From Actinomycetota bacterium (GTDB taxonomy: Bacteria > Actinomycetota > Actinomycetes > S36-B12 > CAIYMF01): a stretch of DNA of 64,000 nt. The notes under the pieces were generated by a model that was given only the letters and a program-made list of their open reading frames with translations, made no database searches and was not told where the DNA came from. Positions 1 through 64,000 of this stretch are shown here, piece by piece. Each line of letters begins with the position of its first letter. The first letter of the stretch is position 1. The stretch lies in contig JAPLAU010000029.1 in the NCBI GenBank assembly GCA_026393115.1, positions 16,057-80,056 on the forward strand, given 5' to 3'. Both the position numbers and the translations under genes were made by a program.

Positions 1-1350
1 GCCGAACGCGCCCTCCGCCGGGATGTGGAGCAGGAGGTAGACCGAACGCCCGTCGACGTCGCTCATCGCGCCAGCGTAACGATCCTGGATGACGTTTGTC
101 CGCCAACTCCACGCTGCCAGGAACTCCAGCCCATGGGGAGCAACAACGATCGAGTTTGGCGCCAGGGCCACGTCGGAGGTCAACGTCTGGAACTCTTCCC
201 ACTCGCTGGCGGTCAATGCGGGCGGGGTTGCACCCAGCCGCAGTCCCAGCAGGGACATCATCACCACCGCAGCGGTGACGACCATGGCAGCAAGCGGCCA
301 CGTGGTAACCGGGGAGGCCACCCACAGCGCCGCCAACGCGAGGACCAGCGACAGGAAGGAGAGAGCGGCAAGTCGTGCCGACCATTCGTAGCCGATGAGC
401 GGGCTGGACAGCACGAACGTCGTGACGAGAAGCGAGACAAGAACGGGGATGATCTCCGGCGGCAGAGACCCGCGGCGTCGGACGCAGACAACAGCCAGCA
501 CAAGGCTCCCCACCTGGCCAGCCACCATAGCGAAGACAATGGGCCAGGGAACCACGCCTGGGCTGAACCTGAGGATGATCCACATGGGTGACTCGATCAG
601 CGTGCCCGGACTCAAGAGCAAATCGCTCACACGAGCGAGCCGATCCGGCGAGAACCACGCAAGCAAGGCGATGAAAACCCCAGCCAGGGCGAGAGGCGAG
701 AGCACGACCCAGGACTTGCCGGGTGCGGCGATGGCCCGCGCCACCAGCCAGAGAACCACGATGCACAGGGCAAGGAGGAACGTTCCGAAGTGAGTCAATG
801 CGAGGCCCAGCATGAGCACTACGCAAGCAATCCGCCGGGCGCGAGCAGGCACGGTCCACCACTCGATTATCAGGAACCCCATGGCTAGCAGCAGGGGAAC
901 CGCCGCTGCGTTCTTGATGAAGTCACCGGTCAAGAAGAACAACTGCACGGGATTCAGCAGGACGAGCGCACTCAGAATCGGCAGGAGCCACGGGCGATCG
1001 CGGTGCCGACGCGCGAACCAGGCAATGGGCACTACGGACGCTGCCATGAACAGGACCATGCTCATGCGCACCGCCATCGGCACGACGGTTGTCACGTCCG
1101 CTCCCGAGGCGAGGCGAAGCGCTTCCGCAAGGGCCGCCTGGGCGAGGAACACGAGCGGAACGTCGTTGAAGGCGAACCGACCCTCCTCAATAATCGCTCG
1201 GACCTGAACCCAGTAGTAGGCACCATCTAGACCTGGCAGCAGCGGCTGTGATGTCAGGTGAAGGGTGATCAAAACAGCTGCTACACAGACCGCGAGTGTT
1301 GCCATGAGAGGCGCGAGGTGAATCCCGCGCGCTGGTTCCGCGGTTCTCAT
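1..1350 (-). CDS. polytopic integral membrane protein, 3' end beyond window start (possibly a GT-C-type glycosyltransferase)
   Basis: Not in the ORF track because it runs off the window edge. Manual reverse-complement translation from ATG at 1350..1348 gives an unbroken 450-codon frame (MRTAEPARGIHLAPLMATLAVCVAAVLITLH...LLLHIPAEGAFG) with many hydrophobic helices. The plus-strand ORFs here are Arg/His-rich shadow frames. Confidence 0.6.
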   Translation of the reverse strand, partial: MRTAEPARGIHLAPLMATLAVCVAAVLITLHLTSQPLLPGLDGAYYWVQVRAIIEEGRFAFNDVPLVFLAQAALAEALRLASGADVTTVVPMAVRMSMVLFMAASVVPIAWFARRHRDRPWLLPILSALVLLNPVQLFFLTGDFIKNAAAVPLLLAMGFLIIEWWTVPARARRIACVVLMLGLALTHFGTFLLALCIVVLWLVARAIAAPGKSWVVLSPLALAGVFIALLAWFSPDRLARVSDLLLSPGTLIESPMWIILRFSPGVVPWPIVFAMVAGQVGSLVLAVVCVRRRGSLPPEIIPVLVSLLVTTFVLSSPLIGYEWSARLAALSFLSLVLALAALWVASPVTTWPLAAMVVTAAVVMMSLLGLRLGATPPALTASEWEEFQTLTSDVALAPNSIVVAPHGLEFLAAWSWRTNVIQDRYAGAMSDVDGRSVYLLLHIPAEGAFG

Positions 1351-1445
1351 GACGCCCTCATGAGTTGCTGCGTCGCTGCAGTGCATGCAGGGGCCGCATC
1401 GGATTCGCTGGTCATGATGTCCCTTCCCGCCGTGGCTTGCGTTCG

Positions 1446-2018
1446 CTACGAAGCTACCGGCGAGGTGTCAAGATCACGTGAAGAATCCGAGGGCATTCCA
1501 AGGCTGCTGGGCACAGCGGCGCCGAAGCCGTTTCCCGCCCCCATGGTTCCCAGGGCGCGTGGTGATTCGGGTGGGCAGCTTCGCCATAGCAGCGTCGATG
1601 GCGCCTGGTGCCCCTCTTCGTGGGTGACGCTCACGCTGTCAACGCCGACTGAAATCCGCCCCCTGACGATGATCGAGAACTGACCCCTCTCGGGTAGCGA
1701 GTGGGACTGCCACGGCCTCAGCAGCATCGTGGCGCCGACCGTCAGCACCGCTCCGATGCACTGACCGACGAAGAAGCCCGGAACCCGCGCCGGTGGGATC
1801 CCGGCGATTGTGTTCGAGAGTCTGCGCCCGACGGTCTCCGCAGGGTTGGCGAACGAGATGGAGGCAGTGAACCACTCGGCGCCGATGATGTAGGCGGCCA
1901 GGCCGGGCGCGATCCATTCGGATCGGCCACCGAGCGTCGACCCCTTCACGATGACGGTGCTTCGCCAGTTGACGCGTCCGGCACCTGCGGGCGCATGTCC
2001 GACCGTGGCCCGCTTCAA
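1446..2018 (-). pseudogene. MIP/aquaporin family remnant (C-terminal half only, TM5 - second NPA loop - TM6)
   Basis: APGLAAYIIGAEWFTASISFANPAETVGRRLSNTIAGIPPARVPGFFVGQCIGAVLTVGATMLL is a typical second-half MIP segment (about 1718..1940). No first NPA half exists upstream, because vapC starts at 2130. The non-MIP tail runs on to 1446. Confidence 0.55.
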
Positions 2019-2129
2019 CGTGAAGGACTACTCCCCTACCAGGTTCAGGAGTCGCTGCACCCGAACTACTGGGGGCCGCAGGCGGGCGACGCATCGTTAC
2101 GGTGGTCATCGCCGCGCTTGTCTGCTCCC

Positions 2130-2561
2130 TCACTCGTGCCGCGGGAGCAGGGCAAACCCTTCCGCGAGCGCAGCATCTGCCAGTGCACCATCGGCCGTGG
2201 CCACCCCATCGAGCCCACCGAGTACCGAACGGGCCACGATCGCCGTAGCCAACTGCACGGCGTCATAGGCACGCAGGCCGTGCCGCGCCACCGCCCGCTC
2301 GGCCTCGGTAAGGATCGATGAGGTTACTTCCAATGCGAGGAGTCTGCCGTCGGCGAGATCGGCACGCATCTGGTCTGAGAGCACTAGGGCATCACGCGCT
2401 GAGCACTCACCAAGCCGCTGCTTGCGCCAGAACGCCGACGCAACCTCCACCTGGGCCAGCGCCGACACCAGCAGGGGCTCTGGCAACGCCCGCACCATCT
2501 CAAATCCCAATTCAGGGACATAGAGCGTGACGAGCGAGGAACTGTCGGCGAACCAGATCAA
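2130..2561 (-). CDS. vapC: PIN-domain toxin VapC (copy 1 of a paralogous pair)
   Basis: 143 aa with PIN-like acidic residues (FADSS.., ..AYDAVQLATA..). 4-bp overlap with the upstream antitoxin gene. About 85% aa identity by eye to the ORF at 8834..9265. Confidence 0.85.
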   Translation of the reverse strand: MIWFADSSSLVTLYVPELGFEMVRALPEPLLVSALAQVEVASAFWRKQRLGECSARDALVLSDQMRADLADGRLLALEVTSSILTEAERAVARHGLRAYDAVQLATAIVARSVLGGLDGVATADGALADAALAEGFALLPRHE

Positions 2562-2854
2562 CGACCCTCGCTCACGAGATCGGCGACGGATGCTCCGGAC
2601 GCCAGCCGCTCACCCGCCGCAGCAACTTCGGCCGGCGTGCCCACGGGGCGCGACGGCTCGTAGTCGACCACCGTCACGCCGCCGCGTCGCAGCCGTTCAC
2701 GCACCATGTCAACCTCGGACCCAGCCGTGCTGGGGTCGGTGGCGGCGCTCAGTACCAGCGTGACGAACTCGTTGAGAGATCGGTCGCTGCCTGCCGCAGC
2801 CGCCTTGACTTGCAAGAGAAGCTCATCGCTCATCCGCCAGGTCATTTGTGCCAT
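2558..2854 (-). CDS. vapB: ribbon-helix-helix type antitoxin (VapB-like)
   Basis: 98 aa, MAQMTWRMSDELLLQVKAAAAGSDRSLNEFVTLVL (RHH N-terminus). Stop overlaps the vapC start. Confidence 0.8.
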   Translation of the reverse strand: MAQMTWRMSDELLLQVKAAAAGSDRSLNEFVTLVLSAATDPSTAGSEVDMVRERLRRGGVTVVDYEPSRPVGTPAEVAAAGERLASGASVADLVSEGR

Positions 2855-4098
2855 GCAGGCATGATAACAGGCATGCCTGCATCATTGATGCTTTCTTGCC
2901 GGTACACCCGAGGTGGACCGGCTCAGGTACCCAGTCGAACATGAACGTCAACGAGGTCGTCTCCAACCGTTGCATTCAACTAGTGGGCGGCAAGCTCGGC
3001 ACCCAGGAGCCCATCCACCCGAATGACCACGTCAACATGGGGCAGTCATCGAACGACACGTTTCCCTCGGCTATGCACATTGCTGCCTACACGATGGCGA
3101 CCGAGAAAACGATCCCCGCGTTGAAGCGCCTCCAGAAGGCTTTGGAGAAGAAGTCGCGCGAGTGGAATTCGGTCGTGAAGATCGGGCGTACGCACCTCGA
3201 AGACGCCACACCGCTTACCGTGGGCCAGGAGTGGTCGGGCTACGCAGCGGCACTTGAGGACGCCATCGCTGAGGTCGAGCACGCCACTCGCCAACTGCTT
3301 GACCTAGCCATGGGCGGTACCGCAGTGGGCACTGGGCTTAACTCCCCGGCGGGGTTCGGCGACGAGGTGGCGGCAGTCATCGCCAAGCTGACCGGCTACC
3401 CGTTCCGAACAGCCACGAACAAGTTTGCCGCGCAGGGAACACTCGACCGCATGGTGCGTGCTCACGCCGGATTGAAGACCGCGTCCGTGACTCTCTTCAA
3501 GATCGCCAACGACATGCGGTGGCTCGGTTCCGGTCCGCGCACCGGTCTCATGGAGTTGATTCTGCCGTCCAACGAGCCTGGCTCGTCGATCATGCCCGGC
3601 AAGGTTAACCCCACGCAGGCCGAGGCGATGCTCATGGTCTGCATCCAGATCATGTCGTCCGACGTCGCGGTGCAGATGGGTGGCGCTGAGGGCAACTTCG
3701 AGTTGAACGCATTCCGCCCCATCATCATCAATAACTACCTGCACTCGGCGCTGATCATGGCCGACATGTGCGACCACTTCCGCGAGTTCATGATCGAAGG
3801 TGCGCAGCTAAACAAGCCCCAGATCAAGGAGAACATCGACAAGTCGGTCATGATGGTCACCGCCCTGTCGCCGATCATCGGCTACGACCAGGCATCGGTC
3901 ATCTCGCACTACGCAATCGACAACAACCTCACCCTGCGCGACGCAGCCCTGAAGAACGGTGTCACAGCTGAGTTGTTCGACCGGGTTGTAGTGCCGATCA
4001 AAATGACCCGCCCCGACGGTGCCGCACCCGCGAAGAAACTCACGGCAAAGAAGCCTGCGGCAAAGAAGAGTGCCGCACGATCTCGGAGTGCCAAGTGA
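2848..4098 (+). pseudogene. fumC: class II fumarate hydratase lacking about 90-95 N-terminal codons, with a Lys/Ala-rich C-terminal tail
   Basis: Homology starts at about 2890 with WTGSGTQSNMNVNEV, which sits near residue 95 in E. coli FumC. The GSSIMPGKVNPTQ signature is present. The reading frame is intact to 4098 and the first in-frame ATG is at 2941. It may still be expressed. Confidence 0.7.
2853..2882. promoter_or_regulatory. palindromic putative operator/promoter of vapBC-1
   Basis: ATGCAGGCATG-N8-CATGCCTGCAT has 11-bp perfect arms. Read on the minus strand, the spacer is TGTTATCA, and a TATCAT (-10-like) hexamer spanning spacer and proximal arm lies about 6 nt before the vapB ATG, suggesting a leaderless transcript. 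Confidence 0.5.
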
Positions 4099-4901
4099 CC
4101 TCAGCGACACCCGAGCTCGTCGGTAAAGCGGCTCTGGTCTCCCAAGTGGGGAACAGGCAGTTCCGTGCGACATGGACCAGTGACTCCCACCGTGCTCGCA
4201 GGCTTCTCGCCGAGTTCATCGGCACCTTCGGTTTGATGTTCGTACTGTCTGCAGGCGCGGCGATCCTGGCGAAGTACGGGGGCGGTGACCCGCCCTCGTA
4301 CGTTGTCGCTCTCGTGCTGTCGTCGTTCGCAGCACTGTGGCTTCTCTTGGCGATCCTTTTCCTCGGCGACATGTCCTCGCACTTCAATCCGGCGATGACC
4401 CTCGCGTTCGCCCTGCGGCGCGACATGGGCTGGACGATGGCGATCGCGTACTGGGTGGTGCAGTGCGTCGCGGCAATCGCAGGGGCGTTGCTCGCCAAGT
4501 GGTTCTTCGGACCAATGGGCAACCTCGCCGCCACCCGACCCCCAGCGGGCCTGGAGTGGTCGGCGGTGGCATTCGAGGCGCTGCTCACCTTCGGCCTCGT
4601 ACTTATGGTGCTCGGCATGGCAAACGGTCCCAAGCTCGATGGGCCCTACGTACCCTTCGCCGTAGCCGCCTACATCATGGCACTGGGGTCGCTTGGCGGC
4701 CCGTTCGAAGGCGCGGCGATGAACCCCGCGCGTGCGCTGGGCCCCGACGTAGCGCTGGCTGACCTCAGCACTTACTGGGTGTACCTAGTGGGTCCATTCG
4801 CCGGAGCGGCGCTCGCTGTGGGTGCGGCCTACGTGCTCCGCGGCCCGGCGAAATCTCAGGAGGCAATTGCGGCGATGGGTGACCCGACCGCCACTGAGTA
4901 A
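4095..4901 (+). CDS. MIP family channel (aquaporin/glycerol-facilitator-like)
   Basis: Two NPA motifs (SSHFNPAMTLAF and GAAMNPARALGP) and six hydrophobic helices. The GTG start overlaps the fumC stop (GTGA). Confidence 0.85.
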   Translation: MTSATPELVGKAALVSQVGNRQFRATWTSDSHRARRLLAEFIGTFGLMFVLSAGAAILAKYGGGDPPSYVVALVLSSFAALWLLLAILFLGDMSSHFNPAMTLAFALRRDMGWTMAIAYWVVQCVAAIAGALLAKWFFGPMGNLAATRPPAGLEWSAVAFEALLTFGLVLMVLGMANGPKLDGPYVPFAVAAYIMALGSLGGPFEGAAMNPARALGPDVALADLSTYWVYLVGPFAGAALAVGAAYVLRGPAKSQEAIAAMGDPTATE

Positions 4902-4926
4902 CGCGAAAACTGAGTGGCCGCAAGCT

Positions 4927-4942
4927 GAGGGAAGGTTCCCTC
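4927..4942. terminator. short hairpin between convergent genes
   Basis: GAGGGAA-GG-TTCCCTC, a 7-bp stem between the MIP stop (4901) and the lipoprotein stop (4986). No clear U tract. Confidence 0.3.
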
Positions 4943-4985
4943 CGGTAGCGCCATCGATGCCCAACGCCGCGGCATGCCTCGCTGC

Positions 4986-6056
4986 CTACTGCGCTTTACC
5001 TCCGATTGACGTCAGGACGGCGTTGTTCATGCGATCGATAGCCGCCTGATCGGTGAAGGACATGCAAGCTGTGACCCGCCCATTCGCCGCCGGATCTGGG
5101 ATAAACCAGTCGTGCGTCCTGTCGGAACCGAGATTGGGCGGGCCTAACTCCAGCTCGTACCGAGCTGGACCGCATACGAAGTCCTCAGGGTGGAGGTATC
5201 TCCACAGGACTCCCGCGTCCCAGATCGGCTTGGTCGGACCGAAGATCGAGGCCCACCATTCGGTGTATGCCTGCGATGCGCTGCCGAAGTAGGCGGCCGT
5301 CGGGTCAGCACTGGCGGCGAGTGCGTCGACAATGTCGGTGGGCATCGCCGCCGAGGACGAAGCCTCGAAGGTGACAGCGGTGAACGGGATGGACGATTCG
5401 TCCAGGATCACCGAGAGCGCTCGCGGGTCCATTGAGTAGTTGAAATCGCGTGCCGGTTTCCCTGCATAGATCACCGGACCAGGACGGCCGCCGACGAGGG
5501 CGACGACCTCCTTGATGTGCGAGGCCTCCGTGGGGTACGCCAACACGAGGCAGGCGACGTCCGTCAGCGGGCCGGCGGCCAAAATCGTGATGCCCTGCCT
5601 AGTACGCAGCTGGTCTGCCATGAAGGTCACACCGTCGTTCACACAGGTCGGTGACAGGTCGACCCCCGCATTGTCCTTCGTCGCGACCATCGGCAACCAC
5701 GTGGCAGCACCCGGATGCAACGGCAGATGCATATTCAGTCGTTCGAGTGCCTGCTGCGTAACGACCATCTCAGGGGCCAGTGGCCCGTTGCCCATCGTCA
5801 CGACGATGCCCAGAACGTCGACATCCGGCACATCGCGCATCAGGGCGAGCGCCCACGTATCGTCATAGTCCGATGGCGTGCGCATAGTGCCGTTGGCGTT
5901 GCCTGACGTCAGGCCCATCGCGAGGTCCATCGACAAGATCACCGCCGGGTTGCTTGCCGATGTCGACACCACCCCCCCCTCACTCGTCGCACCCATTGAA
6001 CATCCCGAGAGCAGCAATGCAGCACACGCGCCTGCAAACAGAGGCAGTTTCTTCAC
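4986..6056 (-). CDS. secreted lipoprotein, nucleoside hydrolase (IUNH)-like
   Basis: MKKLPLFAGACAALLLSGC lipobox. The segment D..DYDDTWALALMRDVPDVDVLGIVVTMGNG resembles the IUNH N-terminal motif but carries an insertion. Confidence 0.5.
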   Translation of the reverse strand: MKKLPLFAGACAALLLSGCSMGATSEGGVVSTSASNPAVILSMDLAMGLTSGNANGTMRTPSDYDDTWALALMRDVPDVDVLGIVVTMGNGPLAPEMVVTQQALERLNMHLPLHPGAATWLPMVATKDNAGVDLSPTCVNDGVTFMADQLRTRQGITILAAGPLTDVACLVLAYPTEASHIKEVVALVGGRPGPVIYAGKPARDFNYSMDPRALSVILDESSIPFTAVTFEASSSAAMPTDIVDALAASADPTAAYFGSASQAYTEWWASIFGPTKPIWDAGVLWRYLHPEDFVCGPARYELELGPPNLGSDRTHDWFIPDPAANGRVTACMSFTDQAAIDRMNNAVLTSIGGKAQ

Positions 6057-6319
6057 GAGGGTCCCGATCGATTAAATGAACATGTGCCCGCGCATGGTGA
6101 AGCGCGGCGGGGACATGTGCATTGTTGGCCAGCGGATTCACGATGGTCCCACACCGAATGCGACCACGCCGGCGAAGGCAGCCACCACGGAGACCAAGAA
6201 GGCCTGAGCTTGCCGCGCAAGGTCCCCCTGACGCAATGCGCGTCGGGGGGACTTTGCGATGCCGTCACAATCCTGTCTGAAGTGACAGCGTGAACGTGGT
6301 GTCGCGTTCCTTTCCAGTC

Positions 6320-8590
6320 CTAGCGCCCGGTGACCGAGATCCGGAAACCGCGCCAGGGGTTGATGGCGTAGCCCGGGACTGTCTGCGGCGTTACACCGAC
6401 GGCCGAAAGCCACATCTGGTAGGCGGTTGCGGTGGTAACGCCACCGTGCCAACGACGCCACACGATCTTCGGATCAGTCAGCTCCGGCGGCGGCGCGATC
6501 GTGTCCAGGACCTCCACGACGTTTCCTCCCTGGTCGAGTGTGCCCCATGGTGACCGCGTCTTCGCTTGACCCACAGGAGTCATGTTGCCGTTGTAAGGAA
6601 GGATCGCGGGGAACGGCGAGCGCGCCGTGCACTCCTCCGCAGTCAGCACGAGCACTGGGCACCAGTCCGGAGCCGTGCCGGGGATGGCGACGAACGATGC
6701 CAGCGGCTGCTGCGACGCATTGGTGACGTTGCCGTTGGCATCCATCACGGTTGCGTTGGGCTGCTCACCCTCGGCACAGCCCTCCTCATCGACAGGGCAG
6801 TTGACGAACAAGCCAGGGTTCGTCGGGTAGTCCCAGTATGAGAACTTGCCGCCACCGTTCGGGTCGAAGTAGGCCGCCTTGATCCACTCGTCCTGGCTCG
6901 TGATGGCAAACCCCTTAGCCGCGGTGCGCTTGGTGCGGGGGTTGTTCATGTTGTACATGCCGGAATCTGTGCGCGTGGACATGCGAACCACGTAAATCGT
7001 CCTGCGCAGCGCCTTGTGGTCGACCGTGGTCGATGTGATGGTCCGTTTCGACAGCACTTTGCCGTTCTGTACGGAGTTGATGAAGCGCGCCGCCCGGTTG
7101 AAGTCGGCCGAGTTGTACGGGCGACTTGCCCAGCCTGGGGAGGCAACGTAGAACCTGTGACCCGGGTCCGCCTTCAGGTTGCGGTTGATTGAGCCGTACT
7201 TCGGCCATACCGCCGACTGCTCCGGCTCGTCCCACAGGTGGTTGGCGTTGAGGCCGTTCGGATCAACGAGATTGAGGAAGTTCACCCACTGTTGAGTGGT
7301 GATCTCAAACTCGCCGACGTTGTATTTGACCGGCACCCCACCCACGGCCATGCAGGAGATCGCCGACTCCTTTTGCACTGAGGGATCGGGGTTGGCCTGC
7401 GTGGCTTGGTACACATCCGGAAGCGCCTGCTCGCAAGTCGACTTCGACTCGTAGACATCGTTGTAGAAGGGGATGATCCATGCCGGTCGGTTGCTCGGAG
7501 AGCCGACGGTAACGGTCGAGAGAGTCACTCGCGTCACTTGACGTGCCACGCTCGTCGCCACCTTGGTCACCGTGTTCGAGATAAAGTTGACGGCATAGAG
7601 GTTACCGACCGAGTCGACCGTGATACCCGACGGCCGAATCTCGGTCACTGCGGCAATGTGCGACTTACCCTGCGGGGTAATCATCGAGATGCTGTTGTCG
7701 CCGTTGTTCGTGGTGAAGACGTTGCCCTTCGAATCGACCGTGATGCCGATCGGGCGCTGACCAGTCGCGCCCAGAATCACTGCACGGCCGCTCGGGGAAA
7801 TCTTCGAGACGTTGGACGTGGTCCAGTTGGCCGTGTAGACGTTGCCCGCCCGGTCGATGTCGATCGCCTGCGGCCAGCCGCCGGTGCGGCCGAACAAGCG
7901 GGACTGGCCACCTGGCGTAATGCGGGTGACGGTGTCGGAGCCCTCGTCGGCCGTGTAGACATTTCCGACGCTGTCTAGCGCGATTCCGAGTGGGTGCGTG
8001 CCAGTGTCACCCAGAACAGTGGAATCGCCGTTCGGGGTAATCTGCGTGACCGTGCTGTCGAGGTAGTTGGTGACGAACACAACGCCGGCGTGGTTGACCT
8101 TGATTCCGATCGCACCTTTGCCGGTCGTGCCCAACGTTGTCGAGACTCCCCCGCTGGTGATCTTCGTGACAGTACTGTCGCCAAAGTTCGACGTGTACAC
8201 ATTGCCGTCATCATCGAGAGCGATACCCATGGGCTGCTTACCGGTGGTGCCGAGGATCGACGAGTAGCCCTTGCTGGTGACCTTGGTGACGGAGTCGCCA
8301 CCTGAATCTGCCGTATAGATCGTGCCGAATTTGTCGACGACCACGGAGTTCGGCTGCGAGCCGGTAGTGCCGTAGATCGACCATGCCCGCATGGGCAGGG
8401 ACGCCGCCTTCGTTATGGGCGTGAGCCTAGGCCTGAGCACCGCGTTATCCCTGGCCGCTGGAGCGACGAAATTTGCGATGGTGTCAGCGGAGGCAGAGTC
8501 GGGTGCGGCGGCCTGGGCAGCGATCGGCGCGTTCGCAACAGCTGTCGTCGCGACCAATGCTGCGGCGGCTAGGGCAGGAAGAAATTTCAT
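6320..8590 (-). CDS. secreted NHL-repeat beta-propeller protein fused to an FGE/SUMF1-like C-terminal domain
   Basis: Signal peptide MKFLPALAAAALVATTAVANAPIAAQA, so I prefer the ATG at 8590 over the ORF-track start at 8680. About 9 repeats of the type D..GN(V/I)YT.....(S/T)V(T/S)KI(T/S)..G. C-terminal motifs SPWGTLDQGGNVVEVLD, WRRWHGG and GFRISV are FGE-sulfatase-like. Confidence 0.65.
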   Translation of the reverse strand: MKFLPALAAAALVATTAVANAPIAAQAAAPDSASADTIANFVAPAARDNAVLRPRLTPITKAASLPMRAWSIYGTTGSQPNSVVVDKFGTIYTADSGGDSVTKVTSKGYSSILGTTGKQPMGIALDDDGNVYTSNFGDSTVTKITSGGVSTTLGTTGKGAIGIKVNHAGVVFVTNYLDSTVTQITPNGDSTVLGDTGTHPLGIALDSVGNVYTADEGSDTVTRITPGGQSRLFGRTGGWPQAIDIDRAGNVYTANWTTSNVSKISPSGRAVILGATGQRPIGITVDSKGNVFTTNNGDNSISMITPQGKSHIAAVTEIRPSGITVDSVGNLYAVNFISNTVTKVATSVARQVTRVTLSTVTVGSPSNRPAWIIPFYNDVYESKSTCEQALPDVYQATQANPDPSVQKESAISCMAVGGVPVKYNVGEFEITTQQWVNFLNLVDPNGLNANHLWDEPEQSAVWPKYGSINRNLKADPGHRFYVASPGWASRPYNSADFNRAARFINSVQNGKVLSKRTITSTTVDHKALRRTIYVVRMSTRTDSGMYNMNNPRTKRTAAKGFAITSQDEWIKAAYFDPNGGGKFSYWDYPTNPGLFVNCPVDEEGCAEGEQPNATVMDANGNVTNASQQPLASFVAIPGTAPDWCPVLVLTAEECTARSPFPAILPYNGNMTPVGQAKTRSPWGTLDQGGNVVEVLDTIAPPPELTDPKIVWRRWHGGVTTATAYQMWLSAVGVTPQTVPGYAINPWRGFRISVTGR

Positions 8591-8697
8591 GAGTACACCC
8601 AAGGAGTGAAGAAGTGGATCGCGTCTAACGGGGTCCAAATCACCATACCTCGCTTCCCGTGGCCAATTCGCCGCCGGCAATGCAAACCCTCCTTACC

Positions 8698-8830
8698 GCG
8701 CTTTGCCTCCGATGGACGTCAGGACGGCGTTGTTCATGCGATTGATGGCTGCCTGATCGGTGAAGGACATGCACGCGGTGACCCGCCCATTCGCCGCCGG
8801 ATCCGGAATGAACCAGTCGTGGGTCTTACT
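8698..8830 (-). pseudogene. 3' remnant of a paralog of the 4986..6056 nucleoside-hydrolase-like gene
   Basis: About 135 nt roughly 88% identical by eye to 4986..5125. It translates to ..HDWFIPDPAANGRVTACMSFTDQAAINRMNNAVLTSIGGKAR*. The upstream part is replaced by vapC-2. Confidence 0.6.
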
Positions 8831-8833
8831 ACC

Positions 8834-9265
8834 TCACTCCTCCCTTGGGAGCCCAGCAAACCCCTCCGCGAGCGCAGCATCAGCCAGTGCACCGTCGGAC
8901 GTGGCCACGCCGTCGAGCCCACCGAGTGCTGACCGGGCCGCCATAGCCGTGGCTAACTGCACTGCGTCAAAGGCACGCAGGCCGTGCCGCGCCACAGCCC
9001 GCTCAGCATCGGCAAGAATCGACATGGTCACCTCCAAGGCGAGGAGTCTGCCGTTCGCGTGATCCGCTCGCGCCTGGTCCGAGAGCAACAGGGCGTCACG
9101 TGTTGAGCACTCGCCGAGCCGTTGCTTGCGCCAGAACGCCGATGCAATTTCCACCTGCGCCAGCGCCGACACCACCAGCGGCTCTGGTAGCGCCCGCACC
9201 ACCTCGAATCCCCGTTCAGGGACGTAGAGCTTGACGAGCGAGGAACTGTCGGCGAACCAGGTCAA
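8834..9265 (-). CDS. vapC: PIN-domain toxin VapC (copy 2)
   Basis: 143 aa, collinear with 2130..2561 at about 85% identity. Confidence 0.85.
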   Translation of the reverse strand: MTWFADSSSLVKLYVPERGFEVVRALPEPLVVSALAQVEIASAFWRKQRLGECSTRDALLLSDQARADHANGRLLALEVTMSILADAERAVARHGLRAFDAVQLATAMAARSALGGLDGVATSDGALADAALAEGFAGLPREE

Positions 9266-9558
9266 CGACCCTCGCTCACGAGGTCGGCAACCGACGTGCC
9301 GGACGACAGCCGCACCCCCGCCGCTGCGACTTCGGCTGGAGTGCCTACGCGGTGCGCGGGCTCGTAGTCGACTACCCTCACGCCGGCGCGTCGCAACCGC
9401 TCACGCACCATGTCAACCTGGGACCCAGCCGTGCTCGGGTCGGTGGCGGCGCTCAGCACTAGGGTGACGAACTCGTTGAGCGATCGGTCGCCGCCTGCCG
9501 CAGCCGCCTTGACTCGAGCGAGGAGCTCATCACTCATCCGCCAGGTCATTTGCGCCAT
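9262..9558 (-). CDS. vapB: RHH antitoxin VapB (copy 2)
   Basis: MAQMTWRMSDELLARVKAAAAGGDRSLNEFVTLVL. I prefer the ATG at 9558, which corresponds to the copy-1 start, over the ORF-track start at 9603. Confidence 0.8.
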   Translation of the reverse strand: MAQMTWRMSDELLARVKAAAAGGDRSLNEFVTLVLSAATDPSTAGSQVDMVRERLRRAGVRVVDYEPAHRVGTPAEVAAAGVRLSSGTSVADLVSEGR

Positions 9559-9586
9559 GCATGCATGATAACAGGCATGCAGGCAT
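9557..9586. promoter_or_regulatory. degenerate copy of the vapBC palindromic operator
   Basis: ATGCATGCATG-ATAACAGG-CATGCAGGCAT has the same spacer as copy 1 and one arm mismatch. Confidence 0.4.
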
Positions 9587-9609
9587 GGAGCCGCGCTTGC
9601 CACTTCCTG

Positions 9610-10635
9610 CTATCTCCACTCCAGGACCCGGGGCTCGGCCTCGATCGGCTGCGGTTCGCCGAGTTCTTTGCCCACACGCAGACCGTGATCGCGCATGCGC
9701 ACTGCCTGCGGCCGGACGCGGGTCTGCATCGCGCCGACTGCGGAGTTGTAGGCGGCAATCGCAGTCTGCAGCCCGCTGCCGACTTTCGCGAAGTAATCAA
9801 CGAAAGTCGCGAGTCGGTCGTGGAGTTCAGCCGCGTCGAGAGCGATCTGCCGCACATTCTCGGCGGTGGCCACCTGCTGCCATCCGTACTCCACCGCACG
9901 CAGCATCGCCAGCAGTGTCATCGGCGTAGCAAGCAGCACCCGCCTGCTGACCGCGTACTCGGAGAGGCTGGGATCGTGGCCGAGCGTGGTGGCGAGAATG
10001 CCCTCGGTCGGAACGAACAGGATCACGAAGTCGACGGCTCCGTCGAGGTAGGCGCTGTAGTTGCGACTGGCGAGGTCGTTGACGTGAACCTTCAGCGCCG
10101 CTGCTTGGGTGGCGGCCGCGTCGGCACGGCCGGTGAAGTCGATGAGCGGTGCCTTGGCGTCGACGATGACGTTACGGCCCTGTGGGAGATAGACGATCAC
10201 GTCAGGCCGACCCCAGCCGTCAGCCGTGCCGATGGTTTCCTGCTCAACGAACGAGACATGTTGAGTGAGACCGGCCAGCTCGACCGTGCGAATCAACGTC
10301 ATCTCTCCCCAGTTGCCCGAGACTGCCGTGCCCTGCAACGCGGTGGAGATGCGGGTGGTCGCCTCGCCGAGTTGCGCACCCTGCGACTCGAGTTTCGCGT
10401 TCTGCTCGGAAATGGTGCGCAGTTGCTGCCCTAGGGCCCCAAACTGACCCTCGGCGCTCGCCTTCACAGCTCCGACCTGCCCCACGACGGCCTGCAACTG
10501 CTCGCGGATGGGAGCGAGGAAGGGCTCGAGGTCGGGCGGTGCGGCAGCCAGAGCAACCTGTGCCGGCCGTCGGACCACGAGTACGAGCACGAGTAGGACG
10601 AGCACAGCGATGAGTGCGATCAGGGCAGTCTCCAT
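9610..10635 (-). CDS. rmuC: DNA recombination protein RmuC
   Basis: N-terminal TM helix (METALIALIAVLVLLVLVLVV), a coiled region, then GNWGEMTLIRTVELAGL and RPDVIVYLPQGRNVIVDAKAPL. I prefer the ATG at 10635. The rest of the 518-aa ORF is antisense shadow of the next gene. Confidence 0.8.
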   Translation of the reverse strand: METALIALIAVLVLLVLVLVVRRPAQVALAAAPPDLEPFLAPIREQLQAVVGQVGAVKASAEGQFGALGQQLRTISEQNAKLESQGAQLGEATTRISTALQGTAVSGNWGEMTLIRTVELAGLTQHVSFVEQETIGTADGWGRPDVIVYLPQGRNVIVDAKAPLIDFTGRADAAATQAAALKVHVNDLASRNYSAYLDGAVDFVILFVPTEGILATTLGHDPSLSEYAVSRRVLLATPMTLLAMLRAVEYGWQQVATAENVRQIALDAAELHDRLATFVDYFAKVGSGLQTAIAAYNSAVGAMQTRVRPQAVRMRDHGLRVGKELGEPQPIEAEPRVLEWR

Positions 10636-10765
10636 GAGCGGAGTCTGACACCGGGGTACGACACTCGAGTCACCCTCGCTCACGGGCCTGAGGTCCACAC
10701 CTCTAGGGTGCGAACACCGATAGTCCCTCGCCTGCGCGGGACCCAACGCAATGAGAGGGAATTCC

Positions 10766-11197
10766 ATGAGCGAGAACACCGAGCCCGTAATTGAGGCCGT
10801 GGCACTGGTTGACGTAGACGGCGACGGAATCGTCGACATCGTGGTCGAACTGGACGACGAGGGCACCACGACGGCGTACGTCGACGTCGACGGCGACGGT
10901 CTCACCGACGTGGTCGTCGTCACCGCCGAGGACGGCTCAAGCGTCACCACGATCGACGTCGACGGCGACGGCATCGCCGACATCATTCTGATCGATGTCG
11001 ACGGCGACGGTAAGACCGACATCGAGATTGACGTGGCAGCTGACGGCTCCTCCGTCACCGCCATCGACATCGACGGCGACGGCATCGTCGACGTCTTGCT
11101 CATCGACGAAGACGGCGACGGAACCGTCGACGCGCTCGTGGCTCTGGATGAGAACGGCGAGGTCATTGAAGTGGCCCTCGTCGAAGAGTCCGAGTAG
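10766..11197 (+). CDS. very acidic repeat protein with about seven D(V/I)DGDGxxD loops (Ca-binding-like), no signal peptide
   Basis: MSENTEPVIEAVALVDVDGDGIVDIVVELDDEG.. An AGAGGGA Shine-Dalgarno-like sequence sits 6 nt before the ATG at 10766, and a strong hairpin lies 24 nt downstream. Asp/Glu plus Val/Ile dominate the composition. Confidence 0.6.
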   Translation: MSENTEPVIEAVALVDVDGDGIVDIVVELDDEGTTTAYVDVDGDGLTDVVVVTAEDGSSVTTIDVDGDGIADIILIDVDGDGKTDIEIDVAADGSSVTAIDIDGDGIVDVLLIDEDGDGTVDALVALDENGEVIEVALVEESE

Positions 11198-11220
11198 TCC
11201 TTAGCCAGTTACCAACAGCA

Positions 11221-11266
11221 CATCAAAGGCCCCTTGCTGCGCGTGCGCGGCGAGGGGCCTTTGATG
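11221..11266. terminator. bidirectional hairpin terminator candidate
   Basis: CATCAAAGGCCCCT-N18-AGGGGCCTTTGATG, a perfect 14-bp stem between convergent genes (10766..11197 plus strand and 11417..11725 minus strand). Confidence 0.6.
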
Positions 11267-11416
11267 TTCCGTCACCGCGTCTGCAACGTCACCCACGAAA
11301 ATCTGCCACGTTGGTCATCTCAAGCCCGGAATTGGGCATCGAGACAGCAAACCCGGCAGATTTTCCCCTCATCGCGCTGACTGGCCGCCTTCGAACCATC
11401 GCGGTTGCGCGAGAAC

Positions 11417-11725
11417 CTAGGAACCGAACAACTCCCCGCGTTCGACCTTCACGTCGTACTCCCACGCCACCACGGCGTACTGCGGAAAGTAGCGCTCGCG
11501 CAGTGCCGACCACATGCGGTCGACCACCTCTGCCGTGGCCAGCACTTCAACCCGCACATTGCCTCCGCCTGCCTCGCTCACACGACGAGTGCGCGGACCA
11601 GCACCCTGCGCGGACGTAAGAGTCCACCCACTCGCACCGGCGAGACGTAGGTCGTTGATGAGTCGCTGCTCCAACACTGCTTCAGCCACAATTGTCAGAC
11701 ACTTCACAGTCGTTCGGTCAGTCAT
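11417..11725 (-). CDS. P-II-like small signalling protein (SbtB-like)
   Basis: 102 aa with a beta-alpha-beta pattern (KCLTIVAEAVLEQRLINDLRLAGASGWT..VRVEVLATAEVVDRM). It lies directly downstream of an SbtA-like permease. Confidence 0.5.
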   Translation of the reverse strand: MTDRTTVKCLTIVAEAVLEQRLINDLRLAGASGWTLTSAQGAGPRTRRVSEAGGGNVRVEVLATAEVVDRMWSALRERYFPQYAVVAWEYDVKVERGELFGS

Positions 11726-11736
11726 CGCCCGTCCCT

Positions 11737-12720
11737 TCAGTGAATCGGGGCGCCAGCAAGCGCTGTCGAAATTGCGAGGTACACCGGAATTCCGATGACC
11801 AGGTTGAACGGAAAGGTAATGCCCAAACTAGCCGTGAGCGTGACTCCCGGATTGGCTTCGGGAAGCGCCAATCGCACGGCCGCGGGTGCGGCGATGTACG
11901 ACGCGCTCGCGCACAGAACACCGAGCACCATCGACCCGCCCACCGACAGTCCCACCAGTTGCCCCACCACGATGCCCGCAGTACCAACGAGGAGAGGGAA
12001 TCCGCAGGCGAAGGCGAGCAATCCGAACCCTGCGGTTCGCACGTCGCTGATGCGACGTCCGGCAATCGCTCCCATTTCCAGAAGAAACAGTGCCAGCACA
12101 CCAGTGAACAGGGCGCCAAAGAATGGCTCCACCTTCACGTATCCGGTGGGGCCGGCCAGGAGGCCGATCACCAGTCCGCCTGCGAGCAGCATGATCGATC
12201 GTCCGCGCACCACCTCGCCAAGCGACTCACGCCACGCGACCTGCGAACCGCGAGCACGGCCGGCAAGCATCAAGCCCACGATGATTCCCGGAATTTCCAG
12301 AACTGTGAGCAGGGTGGCCATAAAGCCCTCGTAACTGATTCCGGCCGATTCGAGAAAGACGAGTGCCGCCGTGAAGGTGACCAACGATGTCGATCCGTAG
12401 TGCGCGGCCATTGCCCCTCGATCGACCACGGCCAGCGGAGTGAGCACACGCAACAACCAGAAGGCCGCCAGCGGAATGAGCAGTCCAAGCACGAGTGCCG
12501 CAATGACCGGGCCGATCACGTCGCTGGGGTTGGATTGGCGTAGGGCCACGCCACCTTTGAGACCGATCGCGAATAGCAAGTAGATCGAGATCGCCTGGTA
12601 GGCAGCGTCGGGAAGTCGCAGGTCGGCGCGAAGTCCTGCTGCCAGCAGGCCAAGGAGGAAGGCAAGTACCGGAACCGAAGCGAGGTTACCGGCCGCGAGC
12701 GAGAGCGAATCGAGATCCAC
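11737..12720 (-). CDS. SbtA-like (DUF897) sodium-dependent bicarbonate transporter family permease
   Basis: 327 aa, about 10 TM helices. The N-terminus LAFLLGLLAAGLRADLRLPDAAYQAISIYLLFAIGLKGG is typical for this family. Confidence 0.6.
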   Translation of the reverse strand: MDLDSLSLAAGNLASVPVLAFLLGLLAAGLRADLRLPDAAYQAISIYLLFAIGLKGGVALRQSNPSDVIGPVIAALVLGLLIPLAAFWLLRVLTPLAVVDRGAMAAHYGSTSLVTFTAALVFLESAGISYEGFMATLLTVLEIPGIIVGLMLAGRARGSQVAWRESLGEVVRGRSIMLLAGGLVIGLLAGPTGYVKVEPFFGALFTGVLALFLLEMGAIAGRRISDVRTAGFGLLAFACGFPLLVGTAGIVVGQLVGLSVGGSMVLGVLCASASYIAAPAAVRLALPEANPGVTLTASLGITFPFNLVIGIPVYLAISTALAGAPIH

Positions 12721-12728
12721 GATGCGAT

Positions 12729-13040
12729 CTACCTCGATTCCTGAAACAGCTCTACGAGTTCACCAATGGTGTGCCCTGCCTCTGCTGCATGCCGGAAGGG
12801 TTGATCGAGATTCACCACGTAGGTATTGCGCCGTCCGTCACGTGAGCGAGTGAGATAGCCCGCACTCTCGAGGTCACTGACGATCGTCTGCGCCGTGCGG
12901 TCGGTCACCCCTGCTGCGGCCGCCAGATCGCGAATGCGCAGTCCCGGATCGCGCGCCACCATGAGCAGAATGCGGCCGTGATTGGTGAGCAACGTCCAGC
13001 CACGCTCGGGAGGGGGATTCTGCGGTACCTGAGTAGACAT
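12729..13040 (-). CDS. winged-helix transcriptional regulator (MarR/ArsR-like)
   Basis: 103 aa. IRDLAAAAGVTDRTAQTIVSDLESAGYLTRSRDGRRNTY is an HTH plus wing. Confidence 0.65.
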   Translation of the reverse strand: MSTQVPQNPPPERGWTLLTNHGRILLMVARDPGLRIRDLAAAAGVTDRTAQTIVSDLESAGYLTRSRDGRRNTYVVNLDQPFRHAAEAGHTIGELVELFQESR

Positions 13041-13183
13041 AAGAAAACAATTGCAGGTATTTTATTTCCTGTCTAATCGGCATCACGTACGGTTGCAGGG
13101 CCCGTGTGACACCTTCGCACTTAGGGGTCGAACTACGAATGAAGGCTGGTCGACCACGCTTGATCACGCACTAGACTGCCGCT

Positions 13184-13474
13184 ATGGGTGAGCTTCGAGA
13201 CCGTGTGCGCCAGAAGGCCGACGAAATCAAGGCCTTGGCTCAAACTCACCACGCCAACGACATCATGGTGTTCGGGTCTGTCGCTCGAGGGGACGATCGG
13301 GCCGATAGTGACATCGATTTCCTTGTCGAATTCAATCCTGGAGCCTCAATTCTGGATCAGGTTCACCTCGAACTCGAACTGCGAACCCTGCTGCAATGCG
13401 ACGTCGATGTCGTTCCTCGAGGCGGGCTCAAACACCGGGACCAACATGTTCTTGACGAGGCAGTGGCCTTGTGA
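13184..13474 (+). CDS. mntA: MNT-type nucleotidyltransferase antitoxin
   Basis: Minimal NTase motifs VFGSVARGDDRADSDIDFLVEF. 4-bp overlap with the HepT gene. Confidence 0.85.
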   Translation: MGELRDRVRQKADEIKALAQTHHANDIMVFGSVARGDDRADSDIDFLVEFNPGASILDQVHLELELRTLLQCDVDVVPRGGLKHRDQHVLDEAVAL

Positions 13475-13791
13475 CCCGAGGTGATGACCTTCGCCGTGCC
13501 GACATCGTGGATGCGTGCGCTGCGTTAGATCGTGTCCTTGAGGCGCGACGATCCACATTGGTCGAGGAGGACATCCTTCTTCGAGCCGCCGAACGGCTCT
13601 TGGAGATCATCGGCGAAGCGGCGACGAGTTGCTCCGCGGAATTCAAGGCTCAGCACTCAGGGATCGACTGGTCGGGGCTTGCCGGACTGCGGATCATTTT
13701 GGCTCACCACTACCACCGAACACAGCCGGAACTAATATGGACATTCGCAGAGGTGGACGCTCGTTTTCTGCGTCGAGAACTGGGGGCGTGA
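13471..13791 (+). CDS. hepT: HepT (DUF86/HEPN) toxin
   Basis: RIILAHHY fits the RX4HXY HEPN motif. 106 aa. Confidence 0.85.
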   Translation: MTRGDDLRRADIVDACAALDRVLEARRSTLVEEDILLRAAERLLEIIGEAATSCSAEFKAQHSGIDWSGLAGLRIILAHHYHRTQPELIWTFAEVDARFLRRELGA

Positions 13792-13817
13792 GTCCACTTC
13801 GGTGCCCGCCTCGGGAT

Positions 13818-14681
13818 TCAGCCCGGAGCCTTATCGGCCCCCGCCTGCTGTGCCTTCAAGGTGACGTTGGCGAGGTTGAGTGACGCAGCACTGAGCTTTT
13901 GGAGCGCCTGGTCCTTGTCGCCGACCCTAATCAGCGGCCACTGCTCATCGGCAGCGGACTTCCAGTAATCCTGCAGGGCTGCGCGAACTTCCTCTCGCCC
14001 CGCGTCGGCGGGGATCGCACCCGCCTCAAAATACGCCTGGACAACGGCCGCGCTCTCGAATTGAACTGCATCGCGCGCGTCGTTGGCGCGGTCGACCGGC
14101 TTAGCGACCACAAACTGGAACACGATAAAGACAACGAGGAAGAAGATGAACATGGCGCCAATCACCGGCGAGATCAGCATCAGGGCCACGCCAAACAACA
14201 GGAGTCGCCCGAAGTCGGTGATAGTTCCAATGAGGGTTTCGAGCATCGGATCTTCGATGGCGTCGATGTCGGAGGTGAGTCGGGTAGTGATTCCCCCAGC
14301 ATCAGGCTGGGAGTACGGGTCAAGGTAGAGCGACTCGATGGCCTGGGTGCGCACGTTGTCGCTGTAGGTGGCAAGGATCGCCGCTGCCGACCACGCGAGC
14401 ACCCACTCAGCAAGCAGCCAGAACACCATGATCGCGGCCCACGCGGTGACGATCTGTGTGAGTTCGGTCTGTGAGCCCCCCGGGGTGGCGAGGGCGATGA
14501 CCTGCCCCACGAGCAGGGGAACGACCGCTCCAGCGATGATCATGAACATATTGCCCACGACGATGCCGAAAGCCGCAAGAGGGCGCCTGAGTGAAGCCCT
14601 GAGCACCTCATGCAGGAAGACCATGACGGACTGCTTTACCTCAGTATGGTGGATTCCGCGGGCGACGTGAAGTCTGCGCAC
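13818..14681 (-). CDS. membrane protein resembling the first four helices of an ABC-exporter membrane domain, no ATPase domain (possible remnant)
   Basis: GITTRLTSDIDAIEDPMLETLIGTITDFGRLLLFGVALMLISPVIGAMFIFFLVVFIVFQ resembles ABC_membrane TM2-TM4. The C-terminal 90 aa are unrelated. The start is uncertain (14681 or ATG at 14621). Confidence 0.4.
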   Translation of the reverse strand: MRRLHVARGIHHTEVKQSVMVFLHEVLRASLRRPLAAFGIVVGNMFMIIAGAVVPLLVGQVIALATPGGSQTELTQIVTAWAAIMVFWLLAEWVLAWSAAAILATYSDNVRTQAIESLYLDPYSQPDAGGITTRLTSDIDAIEDPMLETLIGTITDFGRLLLFGVALMLISPVIGAMFIFFLVVFIVFQFVVAKPVDRANDARDAVQFESAAVVQAYFEAGAIPADAGREEVRAALQDYWKSAADEQWPLIRVGDKDQALQKLSAASLNLANVTLKAQQAGADKAPG

Positions 14682-14744
14682 GACTTAATGAAGTGAAGCC
14701 TTCTGCTGAAGTCTTGCCTGCTCCTCCGTCACGCGTCGGTCCGT

Positions 14745-14803
14745 CGAGACCCCGTTCCAGCGCTACTTTAGGCACCGAAAAATAGCACTGGAGTGGGGTC
14801 TCG
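14745..14803. repeat. 59-bp palindromic REP-like element, copy A
   Basis: CGAGACCCCGTTCCAGCGCTACTTT-aggcaccg-AAAAATAGCACTGGAGTGGGGTCTCG. Intergenic, downstream of the giant gene. Confidence 0.8.
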
Positions 14804-14939
14804 AGAAGTTTGCGTCAGGAGGACTCCATCACGTTGCGAGGATCGTCGGCCGCCGCAAAGCGAAAGCCGCACACTTCATCCCGGCGGCAATTGGCGTCTA
14901 CGCGGCTTGCTGGTGCCGTTCTCGAGGGTTACGTCACGC

Positions 14940-17900
14940 CTAGCCCAGCTTGATGGCGCCGCTGGTGAGGGTGTTGGGCGTCGTGGCCGGTAGTGCGGGT
15001 TGGCCGCTCTTGGGTGTGTAGGTGAACGTAATGGCGATCGTTCCAGCGCTGGCCGGACTGGTCGTGGTGGGAGTGATCGTCAACGTGACCGGAATCGTGG
15101 AACCCACGCTGGCCCAGCCGCCCTTGCCGCTGTTGAGGGTGCTGTTCCACCACGACAGAGTTCCCGTGCCCGTGACAGTGCCGGCGCTACCGCTCTTGCT
15201 GTAGTTGGTGCTCGTGCCGGTGAACTGCCAGGCACCCGGAGCGGTGTAAAGGATCTGTCCGGTGGTACTGGTGGCCTTGCGCGCGGTGAACGCGAAGTCC
15301 GTCGGAGCGAGTGCGTTGCCATACGAGCCTGCACCGACCGCTGACGTACCGCTCAGCGTTGTTGCAACGGCGATCTTCGTCACCGCAACAGCCGCCTGAC
15401 AGTTACTGCTCGCCGCCAGGGTGCTGGTGACGAAGTACGTACCCTCAAGCCAGCTGGTGGTGGCAGGCGTGGTTCCGGTGAGCTTGTAACTGCCCGCCTT
15501 ACCCGTCAGCGGGTTACGGTCCAGCGAGTACACCACGGTGCCGGTGCACACAGCCGGAGTACGCGTGGTGCTCAGAGCCAGCGTTGCTGGAGTGATCGCC
15601 ACTCGCGCACCCGTGTACGTCACCGTCGTCGCCGCGGTTGCGATGGCAAACGTCTTGGAACCAGTCGACCCATTGTGGTTCGCATCACCCGCATACGTCG
15701 CCGAAGCCGTCGCAGTGCCCGAATTCGTATTGCTGGCGTAGGTCACAGTGGCCGTCGTGTTCAGACCACCCGCACCCGTCACCGCGGCAGTACACGGAGT
15801 CTGCGCTGCACCGGTGTACGTCGTCGACGCCGGGCAGGTCACCGTGGTGGTCGATGACGCTTTGGTGATCGTGACCTTGGCGGTTGCCGTCGTGTTGAAC
15901 GTGTAACCGGCCAACACTCCACCCGAACACGTGATCGTCAGCGGTGATGCCGCGACCGAGGTGGACGTGGTGTAGGTGCTTGTGCACGCAGGCTTCGTTG
16001 AACCGGTGCCGAAGGTCGGGCTCACCACGGTGCCTGACACCGAACCAGTTCGCAGCGTGTACGTGTAGGCCGGAACCGCCGAGGCGTAGGTCAGCGACTT
16101 GGCATCAGGCACCACATACACGGTCGTGGCCATCTTGATGGTGAACGTCTTGGAACCAGTCGACCCAGTGTGGTTGGCGTCGCCGGCGTACGTGGCCGAG
16201 GCAGTGGCAGTTCCCACGTTCGTGTTGTTCGTGTAGTTAACAGTCGCGGTGGTGTTCAGACCGCCGGCGCCCGTCACCGCCGCAGTGCACGGAGTCACCG
16301 CCGAGCCGGTGTAGGACACCGACGCCGGGCAGGTCACCGTCGTAGTCGAGGCAGCCTTGAGAATGGTCAACAGTGCAGTCGACGTCGTGTCGAACACGTA
16401 ACCGGCCAACACCCCACCCGAACACGTGATCGTCAGCGACGACGAGGCAACCGGAGTGGTCGAGGTGTAACTGCTCGTGCAGGTAGGAGCCTGCTGAGCC
16501 GCCTTGGCATCACGTTGCACCGGGAACACCGGGAACACTTGGGGTCCGGTCGGAGAGCCTGAGTGATACGTGAACGAGTACTTTGACCGATCATCATTGG
16601 CAGAGACACTGTCGGCGTACACGACAGTCTTGGGATCGGGCACCACGTAGATCTTCACGCCAATAATCGAGAACGTCTTGCTATCCGACGAGCCAATGTG
16701 GTTGGCATCACCGTCGTACGTATACGAGGCAGACGCCGTGTTAGTACCGATCGCAGTGTTGTTCGCATAAGTAGGTGTCGGAGTCAGCGAGAAACCACCA
16801 GCACCAGTCACACTCACCGAACACGGCGTCAACGCCGAACCGGTGTAGGTCGCGGAAGCCGGGCAAGTGACGACGGTAGTTGAAGCCGCCTTGTTCACGG
16901 TCAACGCACCATCGGTGTAACTGGTCGGATTGAAGTTATCCGACGAACCACCCGAACAATGCGTCACATACGAACCAGCGTTCAACGTTCCCGACACCGC
17001 ACTGGTGTAAACCTGCGGACTCGACACCGCAAACACATCACACGAAGGATCAACACTCCAGTCACCACTGGTGGTCAACGGATCCGTGCTGTAACCAATG
17101 CTCGGAGTCACATCCCCGTAGGTAATCGTCGGAGTCACAGCCGTCACCGTCACATCAGCCTGATCCACGGTCAACGCACCATCGGTGTAACTGGACGGAT
17201 TGAAGTTATCCGACGAACCACCCGAACAATGCGTCACATACGAACCAGCGTTCAACGTTCCCGACACCGCACTGGTGTAAACCTGCGGACTCGACACCGC
17301 AAACACATCACACGAAGGATCAACACTCCAATCACCGGCCACCGTCAACGGATCCGTGCTGTAACCAATCGTCGGAGTCGAATCGCCAAACGTGATCGTC
17401 GACGGAGAATCAGCAGTCACCGTCACATCGGTGACCGCCGAAGCAAGCACGAAGAACGGTGCGCTCACATACTCGACCGTCGTGGCGACGGCCGGGTCTC
17501 CACCGTCGCAGTGACGCTGGTATTCACCTACAAGAAGTAGTCCAGTCAGCGGCGAGCTGAAGGTCGAGTCTGACAAATCGAACACGCTGCAGGTCGGCTT
17601 GGTGGTCCAGTCTCCGCTCGCTGTGGCAGGACTCGTGGTGTAGTCGATGGTCGGCACTGACTGATCGCTGGTGATCGAACTCGGATCACCCGGCGACACG
17701 ATGGTCGTGTCGGCCGACGGGGTCCCCAGCGCAAACGGCGACAACGAACTGACCGTGCCGCAGACAACCCCATACACCTCGTCGTAACTGGTGGTCACGT
17801 CTTGCCAGGTCGGCACGGGAAGATCGGCGTTGTAGTGGAACATGCGGGGCTTAGTCGGGTTACCCGTGTCGTATGGCATACACACGTGGGTCAAGCCACT

Positions 17901-26320: not shown

Positions 26321-26470
26321 TTCTTCGCGGCGGTGGTGCACTCGGTTGAAGAAGCGGTGGTCAACGCACTCGTGGTGAACACCGAGATGGTCGGTCGCGA
26401 TGGGCACCGCAGTCCGGCGCTTCCGCACGATCGCGTTGTTGAAGCGATGCGCCGCGCGTACGCGACATAG
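26321..26470 (+). pseudogene. 3' remnant of a DmpA/P1 (S58) family aminopeptidase gene
   Basis: FFAAVVHSVEEAVVNALVVNTEMVGRDGHRSPALPHDRVVEAMRRAYAT* matches the typical C-terminus of this family. It starts directly after REP copy B and no upstream part is present. Confidence 0.55.
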
Positions 26471-26562
26471 TTCGCTGCGCAGATCGCGAGGGCCACTTGC
26501 CCTCACCACACTTCGACTTCTTTGGTCAAACGAATCCCCGGACGGTCATCCCTTGACAAAAG

Positions 26563-27726
26563 ATGCCGAAGGAACCGGCACGCGGTGGGAGCGAACCAGC
26601 CGCGGCCTTGGCGCTAGACTCACGGTCCATGGAAGCCACCGCGCCCGAGTCCGCCCCGGTCGAGCCCCCCGGCGCGAAGGCCAAGGTTCTGCTGCGCCGC
26701 GCCGGGATCGCCGTCGTCCTTATCGTGATTCTGCTGATACCGGCGATCGTCATGGTGGTGGCTACGGCGGTGTTCACCGGCCACGCCGAGGGCGCGGGCA
26801 CCTACGCATCCATCCCCGCGCTCGCCACGATGGCTGCCGTGGCGGCCGGGGGCCGCGATCTGGGACTGCGCGTGGCGATCGTCCTGATGCTGCTCGGGCC
26901 GCTGTCGATCGTGGCCGGGGCTAATCCCGTGTCGGGCGCGGCCCTCATGGCCCTCATGTGCCTCATGGTGGGCCTGATGTCTCGATGGGGACTGCACCGC
27001 GCGGGGCTCATGGTGCCGGTCATGGTGGCCTGGACCCTGATTTCCCCACCGCCGTGGGGTGCGAAGCCGGTCGTCGACCGCATGGACACCACCTTCCTGC
27101 TGTGGATGGCGCTGATCTTCTTCGTGGGCGGGCTCTTCCCCGTGCTGGTGCTTCCATTCGTGCTGCGCAAGGCCCACCTGCCCTCACCCAAGCCCAATCC
27201 CCGCAACGAGGCGATCGTCTACACGATCATCATCACGGTGCTGGCCGCCGGCGGCACCTATTACATGCTCGACCACCCCAAGTTGTTCGGCGGTGCGTTC
27301 TTTGTGGCCACAGTGCTGGTACTGGCACCCATCGGCGAGGCCGACATTCTCAAGCCCACCATCGTGCGCGTCGTTGCCACCGTGGCCGGCTCGGTGCTGG
27401 TGATGCTGCTCCTGGCCGCGGTGAGTTCGCTGACGGTGCTCTACCTCATCGGCCTGCTCATCGGTGCGGTGGCGATCGTCGCGAAGTTCAGCCGGCGCCC
27501 GGCGCTCTACTACATCCTCATGGTGCCCACCGCCGCCTGCCTCAACGCCCTATCGGTCCAGCAGGTCGGCCAGCTCAGCGATCAGCGCGTGATCGACAAC
27601 CTCGTGGGCGGCGTACTCGTCCTACTCGCGTCTGCCGCCGCCATCGGCTACTCGCGGTGGGAGCAGAAGCGCGGCAACTCCACCACGGACGAGCACGTCG
27701 TGGCCCGAGTACCGGCCGCCGCATAG
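26563..27726 (+). CDS. FUSC/ArAE-like integral membrane protein
   Basis: 387 aa with multiple TM helices. VRVVATVAGSVLVMLLLAAV and DNLVGGVLVLLASAAAIGYS are typical of the family. The start is uncertain. Confidence 0.45.
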   Translation: MPKEPARGGSEPAAALALDSRSMEATAPESAPVEPPGAKAKVLLRRAGIAVVLIVILLIPAIVMVVATAVFTGHAEGAGTYASIPALATMAAVAAGGRDLGLRVAIVLMLLGPLSIVAGANPVSGAALMALMCLMVGLMSRWGLHRAGLMVPVMVAWTLISPPPWGAKPVVDRMDTTFLLWMALIFFVGGLFPVLVLPFVLRKAHLPSPKPNPRNEAIVYTIIITVLAAGGTYYMLDHPKLFGGAFFVATVLVLAPIGEADILKPTIVRVVATVAGSVLVMLLLAAVSSLTVLYLIGLLIGAVAIVAKFSRRPALYYILMVPTAACLNALSVQQVGQLSDQRVIDNLVGGVLVLLASAAAIGYSRWEQKRGNSTTDEHVVARVPAAA

Positions 27727-27804
27727 GTCTCAGCGCAACCGAGACGATGGCGCGAGTGAAGGAGTTCGCCGACTACACCACGCAGTGATACCGCTTCCGC
27801 ACGC

Positions 27805-27863
27805 CGAGACCCCACTCCAGCGCTACTTCAGCCACCGCGAAACAGCACTGGAGTGGGGTCTCG
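27805..27863. repeat. 59-bp palindromic REP-like element, copy C
   Basis: CGAGACCCCACTCCAGCGCTACTTC-agccaccgcg-AAACAGCACTGGAGTGGGGTCTCG, between convergent gene ends. Confidence 0.8.
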
Positions 27864-27880
27864 ATGAAGTGCGACGTACG

Positions 27881-28723
27881 TCAGTCGGCGAGCGCGCATA
27901 CCTCGTCGATGACGACCTGCGCGTCCTCCCAAATCAGCAAGTGACCCATGCCGGGCACGCGAATCAGTTTCGAGCCCGCGATTCCCTTGTTGAGGTCGTC
28001 GGAATGAAAGGCCGGTGTGGTCTTGTCCTTGTCGCCCACGAGAACCGTGCACGGAAGCGTGATCTCGCCGAGCCGGTCGTAGCGGTTCTCCTGCACCATC
28101 GCCTTGAGCACCGGAACAGTCGGGCCAAGGTTCTGCGCACCGAAGCCCGCGCGGAACGCCACGATCATGTCGGGGTCTTTGTTGTCACCCATGAGCGATT
28201 TAGCGAAGGCCGTGCCCATTTTGTTGTTGCCGACGATCTTCGAGATGACGCCGGTCTGGATGAGGGGAATCTGCAGTCGGTTCTGCGGATTGCCGCGATT
28301 GACGTCGCCCGCAAACGTCGAGATGAGAACCACGCCCTTGAGTCGGTCGCGCACGACCTCGGGGTAGTCGACCAAGAAGCGAATGCCTAGGAAGCCGCCC
28401 ATCGAGTGGCCAACGAGCACGGCGTCGTGCACGTCGTAGTGTTCAAGGACGGCCACGTAGTCGCTGGCCATTTGCTCGGAGTCCAGACCCTTGCTGCCAA
28501 TGGTGGTCTTGCCGTGGCCGCGTTGATCGAAAGCAATGACGCGGTGTCCGCGCTCCACGAGTCCGGCGGCAACGATGTTCCATCCGTGCATGTCAAAGGC
28601 GTAGCCGTGCGCAAGCACTACGGGTGAACCGGAGCCAAGCGACACGGTATTGATGCTGGTGCCGTCAGCCGTGGTGACGGTCTCGAATTGACCGGGGATC
28701 GGCTCGGCATAAATGTTGGTCAT
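27881..28723 (-). CDS. alpha/beta-fold hydrolase
   Basis: MTNIYAEP.. with HG oxyanion motif (VVLAHGYAF) and nucleophile elbow GHSMGG. ATG at 28723; the ORF-track version (393 aa) is over-extended. Confidence 0.8.
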   Translation of the reverse strand: MTNIYAEPIPGQFETVTTADGTSINTVSLGSGSPVVLAHGYAFDMHGWNIVAAGLVERGHRVIAFDQRGHGKTTIGSKGLDSEQMASDYVAVLEHYDVHDAVLVGHSMGGFLGIRFLVDYPEVVRDRLKGVVLISTFAGDVNRGNPQNRLQIPLIQTGVISKIVGNNKMGTAFAKSLMGDNKDPDMIVAFRAGFGAQNLGPTVPVLKAMVQENRYDRLGEITLPCTVLVGDKDKTTPAFHSDDLNKGIAGSKLIRVPGMGHLLIWEDAQVVIDEVCALAD

Positions 28724-28794
28724 GGCGACACGGTAGGTCGTGGCTAAGGAAAATGTCGCCGAAACGATGGATTGCGTGGCAAGCGCGCGAAGCC

Positions 28795-29232
28795 TTAGTG
28801 AAGCTGTTGCAGCAATTCGACTCGCAGGCCGGGGTACCGAGAGAAGCCGCGATCGAAAGTCGCGAGCGTGCTGCGCGACGTGATCGCTGAGGCGGCAAGG
28901 AGGGCATCGGGCATCGATCGCGAGGTGAGTGACAGCGTGCGCGCAAACTCGGCCAGGACAGTCCACGTGATTGGCGGGTGCGCGACCACCTCTGCTCCGG
29001 CAGCATTCAGCCAGTCGCTCATGAGTCTGCCCGCAGACTCGCTGGTCTCCGGCTCCAACCACACGTCGAGGGTCAGCACCCGCAGCGCGGAGGCCATGAC
29101 GTCGACCGGAACGGCGAAGGCGGAACCCGACTCGCGAGCTTCGCGCAGAAAGGCGAGCGCCGGTTGGTGGTGCGGATGATCAGAGCGCAACGACGCCACA
29201 ATCACGTTGACGTCAGGAAGGTAGACGGTCAA
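28795..29232 (-). CDS. vapC: PIN-domain toxin VapC (module 4)
   Basis: MTVYLPDVNVIVA.. ..LATFDRGFSRYPGL. 4-bp overlap with the antitoxin. Confidence 0.8.
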   Translation of the reverse strand: MTVYLPDVNVIVASLRSDHPHHQPALAFLREARESGSAFAVPVDVMASALRVLTLDVWLEPETSESAGRLMSDWLNAAGAEVVAHPPITWTVLAEFARTLSLTSRSMPDALLAASAITSRSTLATFDRGFSRYPGLRVELLQQLH

Positions 29233-29492
29233 CGGCGACTGCCCACATCGGCTCGCCGATCGTCATCACCGTAGAGCAGTTCGAACCACTGATTCGGATC
29301 GTCAAGGTCTACTCCCGCGCGCACCCCGCTCGATCGCGACGACACCGGAAAATCCGGCCGCGCAATGTCAGCTGACCGGAGCGAAGCCCGCAACGCGTCT
29401 TCGATCACGCTGGTGATCGACGATCCCCTCCTCGCCGCCTCAACTTTGATGTCGCGGTAGAGGTTGTCGTCGATATTGAGGGTCGTCCGCAT
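29229..29492 (-). CDS. vapB: VapB-type antitoxin (MRTTLxIDD class)
   Basis: MRTTLNIDDNLYRDIKVEAARRGSSITSVIEDALR. Confidence 0.8.
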   Translation of the reverse strand: MRTTLNIDDNLYRDIKVEAARRGSSITSVIEDALRASLRSADIARPDFPVSSRSSGVRAGVDLDDPNQWFELLYGDDDRRADVGSRR

Positions 29493-29558
29493 GGCCAGCA
29501 GATTAGCAGATGCCTCAGCATATTTCTGCGAACAGCGTGCCCATCCGCCTGAACCGAC

Positions 29559-30719
29559 CTACTCGAACTGACGAGCCACTGCGCGCAAGAACTCAGTGGT
29601 CTCTTCTTCGCGGTTCTCTGGCTCATCCTCAGTCAGGCCGAAAGTTCGGTTCGATGAAAGCTTCACGATGGTGACCCCTGCGGTGGGGTCGACATACACG
29701 AACTGGTTGTACACACCCACGGCATCGAACTCGCCGCGGTCGCCCGGTGGCAGCCACCACTGGTAGCCGTAACCCTCGAACGTCGTGTGCCCACCGACCA
29801 CAACCACCCCCGACTGCAGGTGCGGTGCCGACGCTGTAAGGGATGCAGTGACCCACTCTTCGGCGACCACCTGCTGATCGCCGACCCGTCCGCCATTGCG
29901 ATAGAGCTCACCGATGCGCGCGTAATCGCGTGCCGTGAGCGCCAGTCCGCCGAAGCCGAGTTCAACACCGTGCGGGTCAACAAGCCAGGCACCGGGATCG
30001 GTGAAGCCCAACGGCTCCACCAGTCGCGACTGCATGAAGTCGGCCAGGTTCTCACCTGTGGCACTACGCAGCAGTGAAGTGAGCGCTTGCGTGTCAGCAG
30101 AGTTGTAGCGGCACAGCGTGTCGGGCGGCACGTCGCACGACATCGTGGCAACGAAGTCGTCGAGACCGCCATTCGCTCCTGCCGCTGCCGCACCCAATCG
30201 AACGATGTCGGACTCAGGATCGCTGTAATCCTCATGCCACCTCGCCCCCGATGACATCTGCAGAACACTGCGAATCGACACTCCGTCGTAGGCCGAACCG
30301 GCCTCGACGCGCACGTAGTCACTGATGGGTTCCTCGATGCTCGCGATGAGTCCTTCCTGCAATGCGATACCGACGAGCGCCGACGTGAAGCTTTTCGCCA
30401 CCGACATCGAAATCCACCGCACATCCGGTCCGCCCGTGAGGAAGTACGACTCGTGCCGCACGACGCCGTCCTTCAACACAAGCAACGCCGCAGTGTCGGT
30501 CTCGCTTAGGAACTGCGCGGTGTCACTCTGCGCTCCGTTGAAGCCGAAGGTCTCATCCAATGCCACGTCGTTGCCACCGGGCCACGGTCTCGGCGTCGAC
30601 GACGGCGCCATCGCGCGACTCGAGACGATTTCGTCGATACGACAAAAGTTCTCGTGTTGCGGGATGCCGGTGAACAGGCCGATTTCAAAAAATGCTTGTG
30701 GGCCGGGAGTGAAGGTCAT
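29559..30719 (-). CDS. serine hydrolase of the beta-lactamase/PBP family
   Basis: SxxK motif in WISMSVAKSFTSALVGIAL. 386 aa. Confidence 0.75.
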   Translation of the reverse strand: MTFTPGPQAFFEIGLFTGIPQHENFCRIDEIVSSRAMAPSSTPRPWPGGNDVALDETFGFNGAQSDTAQFLSETDTAALLVLKDGVVRHESYFLTGGPDVRWISMSVAKSFTSALVGIALQEGLIASIEEPISDYVRVEAGSAYDGVSIRSVLQMSSGARWHEDYSDPESDIVRLGAAAAGANGGLDDFVATMSCDVPPDTLCRYNSADTQALTSLLRSATGENLADFMQSRLVEPLGFTDPGAWLVDPHGVELGFGGLALTARDYARIGELYRNGGRVGDQQVVAEEWVTASLTASAPHLQSGVVVVGGHTTFEGYGYQWWLPPGDRGEFDAVGVYNQFVYVDPTAGVTIVKLSSNRTFGLTEDEPENREEETTEFLRAVARQFE

Positions 30720-31025
30720 GGCCGAAACCTATCGGGCGCAGGCCTCAGGCGGCGGCAACTTCCGCGGGCGCGAACGAGACGAATTCCTCAGAACTACAGA
30801 TTTCAGAATCTGCAGCTGAATTCGGATTCCGTTCGGTCATGGCACAAGTAACCATTCGAGGGAGCTGCACGCGGAGCCTGGGGCGGCCCGCGTTCTGAAA
30901 GCCGCCGCCGACGGTGTGTTTCACCCCGTCACCGGAGATGCGGGCCCTGATCACCAACGACCGCCGCGTCAATCCAGCACTTGGTGTCGAGGTAATTCCG
31001 TTGCGCTCACTCGTTGACTGAGTGG

Positions 31026-31367
31026 TCAAACCCGCTCGAACTTTTGAATCGACCATCCCTTGGCCAACTCGTCGACCACTTTGTCGAGATAGCGGATCTT
31101 GCGCATGAGCGGATCATCAACGTTCTCAACGCGCACTCCGCACACTACGCCCGTGATCAACGAGGCGCTCGGGTTCATCGGCGCTGCGGCGAAGAACTCT
31201 TCGAACGTTGTACTCGCATCGAGGTAGGCCTTGAACTGTTTCTCGTCGAAGCCAGTGAGCCAGCAGATCACTTCGTCGAGCTCGGCAACCGTTCGTCCCT
31301 TCTTCTCCACCTTCGCCACATAGTGCGGATAGACCGATGCGACGGGCGTGGTGAAGATGCGGCTCAC
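31026..31367 (-). CDS. DUF2200 family protein
   Basis: [61 protein letters not shown] matches my memory of DUF2200 proteins. Confidence 0.7.
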
Positions 31368-31423
31368 ACTCCGAGGGTATCCAACGATTGAGCAGTATCT
31401 GGCTCGCCATTGCGCACGTTGTT

Positions 31424-31858
31424 CTACTCCGTGTCGGCGGGATTAAGCCAGTGCAGCCCACGGAAGCGCGCGAATCCGCGGTCATAACTCACCCACGTTG
31501 CTCCGTACTCAAGAGCAACCGCAGCCAGGTAGGCGTCAGTGACATCGGGGCCACGAAGCCCGTGTTCGCGCACAAGGTCGCGGAAGATCGCCCAATGGCG
31601 CACCCCCGGCTCGACGATGACCACCGATGGCGAAGCGGTGAGCGACTCAACGAAGGCGATGGCCTCATCAGGACTCTTCGGCGGATCGAACACGCGACGA
31701 TCGGTAGACACGCGCAAGAACCCACTGACCACTAACGAAGGGACCGTCACCTGCTCGCCTGAACGACGCAAGCTCAAGAGCAGCGCACGTGACTGCACGT
31801 GAAGCGCAGAGCCTGAGAACGATGCGTGCAACAAGACGTTGACATCAACGCAGTGCAT
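31424..31858 (-). CDS. vapC: PIN-domain toxin VapC (module 5)
   Basis: [13 protein letters not shown].. ..[15 protein letters not shown] prefer the ATG at 31858. Confidence 0.8.
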
Positions 31859-32102
31859 CCGGTGCCCTGCTCTCATCGAGCATGTCAACTAATGCCGACG
31901 CGTCGTTGATGTCGACCCCCTGGCGAATCGATCCAGGGGTAACAGGCAAGTCAGGTAAGTCAATCTCCGCAACTTCGGCGCCTCTGGCCAAGTAGCTCGC
32001 CAGTGCATCCTCGATTATCGAGCCCACGGAGGTTCCCCGACGAGCCGCCGCGACCTTCGCCTCTTCGTAGAGAGAGTCGCGCAAAGTGACAGTAGTGCGC
32101 AT
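31845..32102 (-). CDS. vapB: VapB-type antitoxin (MRTTxTL class)
   Basis: MRTTVTLRDSLYEEAKVAAARRGTSVGSIIEDALASYL, a paralog of 29229..29492. Confidence 0.8.
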   Translation of the reverse strand: MRTTVTLRDSLYEEAKVAAARRGTSVGSIIEDALASYLARGAEVAEIDLPDLPVTPGSIRQGVDINDASALVDMLDESRAPDALR

Positions 32103-32146
32103 GACTGCACTTTAGCATCAGGATACTGCATCAAGATGCATACGCG

Positions 32147-33301
32147 TTACCGCTTGATGCGCACTACCTGCCCTTGACCAGCCAGGGTGCTGTCGGTGTG
32201 AGTCGACACGTAAATCTCATTACCGTCACCATCGACAGCAATGCCGTTGGGCTGCACAAGTAGTGGGTTGGTCAGGATCGTGCGCGGACCCGAGGGATTG
32301 CCGAACGACGCAATCTGCACATCATCGGTGAACATCTCGGCCGCATAGAAGTGACCCTTGCCGTCGAAGGCGCAGCCAGTGATAGTGCTGAATCCGGTAG
32401 CCCACACAGTGGCGACATTGAGCACGGTCGCCAGACTTGAAGGATCAGTGGCCTTCGGATCTACTCGGTACACGACCGACTCGCCCGGACCGTTCGCGAA
32501 GTACTCCGAAAGCGAGAGAGTTCCGATGTAGAGAGCACCGTCGGGTCCGGCTGCGACGCAAGTCGGAACGACATCGCTCAGAGATGTGTTCGGCAGGAAT
32601 GCAAGTACCTGCACGGTGCCATCGCGCTTGACCTCATCAAGAGTATTCGCGCCTGCATCGATGACGTACGTGTGGCCATTGGTAACGAGAACGCCGTAGG
32701 GGTTGGCGTCTGGGAATTGACCACCGGGGTCTTGAGCAGGATGGCTTCCGGTCCAGGCATAGTCGAATCCACCGACGTCGGCGAGATTACGCACGCGGGA
32801 ATGGCGATCGTTGGCCTTGACCGAGATCAGGTAGCCAAGGTTGGTACTGCCAACCGGATCGGCATGCTCGGACATGATGCCGTACACCGTGCTTTGGTCT
32901 CCATGGTTCGCCACCGCAACGCCGTCGATACCAGTGGCCTCAAGTCCGTTACCCGGGTTGTCGGCGGTCGACCACAGACCGGAGACCAGCACACTCTGCC
33001 GAGGCTTCTTACCGTCTGCCGAAGCAATCCGCGTGATTGCACCTGTGGTCCCTTCGCCCGCCAACACGCCAGCGCTTGAATTGCCCGTACCAAGTCCGGC
33101 TTCGGCCACGTAGAGGGTGTCATTTTCGGCAAGTGCAAGTCCGCGCGGATTGTTCAGGCCCGTGGCAATCACGTCGTATCGGGGCGATGGCGACGGCGTC
33201 ACTGGGCGAGCGTTCGCCGCTGCGGGTACGGCCGCGACGCACGCAGCGCAGATCACAGCAATCGGAACTAGCAGGCGTGCGGGGCGAGATGAGCGGGCCA
33301 T
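32147..33301 (-). CDS. secreted ScyD/ScyE-family beta-propeller protein
   Basis: Signal peptide MARSSRPARLLVPIAVICAACVAAVPAAANA. The motif GLNNPRGLALAENDTLYVAEAGLGTGN is present. GGAGGAG precedes the ATG at 33301. Confidence 0.6.
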   Translation of the reverse strand: MARSSRPARLLVPIAVICAACVAAVPAAANARPVTPSPSPRYDVIATGLNNPRGLALAENDTLYVAEAGLGTGNSSAGVLAGEGTTGAITRIASADGKKPRQSVLVSGLWSTADNPGNGLEATGIDGVAVANHGDQSTVYGIMSEHADPVGSTNLGYLISVKANDRHSRVRNLADVGGFDYAWTGSHPAQDPGGQFPDANPYGVLVTNGHTYVIDAGANTLDEVKRDGTVQVLAFLPNTSLSDVVPTCVAAGPDGALYIGTLSLSEYFANGPGESVVYRVDPKATDPSSLATVLNVATVWATGFSTITGCAFDGKGHFYAAEMFTDDVQIASFGNPSGPRTILTNPLLVQPNGIAVDGDGNEIYVSTHTDSTLAGQGQVVRIKR

Positions 33302-33470
33302 GAGCTCCTCCAACGATGTCAGTTGCCTCACCTTGACTGGCTAGATCACCTCTGCGCCACCGTGGAAGCACGGTGATGAGTGACGAGTGCGCGCAACATG
33401 GTTCCTGACCCGACAGCCGGCGGACTGTGGCACAGTAGGCCAGCCCGCTGACTCACTGGAAAAGGTCACC

Positions 33471-34310
33471 ATGCCGCTCGTCGTGCTCGTCGCACCGCCG
33501 CGTTCAGGCGCGACCTTACTGTCACTTGCACTCACACAGGGTGAAGGCTGGGCGGCGTCGAGCTCAAGCCTGAGCGCCGCCGTCGACTCGATAGCTGGCT
33601 TCAGAACGACAGACCGCGGCTTGGCATCCGATCGGCTGACTGCAGCTGACGCCACCCCCGAACTGACTGCGGCACTGCAGGCAGCCGCACCGCCCAGCGA
33701 CGAGGTGTTCGTCGAGTGGTCGGCGCGCTCCTCAATGCAGGTGGGCCTGATTGCGCAGGCACTGCCCGACGCCAAATTTGTCTTCCTCACGCGTCGTCCA
33801 CTGATGACCGTGTCGTCATCGATGGTCGCGTGGTCGAGCGGCCGATTTGTGTCGCAACCGGATCTGCCCGACTGGTGGGGTGACCGCTGGTCATTCCCGC
33901 TCATCGATGGGTGGCGTGAGTTGATCGGTGCACCACTGGCGCAGGTGTGCGCGACCCAGTGGAACACCATCACCAATGCAATTCTCGACGACCTCGCTGA
34001 ACTACCGCCTGATCGCTGGACCGTCTCCTGCTTCGAGTCACTGGTGGAAGACCCCGCCGCGGAGGTCACGCGCATCGCGCACGATCTCGGGCTGGCGTGG
34101 AGCGGGCAGATGCTCGACCCGCTTCCACCGACGCTCACGTGTGTCACACCGCCCGAATCTCGAGCATGGCGCGGTAATGCCAGTGAGGCGATGACCGCAC
34201 TGGAACCACGCGAGACCACCGTCATGCGCATGTTGAGCGCCGCGCAGGAGCGAGTTCCCGGGTTCACGGGTGCGGGTTCCCGACCCTCCCCGGAAGCACC
34301 TCACCCCTGA
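33471..34310 (+). CDS. sulfotransferase family protein
   Basis: MPLVVLVAPPRSGATLL is a 5'-PSB-like P-loop. The ATG at 33471 is preceded by GGAAAAGG. The antisense 308-aa ORF is Ser/Arg-rich shadow. Confidence 0.6.
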   Translation: MPLVVLVAPPRSGATLLSLALTQGEGWAASSSSLSAAVDSIAGFRTTDRGLASDRLTAADATPELTAALQAAAPPSDEVFVEWSARSSMQVGLIAQALPDAKFVFLTRRPLMTVSSSMVAWSSGRFVSQPDLPDWWGDRWSFPLIDGWRELIGAPLAQVCATQWNTITNAILDDLAELPPDRWTVSCFESLVEDPAAEVTRIAHDLGLAWSGQMLDPLPPTLTCVTPPESRAWRGNASEAMTALEPRETTVMRMLSAAQERVPGFTGAGSRPSPEAPHP

Positions 34311-34482
34311 CCAAGGGCTCCATCCGGTACAAGACCGAAACCAGCTACAGCGTCCCGTTGTAAGTCTGGCGTGCCGCACGCCTCACCCAACAAGGGCCGC
34401 AACTCAACTTTGAGGTTGCACGCCTTAGAACCTTCGGTGGACAGTGGTATCAGAAACGGTATCACCGTGGCATACTGGACGC

Positions 34483-34686
34483 ATGGCCATGACTCTCAGA
34501 CTCTCCGACCAAGATTCCGCCGCGCTTAGTCGGCAGGCTGAGCAGGAGGGCCGTTCCCAGGCAGAGATCATCACTCAGGCTGTGCGCGAGTACGTCGAGC
34601 GTGCGAGTCGCCGCGAACTCCTCGATTCCGTACTCAACGACGAGTTACCTCGCTACGCCGAAGCCCTCGAACGCCTCGGGCAATGA
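34483..34686 (+). CDS. RHH antitoxin (Phd-like partner of Doc)
   Basis: MAMTLRLSDQDSAALSRQAEQEGRSQAEIITQAVREYV. 4-bp overlap with doc. Confidence 0.75.
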   Translation: MAMTLRLSDQDSAALSRQAEQEGRSQAEIITQAVREYVERASRRELLDSVLNDELPRYAEALERLGQ

Positions 34687-35060
34687 TCTACCTCACCCTA
34701 GAAGAACTGCTGTACGTCGCCGAGCGCGCAATCGGCGCGCCAGTCGAACTGCGCGACGCCGGGCTGCTCGAGGCCGCGGCCGCCCGCCCACGTGCGAGTG
34801 CGTTCGGAGCCGACGCCTACCCCGACTTACACGCCAAAACGGCAGCCCTGCTTCTTTCGATCTGCCTCAATCACGCACTCATCGACGGCAACAAGCGACT
34901 GGCGCTTGCGGGAGCAATTGCCATGATCGGAGTGAACGGATGGCATTTGACTCTCACCAACAACGAGGCCTACGAGTTGGTCTTGTCGGTAGCGACGGGC
35001 GCGATGTCGACCGTCGACGAGGTGGCCGATGTTCTTCGCAGAGGATCGCAGCACAGATGA
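34683..35060 (+). CDS. doc: Fic/Doc family toxin
   Basis: Fic motif HALIDGNKRLA. 125 aa. Confidence 0.85.
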   Translation: MIYLTLEELLYVAERAIGAPVELRDAGLLEAAAARPRASAFGADAYPDLHAKTAALLLSICLNHALIDGNKRLALAGAIAMIGVNGWHLTLTNNEAYELVLSVATGAMSTVDEVADVLRRGSQHR

Positions 35061-35122
35061 AGGACCAGCTCGCGTGCGATCTCTGATACAAATGACCACA
35101 CCCACGACGCTAGGAGCCTGAC

Positions 35123-35407
35123 GTGCCGTTCCTCATGACCCACTTCTATCCAGGTGGCACGGCCGAGCAGTACGCGGTTGTTCTCAATGCAGTGCACCCC
35201 GATGGCGCGCTTCCTGCTGGCCAGCTCTCGAGCGCTGCCGGACCGTGCGACGGCGGCTGGGTCATCAGTGCAATCTGGGAATCGCGCACCGCATTCGAAA
35301 CGTTCGTGGTCGAGCGACTCATGCCCGCGTTGAACGGAGTCGAGGGCGGTTTCACTACTGCCCCGGACGAACACCTCGCAGAACTCTCGCTCTACCAAAC
35401 GGCCTAG
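35123..35407 (+). CDS. small hypothetical protein (possibly a dimeric alpha+beta barrel fold)
   Basis: 94-aa ORF with normal composition. I recognised no motif. Confidence 0.4.
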   Translation: MPFLMTHFYPGGTAEQYAVVLNAVHPDGALPAGQLSSAAGPCDGGWVISAIWESRTAFETFVVERLMPALNGVEGGFTTAPDEHLAELSLYQTA

Positions 35408-35440
35408 CAGCACAGACGCTGCGCCTCTAGGGAGACACCA

Positions 35441-35833
35441 ATGATCGACGACACGCTCGCATCAGCACACGACAACTTGTACGCAGCGCTGAATGTGATG
35501 CTCACCGGAGACCCCGCGCCCGTTCAGGCAGCATGGTCGACGAGCGATGACGTGACGTACGCCGGACCGTTCGGCGGCTTCATCAAGGGTCGAGACGCCG
35601 TGGCCGACGAGTTCGCGCGTTCTGCCGCGATGAATCTTGGTGGTCGCATCGAGGTGACCGACGTACACATGGTCGAGGGCCCTGACCTGGGCTACACCAC
35701 GTGCACCGAACACGGAATTGATCACGTCATCAACGGCCAACGGGTGAACATCACGCACCGTGCGACCAACGTGTTTCGTCGTGAACCGGGTGGCTGGAAG
35801 CTTGTGCACCACCACACTGATCACTCGTCCTAG
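35441..35833 (+). CDS. SnoaL-like/NTF2-fold (DUF4440-like) protein
   Basis: 130 aa. The ending ..HRATNVFRREPGGWKLVHHHTD is typical of this fold family. Confidence 0.6.
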   Translation: MIDDTLASAHDNLYAALNVMLTGDPAPVQAAWSTSDDVTYAGPFGGFIKGRDAVADEFARSAAMNLGGRIEVTDVHMVEGPDLGYTTCTEHGIDHVINGQRVNITHRATNVFRREPGGWKLVHHHTDHSS

Positions 35834-37230
35834 TCGACGAGCTGTGGGCGACCTTCGTTCGTGCTTCCACCTGCATGTGGCAGCGCAGGCGGCGCAGCCG
35901 GCGGCTCTTCGGCTTCACTCAATCGACTGAGGTCTTCACGCAACTGCACGTGCGGCCCAATCAACACACCGATCAGTGCGATGGCTGCCACACCCGCGAG
36001 AGCCGCACTGACCGACCACGTGTCTGAGGCGAAACCAATCAACTCCTGACCGATGGGCACAAAGAGCGCGGGGATCATCGCGTAGCCAGATAGCAATGCA
36101 CCGCCGGAACCCTTCTGCGAGACGACCTGCATGAGCGACCCGAGAATCGTGCCATCCATAGTGAGTGCGAAGCCCACCGGAATGATCGCCACCGATGCGA
36201 TGAGCAACAGCAGGTAGGGGTTGAATTGCTCACCCGACACCGAAGCGTCGGCGCTCGTGGCCGTGTGGTTGGCCGCCCATGCGAGCACACCAATTCCAGC
36301 CGCGACGACGATGTACAAGAGTCGGTGGACCCGACCCCATGGGATCGAGCCGTGCGCTGAATGAATCGCCCAGCCAACGATCAACCCACCAACGACGGCG
36401 GCGGTCTGCAGCACCGAAAGGATAAGTGGGTTCGTGCCGATAAGCGCGGCGATGGCAGGCAACGTCACGCTATAGCCACCGATAACGAAGCACCACGCAC
36501 TGAACATGCAGATCACACGAACGCTGCGGTTGCCACGCCGAATAGCAATCGCCTCACGGAAGCGCTCGCGCGGGCCAATTGCGTGCGGCGCACGCCCAAG
36601 CAGCCCGAACACCGAGAGCGCTTCGACGATTGACACCAGCGCGCCGATGAAGAATACCCACGTTGACCCGATGGCAGCGAAGATGGCGCCACCTGCAAGC
36701 AACCCGATGATTGTTCCCGATGCCGATGCCTTCGCGAGGGCACCGTTGAATTCGGGCACCTGCCCGGGCGCTGCAATCATGGCGCGGACTAGTCCCGTCG
36801 CCGGGCTAGAAAGCGCGTAGAGAACCCCTGTCGCGAGAAACCACACCAACAGGCTTGCGGTCGTTAGGTTGCCGGATATCGATAGCGCCACCGGGAAGAA
36901 TCCCACTATTCCAATAGCGATACGCGAGAAGATGTAGTCCTTAGGACCTCCCCACCGACGAGCAATCGCAGTCGCGGGCGCGGGTAGCAGAATTGCCGGC
37001 AGCGACGAACACACCACGATGAGCCCGCTTACCGCGACCGACCCTGACTGCTGGTAAACGATGTAAGCGGTGACGATGCTCACCATCGAGCTTCCGATAG
37101 CGAAGAAGAAAGTTCCCCAGATGTGTCGATGCCGAATGTCGGCGTAAGGATCGGTCGTCTGCTCTTCAGGCACGTGGATTCTCACTTTGGTCGGTGAACA
37201 CGTCTGGCCCAGAGTGATGCACACAACCAC
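35830..37230 (-). CDS. MFS transporter
   Basis: About 12 TM helices with an arginine-rich loop (AIARRWGGPKD). The start is uncertain (37230, or GTG at 37173). Confidence 0.7.
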   Translation of the reverse strand: MVVCITLGQTCSPTKVRIHVPEEQTTDPYADIRHRHIWGTFFFAIGSSMVSIVTAYIVYQQSGSVAVSGLIVVCSSLPAILLPAPATAIARRWGGPKDYIFSRIAIGIVGFFPVALSISGNLTTASLLVWFLATGVLYALSSPATGLVRAMIAAPGQVPEFNGALAKASASGTIIGLLAGGAIFAAIGSTWVFFIGALVSIVEALSVFGLLGRAPHAIGPRERFREAIAIRRGNRSVRVICMFSAWCFVIGGYSVTLPAIAALIGTNPLILSVLQTAAVVGGLIVGWAIHSAHGSIPWGRVHRLLYIVVAAGIGVLAWAANHTATSADASVSGEQFNPYLLLLIASVAIIPVGFALTMDGTILGSLMQVVSQKGSGGALLSGYAMIPALFVPIGQELIGFASDTWSVSAALAGVAAIALIGVLIGPHVQLREDLSRLSEAEEPPAAPPALPHAGGSTNEGRPQLVD

Positions 37231-37275
37231 GAACTACCACCGTGCTTCCACGGTAGTAACTCGTGCCGGTCTGAA

Positions 37276-37605
37276 CTAGAGATCGTTGAGTGTTCCCCAC
37301 AAGCCGCCCGGCTTGATTCGCGTGTTGCTGTGCAACGGCTGCACCTTGAGCCGATCGTCTTCGACGGCGAGTAATCCGGTCAGGCGTAATTCGCCCACGA
37401 CTCGCTCACCCTCCGCTTGAGTCCAGCCGAGTCCTTCAGAGGCTTGAGCCACCGTGAGTGGCTCTTGTGACCTCATGATGTGCCGCATCAGTGCCAACTG
37501 AGTATCGGGCAAGTGCAAGATGTCGGACATCGTGAGCGGTGTCGCGTCGGCCTCACGTTCCTCTAGTTCACCTTCGACGCGCTCAAACATTCCCTCGGTA
37601 CTCAT
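37276..37605 (-). CDS. small acidic-N-terminus protein with a probable winged-helix domain
   Basis: MSTEGMFERVEGELEEREADATPL..LTVAQASEGLGWTQAEGERVVGELRLTGLL. The ATG at 37605 overlaps the stop of the upstream gene (ATGA). Confidence 0.55.
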   Translation of the reverse strand: MSTEGMFERVEGELEEREADATPLTMSDILHLPDTQLALMRHIMRSQEPLTVAQASEGLGWTQAEGERVVGELRLTGLLAVEDDRLKVQPLHSNTRIKPGGLWGTLNDL

Positions 37606-37808
37606 GTCAACTCCGGCATTGCAATGGGCTCGGGCTGTGGGCGACACACTTGGCACCACAGCGTGCCTCCCACCACGATCGAACGCGGAGGGTCGTTACC
37701 GAAAACAGTAATGATGAACGGCATCGCCGCATGATGCGTGGCGCACACACCCCGGCCGCAGAATCGGCAGACGCCCCGCGCGCTCTCGTCACACTGTGCA
37801 CAGAGCAT
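37602..37808 (-). CDS. B-box/zinc-ribbon-like small Cys-rich protein
   Basis: MLCAQCDESARGVCRFCGRGVCATHH...WCQVCRP, three CxxC pairs in 68 aa. Confidence 0.55.
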   Translation of the reverse strand: MLCAQCDESARGVCRFCGRGVCATHHAAMPFIITVFGNDPPRSIVVGGTLWCQVCRPQPEPIAMPELT

Positions 37809-37839
37809 CTCGGCGCTCCTTCCTGCTTGTCAGGCCACC

Positions 37840-38931
37840 CTAGTCGGCCGGAGGTTCAAAATCTGCCACGACCTCGTCATTGGCGGGTGCCACGTCATTC
37901 AGCCGGGCCCACAGCCCCGTGGGAGCAGACGTCTGTAGCTGCTCGTCAACATCGATGGACTCGTCAAGTGCCCCCCAAATACTGGGGTCAGCGTCATCAA
38001 CAGGAAGGTGCGACCGCAGCCACATCATGGCGAACATTCCGATGTCGCGCCGAAGGGATGCGGCCTCTTCTTCCAGGTGGTCAACCTCTGCAGCGGAGGC
38101 ACGTCCGGACCTGTGCGCGATGGCAAGTCTCCGTTGCACACTCACCAATTGCTCAGCACTCCCGGCGGCGGCCGACCCGTAGCGAACCTCGAAGGCGTCG
38201 AGGATTTCAGGGACGCTACTTCCCGTGAGCGCTGCCTGCTCGCTCGCCGTCGCACCTTGACGCGAGAGATCCTCGCGCACCCAACGCGCCGAGATCGGAA
38301 AGCCAAGCCCGACGATGGCGACGGCAATGCCAAATACTGCGATTCCAGTGGCGGTGATCAGCAGTGGGGAGACGCCCTCGGTCTCAGTGAGACGGTTGAA
38401 GGTCGAGTGCAACGTGATGGCGATGAAAAGCCCTGCTAGCGGAATCGCCACGCGAGCCAGCCAGCCGCGGCTGTACGCCAACACGATTGCCGCACCGACG
38501 ATGGCGGTGCACCCAGCGTGCATCAAGTTCGTTGACGTTACCCGCGCAAGGGCGAGACCGAGGCCCTCGTCGGCGCCGGCCCGCTCTAGGTACACCCAGT
38601 TCTCGCGAATAGCGAAGCCCGTGCCCGCGGCAGCACCGAGAACTGCCCCATCGACAAACCACGTAGCTCGGCGAGATGCACTAATAAATGGAAGCGCTAG
38701 AGCCTTGGTGATCTCCTCAGCGATTGGCGCACCTAACACAATGAGCGAGGTCAAGCCGAAGGCAGCGGCCCACCGGTCGTTGATGTGTATGACCAGATAA
38801 GTGTCGAGAAATCCCCACAACAGTGCCAGAAGTGCCAGTGGCCACAGCCGACGACCATTGCGGCCAAGGGTGAGCACCACCGCAAGCGCCACCAACGGAA
38901 CAACCGTGGCCACAATGACGCCGATGTCCAC
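37840..38931 (-). CDS. prsW: PrsW-family intramembrane protease with a 150-aa cytoplasmic C-terminal extension
   Basis: Motifs AEEITK (EExxK), FAIRE (FxxxE), MHAGCTA and HSTFN (HxxxN) lie within TM helices. Confidence 0.7.
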   Translation of the reverse strand: MDIGVIVATVVPLVALAVVLTLGRNGRRLWPLALLALLWGFLDTYLVIHINDRWAAAFGLTSLIVLGAPIAEEITKALALPFISASRRATWFVDGAVLGAAAGTGFAIRENWVYLERAGADEGLGLALARVTSTNLMHAGCTAIVGAAIVLAYSRGWLARVAIPLAGLFIAITLHSTFNRLTETEGVSPLLITATGIAVFGIAVAIVGLGFPISARWVREDLSRQGATASEQAALTGSSVPEILDAFEVRYGSAAAGSAEQLVSVQRRLAIAHRSGRASAAEVDHLEEEAASLRRDIGMFAMMWLRSHLPVDDADPSIWGALDESIDVDEQLQTSAPTGLWARLNDVAPANDEVVADFEPPAD

Positions 38932-38970
38932 GTTTACCTCTCCGCTGTCATGAAGATGTCGATACGTCCG

Positions 38971-39318
38971 CTACGGGGTGATGTCGATGGAGACGCCGCA
39001 CATTCCAACAACGGTACCCACCTCGTCACGCACCGCGCTCTTCACTGTCCAGAACACCCGCTCTTCACCGGTTTCCTCGATGATGTTGCGTTCCTCGCGG
39101 CTCACAGTGTTACCCGTGGTCAGGACTTCCTGATCGTTAGCGCGAAGTTCGTTAGAACGATCTAGATCGAAGAACTCACTGTCATCCTTGCCTACGATGC
39201 CAGCAAGGTCGGCACCGAAGAGTTTCTGCACCGACCGGTTGGCGTAGGTGTAATTACCGTCAAGATCCTTGCTGTACACATAGGCCTTGAGTGTGTCGAG
39301 AATGTCTTCGGCGTCCAT
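38971..39318 (-). CDS. stand-alone PAS domain protein
   Basis: ..YVYSKDLDGNYTYANRSVQKLFG.....GKDDSEFF......NDQEVLTTG......ERNI......ERVFWTVKSAVRDEVGTVVGMCGVSIDIT. Confidence 0.7.
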   Translation of the reverse strand: MDAEDILDTLKAYVYSKDLDGNYTYANRSVQKLFGADLAGIVGKDDSEFFDLDRSNELRANDQEVLTTGNTVSREERNIIEETGEERVFWTVKSAVRDEVGTVVGMCGVSIDITP

Positions 39319-39411
39319 ACGGTCTCCTCGCTGGTGGTGGGGTCATCCCGCTCGCACGGCACCCATGCCGAGAGACTCCACGAATCGCGACCATAACACC
39401 ACAAGAGGACC

Positions 39412-42400
39412 TTGAACCGGTCGTTGGCTTCTGGTGGCCCTCGCCACCGTGCCAGCACGGTGCCGACCCCAATGCTCGACGCTAGCCTTGGCAGTGTGCC
39501 CAGGTCCGAAGTGCCGCAGGTTTCTTCGACCGACGATGCCGTACGCGCGCATGGGTGGCGATGGGACGACCGACTCGCGCACACACTGCACATCAACCAC
39601 GCTCCACCAACTGCCAGCGATGAGGCAGACCTTGCGGCTTGGCGAAAGAATATTGACCCCGATGCGCTCGGCACCTTCGACAAGCGTTTGGCATGGAGCG
39701 GCCTTACCGCCACCGACGCCGAGGCGCTGATCGCGGCCCAACCCGACACATCCGCAGACGACTGGTGGCCCGACCTTGTTGAACTGCGCGCCACTTGCCG
39801 CATCGCTGCTGAGGGTAAGGCATCGAACGCCCACTGGCTGGCCGAGATGGACGAGTCGATCCCACTCGGAGTGAGCGCGGAACCCATTCCTTTCGCCCAT
39901 CTACTCTGGCCGATTGCCGCGTGGGCGTGGACGTCGCTGAAGACGCGCATCGATGCGGCATGTCTCACACACGTCACCGCGACGGCACGTGATGATCTGC
40001 GGCGAGCACTTCTGGTGCGACTCTCCGGTTTGATCGATCGGGCCGTGACTGAAGACTTCACCCGCAACCGAACGGCGGGACAGTCCCTGATGTTGCGTCT
40101 CGGCGCGCCGGACACGTTCGACACGACCTCCCAGGTCACCTACGCAGCGTACTGTCGCGAGAACCTCGGTGATGGACTTGACCGGCTTCTCAGCGAGTTT
40201 CCAGTGATGGGTCGCATCATCGCGGTGGCGTGTCGTCAATGGCGTGCCGCGGTCACCGAACTCCTTGAGCGTGTCGATCGCGATCGACCACTTCTCTACA
40301 CCGAGCTCGGTATTGCCCAGGCGTCAGTACTTAAGCAGGTGCAGTGGGGCCTCAGTGATCCGCATCGCGGTGGTCGAAGCGTGGCGATTGTTGTTTTCGC
40401 GGTTGGCGACACCCAACGCGAAGTGGTGTACAAGCCCAAGGACATTGCGATCGAACAGAAGTTTCATCAGTTCGTCACCCACGTCGTCGGCCAGAGTGCC
40501 GGTCGCATCGAGCCAGCTGTGCGCACGGTGCGGTGCGACGACTACGGATACGTCTCGCGCGTGACCCACCTGCCCTGCACCCCCGACCAGTACTCCGACT
40601 TCTACCAATGCGCCGGTCGACTACTCGCCATCCTCTATGTGCTGGGCGCAAACGATTGCCACTACGAGAACCTCATCGCGCACGGGCCTACCCTGCACCT
40701 CATCGACGCCGAGACGCTGTTCGAAGGTAAGAACGTGTCGATCGGTTCAGCGGAAGTCATTCGCGGCCCCGATCCACTTGAGGCCTCGGTACTTCGAGTC
40801 GGGATGTTACCGACATGGATTCTCAGCGCCGCCAATTCGCCTAGTGATGTCAGTAGCTTAGGCATCGATTCGTGCCAGCCAGAGCGGGCACCTGTCCCCG
40901 GGTGGCGTTACGTGAACACTGACGCAGTTGTGTGGGCTACTCGCCCTGCCACAGGTGCCCAACCACATAGCCTGCCGGTGGATGGTCGTTCGCCGAACCC
41001 GCTGAGGCACCATGTCGACGATCTGATCGCCGGCTTCACCGAACTCTATGAGACTGCAATGCGGCCCGAGGTCTCAGATTTCGTTGTGTCGGCCATCGCC
41101 GACTTCAAAGGAGTGCGCCGACGAGCCATCTTGCGCGCAACAAACGTCTACGCGGTAGTGAATAGACGCGCGACCTCCGCGGCAGCACTGCGCTCGGCGC
41201 GTGTGCGCGGCTTCGAACTCGACCTACTTTCACGCAGTTCCCTCGTGAGTGACGAACGACCAGCCCTCTGGGATGCATTTCTCGCAGAACTGCATGACTG
41301 CGAGAACCTCGACATTCCGTACTTCGACTACCCCCTTGGGTCGATGGACATCGACGGAGGTCACCGTGTCATCAAAGGTCTTCTTGAGCACGACGGCCTC
41401 TCTCAAGCGATCACGCGAACGCAGTCTCTCTCCGCCGATGACCTCGCGTGGCAAGTGCGACTTATTCGTGGCTCCATGGCCGCGCGCTACGGCTCAGAAC
41501 GCGAGTCGAGTATTGAGATGGTGCGCGCATCTGAGGATTCACGCGACACCCGGGTACGCATCGCTGATGCCAACTCACTTCGCGACAGTCTGAAGTTGAC
41601 GGCCTTTCCCGACCGAACCGGAGCACCCAGTTGGTTGACTCTTCTACCCGTCAGTGGCAGCGACGTTGATCGCTACCGATTCGACGTGGTCGACTCCGGC
41701 CTCTACGCCGGTCGAGTGGGCATCGCCGCGTTTCTCAGTACTAGTAACGAACACGAACACGTCGCTTTCGCGCACGAGGTCGTGGCACCGGTAGTGCGTG
41801 TCCTCACAAGCACCGACGAGTTCGAGAGATTCCGATTCATGCGTGAGAGCGGGTTGGGGATGGCGGGTGTCGGCGGATTCCTGCGCGCGCTCGACCTATT
41901 GGCCCGCACCGAACTCGCTGCGTCGATCGACTTCGCGGCTCTGACTCGCACTCTCATGAACTCGATTACCGCTGAGGCAGTAGCCAAGGATCGAGCACGC
42001 GATGTCATGAGCGGAAGCGCCGGCGCCATCAATTGGATTGCGCGCTCACACCAACTCACACCTACAGATGAAACGCTGCGGACACTCCTGCTGCTCTCAG
42101 GACACCTTCTCGCCACTCAGCAAAGGTCAACCGGTGCGTGGCGCCCCTCGGCCAAGTCTGGGCGGCCACTCACTGGACTCGCGCACGGCGCCAGCGGTTG
42201 TGGGCTTGCCTTGATCGAAGCAGGAGTCGCTCTCGGTGATGACGAGTTGGTGGAAGCCGGCGCACGCGGTTTGCAATACGAAGCGGAGGTCTTCGACGCG
42301 AGAACAGCCAGCTGGCCCGACTTTCGCGTGAACGATGGCTCCCCCGGATTGATGGCGGGCTGGTGTACGGGATCGCCAGGAATCGGACTGGCACGCATTC

Positions 42401-42774
42401 AGGCGCTGCGTGCGATTCCGACGCATCCTGACGCCGACCGTTGGAGCGACGACATCTACGCCGCCGCACATGCGACGAAGGCAGCGCCACTCACGGCCGT
42501 CGACTGGCTGTGCTGCGGAAACCTCGGGAGGGCGTTGTTCCTGCGCGAAGCAGCAACATGGTCGGGAGACGCGGAGTGGATTGTGGCGGCCGCCAGTATT
42601 GAAGGCACCGTCATCGAGGCTGCAATCGAGCGCGGAAACTTCCGATTGTCACGAAACATCCACGCTGCCGATGAGAGCCCACCGCCTGGCCTGATGCAGG
42701 GCCTTTCGGGGATCGGCATGTACTTCGAATCGATCGAAACCGGAAACCGAGACCTGCTCGACCTCATCGTCTGA
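39412..42774 (+). CDS. lanM: class II lanthipeptide synthetase (LanM)
   Basis: Dehydratase-domain motifs VVYKPKDIAIEQKF and NDCHYENLIAHGPTLHLIDAETLFEG. LanC-like C-terminal motifs GLAHGASGCGLALIEAG, WCTGSPGIGLARI and LCCGNLGRALFL. The ORF-track start is TTG at 39412; an alternative ATG lies at 39472. Confidence 0.85.
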   Translation: MNRSLASGGPRHRASTVPTPMLDASLGSVPRSEVPQVSSTDDAVRAHGWRWDDRLAHTLHINHAPPTASDEADLAAWRKNIDPDALGTFDKRLAWSGLTATDAEALIAAQPDTSADDWWPDLVELRATCRIAAEGKASNAHWLAEMDESIPLGVSAEPIPFAHLLWPIAAWAWTSLKTRIDAACLTHVTATARDDLRRALLVRLSGLIDRAVTEDFTRNRTAGQSLMLRLGAPDTFDTTSQVTYAAYCRENLGDGLDRLLSEFPVMGRIIAVACRQWRAAVTELLERVDRDRPLLYTELGIAQASVLKQVQWGLSDPHRGGRSVAIVVFAVGDTQREVVYKPKDIAIEQKFHQFVTHVVGQSAGRIEPAVRTVRCDDYGYVSRVTHLPCTPDQYSDFYQCAGRLLAILYVLGANDCHYENLIAHGPTLHLIDAETLFEGKNVSIGSAEVIRGPDPLEASVLRVGMLPTWILSAANSPSDVSSLGIDSCQPERAPVPGWRYVNTDAVVWATRPATGAQPHSLPVDGRSPNPLRHHVDDLIAGFTELYETAMRPEVSDFVVSAIADFKGVRRRAILRATNVYAVVNRRATSAAALRSARVRGFELDLLSRSSLVSDERPALWDAFLAELHDCENLDIPYFDYPLGSMDIDGGHRVIKGLLEHDGLSQAITRTQSLSADDLAWQVRLIRGSMAARYGSERESSIEMVRASEDSRDTRVRIADANSLRDSLKLTAFPDRTGAPSWLTLLPVSGSDVDRYRFDVVDSGLYAGRVGIAAFLSTSNEHEHVAFAHEVVAPVVRVLTSTDEFERFRFMRESGLGMAGVGGFLRALDLLARTELAASIDFAALTRTLMNSITAEAVAKDRARDVMSGSAGAINWIARSHQLTPTDETLRTLLLLSGHLLATQQRSTGAWRPSAKSGRPLTGLAHGASGCGLALIEAGVALGDDELVEAGARGLQYEAEVFDARTASWPDFRVNDGSPGLMAGWCTGSPGIGLARIQALRAIPTHPDADRWSDDIYAAAHATKAAPLTAVDWLCCGNLGRALFLREAATWSGDAEWIVAAASIEGTVIEAAIERGNFRLSRNIHAADESPPPGLMQGLSGIGMYFESIETGNRDLLDLIV

Positions 42775-42860
42775 GGAAGAGCAGGCACCGACGCATCCCT
42801 CAAACCCCATTCCCCCATCGGGGGCACCCAAGCGCGCACCTAGCGCGTTAAAGCGCCCCA

Positions 42861-44336
42861 CTACTCGGCCGCGCGGCCTTCCAACACACGCAACAACGCA
42901 CGCATCGGAGCGCCCGTCGCACCCGCGGGCCAGGCTTCCCACTGATCGGTGATGTACGCCTTGGAACCGACATCCATGTGCACCCACGGCGTATCGCCCG
43001 CGAACTGTCGCAAGTACGTGGCCGCCAACACCGAGGAATCCGGCACCGCGATTGACCCATTGATGAGATCAGCGTGCTTGGAACGCATCATCTCGAGGTA
43101 TCCAGGAACCAGCGGCATCTGCCACCCGCGATCGCCGGAAAGGTAACCCGCACCGAGCACCTCGCTCATCAGCGCATCGTCATTGCTAGCACCGGCCCAA
43201 AGATCGGGCCCATACCCCGCAGCGTCGGTGAGAGTTCCGATGTCGATGACGCCACTCACACCTTGTGCCACCAAGTACGCAATGCCGTCGGCGAGAATCA
43301 CGCGGCCCTCACAGTCAGTGTCGAGTACCTCGGTGGTCATTCCATCGGGGTGCACCGCAATGTCGCCCGGACGCGTGGCCGTGCCACTCACCATGTTTTC
43401 GGTCAGCGGCAGAATCGCGCGAACACCAACGTCGAGCCCCAACCGCGCTGCTGCAGAAATCGCTCCCGCCACGGCCGCTGCCGACGCCATGTCCGACTTC
43501 ATCCAGTGCACCTCGGTGAGCGGCTTCTTGAGATTAATGCCGCCGGCGTCGAAGGTGATTCCCTTACCTGTGATACCCAGCGGTGATGTCTGGTCGCCGT
43601 AACAGAGCTCGACGACCTGGGGAAGTTCCGCGCTGCCCTTTGCGACCGACAGAAGCCCGCCGAAGCCGGCCTCGCGAATCTCATCCTGAGTCCAGATGCA
43701 CGCGGTGACACCGGCCTCGGCGGCATCACGCGCAATCTCTGCTGCGAACACCGTCGGAGTCAGATGTCCGGCCGGAGTATCGGTGAGAGTGCGAACCCAT
43801 GCGAGACGCTCGCCCGTCACCTGGCCTCGGGCGGCAGCAGCCTTCACACCTAGGTCGCGCGCATCGTCGGCGCTCACAACAACGGAAACTGATGTCGGCA
43901 GTGCCTCGTGAGATGAGTACGGCGCCGACTCTGGCCTCGGGCGTTGGAAGCAACCGAAGATGCTGCCTTCGATCGCAGCACGCACCGACTCGGCCCGATC
44001 GTCGCCGAGTTGGCCCAGCGTGGTCGCGATGCTTCGTCGGCCGCGCACATGACTGGCCGCACGCATCGAGGCCGTGCGAATGACATCGGCTGTTACGTTC
44101 TTATGCGGACCGAGGCCCACGACGATGATCGTCGGCTGCTTCGGAGCAATCGGAGGGATCGCAATGGGCGCATCGTCCACGCCGCCTCGGAATGCCGGCG
44201 TGCCACGCACGGAAGCAACCACATCAACGCCCGTGCCGGCCACTCCTTCTAACGCACCGACGGCGGGCTTGCGATCGGCAAAGAACCCGATCACGACAAC
44301 ATCAGCGGATGGACGACTCGTGAGTGAGATACGCAT
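42861..44336 (-). CDS. pepA: M17 leucyl aminopeptidase
   Basis: MRISLTS.., KGITFDAGGINLK and VLDTDCEGRVILADGIAY (an NTDAEGRL-like motif). ATG at 44336. Confidence 0.8.
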   Translation of the reverse strand: MRISLTSRPSADVVVIGFFADRKPAVGALEGVAGTGVDVVASVRGTPAFRGGVDDAPIAIPPIAPKQPTIIVVGLGPHKNVTADVIRTASMRAASHVRGRRSIATTLGQLGDDRAESVRAAIEGSIFGCFQRPRPESAPYSSHEALPTSVSVVVSADDARDLGVKAAAARGQVTGERLAWVRTLTDTPAGHLTPTVFAAEIARDAAEAGVTACIWTQDEIREAGFGGLLSVAKGSAELPQVVELCYGDQTSPLGITGKGITFDAGGINLKKPLTEVHWMKSDMASAAAVAGAISAAARLGLDVGVRAILPLTENMVSGTATRPGDIAVHPDGMTTEVLDTDCEGRVILADGIAYLVAQGVSGVIDIGTLTDAAGYGPDLWAGASNDDALMSEVLGAGYLSGDRGWQMPLVPGYLEMMRSKHADLINGSIAVPDSSVLAATYLRQFAGDTPWVHMDVGSKAYITDQWEAWPAGATGAPMRALLRVLEGRAAE

Positions 44337-44426
44337 AAAGTAAGCGTCCCACTGGCACGCACCCACGCGCTATCGACCCCACCGCAGGGCGCCAGGTCTG
44401 GCGAGAGTGCAGAACAGCCACCACCA

Positions 44427-45275
44427 CTAGCGACTCTTCCACTGCCTCGACGCAACGTAACCCCTCGCCCACCCCAGCGCGCTCGGCCAATCGAACCAGT
44501 CGCACTGACGCCCTCGAGCTGCGCACGCCTTCTTGGCGCGTGCCTTCACCACGCTTGTTCCCGGATATGGCTCGCCGGACCTCAGACGCAGGTCAAAGAG
44601 TCGATTGACCACGTGCTTGGGCGAACGACGGCAGTCAGCGAAGTTCCAGTCGACGTCTTCGCATTCAGCGTAGAAGGTCGGGTTGGCTTTGATCTGGTTA
44701 AGCAGCAAATTCAGAGTACGAGGAAGATTCACCAAACCAGGTGCCGCAGCCGCGCCGAACGCATCCACCCCGATATCGCACCGAACCCAATGTTGTCCGG
44801 CGGTCCACTGAGCGCGAGTCGGAGAGTAGAACGTTCCATTGACTCTCGAGTAGTCCAGCCAGAAGACGCTTCCCACGATCGACAGATGAGACGGCTTCAC
44901 CGAGTAGGGCTTCAAGGTCGTGCGCAATCTCGAGAAGCAAGTGTTATGCATTCGGGTCACCATCAAGGCCGGAGGATCTTCCGTCGTGGGCTGCGTGACG
45001 TACGCATCACCCCATACCGCCGGAACCGGAATGACTGCAAAGGTGATCAAGTTGTGTGTTGCGGTACACGGCACCGCGGCCCACGACCACGACCACGCGT
45101 CCATGGCCTTTTGATTCGCCTTCCAGCATTGACCCGCGCTCACCGCGGGAGTGAGCGCCGTCGACCCAATGTCGGGCTGCGCGGCCGCTGGAATTGCGGC
45201 GGACATCGTGGCCGCAATTGTGAGTGAGAGAAGGGCGGCGGTCACGCTGCCCAGTTGACGACAGACAGATTGCAT
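44427..45275 (-). CDS. secreted hypothetical protein
   Basis: Signal peptide MQSVCRQLGSVTAALLSLTIAATMSAAIPAAAQP. Several conserved-looking Cys residues. No function recognised. Confidence 0.5.
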   Translation of the reverse strand: MQSVCRQLGSVTAALLSLTIAATMSAAIPAAAQPDIGSTALTPAVSAGQCWKANQKAMDAWSWSWAAVPCTATHNLITFAVIPVPAVWGDAYVTQPTTEDPPALMVTRMHNTCFSRLRTTLKPYSVKPSHLSIVGSVFWLDYSRVNGTFYSPTRAQWTAGQHWVRCDIGVDAFGAAAAPGLVNLPRTLNLLLNQIKANPTFYAECEDVDWNFADCRRSPKHVVNRLFDLRLRSGEPYPGTSVVKARAKKACAARGRQCDWFDWPSALGWARGYVASRQWKSR

Positions 45276-45450
45276 CGCGTAACCCCTATCTGCAAGCGAA
45301 CTTGCTGATGACTTCACGCTACGCCCGAGAAGACCCACCGGGTGTTCGCAGTGTGCGCCAAAAGAGTTCATCGCATGAAAGGCCACACCTCACAGCGACT
45401 GCCCGGCGCTTCGCGAGCCACATGGGGCATGCCCAATGTTGACGCAAATT

Positions 45451-46818
45451 CTATGAATCCGCCCGAGGCAGGGTGACGGTAAATGTGCTCCCATGAATCC
45501 CGTCGGATGTTGCCACAACGCGTCCCCCATGAGCGGTCACCAACTCACGTACTACCGCAAGCCCGATACCTGAGCCGGCGGAGTCGACATCGGCCCGCCC
45601 CCGCCACAGCCGATCAAACACTGAGTCCAGATTCTCCGGAGCAATTCCCGGCCCTGTATCGGCAACGGTCAACATCGCGGAATCATCCGTCTCACACACC
45701 GTCACAGTCACGCTGTCACCCACCCGACAATGCCGAGCCGTATTCGCGAGGAGATTCCCAACGACCTGATGCAAACGATCGCCATCACCCCACACCATCA
45801 CCCCGTTGTCACACGCTGTCGTGACGTTCAACCCTGCCGCCGCAAGGCTCGGCATCGCGGCGCCGAGCGCATCAGCGGCCAGTTCACTGAGATCAAGCAG
45901 TTCGGGACGAATCGTGAGTGTGAACGCCTCCGCTTCCGACAACTCCGAGAGGTCACCCACTACACGTCCCATGCGCACACTCTGATCGTGCAGTGCAGCT
46001 AGTCGCGCCGAATCTGCCTCGACATATCCATCGCGCAATTCCTCAAGGCCTGCTTGCAGGATTGCGAGCGGCGTGCGCAATTCATGCGCGAGATCGGCGG
46101 CCATTCGACGACGGGTCAATTCCGAACGTTCCACGGCGTCGGCAGAGGCGTCGAACGCACGCGCAAGGTCACCTAACTCACCGGGTGCGGCAGCAGCGTC
46201 AATGGCTGCCCGGGCCGATCGATCGCCCGCTGCAAAGGCTCGTGCGGCAGCCGAGATCTGCACAAGTGGCGTGGTCAGTCTTCGCGTGACGTACCACGAG
46301 ACCGCGAGTGCGGCGAGAAGTGCGGCGACTGCCGCTACCAGAATCCATGTCCATGCAATCTGTTGCGCCTGACCCGACGATCCTGCTCCGAACGCAAGAC
46401 GGACCGTTCCAACCGTTGTCCCGTTCACGACTACGGGCGTCTCGGTCGAGGCCGCACTATTACCCATCCCCATGCCCATGCCCATGCCATTAGTCGTTGA
46501 GCCATTGGGGGAGAGAACAACCGTCCCTTGTGCGTCACGCACGATAAGTCGCGCACCGGCTTGGACTGCGGCCGCGTCGGCGGCTGCGAGGTCAGCGCCA
46601 GCCCAACCGCCTTGCTGCGCATAAGCCTGAGCCGCCGCTGACGCCACCGCAGTTGATGCCGCTGCACGATCAGCTTGCTGACCGGCCGAGAGCCCCCGTG
46701 ACGTTCCGATCAAAGCAGCTACGGTCAACACCGCCACAGAGGTGAAGGCCACCACCATGAAGGCGAACAGAATTCGGTTACCAAGGGGGCCGAATCCACG
46801 TCGACTGTCACTGGTCAC
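45451..46818 (-). CDS. sensor histidine kinase with a (GM)4 motif in the extracytoplasmic loop
   Basis: Two TM helices flank a loop containing NGMGMGMGMGNS. H-box AHELRTPL. HATPase motifs DTGPGI and GSGIGLAVV. I prefer the GTG at 46818, which overlaps the response regulator stop region. Confidence 0.85.
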   Translation of the reverse strand: MTSDSRRGFGPLGNRILFAFMVVAFTSVAVLTVAALIGTSRGLSAGQQADRAAASTAVASAAAQAYAQQGGWAGADLAAADAAAVQAGARLIVRDAQGTVVLSPNGSTTNGMGMGMGMGNSAASTETPVVVNGTTVGTVRLAFGAGSSGQAQQIAWTWILVAAVAALLAALAVSWYVTRRLTTPLVQISAAARAFAAGDRSARAAIDAAAAPGELGDLARAFDASADAVERSELTRRRMAADLAHELRTPLAILQAGLEELRDGYVEADSARLAALHDQSVRMGRVVGDLSELSEAEAFTLTIRPELLDLSELAADALGAAMPSLAAAGLNVTTACDNGVMVWGDGDRLHQVVGNLLANTARHCRVGDSVTVTVCETDDSAMLTVADTGPGIAPENLDSVFDRLWRGRADVDSAGSGIGLAVVRELVTAHGGRVVATSDGIHGSTFTVTLPRADS

Positions 46819-47491
46819 GAGACAACCCCAGTCGGTACCCCACGCCGAGAACGGTTTCGACGACTTCTGCACCATCCAGCCCGAGCTTGTGGCGCAGGTT
46901 TTTCACGTGGGAGTCGACGGTGCGTTCGTAGCCCGCGAACTCATAGCCGCGCACCCGGTTCACCAGTTCACTTCGTGAAAATACGCGACCAGGCGTCCCC
47001 GCCACGGTCGTGAGCAAACCCCATTCGGTGGGCGTCAGGTCAAGCTCCACGGAATCAAACTCAGCACGGTGCCGCGCGGTATCGATGACCAGCCGTCCGT
47101 GTCCGAAAGTTGCCGCTTGATCTGAGGACGTGCGTGACGCACGACCGAGAACCGCAGCAACGCGCAGCACCACTTCCTGAGGACTGAATGGCTTCGTCAC
47201 GTAGTCATCGGCGCCGCGTTCCAATCCGCGAATTCGATCTTCCACAGAACTGCGCGCGGTCAACGCAATGACAGGCACACCAATGCGAGTGGCTTCCTGC
47301 AGCACATCCAGACCGTCAATGTCAGGAAGCCCAAGGTCCAGCAGCAGTAGATCTGGCGCGCCGTCAGAGAGGAGCCGTAATCCCTCTGCCCCGGTTGCCG
47401 CCGTGAGAACCGAGTATCCCTCGCGCTCAAGGTAGCGACGCACGATGTCGCGAATATCGCGCTCGTCTTCCACCACCAGAACTGTCGCCAT
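46808..47491 (-). CDS. OmpR/PhoB-family response regulator
   Basis: MATVLVVEDERDIRDIV.., LLLLDLGLPDIDG, and a winged-helix C-terminus (..VDSHVKNLRHKL..GVGYRL). Confidence 0.9.
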   Translation of the reverse strand: MATVLVVEDERDIRDIVRRYLEREGYSVLTAATGAEGLRLLSDGAPDLLLLDLGLPDIDGLDVLQEATRIGVPVIALTARSSVEDRIRGLERGADDYVTKPFSPQEVVLRVAAVLGRASRTSSDQAATFGHGRLVIDTARHRAEFDSVELDLTPTEWGLLTTVAGTPGRVFSRSELVNRVRGYEFAGYERTVDSHVKNLRHKLGLDGAEVVETVLGVGYRLGLSRDQ

Positions 47492-47663
47492 AACTCCATT
47501 GTGCTCCGCGCGGCACGCCTTCGGGTTCTCACAGCAACCTCAGCGACGAATCTCCACACGATCTCCACACCGAGCGCACGGCACCTCCTCACCGAGGTCC
47601 GAGAGTGAAGGTGAAGTAACAGCCACACGCCGGCCCCCGCCGGCACTGACTCAGGAGGACACC

Positions 47664-48757
<1,094 letters not shown>

Positions 48758-48802
48758 AAGCCCACTCCTGAATACTCCGACTCACAACGCGAGGACCGAT
48801 CT

Positions 48803-50188
48803 GTGTTTTTCTCTCAGCACTACCTCGACTGCCTTTCGCACGCCTCCTACCTCGTTGGCGACACGTCAACCGGGCAAGCGGTCGTGATCGACCCCCAGCG
48901 TGACGTCGACGAATACTTGAGGGAAGCCGCCGAGAACGGTCTGACGATCGTGGGTGTGATCAATACGCACTTTCACGCCGACTTCCTCGCCGGTCATCTT
49001 GAAATGGCCGCAGCGACAGGTGCCTGGATCGGTTACGGCGACGTCGCGCAAACCGAATACGAAAGTCGTGCACTCGCCGATGGTGAGCGCATCGTGCTCG
49101 GCGACGCGGTGCTAGAAATCATTACGACTCCTGGCCACACTCCCGAATCAATCAGCGTGATGGTATTCGAGCACGCAGACGACGATGTTGCATACGGCGT
49201 ACTTACCGGCGATGCACTGTTTATTGGTGATGTTGGTCGCCCTGATCTGCTCGCCTCGATTGGCTTCACCGCCGATCAACTTGGACGCATGCTTTTCGAC
49301 TCCATCCAACGCAAGTTGATGGGACTGCCCGACGCAGTGCGGGTCTTTCCCGCTCACGGCGCCGGTTCGGCCTGCGGCAAGAATCTCTCCACTGAGAAGC
49401 AATCCACCATCGGTGAACAACGTGCCTTTAACTACGCCTGCCAGCCCATGAGCGAAGGCGAGTTCCTCGCTGTTGTCACCGCCGGTCAGCCCGCAGCACC
49501 CGAGTACTTCGTCTATGACGCGATTCTCAATCGCAAGAACCGCGATGTTCTCGACTCCGAGCGCACTCTCACTGCTCTCGACACCGATGCCGTGCGCGCC
49601 CTTCTCTCAGATGGCGCCGTCGTCATCGACACTCGCGAGAATCTTGAGTTCGCCGCCGGTCACCTGGTGGGTGCCATCAACATTCCCGCAGACGGGCGCT
49701 TCGCAGAGACGGCCGGAATGGTTCTCGCGCCTACCGACCGCGTCGTGATCATCGCCGCAACTGGCGGTGAAGATGAGGTCGCCACTCGCCTGTCGCGCAT
49801 TGGCTTTGACGAAGTTGCCGGATACGTCGCCGACGCCGAGCGCACAATGATGGAGTTGCCCAACTCCGTCACGCAGGCAAGTCGTCTGACTCCCGCAGCC
49901 TTGGCGGAACTGATGCAATCCAACGGCGCACCGTGGGTTGTCGACGTACGCAACGTCGGCGAACTTGAGGCTGGCATGATTCCGGGCGCTGCGAACATCC
50001 CACTCGCCGAACTGGCACGCCGCATCGAAGAGGTCCCCACCGATCGCCCAGTTGTCGCCTACTGCCAGGGCGGATGGCGCTCAAGTGTCGCGTCGAGTTT
50101 CCTTCGCCACCGCGGCCTCACCGACACGTCCGACCTCACAGGCGGTTTCGCGGCCTGGGAAGTCATGCACGAACCCGTCTCCTCCTGA
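48803..50188 (+). CDS. persulfide dioxygenase (MBL fold) fused to two rhodanese domains (CstB-like)
   Basis: HFHADFLAGH metal motif, ..TPGHTPES.. and a C-terminal rhodanese with active-site loop AYCQGGWRS. Confidence 0.8.
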   Translation: MFFSQHYLDCLSHASYLVGDTSTGQAVVIDPQRDVDEYLREAAENGLTIVGVINTHFHADFLAGHLEMAAATGAWIGYGDVAQTEYESRALADGERIVLGDAVLEIITTPGHTPESISVMVFEHADDDVAYGVLTGDALFIGDVGRPDLLASIGFTADQLGRMLFDSIQRKLMGLPDAVRVFPAHGAGSACGKNLSTEKQSTIGEQRAFNYACQPMSEGEFLAVVTAGQPAAPEYFVYDAILNRKNRDVLDSERTLTALDTDAVRALLSDGAVVIDTRENLEFAAGHLVGAINIPADGRFAETAGMVLAPTDRVVIIAATGGEDEVATRLSRIGFDEVAGYVADAERTMMELPNSVTQASRLTPAALAELMQSNGAPWVVDVRNVGELEAGMIPGAANIPLAELARRIEEVPTDRPVVAYCQGGWRSSVASSFLRHRGLTDTSDLTGGFAAWEVMHEPVSS

Positions 50189-50222
50189 TCTACCTTCACC
50201 ACCCGACTACAAGGAGCACACC

Positions 50223-50690
50223 GTGTTCGCCCTCCAGACCCGCGGCCTGACCCGCACAGCCGCTATCGCGTTGGCCGCGCTAGCCGTCATTGGCGGCGCG
50301 ACAGCCTGTTCATCAGGCACTACGTCGTCCAGCGCCACAGGTGCTGCAACGGCAGCTGCGGCTAGCGGCTCCCACGTCTCCGCAGCTGATTTTCAAGCCG
50401 CGATTTCCAAGCCCGGCGTCACTGTGATTGACGTGCGTAGTCCGGCCGAGTTTGCTTCCGGACACATTGAGGGTGCCAAGAACATCAACATTGAGGGCGC
50501 TGACTTCGCCACCCAGATTCTCGCGCTCGACAAGGCCGGCACCTACGCCGTGTACTGCCACAGCGGCAGGCGTTCGGGCCTCGCCCTCAACGACATGGCC
50601 AACGCCGGCTTCACGAACATTTACGACCTCGACGGCGGAATTGGCTCATGGTCGAACAACGGTGGGCAACTCGTCACCGGCAGCGCCTGA
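50223..50690 (+). CDS. exported (possibly lipoprotein) single-domain rhodanese
   Basis: AAGGAG precedes the GTG at 50223. Signal peptide with GGATAC. Active-site loop YCHSGRRS. Confidence 0.75.
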   Translation: MFALQTRGLTRTAAIALAALAVIGGATACSSGTTSSSATGAATAAAASGSHVSAADFQAAISKPGVTVIDVRSPAEFASGHIEGAKNINIEGADFATQILALDKAGTYAVYCHSGRRSGLALNDMANAGFTNIYDLDGGIGSWSNNGGQLVTGSA

Positions 50691-50700
50691 TACTGATGAC

Positions 50701-51180
50701 ATGAGCGACCATGACGCGGGGAGACACGAGCAACGCACCGGCCTGCTCTTCGTGATCGGTCAGTTCGCACTTCTCGCGCTCATCATCTTCGTTCCATCGT
50801 CATCAGCGTGGTCACTCCCCGAATGGCTCGTGTGGCTACTCAACGCACTCGCAATAGCCGCGCTTGTTCTGATGGCGGTGGCGGGGCTGGGACTTGGACG
50901 CGGACTGACGGCAATGCCGATTCCGAACGAGCACGCCCAACTACGAACCGGTGGGCTATATCGATGGGTGCGCCACCCCATCTACTCCGGACTTCTCCTG
51001 TTCGCACTCTGCCGAACGCTGGTCTCCGGAAGTGCGCTCGTACTGGCATTCTTCGTACTGCTGGCGATCCTGCTGACATTCAAGGCACGCTGGGAGGAAC
51101 AGCGCTTGGGTGAGCGATTCGCGGACTACCCGGACTACGCCTCACGTACCGGTCGCTTCGTTCCACGAATCCGTTCGTAG
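50701..51180 (+). CDS. membrane methyltransferase of the ICMT/PEMT-like family
   Basis: ..LRTGGLYRWVRHPIYSGLLLFAL...ARWEEQRLGERFADY is a typical C-terminal signature. 4 TM helices. Confidence 0.7.
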   Translation: MSDHDAGRHEQRTGLLFVIGQFALLALIIFVPSSSAWSLPEWLVWLLNALAIAALVLMAVAGLGLGRGLTAMPIPNEHAQLRTGGLYRWVRHPIYSGLLLFALCRTLVSGSALVLAFFVLLAILLTFKARWEEQRLGERFADYPDYASRTGRFVPRIRS

Positions 51181-51184
51181 CCCT

Positions 51185-51796
51185 TCACACTCGCTGCAGG
51201 ACCACCCACGTGAACGACTGCACAGCGCCGGATGGCGTGACATGTTCTTCGCGTTCGTCGCGAACAGCGACGAAATGGGGTGCGAATACCTCCGCTAGTT
51301 CAGGCGCGTCGTATCGTGCCACTTCGATACCCGAGCAGTGCGTCGGGCCATCAACGGCAAACGTCGCGATGATCAGTGCGCCGCCGATGGCAACCGAGTC
51401 CGCGGCCAATTCGACATAGCGTTCACGCAAGTTCGTCTCGTTCAAGAAGTGAAATGCGGCCCGATCATGCCACACGTCAAACGTGCGTGCCGGGCGCCAC
51501 GTCGTTACGTCCGAGGCAACGAGCGCCGCCGATACTCCGCGTGCGGCCAGCCGCTCGCCGACCACATCGAGTGCGCGTTGCGAGAGATCAACGACCGTGA
51601 GATCGGTGAAGCCACGAGCAGCGAGCGCGTCAACGAGGAATGATGCGCCGCCACCGACGTCGACGACCGAAGCTGACGAGTCGGCGACCGACTCGATCAG
51701 CCGCAATGAGACCGACGGTTCTTCTTGAAACCAACTGACCTCACGAGTGTCTCGGGTTTGGTAAATCCCCTGCCAGTGCTCTTCGCGTGCGCTCAC
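51185..51796 (-). CDS. class I SAM-dependent methyltransferase
   Basis: VVDVGGGASFLVDAL (motif I). The GTG at 51796 overlaps the TauE stop (GTGA). The ORF-track 321-aa version is over-extended. Confidence 0.75.
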   Translation of the reverse strand: MSAREEHWQGIYQTRDTREVSWFQEEPSVSLRLIESVADSSASVVDVGGGASFLVDALAARGFTDLTVVDLSQRALDVVGERLAARGVSAALVASDVTTWRPARTFDVWHDRAAFHFLNETNLRERYVELAADSVAIGGALIIATFAVDGPTHCSGIEVARYDAPELAEVFAPHFVAVRDEREEHVTPSGAVQSFTWVVLQRV

Positions 51797-52623
51797 GACG
51801 TCACAACCTTTCCGAGTGTGTAGATGGCCACGACGACCATGAGCGTGCCAAATGCGGCAGAGAGCAGCCACGTGGGGATCCGGGGTGACAGCATCGCCCC
51901 AACGGTTGAGAAGGCCGCGGTCGCCACAGCAAGCGTGACTGTCATCGTCGCCGGCCCCATGTGTTCGTGACGAGCAACAAGTGCGACTGCCGAGTTGATC
52001 ACGATCACCACGAGTGCTGTAGCTGTGGCGCGACGAACCGGCACGTGCATCGCGGCCGTGAGCGCCGGCACGACCACAAAGCCTGCCCCAACACCGAAGA
52101 CTCCGGTCACCAACCCGACTGCGGTAGCCAAAACGATCGTCTTCGGCCACGAAATCTTCACCGGTTCAGGAGCGCGCGACGCATCGAGCACGCTGACACC
52201 TGGAGTGACGATTCCCGCCACAGTTTCGGTACCGGCCATCGCATCAACATGGCGCTTCCAGGCTCGGTAGGCACCGCGCAGCATCAGCCACGCGCCAATA
52301 GCCAACAGCACGACAAGCCCAGCAAGAAGGACCGATGCCGACAGCATCGGAGCGATCCGTGAACCGACCACTGCCCCCACTGCGCCTAATGCCCCGAAGA
52401 TCAGCCCGATTCGCCAATCGACTCGTCCGGCGCGATGGTGCGGAACAAGTGCGGCTGAGGCGCCGACCCCGACGATGACCAGCGACATGGTTGAAGCGAC
52501 CAGAACAGGCTCACCGAGCGCGACAAGCATCGGAACGGCAAGAATGCCGCCGCCTCCGCCGAGCAGTCCGAGCACAAGCCCCAGCACGGCGCCGGCGAGG
52601 AGAACGAGAACGGGATCTGTCAT
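51793..52623 (-). CDS. TauE/SafE family sulfite/organosulfonate exporter
   Basis: LGLLGGGGGILAVPMLV motif. 8 TM helices. Confidence 0.8.
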   Translation of the reverse strand: MTDPVLVLLAGAVLGLVLGLLGGGGGILAVPMLVALGEPVLVASTMSLVIVGVGASAALVPHHRAGRVDWRIGLIFGALGAVGAVVGSRIAPMLSASVLLAGLVVLLAIGAWLMLRGAYRAWKRHVDAMAGTETVAGIVTPGVSVLDASRAPEPVKISWPKTIVLATAVGLVTGVFGVGAGFVVVPALTAAMHVPVRRATATALVVIVINSAVALVARHEHMGPATMTVTLAVATAAFSTVGAMLSPRIPTWLLSAAFGTLMVVVAIYTLGKVVTS

Positions 52624-52629
52624 GGAGTG

Positions 52630-52983
52630 CTAGACGACCGCGCCTTGGTTTCCGTGCATGTCGACCAGTGTCTCGCCCGCGTCAACCCACGCCTGCATTC
52701 CGCCGGCGAGGTTGAACGCCTCATATCCGTGAGCGAGCAATACCTCGGTGCCCACCCGCGAACGATTACCACTGTGACAGGTAACCACGACGCGAGTGCC
52801 GGCCGGAATGGAGGCCCGAGCGTCGCTGATCCAGGCCAGTGGCAGGAAGACCGCATCGGGTGAGTGTCCAGCCTCCCACTCGTGGGGCTCGCGAATGTCG
52901 AGCAGGACGGCACCTTCGCTCACCATCTGCCGCGCCGTGGCAACGTCGACGTCGACGACCACATGGGTGTTGTTCGTACTCAA
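52630..52983 (-). CDS. single-domain rhodanese sulfurtransferase
   Basis: LLDIREPHEWEAGH and active-site loop TCHSGNRS. Confidence 0.8.
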   Translation of the reverse strand: MSTNNTHVVVDVDVATARQMVSEGAVLLDIREPHEWEAGHSPDAVFLPLAWISDARASIPAGTRVVVTCHSGNRSRVGTEVLLAHGYEAFNLAGGMQAWVDAGETLVDMHGNQGAVV

Positions 52984-53043
52984 TTGAATCCTCCGAAGAC
53001 TCGACCCTCGACGAACGAAGGGGCTGAGCCGTCAACAGCTGGG

Positions 53044-53160
53044 TCAGCGGCAGGTACAGCGACGTTCGACGGGAATCGAAACCATCACCTGATCGACGTG
53101 TTCACCGCACCCTGACCACGTGATCTTGCCACACTGATTGCACATTGCCGGACTACACAT
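53044..53160 (-). CDS. unlisted small Cys-rich protein (38 aa), paralog of 55089..55262
   Basis: Manual translation gives MCSPAMCNQCGKITWSGCGEHVDQVMVSIPVERRCTCR*. GGAGG lies 6 nt upstream of the ATG at 53160. It is the first gene after operator 2. Confidence 0.65.
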   Translation of the reverse strand: MCSPAMCNQCGKITWSGCGEHVDQVMVSIPVERRCTCR

Positions 53161-53195
53161 GGAAACCTCCGATGGTGTGAATAACTCCCATAAGT

Positions 53196-53211
53196 ATACC
53201 CCCGGGGGTAT
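53196..53211. promoter_or_regulatory. CsoR/CstR-type operator palindrome 2 in a divergent promoter region
   Basis: ATACCCCCGGGGGTAT, identical to operator 1. It lies 36 nt from the sORF ATG (minus strand) and 40 nt from the PIG-L gene start (plus strand). Confidence 0.7.
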
Positions 53212-53250
53212 ACCCTGAGTCAAGGTGAGTCACGAACGAAAGGCGCGAGA

Positions 53251-53946
53251 GTGAGCAAGAGCACGATCGACCACACCCCGGCCTCCGCACTTGGCCTGTC
53301 ATCGGTCCTCGCGGTCATCGCGCATCCCGACGATGAGTCCTTCGGGCTAGGAGCAGTCATAAGCACGCTCATCGAATCCGGTGTGCGCGTGAACGTGCTC
53401 TGCTACACACGCGGAGCCGCATCTACTCTGCGCGGCACGAGTGACGACCTCGCCACTGAAAGAACTTCGGAACTTGCCGACGCCGCAAAAGTGCTGGGCA
53501 TCGATCATGTCGAGTTACTGGACTACCCAGACGGCGCCCTCGGTTCGCTAGCTCACGACGAACTCGTGGAACATGCTCGAACAACCGCGCTAACAGTCTC
53601 GGCCGACGTACTCCTCGTGTTTGACGAAGGAGGAGTCACAGGACATCCCGATCACGTCGCGGCGACGTCGGCGGGAGTCACAGCCGCAACTGCACTGGGA
53701 TTAGGAGCGCTTGCGTGGTGCCTGCCGGTCGAGGTTGCCGATACCTTGCGCGGGCAATACGGCGCTGCCTTCGTCGGTCGCCCACCTGAACTCCTTGACG
53801 TACGGCTCACAGTCGACCGATCCCTACAGCGTCAGGCAGCCGCGTGCCATCCGAGCCAAGCCGTTCCAGACAGTCCGCTTTGGCGACGACTTGAATTACT
53901 CGGGGACGACGAGTGGCTACGCTGGCTTAGGCGGCCTGACTACTAG
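53251..53946 (+). CDS. PIG-L/LmbE family deacetylase (MshB/Mca-like)
   Basis: VLAVIAHPDDESFGLG and ..GHPDH.. motifs. Confidence 0.75.
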   Translation: MSKSTIDHTPASALGLSSVLAVIAHPDDESFGLGAVISTLIESGVRVNVLCYTRGAASTLRGTSDDLATERTSELADAAKVLGIDHVELLDYPDGALGSLAHDELVEHARTTALTVSADVLLVFDEGGVTGHPDHVAATSAGVTAATALGLGALAWCLPVEVADTLRGQYGAAFVGRPPELLDVRLTVDRSLQRQAAACHPSQAVPDSPLWRRLELLGDDEWLRWLRRPDY

Positions 53947-53963
53947 AACCCTGCGGAGGAACG

Positions 53964-55016
53964 ATGTCGACTGCGCACGCGCCGCCGGCACCCCCTCAAC
54001 ACATGCATCCCGCGTGGTACGGCGCGGTGATGAGTACCGGAGTACTCGCCCTGTGTCTGGATGCGCAGGCAAGCCAATGGTCGTGGATGTGGTTGAGTCG
54101 CATCGCCGCCGGATTGCTCATCGCCGCAACAGTTCTCGGCGTCGCACTCCTTCCTCGCTATGTGAGGCGGCTGAAGTCACGCGGCGATCTCGCCGAGGAA
54201 ATGGGCGACGTCGGTCGAGGTCCGATGCTGGCCACACTGCCCGCCGGTCTCCTTATCCTCGCCGATGGGTGGGGACGGCTTGGCCCCGAGTTCATTCCGA
54301 CAACGGCGGCCCTCTGGATCTCCGCACTGCTGCTGGTTCTCGGCACAGTCATCGCACTTGTTGTCGCACTCGCGTGGACCACCGCGCTCACACGAACGAA
54401 CCACAGGCTTGAAGATGTCAATGGTGGGTGGCTCATTCCGCCCGTGATGAATGCGCTGGTACCTGTTGCTCTTTCGGCGTTGATTGTCGCAAATCCTTCA
54501 CTCGCACCACTCTTGGTGTACGTCGGCGCCGCATTCCTTGGCGTTGGCATCGTGCTCTTTCTGGCGTTGTTCGCCCTACTTATGTCACGCCTGACACTTC
54601 GCGGCCCCACCCCTGCATCGCTCGCACCGTCACTCTGGATTCCACTGGCGCCGGCCGGAATTCTCGGCCTGGCAGCGATGCGCTTGACCCAGTCAGCACA
54701 ACAAGCCGCCGTCACCGGATTTGATGGCGTGACGGCGGCCTGCATGATGGCCGCGCTAGGAATCGGTTTTGGCCTGTGGTGGACCGCGTTTGCCGCGCTC
54801 GAGATGCGCCGCATTTCCACGGGTGGAGTTACTGCCGCCAATCCCGGTTGGTGGGCATTCGTTTTTCCTGCCGGCGCAATGGCCCTGTCACTTTCGACGT
54901 TGGGCGCGCTCACTGACATCACAGCGATCTGCGTGGCGGGGCTGATCGCGACCGCCGGTCTGACGATCGTGTGGATGCGAGTGGCGTACGCAACCCTGCG
55001 ACCACAACGCCACTGA
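53964..55016 (+). CDS. TDT (TehA/Mae1/SSU1) family anion exporter
   Basis: HPAWYGAVMSTGVLAL start motif. 10 TM helices, 350 aa. Confidence 0.7.
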   Translation: MSTAHAPPAPPQHMHPAWYGAVMSTGVLALCLDAQASQWSWMWLSRIAAGLLIAATVLGVALLPRYVRRLKSRGDLAEEMGDVGRGPMLATLPAGLLILADGWGRLGPEFIPTTAALWISALLLVLGTVIALVVALAWTTALTRTNHRLEDVNGGWLIPPVMNALVPVALSALIVANPSLAPLLVYVGAAFLGVGIVLFLALFALLMSRLTLRGPTPASLAPSLWIPLAPAGILGLAAMRLTQSAQQAAVTGFDGVTAACMMAALGIGFGLWWTAFAALEMRRISTGGVTAANPGWWAFVFPAGAMALSLSTLGALTDITAICVAGLIATAGLTIVWMRVAYATLRPQRH

Positions 55017-55039
55017 TCAGCGAGCCGGCGTCTGTCACG

Positions 55040-55055
55040 ATACCCCGGGGGGTAT
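55040..55055. promoter_or_regulatory. CsoR/CstR-type operator palindrome 3 (C4G6 variant)
   Basis: ATACCCCGGGGGGTAT, 33 nt upstream of the second sORF. Confidence 0.6.
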
Positions 55056-55088
55056 AGTGACAGATAACGTCAACGAGAGGAACTCACC

Positions 55089-55262
55089 GTGTGCCGACAG
55101 GTTCAGTGCCGTCGATGTGGCAAACCCGGCTGGGCCGGATGTGGCCAGCACGTCAACCAGGTCATGGCAGGAGTTCCGAAGTCCAAGCGCTGCCAGTGCC
55201 CGCCGAAGGAATCGTTCATCGAGCGCCTCTTCGGTGGGCGCAAGAAGAAGACCGCGGCGTAA
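55089..55262 (+). CDS. unlisted small Cys-rich protein (57 aa) with a basic tail, paralog of 53044..53160
   Basis: Manual translation from GTG gives VCRQVQCRRCGKPGWAGCGQHVNQVMAGVPKSKRCQCPPKESFIERLFGGRKKKTAA*. GAGAGGA lies 8 nt upstream. Six Cys and one His align with the 38-aa paralog. Confidence 0.6.
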   Translation: MCRQVQCRRCGKPGWAGCGQHVNQVMAGVPKSKRCQCPPKESFIERLFGGRKKKTAA

Positions 55263-55272
55263 TCGAGTCGCG

Positions 55273-64000: not shown

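Follow-up and report, generated by a model that had tools for sequence, protein, structure and literature searches.

Palindrome-framed nuclease genes and the dispersed intergenic palindromes of an actinobacterial genome

The REP-type repeats of Proteobacteria, which RAYT transposases explain, are the best understood. Actinobacteria possess many long intergenic hairpins that lack a U-tract. A very common family of orphan genes carries the labels "DUF559", "AbiEi antitoxin domain", or "very-short-patch-repair endonuclease".

Palindromic repeats that lack a dedicated transposase have been described as CGTC-tagged REPs; they are extragenic and mostly located downstream of genes (Di Nocera et al. 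2013, PMC3733652). Their stems of 8–9 bp enclose loops of 4–5 nt, and they carry a CCA tail and a CGTC tag that is not paired. They have been reported from five phyla, with Actinobacteria not among them (PMC3733652). A precedent for a selfish nuclease with a Vsr-like domain is I-Bth0305I (PMC3424549).

The palindromes described here were detected in a 64,000-nt stretch of an actinobacterial genome (hereafter the window). Like the CGTC-tagged REPs, they are palindromic, extragenic, and for the most part situated downstream of genes, and some of the versions in sister genera begin CGTC...GACG, but the element has neither the short stem and short loop nor the CGTC tag or the CCA tail. The window contains three of the five solo members (copies A, B, and C) of a palindrome family that also frames a gene for a predicted nuclease on contig C25.

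The palindrome family and its genomic sites

Table 1. Location and gene context of the palindromes in the window and of the two copies framing the nuclease gene.
Copy	Position	Strand	Setting	Neighboring genes (strand), distance
Solo copy A	14745..14803	+	stop of the 3328-aa gene on one side, start of the ABC_membrane/bestrophin-like gene on the other	3328-aa gene stop 14940 (minus), 136 nt; ABC_membrane/bestrophin-like gene start 14681 (minus), 63 nt
Solo copy B	26251..26309	+	between the start of vapB and the dmpA remnant	vapB start 26175 (minus; vapBC pair 25505-26175); dmpA remnant 26320-26470 (plus)
Solo copy C	27805..27863	+	between the stops of the FUSC-like membrane protein gene and the alpha/beta-hydrolase gene	convergent stops: FUSC-like gene 27726 (plus), 78 nt; alpha/beta-hydrolase gene 27881 (minus), 17 nt
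H1	C25:112924 (outside the window)		37 nt from the stop of the 337-aa gene	
H2	C25:114037 (outside the window)		3 nt upstream of the annotated start of the 337-aa gene	

The copies in the window are near-perfect 59-bp palindromes, each with a stem of 24–26 bp that is paired right to its ends and carries no unpaired tag. The arm pattern given by the first-pass annotation matches six arms, equivalent to three elements, versus 0.08 expected, and none of 100 shuffles equaled this number. The three elements that it had reported are borne out, and its statements on their gene contexts, including the intergenic location of all three, hold (Table 1). The shared orientation that it had claimed is confirmed by a covariance model, which scores the copies at 82–86 bits in the forward direction versus 60–68 bits in reverse. 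Its description of the hairpin needs small corrections: instead of a single conserved C·A mismatch there are two (at pairs 17/43 and 22/38), and the loop measures ~9 nt; copy A has two additional G·U pairs. The folding energies of the corresponding RNAs range from −33 to −42 kcal/mol for the plus strand and from −38 to −50 kcal/mol for the minus strand. The z-scores lie between −6.6 and −11, and none of 200 shuffles folded equally well.

The source genome (G000) contains exactly seven copies of the palindrome, namely the five solos and the pair H1 and H2; six copies are present in the sister species G001 and three in G002. This genome-wide count substantiates the earlier proposal of a dispersed, REP-like palindromic repeat. 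Sister genera possess dozens of related palindromes, with the highest number in G005 (67 model matches, both strands counted), where they are situated mostly 4–20 nt past stop codons and often between convergent genes. A search of Rfam with the palindrome returned only chance matches to miRNA hairpins (E 0.09–0.37) and no family. G000 holds a further 33 long hairpins that lack U-tracts.

The solos occupy orthologous sites across species. Copy A has an identical counterpart with identical flanks in the lake-metagenome strains L038, L047, and L051, whereas orthologues of copy B are present in G001 (L019:2722) and metagenome strains, and those of copy C in G001 (L019:1394) and L042. Because the copies group by site and not by genome, concerted evolution among the paralogous copies was rejected, and the solos of this genus are old and stable, with little sign of current mobility except for the gain of the C23 copy. 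Four of the seven copies reside in core-genome contexts (rplM, ino1/PadR, and a PLP enzyme). The copies in the window surpass nearby coding DNA in conservation. At the C32 site, the hairpins of five genomes are ~100% identical, versus 80–90% in the adjacent coding sequence.

The outer 9 bp of the stem (CGAGACCCC/GGGGTCTCG) are invariant among 28 distinct copies. The mismatches show no strand bias (61 C·A versus 49 G·U), and a search for excess covariation among the palindrome copies found none, which argues against an RNA structure formed by one strand; this candidate was rejected. The conserved feature is therefore the sequence and not the fold.

The gene pairs surrounding the five solos are convergent in one case, co-directional in two, and divergent in two. 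Only three of the five solos are preceded by a stop codon; solos B and C23, like H2, are flanked by divergent gene starts. Three sites (C32, H1, and C) have kept the hairpin next to the 3′ end of the upstream gene despite replacement of the DNA on the opposite side. Two apparent features of the flanks were discarded: the GGGGTCAG motif adjoining the palindromes of sister genera represents the TGA stop codons of the flanking genes and is not part of the element, and what looked like minus-strand start codons directly beside several hairpins are mostly 3′ ends of plus-strand genes.

The suggested association of the palindromes with local gene truncations stands, weakly, for only one of the genes concerned. 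What remains of dmpA, a DmpA/S58 peptidase gene found intact in G001, is its final ~45 codons, and the end of the deletion is located 12 nt from copy B. By contrast, the 10.2-kb indel in the giant gene has its breakpoints (15287/25486) away from any hairpin. A link of the hairpins to this indel and to the differences in the ABC-like gene was rejected, because neither is located at a hairpin. The content of the region between B and C varies, with dmpA in G001 and the dmpA remnant plus the FUSC-like gene in G000. The interpretation of copy C′ of G001 as a chimera of H48 and C, formed by hairpin recombination, was withdrawn after a distance analysis had reduced it to one variable position.

Nuclease genes framed by palindromes

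A gene of 337 aa on C25 is tightly framed by H1 and H2, which form a direct repeat of 63 bp (87% identity, 1050 nt apart). Its product has a Pfam match to DUF559 and a weak match to AbiEi_4. In the AF2 model of the protein (pLDDT 93.4), Foldseek matches the N-terminal ~200 residues to AbiEi (6y8q, probability 1.0); its hits for the C-terminal part are I-Bth0305I (3r3p, TM 0.70), 1vsr (Vsr), and 3hrl. Across 39 homologs, the motif D269...E280-A-D282-G...K286 shows no or almost no variation. Judging from its modeled structure, the product is an AbiEi-like winged-helix module fused to a predicted Vsr/I-Bth0305I-like (DUF559, PD-(D/E)xK) nuclease domain. This AbiEi-wHTH/DUF559 nuclease, whose gene has a copy of the element on either side, is regarded as the partner of the palindrome.

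The same general layout, in which gene-specific palindromes frame DUF559 genes and matching solos are scattered in intergenic spacers, recurs elsewhere. Of the nine DUF559-like genes in G000, six have a repeat type of their own at both ends, and the other three are unframed. The framing repeats are 48–117 nt long, 87–97% identical, and spaced 964–1083 nt apart; each type occurs at 6–22 places in the genome (7 for the C25 type; 6, 8, 8, 16, and 22 for the other five). None of 400 random control positions showed such framing. In G004 (g3) and G008 (g4), DUF559 genes in unrelated neighborhoods are framed by the palindrome version of their own lineage. Further framed loci were found in G001, G002, G010, G021, and G023, and in other orders, where three of eight loci are clearly and two partly framed; under a strict criterion, framing was seen at only 6 of the 36 DUF559 loci that were testable in other genomes. 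A search for a framed DUF559 gene in G005, the genome with the most palindromes, found none, which suggests that palindromes can persist, and perhaps spread, in the absence of the gene.

The palindrome–gene–palindrome unit (~1.2 kb) behaves as a discrete insertion. At three filled/empty sites, G002 carries an insert of 1210–1276 bp with this structure, versus a spacer of 29–41 nt without a palindrome in G000. At C23, the solo corresponds to an insertion of ~146 bp that is absent from G001. Its homology to the H2 end of the cassette spans ~170 bp and extends into ~27–30 nt of the 5′ end of the nuclease gene. At this gain (146 nt replacing 25 nt) and at the AKR site, no target-site duplication was seen, with flanks too diverged to define boundaries; the spacers at the C23, AKR, L053, and G005-L095 sites are diverged or rearranged, and none represents a clean empty solo site.

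Origin of the solo palindromes

A palindrome-framed nuclease cassette is the probable, albeit far from certain, explanation for the solos A, B, and C, with an action of the nuclease on the palindromes as its inferred component. The protein would recognize its own palindrome via the wHTH module and act on it with the nuclease domain, which would propagate, homogenize, or maintain the palindromes, as RAYT does for REP/REPIN. Solos could originate either from palindromes that move on their own by means of an enzyme acting in trans, or from the decay of full cassettes; once placed, they would persist for a long time at the same sites. If the hairpins affect neighboring transcripts (by termination, insulation, or altered stability), this would be a secondary effect.

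Among the alternatives, it is rather unlikely that the solos are ordinary factor-independent terminators of the U-tract-less (I-shaped) type, or RNA-stability hairpins, that share a common ancestry and enclose a nuclease gene merely by chance. A role in transcription would agree with the high stability of the hairpins, with the position of nearly all related palindromes of G005 shortly past stop codons, often of convergent genes, with the retention of the hairpin at the upstream 3′ end when the far side is replaced (C32, H1, and C), and with the 33 other long hairpins of this kind in G000. However, none of the seven copies has a U-tract or T-run or was flagged as a canonical intrinsic terminator, and two of the five solos as well as H2 are placed between divergent gene starts. 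Moreover, such a role leaves unexplained why the 9-bp base of the stem is invariant and free of compensatory changes, why six paralogs each possess their own type of framing repeat when random positions show none, and why the whole framed unit occurs as an indel.

It is quite unlikely that the palindromes are operators of the AbiEi-like protein, with H2 serving in autoregulation and the solos as regulon or decoy sites, and with a nuclease that neither moves nor copies them. AbiEi binds inverted repeats within its own promoter, and the fold of the N-terminal part, the position of H2 just upstream of the annotated start, and the presence of three of the seven copies in 5′ regions are in line with such a function. 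Regulation alone, however, does not account for the second, identical palindrome at the 3′ end of each gene, the location of the G005 solos mostly after stop codons, the conservation of the nuclease motif, or the insertion of the cassette as a unit with both palindromes.

That the palindromes form a classical REP/REPIN family, with a RAYT that the draft assemblies fail to include, is very improbable. Although the palindrome is dispersed and extragenic, with patchy and lineage-specific copy numbers, the association with a RAYT or IS200-IS605 transposase that the first-pass annotation had considered was not borne out. PF01797 (RAYT/Y1) has no matches in the 25 genomes of the family that were searched (G000 and 24 relatives, including its genus; 19 of the 25 at least 90% complete), while six control genomes matched, and RAYT was therefore rejected as a partner. 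An unpaired GTAG or CGTC tag is absent, the stems of 24–25 bp contrast with 6–13 bp in published families, and the copy numbers (7, 6, and 3) fall short of the tens to hundreds of copies typical of REPs.

Least probable of all is an integron-like attC or other cassette recombination site in an island rich in toxin–antitoxin pairs, which would fit the three copies in the same orientation and the different content between B and C in G001 and G000 but was rejected because the element ends lack attC core sites (RYYYAAC...GTTRRRY, R″/R′), the best match in a search for IntI (TIGR02249) reached 79 bits versus a cut-off of 265 bits, four of the seven copies have core-genome surroundings, the genes between copies are of mixed orientation, and the suspected chimeric hairpin C′ rests on a single variable position.

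The palindrome-framed cassette also invites a wider reading, which is possible but remains doubtful as a whole: the cassettes may constitute an unrecognized class of actinobacterial mobile or domesticated DNA, of an origin independent of REP/RAYT, in which each nuclease would recognize and cut its own palindrome of ~50–120 bp and thereby spread both cassette and solos via break repair or excision and reinsertion, and in which the spread gene-less palindromes would become long-lived intergenic fixtures; a large share of the REP-like hairpins in high-GC Gram-positives may stem from this enzyme–repeat partnership.

If wHTH–Vsr-like nucleases are indeed the partners of the palindromes, this would provide an origin for an abundant class of actinobacterial repeats, a function for a common family of DUF559/AbiEi-domain orphan genes, and a set of naturally diversified protein–DNA recognition pairs, with six types in G000 alone. 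As regards annotation, such hairpins should not be presumed to be terminators or RAYT-type REPs.

Comparison with known systems

The elements share with the attC sites of integrons the imperfect palindromes of similar length, the same orientation, and the location beside variable gene content, but they differ in having neither conserved R boxes nor IntI and in the dispersal of their copies through core-genome sites. The N-terminal ~200 residues of the framed protein have the fold of the AbiEi antitoxin of type IV toxin–antitoxin systems (PDB 6y8q); however, an AbiEii partner gene is absent, and the C-terminal domain is a predicted nuclease. The fold of this C-terminal domain is that of I-Bth0305I and Vsr (VSR/DUF559/DUF2726 clade, PD-(D/E)XK; PMC3424549). 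I-Bth0305I is lodged within a group I intron and interrupts its target site, whereas the gene described here stands free between two complete palindromes, with no palindrome in the empty sites.

A further parallel is offered by the REP/REPIN-RAYT systems (REPtrons) of Proteobacteria. In both cases, a single-copy gene is framed by a palindromic repeat that is also scattered intergenically, each paralog has its own repeat type, the distribution is patchy and lineage-specific, and copies tend to sit just past stop codons (here in the high-copy relative). By contrast, the enzyme is a predicted fusion of an AbiEi-wHTH with a Vsr-like PD-(D/E)xK nuclease instead of a Y1/HUH transposase, the palindromes are long (48–117 nt, with stems of ~25 bp) and without a GTAG tag, framing is by direct repeats, and the copy numbers are low (6–22). 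The arrangement of repeat plus enzyme resembles that of REP/RAYT but involves an unrelated enzyme, a combination that is apparently unpublished.

Distribution and sequence conservation of the palindrome

A nuclease cassette on contig C25 is framed by a palindrome family to which copies A, B, and C belong as solos (copies without a framed gene). The draft genome (3.51 Mb, 62% GC) contains exactly seven copies of the 59-bp element, as determined with nhmmer and a covariance model (R1): the three copies in the window, a pair (H1 and H2) located 1.05 kb apart on C25, and one copy each on C23 and C32. The four copies outside the window support the claim of the first-pass annotation that the element is dispersed, and its positions for the three window copies were exact. 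Their common orientation was confirmed by the covariance-model score and their intergenic placement in all three cases; the 20-nt search pattern matched six arms, against a chance expectation of 0.08. Each window copy forms a stem of 24–26 bp, with folding z-scores of −6.6 to −11 relative to shuffled sequences. The loop spans ca. 9 nt, and there are two conserved C·A mismatches instead of one. The ino1-PadR-DUF5318 gene cluster at the C23 copy is consistent with an actinobacterial source of the genome.

Outside this genome, the element was found only in two other species of the genus (six and three copies) and on lake-metagenome contigs of related strains. Comparison of the flanks showed that copies occupy orthologous sites, and inter-copy distances group them according to site instead of genome. 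Among 29 distinct copies, the stem is invariant in its outer 9 bp (CGAGACCCC/GGGGTCTCG). The varying stem positions are mainly single transitions, which yield G·U on one strand and C·A on the other, without a strand preference of the mismatches (49 G·U vs. 61 C·A); excess covariation was not found in the stem. Five genomes carry virtually the same hairpin at C32, next to coding sequences that are only 80–90% identical, and the DNA past the hairpin cannot be aligned among them. The invariant stem base, the lack of excess covariation, and the identity at C32 argue that the sequence itself is conserved and not just its foldability. G-rich tandem repeats (GGTGGGT-type units; 33–37 nt at C32) trail the H2, C23, and C32 copies on their right flank; their number varies among strains, and they could form G-quadruplexes.

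Weak matches of R1 were confined to the family. Their inspection revealed palindromes of ca. 57–67 bp in sister genera, which share an apical module (GTC[GA]CTTC – loop – GAAG[CT][GA][AG]C) on wholly different, lineage-specific basal stems. A broader model (R2) gave 67, 34, 33, 28, 27, and 11 matches in six sister genomes (both strands counted) and none in genus g5 and several genomes of genus g4. In the genome with the highest count (G005), the 23 copies inspected are located mainly 4–20 nt past stop codons and frequently between convergent genes.

Features of the window and of the other copies of the 59-bp element
Feature	Location	Context
Window	C12:16057-80056	
Second long palindrome	window 11215-11272	28-nt arms; between rmuC and Sbt-type transporter gene
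Match to 117-nt repeat	window ~11296	nhmmer
MNT/HepT toxin-antitoxin pair	window 13184-13791	nucleotidyltransferase and HepT RNase
Copy A	window 14745-14803	co-directional genes
10.2-kb segment	window 15288-25485	giant gene (3328 aa) and its signal-peptide ORF
VapB/VapC toxin-antitoxin pair	window 25505-26175	PIN
Copy B	window 26251-26309	divergent genes (vapB start / dmpA start)
dmpA remnant	window 26320-26470	last ~45 codons
Copy C	window 27805-27863	convergent genes
Copy C23	C23	divergent genes (PadR / DUF5318); ino1-PadR-DUF5318 cluster present
Copy C32	C32	co-directional genes
C5-like palindrome	C32:77045-77098 (L003 7046-7099)	~120 nt from copy C32
H1 and H2	C25	337-aa DUF559/AbiEi-like gene
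G-rich repeats at H2	C25:114096-114200	right flank

Palindromes framing DUF559 genes

H1 and H2 tightly frame a gene encoding a 337-aa protein with Pfam matches to DUF559 and AbiEi_4. Each of the four Pfam-detected DUF559 genes of the genome lies between direct repeats of a long palindrome whose sequence is specific to that gene; a fuller census identified nine DUF559-like genes, six of them framed. The framing repeats (48–117 nt, 87–97% identity) are spaced 964–1083 nt apart, and the six repeat types, which include the small hairpin families from a blind genome-wide scan, are found at 22, 16, 8, 8, 7, and 6 genomic sites. None of 400 random positions subjected to the same test was framed. DUF559 genes in two other genera of the family (G004 of g3 and G008 of g4) are framed by the R2-class palindrome of their own lineage, in unrelated neighborhoods, one with an aldo-keto reductase and the other with GNAT and IspG. 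Under a strict criterion, framing was detected at 6 of the 36 testable DUF559 loci from other genomes; at about a dozen additional loci, repeats of 20–34 nt occur at the same spacing. Framing is clear for three of eight homologs taken from other lineages of actinobacteria (L183, 62 nt, 95%; L185, 60 nt, 90%; and L182) and partial for two. G005, for all its palindromes, yielded no framed DUF559 gene, which speaks against a dependence of the repeat on the gene.

The confident AlphaFold model of the C25 protein (built from 39 homologs; pLDDT 93.4) matches the AbiEi antitoxin (6y8q) and Rv2827c in its N-terminal ~200 residues. The C-terminal ~95 residues match the catalytic domain of the homing endonuclease I-Bth0305I (3r3p, TM 0.70), Vsr, and the DUF559 structure 3hrl, and the residues D269, E280, D282, and K286 (VDF...EADG...K) show little or no variation. 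A survey of PD-(D/E)XK proteins groups I-Bth0305I with VSR, DUF559, and DUF2726 in a single clade (PMC3424549).

A second long palindrome in the window adjoins a match to the 117-nt repeat that frames a DUF559-like gene on C7 (~25.6–26.8 kb), which makes it likely that a solo of another cassette-associated repeat type is present in the window. A palindrome near the C32 copy resembles the type framing the DUF559 gene on C5, which would put two solo types in one spacer; this site was absent from a stricter nhmmer census of C5-type repeats.

Cassette insertion and structural variation around the solo copies

Three loci are filled in the sister species G002 and empty in the genome under study. The inserts (1246, 1276, and 1210 bp) each consist of a palindrome, a gene, and a second palindrome, and the matching empty spacers (29, 41, and 32 nt) are palindrome-free, indicating that the palindromes are part of the inserted unit and did not arise by target duplication. 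Relative to G001, the other sister species, the C23 solo represents a gain of ~146 bp. Its homology to the H2 end of the C25 cassette extends over ~170 bp and takes in ~27 nt of the 5' end of the gene and, on the other side, the G-rich repeats; cassette DNA is hence the source of at least one solo. The public record of G002 (L024, L027; CALQEM02 contigs) is titled Bifidobacterium breve, a label that looks wrong because synteny and shared repeats identify a same-genus relative.

The proposed link of the hairpins to local gene truncations is weakly supported. In G001, an intact S58 peptidase gene (dmpA, 398 aa) lies between the counterparts of B and C (B' and C'); the genome under study retains a remnant after the loss of 1087 bp, with one deletion end 12 nt from B, and has an extra FUSC-like gene ahead of C. 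By contrast, the 10.2-kb segment is missing in some related strains (L047, L051, and L038), where window position 15287 is joined directly to 25486, with breakpoints away from the hairpins. Hairpins are frequently found at homology edges, but this is also expected where a hairpin fills most of a short spacer. A recombinant origin of C' did not survive distance analysis. On Ga0194056_10000003 (L048, L038, L042), dmpA precedes a diverged hairpin (H48) and a hydrolase paralog of 25% identity, and the FUSC-like gene, hairpin C, and the hydrolase form a block ~50 kb away, which indicates that the B–C region was rearranged between strains. Two toxin-antitoxin pairs are also encoded in the window.

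Comparison with known palindromic elements

The element has no matching family in Rfam. It lacks attC core sites, and a search for an integron integrase found none. The 59-bp copies have no U-tract, and none was called as a canonical terminator; the mixed gene arrangements around the five solos do not fit a terminator-only role. The solos may act as terminators or on transcript stability, and the nuclease may act on the palindromes. The suggested association with RAYT (IS200/IS605-like) transposases was not borne out, since RAYT/Y1 searches were empty in this genome, its genus, and 25 genomes of the family, whereas control genomes gave matches.

In the literature library searched, framing of DUF559 genes by palindromes is not described; the nearest published item, a table row, lists an enrichment of DUF559 proteins among predicted inversion targets (PMC9881135). 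The GTAG- and CGTC-tagged REPs, the latter reported from five phyla other than Actinobacteria, have stems of 6–13 bp and an unpaired tag (PMC3733652), in contrast to the 24–26-bp stems of the 59-bp element. The arrangement of palindromes and enzyme parallels that of REP/RAYT systems, but the enzyme of the C25 cassette is unrelated to RAYT.
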